Program-made: the position numbers and the translations under genes
Shown: in pieces, positions 1-5,483 of the stretch
Position numbering within the stretch: position 1 is the stretch's first letter
How the letters are laid out: each line of letters starts with the position of its first letter
Source of the DNA: an archaeon
Lineage (GTDB): Archaea; Iainarchaeota; Iainarchaeia; Iainarchaeales; CSSED10-239
Direction of reading: 5' to 3'
Assembly (NCBI GenBank): GCA_041677685.1
Contig: JBAYPN010000039.1
Coordinates: forward strand, 1-5,483
Length of the DNA stretch: 5,483 nt
Notes under the pieces: generated by a model
Told to the model about the DNA's origin: nothing
Database searches by the model: none
The model's input: only the letters and a program-made list of their open reading frames with translations

Positions 1-64
1 GTAAAAAATAGACTCTAAAAAAGGTAAAAAATAGACTCTAAAAAAGGTAAAAAATAGACTCTAA
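1..64. repeat. Perfect tandem direct repeat with 23-bp unit GTAAAAAATAGACTCTAAAAAAG, about 2.8 copies, truncated by the window edge
   Basis: Positions 1-23 and 24-46 are identical. Positions 47-64 repeat the first 18 nt, then diverge into GGGAATAGAC followed by the ATG at 75. The heptamer AATAGAC occurs at 7-13, 30-36 and 53-59, and a fourth time at 68-74 directly abutting the start codon. Confidence 0.9.
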
Positions 65-74
65 GGGAATAGAC

Positions 75-1094
75 ATGATTGAATATTTACTATTTTATTT
101 TTTTATGTTTCTGTTTGTATTTTTAATTTCTTTATTTCTAATGTTTAAAATAACTCCTAAGCTAATAGATATTATTAAAGCAAATAATTTTGTTGGAAAA
201 GACATGAATAAATTAAACACACCTTTAGTTGCAGAGCTAGGTGGAGTTCCAGTCTTAATAGCTTTTGTTTTATCCTTATTAATTTTTTTATTATTCTATT
301 TTATTTTATTTAGAGGTGTGATGTTATTGAACATCTTAGAGTTTTTAATAATTATTGTTACTTTGTTATTTATTATTTTTTTAGGATTAGTTGATGATAT
401 TCTAGGTTGGAAAAAAGGAATTAGTCAAATTCAGCATTTTCTGTTCCCCTTGTTACTTTCAGTTCCAATAATTGTTTACACAATTTTAGTTGGTTATTCT
501 TCCATATATGTTCCGATTTTTGGAGTGGTTAGTGTAGGTGTAATCTATTCTTGGTTATTTGTACCTATAGCCCTAACAGCAACCACAAACTCTTTTAATC
601 TTTTAGCAGGCTATAATGGTTTAGAGACAGGTCTTGGAATATTTATTTTTTTAACAATTTCTATATTAGCATTTTTTTCAAATAACTTTACATTATTAAT
701 TATCTTAGGTGCTTGGTTAGGTGCTCTTGTAGGCTTTTTAAAATTTAATAAATATCCAGCAAAAATATTTCCAGGAGATGTTATTACCTTAGCAAATGGA
801 GCTTTTGCAGGAATTTGTGCAATCATTCTAAAAATGGAAATCTTAATTGCTTTTTTAATTTTACTTTACATTATAGAGTTTATTATAAAGGCAAGGCACA
901 GGTTTAAAACAGAATGTTTTGGAATAATTCAGAAAAACAAAACTATTCTTCCAAACCCAAAAGGAGGCTCATTAATCCATTTGGTTTTAAGAAGAGGAAA
1001 GTTTACAGAAAAAAGTTTAGTTAATAGATTTTATATTTTCCAAATAATTATTTCAATTTTTACAATACTTTTTTATTTTTTATTTTATTTCTAA
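75..1094 (+). CDS. Glycosyltransferase family 4 (PNPT superfamily) polyprenyl/dolichyl-phosphate N-acetylhexosamine-1-phosphate transferase, AglH/GPT(Alg7)-like
   Basis: The 339-aa ORF is a highly hydrophobic multi-TM protein. It carries the PNPT signature motifs GKDMNK (aa 41-46), LVDDILGWKKG (aa 105-115), NSFNLLAGYNGLETG, and PAKIFPGDV. The D-x-NK and NxxNxxAGxNGLE arrangement is typical of archaeal/eukaryotic GPT-type enzymes rather than MraY. An SD-like AAGGGA sits at 63-68, 6 nt before the ATG. Confidence 0.85.
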   Translation: MIEYLLFYFFMFLFVFLISLFLMFKITPKLIDIIKANNFVGKDMNKLNTPLVAELGGVPVLIAFVLSLLIFLLFYFILFRGVMLLNILEFLIIIVTLLFIIFLGLVDDILGWKKGISQIQHFLFPLLLSVPIIVYTILVGYSSIYVPIFGVVSVGVIYSWLFVPIALTATTNSFNLLAGYNGLETGLGIFIFLTISILAFFSNNFTLLIILGAWLGALVGFLKFNKYPAKIFPGDVITLANGAFAGICAIILKMEILIAFLILLYIIEFIIKARHRFKTECFGIIQKNKTILPNPKGGSLIHLVLRRGKFTEKSLVNRFYIFQIIISIFTILFYFLFYF

Positions 1095-1104
1095 ATTCTA
1101 AAGG

Positions 1105-1965
1105 TTGATGTTTGTTATGAAACTAATTACTTTTAAGCAATTTATTTTTTTATCAAGACCAATTCTTTTTCCATTACTGATTTTATGTTTGTTTGTTGCT
1201 TTATTATTTTCTACATCTTTAACAAATATTGGTGTTACTCATATAATTTACATAATTTTACTTTCTTTTTTATTTCCTTTTTTTATCTTTGCAATTAATG
1301 ATTATTATGATTATGATTCAGATATCAAAAATAAGCGAAAAAATAATATTTTACAAGGTATGGTTTTTAAAAATATTTCTGAATTAAAAAAGGCAATTCT
1401 TTTGTATGACTTAATAATTTTTCTAATACTGTTTTTATATAGTTTACTTTTTAATAACTTAGTTCATACACTCTTACTTTTACTTTTATTTTTTGTATGC
1501 TTCTTTTATTCTGCAAAGCCATTAAGATTTAAAGAAATACCTTTCATTGATTCTATTTCAAATGGAGTAATTGTTTTTTTAGTCTTTGCATTAATGTATA
1601 CATTATTCAATAATTTTTTTACAATCCCCTTCAAAGTAATTGCAATTTCCATAAGTATAATGTCCTATCACTTAATAGCAGCACAACTAGATGTGCGTTC
1701 AGACCTTTCAGCAAAACACAAAACATCTGCAACATTTATTAATAATAGATTTTTAGTATACTTACTTTGTTTATTCTACAACCTGCCTTTACTTTTCATA
1801 AACTTAGGCTCAATTTTTAAATATTTATTTTTTATTAATTTATTTCTAATAATCTATATTTATTTTAATAAAAATTTCAATAAAAAAAGATTACTTATTT
1901 TGTTTTTAATTTCTTGGGCACTATTGACTATAGTTTATATTTTAAAAAGCATTTTGCTTTTCTAA
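1105..1965 (+). CDS. UbiA-family integral-membrane prenyltransferase (subfamily undetermined; DGGGP-synthase-like or polyprenyl-phosphate-modifying)
   Basis: The 286-aa ORF is a polytopic hydrophobic protein. The first Asp-rich motif NDYYDYDSD (NxxxDxxxD, aa 65-73) follows an RP-containing N-terminal segment (LSRPILFP). The second motif is DVRSD...KHKT (DxxxD then K-T). The track start at 1105 is TTG, and ATG codons at 1108 and 1117 are equally plausible starts. The gene lies only 10 nt after the GT4 stop, so it is probably co-transcribed. Confidence 0.8.
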   Translation: MMFVMKLITFKQFIFLSRPILFPLLILCLFVALLFSTSLTNIGVTHIIYIILLSFLFPFFIFAINDYYDYDSDIKNKRKNNILQGMVFKNISELKKAILLYDLIIFLILFLYSLLFNNLVHTLLLLLLFFVCFFYSAKPLRFKEIPFIDSISNGVIVFLVFALMYTLFNNFFTIPFKVIAISISIMSYHLIAAQLDVRSDLSAKHKTSATFINNRFLVYLLCLFYNLPLLFINLGSIFKYLFFINLFLIIYIYFNKNFNKKRLLILFLISWALLTIVYILKSILLF

Positions 1966-3032
1966 AATTCAAAAATTCTTTTCTGCACTTTAATATTTTT
2001 AAGCAAATTAGATTGTTCCTTCCAACATCTACTAGTGTTTTTAATTTTTAAAACATCATCTAAATATTTAAAAAGTTCTTCTTGACTTTCAAACCTTAAA
2101 GGATTATTTTTAAGTGCTAACCTTATAGCTTCTCTAATAACCCACACCCCTCTAGAATAATAGTCAACATCTATATCTCTAAAAACAATACACATCCCTT
2201 GTCTTTTATTTAATTTAAGATACTCTGCAACTTCTAATCTTGCTGCATAATATGCTCCAGTTACATTTTTAGCATACTCTTTTCTCGCAGTCCCCATTTC
2301 ATAATCAACAGTAAAAGAAGAATTTTGATTTTCAATCATCTCAAAGCCCCAAGGGTAAGGCAACAAGAGAACATAGAATTTATTTTTTAAAAACGTAAAA
2401 TTAAATAATTGAAAATCATCAATTGTCTGATTTAGTCTAAGATTATCAATAATATCTTTTCCAACAATATCATCTATAGAGGTTATTGCCCATCTTGTAG
2501 GCACAAACACTCTGTTTCTTTTAACTCCTAATAATCCAATTGACAACAGTTGTTCAATTTTATACACATCTTTAGTTTTAGAATAAAGTTCTAAAATTCC
2601 ATCCTTTGCATGTAAAGAGGTATCATTTGTTACTCGATCAATTGTTTTTGGAACTCTAATATTTTTAGTAATTTTTAAATTATTTAAAGAAAAGGAATTG
2701 TTCTTAACTCCAGTTACTTTATCTACAATCAACTTTTTCTTACTATCCACATCAATTTCAAATTCAGTTGTCTTTACAGATTGAGAAATCCACTGTATAT
2801 TGTCTAGTTCTCCTCTAGGGTTAACAGCTTCTTTTTTATCAAATTCCTTAAAAGCAAATTCTTGTGTTTTTCTTTGGGAGTCAACCTCTTCAATTTTTTT
2901 CTGACCCCAATTTTTAGGATCTGATTTTTTTGCAGAGCTAAAGGTCTTATAAAACCCAGGTCCAATAAGTAGATTAGGGTATTTATTTTCAACAACTAAA
3001 TTAAATGGTCTAGAATACGCTTCTTTTTTCAT
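1962..3032 (-). CDS. nreA: Nre-family (NreA-like, DUF650/DUF651) archaeal DNA-repair protein with C-terminal PIP-like box; N-terminal Cys-rich segment absent
   Basis: The 356-aa ORF contains motifs I recognise from the Nre family: YPNLLIGPG near the N-terminus, VPTRWAITSIDD (TRW-ITxxDD), and GAYYAARLEVAEYL. The extreme C-terminus is QKRIFEF-stop (nt 1965-1985), a Qxx[ILM]xxF PCNA-interacting-peptide-like box. An in-frame TGA (complement of 3039-3041) lies 2 codons upstream of the ATG, so no N-terminal extension is possible. Confidence 0.72.
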   Translation of the reverse strand: MKKEAYSRPFNLVVENKYPNLLIGPGFYKTFSSAKKSDPKNWGQKKIEEVDSQRKTQEFAFKEFDKKEAVNPRGELDNIQWISQSVKTTEFEIDVDSKKKLIVDKVTGVKNNSFSLNNLKITKNIRVPKTIDRVTNDTSLHAKDGILELYSKTKDVYKIEQLLSIGLLGVKRNRVFVPTRWAITSIDDIVGKDIIDNLRLNQTIDDFQLFNFTFLKNKFYVLLLPYPWGFEMIENQNSSFTVDYEMGTARKEYAKNVTGAYYAARLEVAEYLKLNKRQGMCIVFRDIDVDYYSRGVWVIREAIRLALKNNPLRFESQEELFKYLDDVLKIKNTSRCWKEQSNLLKNIKVQKRIFEF

Positions 3033-3165
3033 AAATTTTCATATTTTTAAGATCTCTTAGAAATATTAATCCTTAGATATGTTTATAAATTATTTTAATA
3101 TATAATATATATTGATTAAATAATTATTTTCTCGCCATAGAGAATCTTTAAAAAAAGTAAATTAG

Positions 3166-3173
3166 TTATATAA
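3166..3173 (+). promoter_or_regulatory. Candidate archaeal TATA box (TTATATAA) with an A-rich BRE-like tract upstream, for the NYN-MinD operon
   Basis: TTATATAA is preceded by AAAAAAAGTAAATTAG. A transcription start about 25 nt downstream of the box would fall near 3192-3198. That would leave a short leader containing the AGGTG ribosome-binding site before the ATG at 3214. The placement rests on spacing logic only. Confidence 0.3.
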
Positions 3174-3203
3174 GGCTAATTAAAATAATATATGTATAAA
3201 AGT

Positions 3204-3208
3204 AGGTG
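3204..3208 (+). promoter_or_regulatory. Shine-Dalgarno-like ribosome-binding site (AGGTG) for the NYN gene
   Basis: AGGTG lies 5 nt upstream of the ATG at 3214 and matches the GGAGGTGA-type anti-SD complement used by many archaea and bacteria. Confidence 0.55.
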
Positions 3209-3213
3209 TAAGT

Positions 3214-3714
3214 ATGGGTAGTTTTTTCAGATTTTTTTATAATAAAGATTCTGCTCCAAAACAAAGTAGGAGAAATAATATTTCAATATTTGTTGATGGT
3301 CCTAATATTTTAAGAAAAGAATTTAATATAGATTTGTCATTAATTAGTAATTACTTAAAACAGCAAGGTTCAATTAAAATTGCAAGAGTTTATCTTGATC
3401 AATACGCAACAGACAAACTAATAGAAGCAGTTGTAAATTTAGGGTTTGAAAGTATAATTACTGTTGGGGATGTTGATGTTGCCATGGCTGTAGATGCAAC
3501 CGATACAGTTCATAATAAAGAAATTGACACAATTGTTTTTGTTACTAGAGATTCAGATTATCTACCAGCAATCTTTAAAGCAAAAAGACATGGTAAAAAA
3601 ACAATGGTTTTTCTAGTAGATGAAGGTTCTGCAATTGCTTTAAAAAACACAGTTGATCAAGTTATCTTTATTAATAAGTTAAAGAAAGAGATCTATGAAT
3701 ATTCCAACAAGTAA
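3214..3714 (+). CDS. NYN-domain (LabA/DUF88-like, PIN-like fold) predicted ribonuclease
   Basis: The 166-aa ORF shows the NYN acidic signature in the canonical order: ISIFVDGPNI (aa 23-32), GDVDVAMAVDA (aa 85-95), and IVFVTRDSDYLPAIFKAKRHGKKTMVF (aa 107-133). Its size and architecture match single-domain archaeal NYN proteins. Confidence 0.85.
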   Translation: MGSFFRFFYNKDSAPKQSRRNNISIFVDGPNILRKEFNIDLSLISNYLKQQGSIKIARVYLDQYATDKLIEAVVNLGFESIITVGDVDVAMAVDATDTVHNKEIDTIVFVTRDSDYLPAIFKAKRHGKKTMVFLVDEGSAIALKNTVDQVIFINKLKKEIYEYSNK

Positions 3715-4192
3715 ACCATTAGTAGAAAATGCATTTCTTGAAAATTTAATGTGTGATAAGTTAATTTTAGATTTAGGTTTTAAAAAGTTTTCAGGATATA
3801 GTTATCTAGTAATCAATACAGATTTAGGTTTTCAAGAAGGTATTTTATTATTTTCAAAAGGAGATGTAGTTGGTTCAATTTATTTTAATTCATTTAATGG
3901 AATTGAGGTCTATGGAAAAGATGCATTTGACTTAAGCATAAGTTCTTTTGGTTACACAGATGGGATATTAAACATATATAGATTAACAGATGAACAAATA
4001 AAATTAATTTTAATATTTAATGATAAAATAAAATTTGATTTTAAAATTAATAAAATAAATGTTTCTAAATTGAAATTTAAATATGATGAGTCTTATTTAA
4101 AAAGTTTCTTAAAAGAAGCACAATTTAATAAAATTGATTTAAGAGCAGACATCATAAATAAATTAAATTTAAGTGAATTGTTGAGGGAATAA
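3695..4192 (+). CDS. Hypothetical protein with a PATAN/DUF4388-like sequence pattern (tentative)
   Basis: The 165-aa ORF has its ATG inside the last 20 nt of the NYN gene, which suggests translational coupling. Residues about 17-107 read ...LILDLGFKKFSGYSYLVINTDLGFQEGILLFSKGDVVGSIYFNSFNGIEVYGKDAFDLSISSFGYTDGILNIYRL. This follows the PATAN/DUF4388 pattern: the segment l..L....sG.L.v, then g.i.f..G.iv.A, then G.eAl..l, then G.f.f. It is followed by a Lys-rich stretch with alternating polar and hydrophobic residues, KIKFDFKINKINVSKLKFKYD. That it is coding is well supported; the fold call is pattern recognition only. Confidence 0.7.
   Translation: MNIPTSKPLVENAFLENLMCDKLILDLGFKKFSGYSYLVINTDLGFQEGILLFSKGDVVGSIYFNSFNGIEVYGKDAFDLSISSFGYTDGILNIYRLTDEQIKLILIFNDKIKFDFKINKINVSKLKFKYDESYLKSFLKEAQFNKIDLRADIINKLNLSELLRE
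4183..4187 (+). promoter_or_regulatory. Shine-Dalgarno-like site (GAGGG) for the Roadblock-like gene, embedded in the 3' end of the preceding CDS
   Basis: GAGGG lies 7 nt upstream of the ATG at 4195. The upstream gene's TAA stop (4190-4192) sits between the two, which is typical coupled-operon architecture. Confidence 0.55.
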
Positions 4193-4194
4193 TT

Positions 4195-4635
4195 ATGTTT
4201 AGAGGTTTAACAAAACTATTAACTAAAATATCAAGTAGAGTATTAAATATTGAAGATGAAGTAAAAGTAATTGGTTTAGATAATTTACTTGAATATAAAA
4301 AAATTAATTTAAGTTCTAGAGATTTAGATGACTTTCTACAAAAGTTAAGATTAAAGCATATAGTTAATCACATAATAGTAACAGATTTAGATGGAATTGT
4401 TATAGGGAGCACAGAAAAGGACCTAAAGGAAGGTTTTAAAAGTGCAGCTATGTATAATTATATTAATAGTGAAATGAAAGACTTGTCTATAATATTAATA
4501 GAATCTAAAGGATGGCAAATAATATTTAAAAACAATAATAAAGTATATTTTATTAAAGCAAATGATAATCTTTCAAAAATTGAAGTTCAAGCTTTAGTAG
4601 ATGATTTAGAAAATTATATAAAGTTTATAAAATGA
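4195..4635 (+). CDS. Roadblock/LC7 (MglB)-like small regulatory protein with an N-terminal cationic amphipathic helix (tentative fold call)
   Basis: In this 146-aa ORF, residues about 42-143 read DLDDFLQKLRLKHIVNHIIVTDLDGIVIGSTEKDLKEGFKSAAMYNYINSEMKDLSIILIESKGWQIIFKNNNKVYFIKAN...VQALVDDLENYI. This follows the Robl/LC7 alpha-beta-beta-alpha-beta-beta-beta-alpha pattern, including the hallmark segment v..iiv.d.DG..ia. The N-terminus MFRGLTKLLTKISSRVL has basic residues at positions 3, 7, 11 and 15 and hydrophobic residues at 2, 5, 8, 9, 12, 16 and 17. Confidence 0.7.
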   Translation: MFRGLTKLLTKISSRVLNIEDEVKVIGLDNLLEYKKINLSSRDLDDFLQKLRLKHIVNHIIVTDLDGIVIGSTEKDLKEGFKSAAMYNYINSEMKDLSIILIESKGWQIIFKNNNKVYFIKANDNLSKIEVQALVDDLENYIKFIK

Positions 4636-4641
4636 TTTAGT

Positions 4642-5439
4642 ATGAGTGAAGTAATTGCTATTGTTTCTGGAAAAGGCGGTGTTGGAAAGACAACACTGAC
4701 TGCAAATTTGGGTATTGCACTTTCTGAGTTAAATAAAAAAGTTTTGTTGATTGATGCAGATATCGCAATGTCTAATCTAAGTTTGTTGATTGGTTTAGAA
4801 AATCCTCCAATAACGCTTCATGATGTTTTGTTAGGATCTTCTTCTTCTCAGGATGCAACTTATGATGCACAAAATGGTTTAAAGATTATTCCGTCTGGTC
4901 TTTCAATCTCTAATTATCAAAGAGTTGATTCTGAAAGATTAGTGTCTGTTGTTAAAAGCTTAATTAAAGAGTATGATTATATTTTAATTGATGCACCTGC
5001 TGGGATTGACAAGAATGTGATTTCTGCAATGTCAGCCTCAACTCAGATCTTGTTAGTAACTGAACCTACAGCTCCAGCTGTTGCAGATGTCTTTAAGGCT
5101 AAGATTGTTGCTGAAAGACTAAATCAAAGAGTCTTAGGTGTTGTTGTAAATAAGGTTAGTAACATCAAAGGAGAAATTACAGAAAAAGAAATTATGAAGA
5201 TGCTAGAACTCCCAAGCTATGGGCAGATCCCATATTCTGAAGATGTTAGAGAATCATTTTTGCTTAAAAAAATTAAACCAGTTTTAGTTCACGCACCAAA
5301 CAGTCCATCCTCAAATTCATTTAGGTATATTGCAAGAAAGATAACAGGTATAGATGTTGATAGTAGTAAAAAGATTATAAAAAAAAAGAAAGGTTTTTTT
5401 GGTTTCTTAAAAAATATTTTTAAAAAAAAGAAAAAATAA
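4642..5439 (+). CDS. minD: MinD/ParA-family deviant-Walker-A ATPase (archaeal MinD-type) with a C-terminal amphipathic membrane-targeting-like helix
   Basis: The 265-aa ORF has the deviant Walker A SGKGGVGKTT with the signature lysine (aa 9-18, nt 4666-4695). It also has the switch I-like LLIDADIAMSNL and the Walker B-like YILIDAPAGI. The C-terminal tail is KKKKGFFGFLKNIFKKKKK (nt 5380-5436). The gene starts 6 nt after the upstream stop, with no obvious SD of its own. Confidence 0.93.
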   Translation: MSEVIAIVSGKGGVGKTTLTANLGIALSELNKKVLLIDADIAMSNLSLLIGLENPPITLHDVLLGSSSSQDATYDAQNGLKIIPSGLSISNYQRVDSERLVSVVKSLIKEYDYILIDAPAGIDKNVISAMSASTQILLVTEPTAPAVADVFKAKIVAERLNQRVLGVVVNKVSNIKGEITEKEIMKMLELPSYGQIPYSEDVRESFLLKKIKPVLVHAPNSPSSNSFRYIARKITGIDVDSSKKIIKKKKGFFGFLKNIFKKKKK

Positions 5440-5483
5440 TTCTTAAAAAAGTAATTTAAAAAAAGATAAAAATAATAAAAAAA

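Follow-up and report, generated by a model that had tools for sequence, protein, structure and literature searches.

A predicted Roadblock-fold protein with a cationic amphipathic N-terminus, encoded beside MinD in Iainarchaeota-related DPANN archaea: a candidate MinD partner

Immediately upstream of an archaeal-type minD gene, the window (the whole stretch of 5,483 nucleotides that was analysed) carries a small gene, here called X, whose product joins a cationic amphipathic N-terminal helix through a flexible linker to a core with a predicted Roadblock/LC7 fold. We read X as a clade-restricted, membrane-peripheral regulator or adaptor of MinD of the Roadblock type, with its helix carried on a flexible linker; this is the best reading of the material, and we hold it at about an even chance. 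X may be the partner that archaeal MinD has so far seemed to lack, as a credible candidate though not a proven one. MinD homologues occur widely in archaea, and oscillation is known for one, but MinC, MinE, or another activating partner has been identified for none (PMC13228585; PMC11588486; bioRxiv 10.1101/2020.04.03.021790). The MinD proteins of H. volcanii position the motility and chemotaxis machinery, not the divisome, and the function of archaeal MinD is itself uncertain.

Gene X and its genomic context

Gene X (4195..4635, plus strand) is a 146-aa ORF in the ORF listing and is taken here as the first representative of a small family with a predicted Roadblock fold; its translation opens with MFRGLTKLLTKISSRVL. 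Public MAGs carry an identical protein, labelled 'hypothetical protein'. In a sequence search against 1.84 billion representatives the family comprises 42 clusters at 50% identity, and it is restricted to one uncultivated clade of Iainarchaeota-related DPANN archaea. Scans of Pfam and NCBIfam found no family above threshold for X; their hits to Fuz_longin_1 (E 0.06, sub-threshold) and VirB11 (E 0.0015, far under the VirB11 cutoff) were rejected as noise, and a PDB sequence search with the single sequence gave no match. Rfam and tRNA scans were likewise empty, and a bacterial-type promoter scan, a method not applicable to archaea, performed at chance (20 found against 16.3 expected).

The downstream neighbour (4642..5439, plus strand; 265 aa) is an archaeal MinD: it scores 262.9 bits against TIGR01969 minD_arch (cutoff 201.75), contains the deviant Walker A motif SGKGGVGKT, and has a C-terminal amphipathic segment, GFFGFLKNIFKK. 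The membrane-targeting sequence KKKKGFFGFLKNIFKKKKK lies at 5380..5436 (plus strand) and reaches a hydrophobic moment (muH) of 0.75 for FFGFLKNIFKK; in the other loci examined, MinD keeps an equivalent C-terminal segment. Among solved structures, the window's MinD is most closely related to A. fulgidus MinD-1 (1HYQ, 2.6e-56, full length).

The gene 5' of X, ORF5 (3695..4192, plus strand; 165 aa), encodes a divergent DUF2226 protein, which at 21.7 bits falls just under the Pfam gathering score of 22; it aligns throughout with proteins bearing precomputed PF09987 annotation, and a profile that includes it retrieves more of them. Its AF2 model (pLDDT 87, pTM 0.79) shows no significant match to PDB folds (best E 0.066), and a literature search on DUF2226 found no papers. 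X and DUF2226 were also compared as possible paralogues, which was rejected at an hhalign probability of 0.2%. The preceding gene, for an NYN-domain protein of the TIGR00288 family (3214..3714, plus strand; 182.2 bits against a cutoff of 178.45; Pfam NYN E=1e-25), overlaps ORF5 by 20 nt and starts a tightly packed run of four genes. In this run 2 nt separate DUF2226 from X, MinD begins 6 nt after the stop codon of X, as a previous, sequence-only reading had said in placing X immediately upstream of minD, and no terminator-like sites were found between the window genes.

The core of the module is (NYN)–DUF2226–MinD–LSM, with NYN 5' of DUF2226 and with NYN and LSM as its borders in most loci; NYN sometimes lies 0.7-1.6 kb from DUF2226 (loci L031 and L044-L046). 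Wherever a locus extends far enough downstream, DUF2226 directly precedes either MinD or the X-MinD pair. The order DUF2226-X-MinD occurs in 19/19 GTDB species loci and is constant in about 30 independent X-containing loci, and the most divergent X members examined retain it despite unrelated flanking genes. X and MinD overlap by 4 nt or 16 nt in four loci (L025, L027, L028, and L029), and in another (L023) a 52-aa ORF stands between them. Since X is directly upstream of MinD across the X loci examined, the link between the two is stronger than the sequence-only reading could know.

This arrangement has a clear boundary. The 20 loci of the sister MinD clade have no X: there DUF2226 abuts MinD in the same DUF2226-MinD-LSM module, and the presence of X divides the MinD tree in one clean bipartition. 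MinD of this type can therefore work without X, and X is not a general archaeal MinD activator; DUF2226, the universal neighbour of MinD and one that the sequence-only reading had not weighed, is as good a partner candidate as X. Within the window's clade, X proteins share 61-81% identity, against 36-57% for DUF2226. The DUF2226 proteins of the X-less clade extend at the C-terminus into an additional tail, in which a short helix motif is conserved and which those of the window's clade lack; the tail was considered as a like-for-like replacement of the cationic amphipathic helix and rejected, the motif being acidic or neutral. In loci L001-L003, L024, L028, and L029, the genes called in the 4-10 kb around X include no member of a GTPase Pfam family; the NTPase that adjoins X is MinD, and not an MglA-like small GTPase as in a pairing of the MglB type.

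The Roadblock-fold core

Residues 41-146 of X (4315..4632, plus strand) form a core that AF2 models at pLDDT >90, with the elements alpha1 (41-54), beta (59-64), beta (69-72), alpha2 (78-93), beta (99-103), beta (107-113), beta (116-122), and alpha3 (128-145). The resulting alpha-beta-beta-alpha-beta-beta-beta-alpha topology of the predicted structure is that of the Roadblock fold, in which the central helix alpha2 packs on a five-stranded sheet, with a C-terminal helix added. Foldseek returns 125 PDB matches at E<=1e-3; each of the best 50, at probability 1.00, is a Roadblock, LAMTOR, MglB, or Rag C-terminal domain, and LAMTOR2/p14, MglB, an Asgard Roadblock protein, and the km23/LC7 dynein light chain are among the leading ones.

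At the level of sequence this relationship is faint. X itself gives no match to Pfam Robl_LC7 (PF03259) at E<=1, and so nothing at the gathering score; three of the 37 family representatives touch Robl_LC7 (best E 0.004) and one touches LAMTOR5, and the family profile obtains weak, in-register matches to dynein Roadblock light chains among PDB sequences (E 0.09-0.37). The Roadblock-like core proposed earlier from the sequence is thus borne out as a predicted fold but not as a Pfam match, and X appears to be a highly divergent Roadblock/LC7-fold protein, an assignment that applies to the predicted fold only. Conservation in X peaks in alpha2, GFKSAAMYNYINSE, which is compatible with Roadblock dimerisation via beta3 and alpha2; by analogy with other Roadblock folds, X is presumably a dimer.

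The N-terminal helix and the linker

The N-terminal helix of X (aa 1-19; 4195..4251, plus strand; modelled by AlphaFold2 as a helix at 3-16 with pLDDT 63-72) is a candidate segment for membrane targeting, for contact with MinD, or for both. Its basic residues R3, K7, K11, and R15 occupy positions i, i+4, i+8, and i+12, exactly as had been noted from the sequence. On a helical wheel the hydrophobic residues M1, F2, L5, L8, L9, I12, V16, and I19 fill the arc from 340 to 100 degrees and the basic stripe spans 200-320 degrees, on the polar face or its flank; the helix is amphipathic, as claimed, but its basic residues are not strictly opposite the hydrophobic ones. The calculation of wheel and moment that the sequence-only reading had called for gives, for aa 2-19, a muH of 0.63 with a sharp peak at 100 degrees; this is the maximum of the whole protein, and about 0.2-0.3% of 20,000 shuffles equal it. 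The net charge is +4, and a HeliQuest-type discriminant gives D=1.9, where the threshold is 1.34. Together with H=0.51, this D falls within the range of the membrane helices of MinD, FtsA, and MreB, as represented by sequences that we take to be theirs.

The cationic and amphipathic character of the N-terminus persists across the X family, whose members range from 20 to 100% identity, so that the helix is kept by homologues, as a MinE-like role had been said to demand: 84% of 37 divergent representatives have a net charge of at least +2 and the median muH is 0.53, scores of a kind that the Lys-rich proteins of AT-rich genomes tend to inflate. The N-terminus outscores every later window in just 53% of family members. 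Residues 2-12 vary in sequence, yet stay cationic and amphipathic throughout. The best-kept positions are S/A13, V16, L17, E/D20, and D21, followed in distant members by T-x-x-P-x-x-Q; in the close subfamily S13 is invariant, and L17 and D21 nearly so. Within the N-terminal region, the better conservation of 13-21, with DDT-x-x-P-x-x-Q in distant members, suggests binding to a particular protein, which could be DUF2226 and not MinD or lipid. The helix as a whole is probably membrane-seeking and, judged in silico from its sequence, resembles the amphipathic membrane-targeting segment at the N-terminus of MinE.

The linker (aa 20-40; 4252..4314, plus strand) begins with the acidic patch E20 D21 E22 and drops to pLDDT <50 at 21-25 and 31-38. 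This low-confidence stretch of about 24 aa, close to the 25 or so estimated earlier, varies in length across the family and is, in the divergent family alignment, the least conserved region of X, with indels; in distant relatives it bears the conserved motif LD-x-DDT-x-x-P-x-x-Q. A buried N-terminus, which would have spoken against a free helix, is not indicated by the variable linker or by its low confidence, a partial check that draws on per-residue confidence and the alignment only.

Comparison with known systems

MinE, which in bacteria activates the MinD ATPase and releases MinD from the membrane, is the comparison from which the sequence-only reading set out, proposing X as its analogue, and the likeness lies in architecture. 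X is small, encoded beside minD, and opens with a basic amphipathic segment that is followed by a more specifically conserved stretch; it ends in a compact alpha/beta domain, which is dimeric in MinE and expected to be so in Roadblock folds, and the MinD beside it has a C-terminal membrane helix, as in the MinE system. X lies 5' of minD, however, whereas MinE is encoded downstream of minD in bacteria; it is about 60 aa longer, with the linker of about 24 aa, and one sister clade has the same MinD but no X. Its predicted Roadblock fold differs from the beta-hairpin/helix sandwich of MinE, and the searches agree: X matches MinE (PF03776) neither in Pfam and NCBIfam at E<=1, nor among PDB sequences with the single sequence or the family profile, nor among the best 50 Foldseek matches to PDB folds. 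Without similarity in sequence or fold, X and MinE are convergent at best. The proposed analogy therefore holds for the architecture and for the retention of the helix among homologues; it does not extend to MinE sequence and fold or, given the X-less sister clade, to a general activator.

MglB, the Roadblock GAP of the Ras-like GTPase MglA in Myxococcus and Thermus (PDB 6izw, 6hjm), has the same fold as that predicted for X, including the extra C-terminal helix; both proteins are small, and both, presumptively in the case of X, are encoded beside their NTPase target and form part of a system for spatial polarity. In the structural alignments only 10-12% of residues are identical. The partner of MglB is a TRAFAC-class small GTPase, while X adjoins a SIMIBI-class ParA/MinD ATPase, and we know of no N-terminal amphipathic helix in MglB. 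The best structural matches to X are LAMTOR2/p14-MP1 and other Ragulator Roadblock subunits (PDB 3cpt, 5y3a, 6ehp; E about 1e-5, target-normalised TM up to 0.67). Ragulator, a membrane-held platform of Roadblock dimers that regulates or scaffolds NTPases, resembles the role proposed for X; it differs in being a eukaryotic hetero-oligomer with Rag GTPases as partners and in being anchored by the lipidated LAMTOR1, not by an intrinsic helix. MglB, LAMTOR, and similar Roadblock proteins are NTPase regulators or scaffolds (PMC9481161; PMC10933270).

Two further systems are close in organisation. DipB/ArcoB (DUF2073) is, like X, a small archaeal protein that carries an amphipathic helix and shares an operon with an NTPase, one that binds membranes; as the regulator of the DipA/ArcoA GTPase it removes this from the membrane and is thus functionally MinE-like without being homologous (PMC13228585; 10.64898/2026.07.23.738820). 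It differs from X in its SepF-like fold, in the internal position of its helix, and in its partner, a Ras-superfamily GTPase, and Dip/Arco is shown experimentally, where the X system is known here from sequence and predicted structure. The activating peptides of ParB, McdB, and other partners of ParA/MinD-family ATPases (review PMC11407121) resemble the X helix in being short and basic, at the N-terminus of a protein whose gene adjoins that of the ATPase; as a rule, however, they are disordered and lead into a DNA- or cargo-binding domain, not a Roadblock domain, and no motif common to them and X was established here.

A role in the MinD cycle and its alternatives

In the role we propose, X would be co-transcribed with DUF2226 and MinD, and translationally coupled in some lineages; in Iainarchaeota-related DPANN archaea it would be peripheral to the membrane and serve the MinD ATPase cycle as an accessory regulator or adaptor. 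Its helix would place it on the membrane beside ATP-bound MinD, or contact the MinD dimer in the manner of the N-terminal peptides with which ParB, McdB, and MinE act on ParA/MinD-family ATPases, or do both; its Roadblock dimer would supply a surface for NTPase regulation or scaffolding. Every functional step here is one that we infer, from the dimerisation of X and its binding to the membrane, through contact with MinD and/or DUF2226, to an effect on the ATPase or on membrane release. To our knowledge, the known Roadblock regulators have TRAFAC-class small GTPases as their targets and not SIMIBI-class ParA/MinD ATPases, which counts against an action of X on MinD; a Roadblock–MinD pairing was not found in the literature. 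The most far-reaching version of this role, in which DUF2226, X, and MinD make up a self-contained Min-like system of membrane patterning in these archaea, with the Roadblock dimer as its MinE-like activator or release factor, seems to us improbable.

The position of conservation in X bears on what its helix does. If the helix were a peptide for protein–protein interaction (with MinD, DUF2226, or another X) and did not bind lipid, X would be fully cytoplasmic; the concentration of conservation on the specific residues from S/A13 to D21 and on the T-x-x-P-x-x-Q of distant members agrees with this, as does the typical use of N-terminal peptides by the partners of ParA/MinD ATPases (PMC11407121), and MinD already provides a membrane anchor. 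Variable residues that nonetheless remain cationic and amphipathic, as at 2-12, are however the signature of membrane-targeting helices, and D and H match the range of those MinD, FtsA, and MreB helices. The two roles do not exclude each other, since MinE combines them, and a purely proteinaceous function strikes us as somewhat unlikely. The activator or partner of MinD might, on the other hand, be DUF2226, and X a secondary adaptor of one clade, for instance a membrane-anchored platform like Ragulator/LAMTOR that tethers DUF2226, MinD, or cargo without stimulating ATP hydrolysis. DUF2226 is present in all modules and directly 5' of MinD where X is missing, X is confined to one MinD subclade, the extra tail of the X-less DUF2226 hints at redistributed functions, and the scaffold LAMTOR2/p14 is among the leading fold matches of X. 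DUF2226 has, though, no recognisable fold relative or literature, and with that no independent pointer to NTPase regulation; X is the more conserved of the two in the window's clade, lies nearest MinD, and shows signs of translational coupling to it in several lineages, and we regard this division of labour as rather unlikely.

It would, finally, be very unlikely for the adjacency of X and MinD to reflect conserved gene order without direct functional coupling, with X engaged in RNA metabolism alongside NYN and LSM or with an unlinked small GTPase. NYN and LSM do flank the module in most loci, Roadblock proteins classically partner Ras-like GTPases, and both Roadblock arCOG02603 and the MinD-family ATPases are found in a variety of archaeal loci (PMC4858521). 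Against this, the order and spacing of DUF2226-X-MinD persist while the genes outside differ widely by lineage, X sits between DUF2226 and MinD in every X locus while NYN can be more than half a kilobase away, and the called gene lists of the loci examined contain no small GTPase gene.

If X, the membrane-peripheral regulator or adaptor that we favour, does act on MinD, the Roadblock paradigm of NTPase regulation, so far one of small GTPases, would come to include ParA/MinD ATPases. Both Min and the archaeal Arco/Dip oscillator depend on an amphipathic helix in the NTPase and on another in its small regulator (10.64898/2026.07.23.738820), and X with MinD would be a third independent case of a membrane-helix NTPase with a small membrane-helix regulator. 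Should a Roadblock dimer prove to be the MinE-like factor, no Roadblock regulator of a SIMIBI-class ParA/MinD ATPase and no activator of an archaeal MinD would have been identified before it. The DUF2226–(Roadblock-helix)–MinD operon in any case offers two small, expressible candidate partners of MinD that can be tested in vitro. The divisome-positioning Dip/Arco oscillator found in 2026 is a different system: it runs on a GTPase, and within DPANN the Nanohalarchaeota alone are reported to have it.

Gene X in its presumed operon

Gene X (4195-4635, +, 146 aa) is real and conserved, and forms an unannotated part of an archaeal MinD operon. The window (GC about 25%; seven genes; no RNA genes in Rfam and tRNA scans) has identical counterparts in contigs from uncultivated DPANN archaea that were deposited as "archaeon" or "Candidatus ainarchaeum sp." (GCA_028708135.1 among others), with Ca. 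Forterrea multitransposorum (phylum Iainarchaeota) among the close relatives. X is preceded by genes for an NYN-domain protein (TIGR00288; 3214-3714, +) and for ORF5, sub-threshold in Pfam for DUF2226 (3695-4192, +), and is followed by an archaeal-type MinD (4642-5439, +) that exceeds the TIGR01969 cutoff of 201.75 bits with a score of 262.9; its nearest solved relatives are the archaeal MinDs 1HYQ, 1G3Q and 1ION. Successive genes are spaced by a 20-nt overlap and then gaps of 2 and 6 nt; given this tight packing, and since a scan of the window found no terminator-like sites between them, the four presumably form a single operon.

The remaining genes encode a GT4/MraY-like glycosyltransferase (75-1094, +), a UbiA prenyltransferase (1105-1965, +) and NreA (1962-3032, −), the last convergent with UbiA and overlapping its stop by 4 nt. 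The first two (75-1965, +) lie just 3' of an AglB/STT3 oligosaccharyltransferase gene beyond the window limits (L001:3470-5449), and the three look like an N-glycosylation cluster.

The position of X immediately upstream of minD, pointed out in the sequence-only reading, holds beyond the window: all 19 GTDB loci at species level have the order NYN–DUF2226–X–MinD, which persists in GTDB loci where the upstream GT4/UbiA/Nre synteny is lost. Around the most divergent members examined (P0086, P0087, P0112, P0123, L028 and L029), whose flanks are unrelated, it continues into an LSM gene. Overlaps between X and MinD of 4 nt (L025, L028, L029) and 16 nt (L027) suggest that the two genes are translationally coupled there; the sole case seen in which they are not immediate neighbors is L023, where an ORF of 52 aa that has no family assignment (L023:1080-1238) separates them.

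Scanning metagenomes with a profile of DUF2226 yielded 29 further loci, and classification of all loci by HMMs gives an invariant core of DUF2226–MinD–LSM, usually with NYN upstream. Where present (L001-L029 and L053-L057), X always sits between DUF2226 and MinD; in the 20 loci where it is missing (L030-L036, L038-L050, L052), DUF2226 abuts MinD. Loci with and without X form two clean clades in a neighbor-joining tree of MinD, X being confined to one subclade (GC range 21-54%); this split is consistent with one gain or loss of X, its position being strictly retained afterwards. In most loci of both clades, the TIGR00288 NYN gene (a predicted RNase, sometimes displaced by 0.7-1.6 kb) on the 5' side and an Sm-like LSM gene (just past the window end; L001:11262-11495) on the 3' side bracket DUF2226-(X)-MinD. 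The C-terminal amphipathic helix of MinD is retained in essentially all loci. In L028 (5228-6505, 425 aa) and L029 (5224-6405, 393 aa) MinD carries an MTS-like segment, RGIIEIILGLLMPKKKR, and then a Pro/Ala/Lys-rich low-complexity tail of 130-160 residues, which is unusual for a MinD.

A predicted Roadblock core

The AlphaFold2 model of X, built on a 37-sequence alignment, has a mean pLDDT of 84: a helix at residues 3-16 (pLDDT 63-72), low-confidence stretches at 21-25 and 31-38, and a core at 41-146 with pLDDT above 90 and the order α-β-β-α-β-β-β-α; it lends no support to an N-terminus buried as an integral part of the fold. Against the PDB, Foldseek returns 125 matches at E≤1e-3, and the best 50 are all Roadblock/LC7-superfamily chains (probability 1.00), the matches including LAMTOR2/p14, MglB, Asgard Roadblocks and dynein LC7/km23. 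X thus falls within the superfamily by predicted fold but not by Pfam sequence criteria: Robl_LC7 does not match the window protein at E≤1 and matches 3 of 37 family members at E 0.004-0.1, and the family profile reaches dynein Roadblock chains among PDB sequences, in register, at E 0.09-0.37. The confident fold match and the sub-threshold sequence signal together indicate that the term Roadblock-like, proposed earlier for the core, is valid at the level of fold, and that X is a predicted Roadblock-fold protein of a very divergent family. The family is small: 84 close relatives (≥58% identity), every one unannotated, came from a word-indexed search, and an exhaustive HMMER search of 1.84 billion cluster representatives gave just 42 clusters at E≤1e-3, 23 of them at E≤1e-10.

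A cationic amphipathic N-terminus

The N-terminus, MFRGLTKLLTKISSRVL, places R3, K7, K11 and R15 at i/i+4 spacing. The hydrophobic moment of residues 2-19 is the maximum of the protein (0.63, with a sharp peak at 100° per residue) and is equaled by just 0.2-0.3% of 20,000 shuffles; the segment carries a net charge of +4 and has a mean hydrophobicity of 0.51. These values bear out the cationic amphipathic helix first noticed from the sequence alone. Its HeliQuest-type discriminant of 1.9 exceeds the threshold for lipid binding (1.34), and its values fall in the range spanned by membrane helices of MinD, FtsA and MreB.

Homologs keep this character, so that the ground for refutation named in the sequence-only reading, relatives without the helix, does not apply: among 37 divergent representatives (20-59% identity), 84% have a net charge of at least +2 ahead of the L17 column, and the best µH has a median of 0.53 and reaches 0.45 or more in 78%. 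Residues 2-12 vary in sequence at constant cationic-amphipathic character; positions 13-21 are more specifically conserved, and the close subfamily follows the pattern MxxxIxKLxTKxSxKxLNxED, with an invariant S13 and with L17 and D21 nearly so. In the majority of distant members these positions are followed, directly behind the helix, by a conserved acidic motif, φL-D-φ-D-D-T-x-x-P-x-x-Q (for example L024:5001-5492 and L053-L056 in alignment A2, of divergent representatives). The window's subfamily has largely lost this motif and keeps just N-I-E-D-E, and in a third subgroup (L025, L027-L029) its place is taken by G-[RKQ]-K-[ST] and then E/R-rich sequence. The linker is the least conserved segment and contains indels.

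Possible roles of X and DUF2226

Roadblock proteins regulate or scaffold NTPases, as in MglB and Ragulator; classical ones pair with a small GTPase, whereas no GTPase family was found among the genes called within 4-10 kb of X (L001-L003, L024, L028 and L029), and X adjoins a ParA/MinD ATPase. As a regulator of Roadblock type, X would be one that has an amphipathic helix of its own and is partnered by such an ATPase. ParA/MinD ATPases are activated by partners, often through the partner's N-terminal region (PMC11407121), and for none of the archaeal MinDs is a partner known (PMC13228585; PMC11588486). Archaeal FleN/MinD ATPases often share operons with unrelated proteins, and, separately, Roadblock proteins are present in type IV pilus loci (Makarova et al., 2016; PMC4858521); our literature search turned up no account of MinD paired with a Roadblock protein or with DUF2226. 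In fold, MglB and LAMTOR2 are nearest to X; in the logic of function, MinE and DipB/ArcoB come closest. In both bacterial Min and the archaeal Arco/Dip oscillator, NTPase and small regulator each require an amphipathic helix (10.64898/2026.07.23.738820).

The reading we favor, to which we give an even chance, is that X is membrane-peripheral and serves the MinD next to it as an accessory regulator or adaptor: a probable dimer, it would act on MinD jointly with DUF2226, its N-terminal segment serving as membrane tether, MinD contact, or both. The proposal of the sequence-only reading, confirmed in its observation and partly supported in its interpretation, was a possible MinE analog, activating or releasing MinD. 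Helix, predicted Roadblock fold and MinD adjacency stand; likeness to MinE in sequence (Pfam, NCBIfam and PDB sequences) and in fold (best 50 PDB matches listed) was not found, and homology is rejected on both. The layout is similar, in that a generic basic amphipathic segment and then a specific motif precede a domain expected to dimerize, as the membrane-targeting sequence and MinD-contact helix do in MinE; this is an analogy that says nothing on function, and a MinE-like activity is unlikely.

The specific conservation of positions 13-21 would suit a helix that is a protein-contact peptide alone, a reading that overlaps with the favored one; it is doubtful, as residues 2-12 vary yet stay amphipathic and basic. 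The main rival, which we consider rather improbable, makes DUF2226 the actual MinD partner and X an added scaffold: DUF2226 lies directly 5' of MinD or X-MinD in every sampled locus with enough downstream sequence, and is the universal neighbor of this MinD type, whereas X occurs in just one MinD subclade. That X has no functional connection to MinD is very improbable, given the persistence of DUF2226-X-MinD in unrelated flanks. With two small proteins as candidates, the question of the archaeal MinD partner becomes directly testable; the significance of X is limited by its single clade, its uncultivated hosts and a MinD role that we infer.

By sequence, ORF5 is probably a divergent DUF2226 (PF09987) protein: its 21.7 bits fall short of the gathering score of 22, and it can be aligned with annotated PF09987 proteins; a literature search for "DUF2226" found no papers. 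Its AlphaFold2 model is confident (pLDDT 87, pTM 0.79) and finds no significant match among PDB folds (best E 0.066); kinship with X is ruled out (hhalign probability 0.2%). In most X-less loci DUF2226 is about 20 residues longer, with an acidic or Pro-rich linker and a short, conserved terminal helix motif, [DE][DE]-phi-L-x-x-L-phi-x-x-K (for example EDFLRDLFKGK, DDALKALLGKK, AEKLKKLLLKEK). This tail occurs in L030-L046 and L050 (X-less) and in L027-L029 and L058, and is missing from the window clade; it may serve as a peptide for binding a partner, with its role redistributed in loci that have X.
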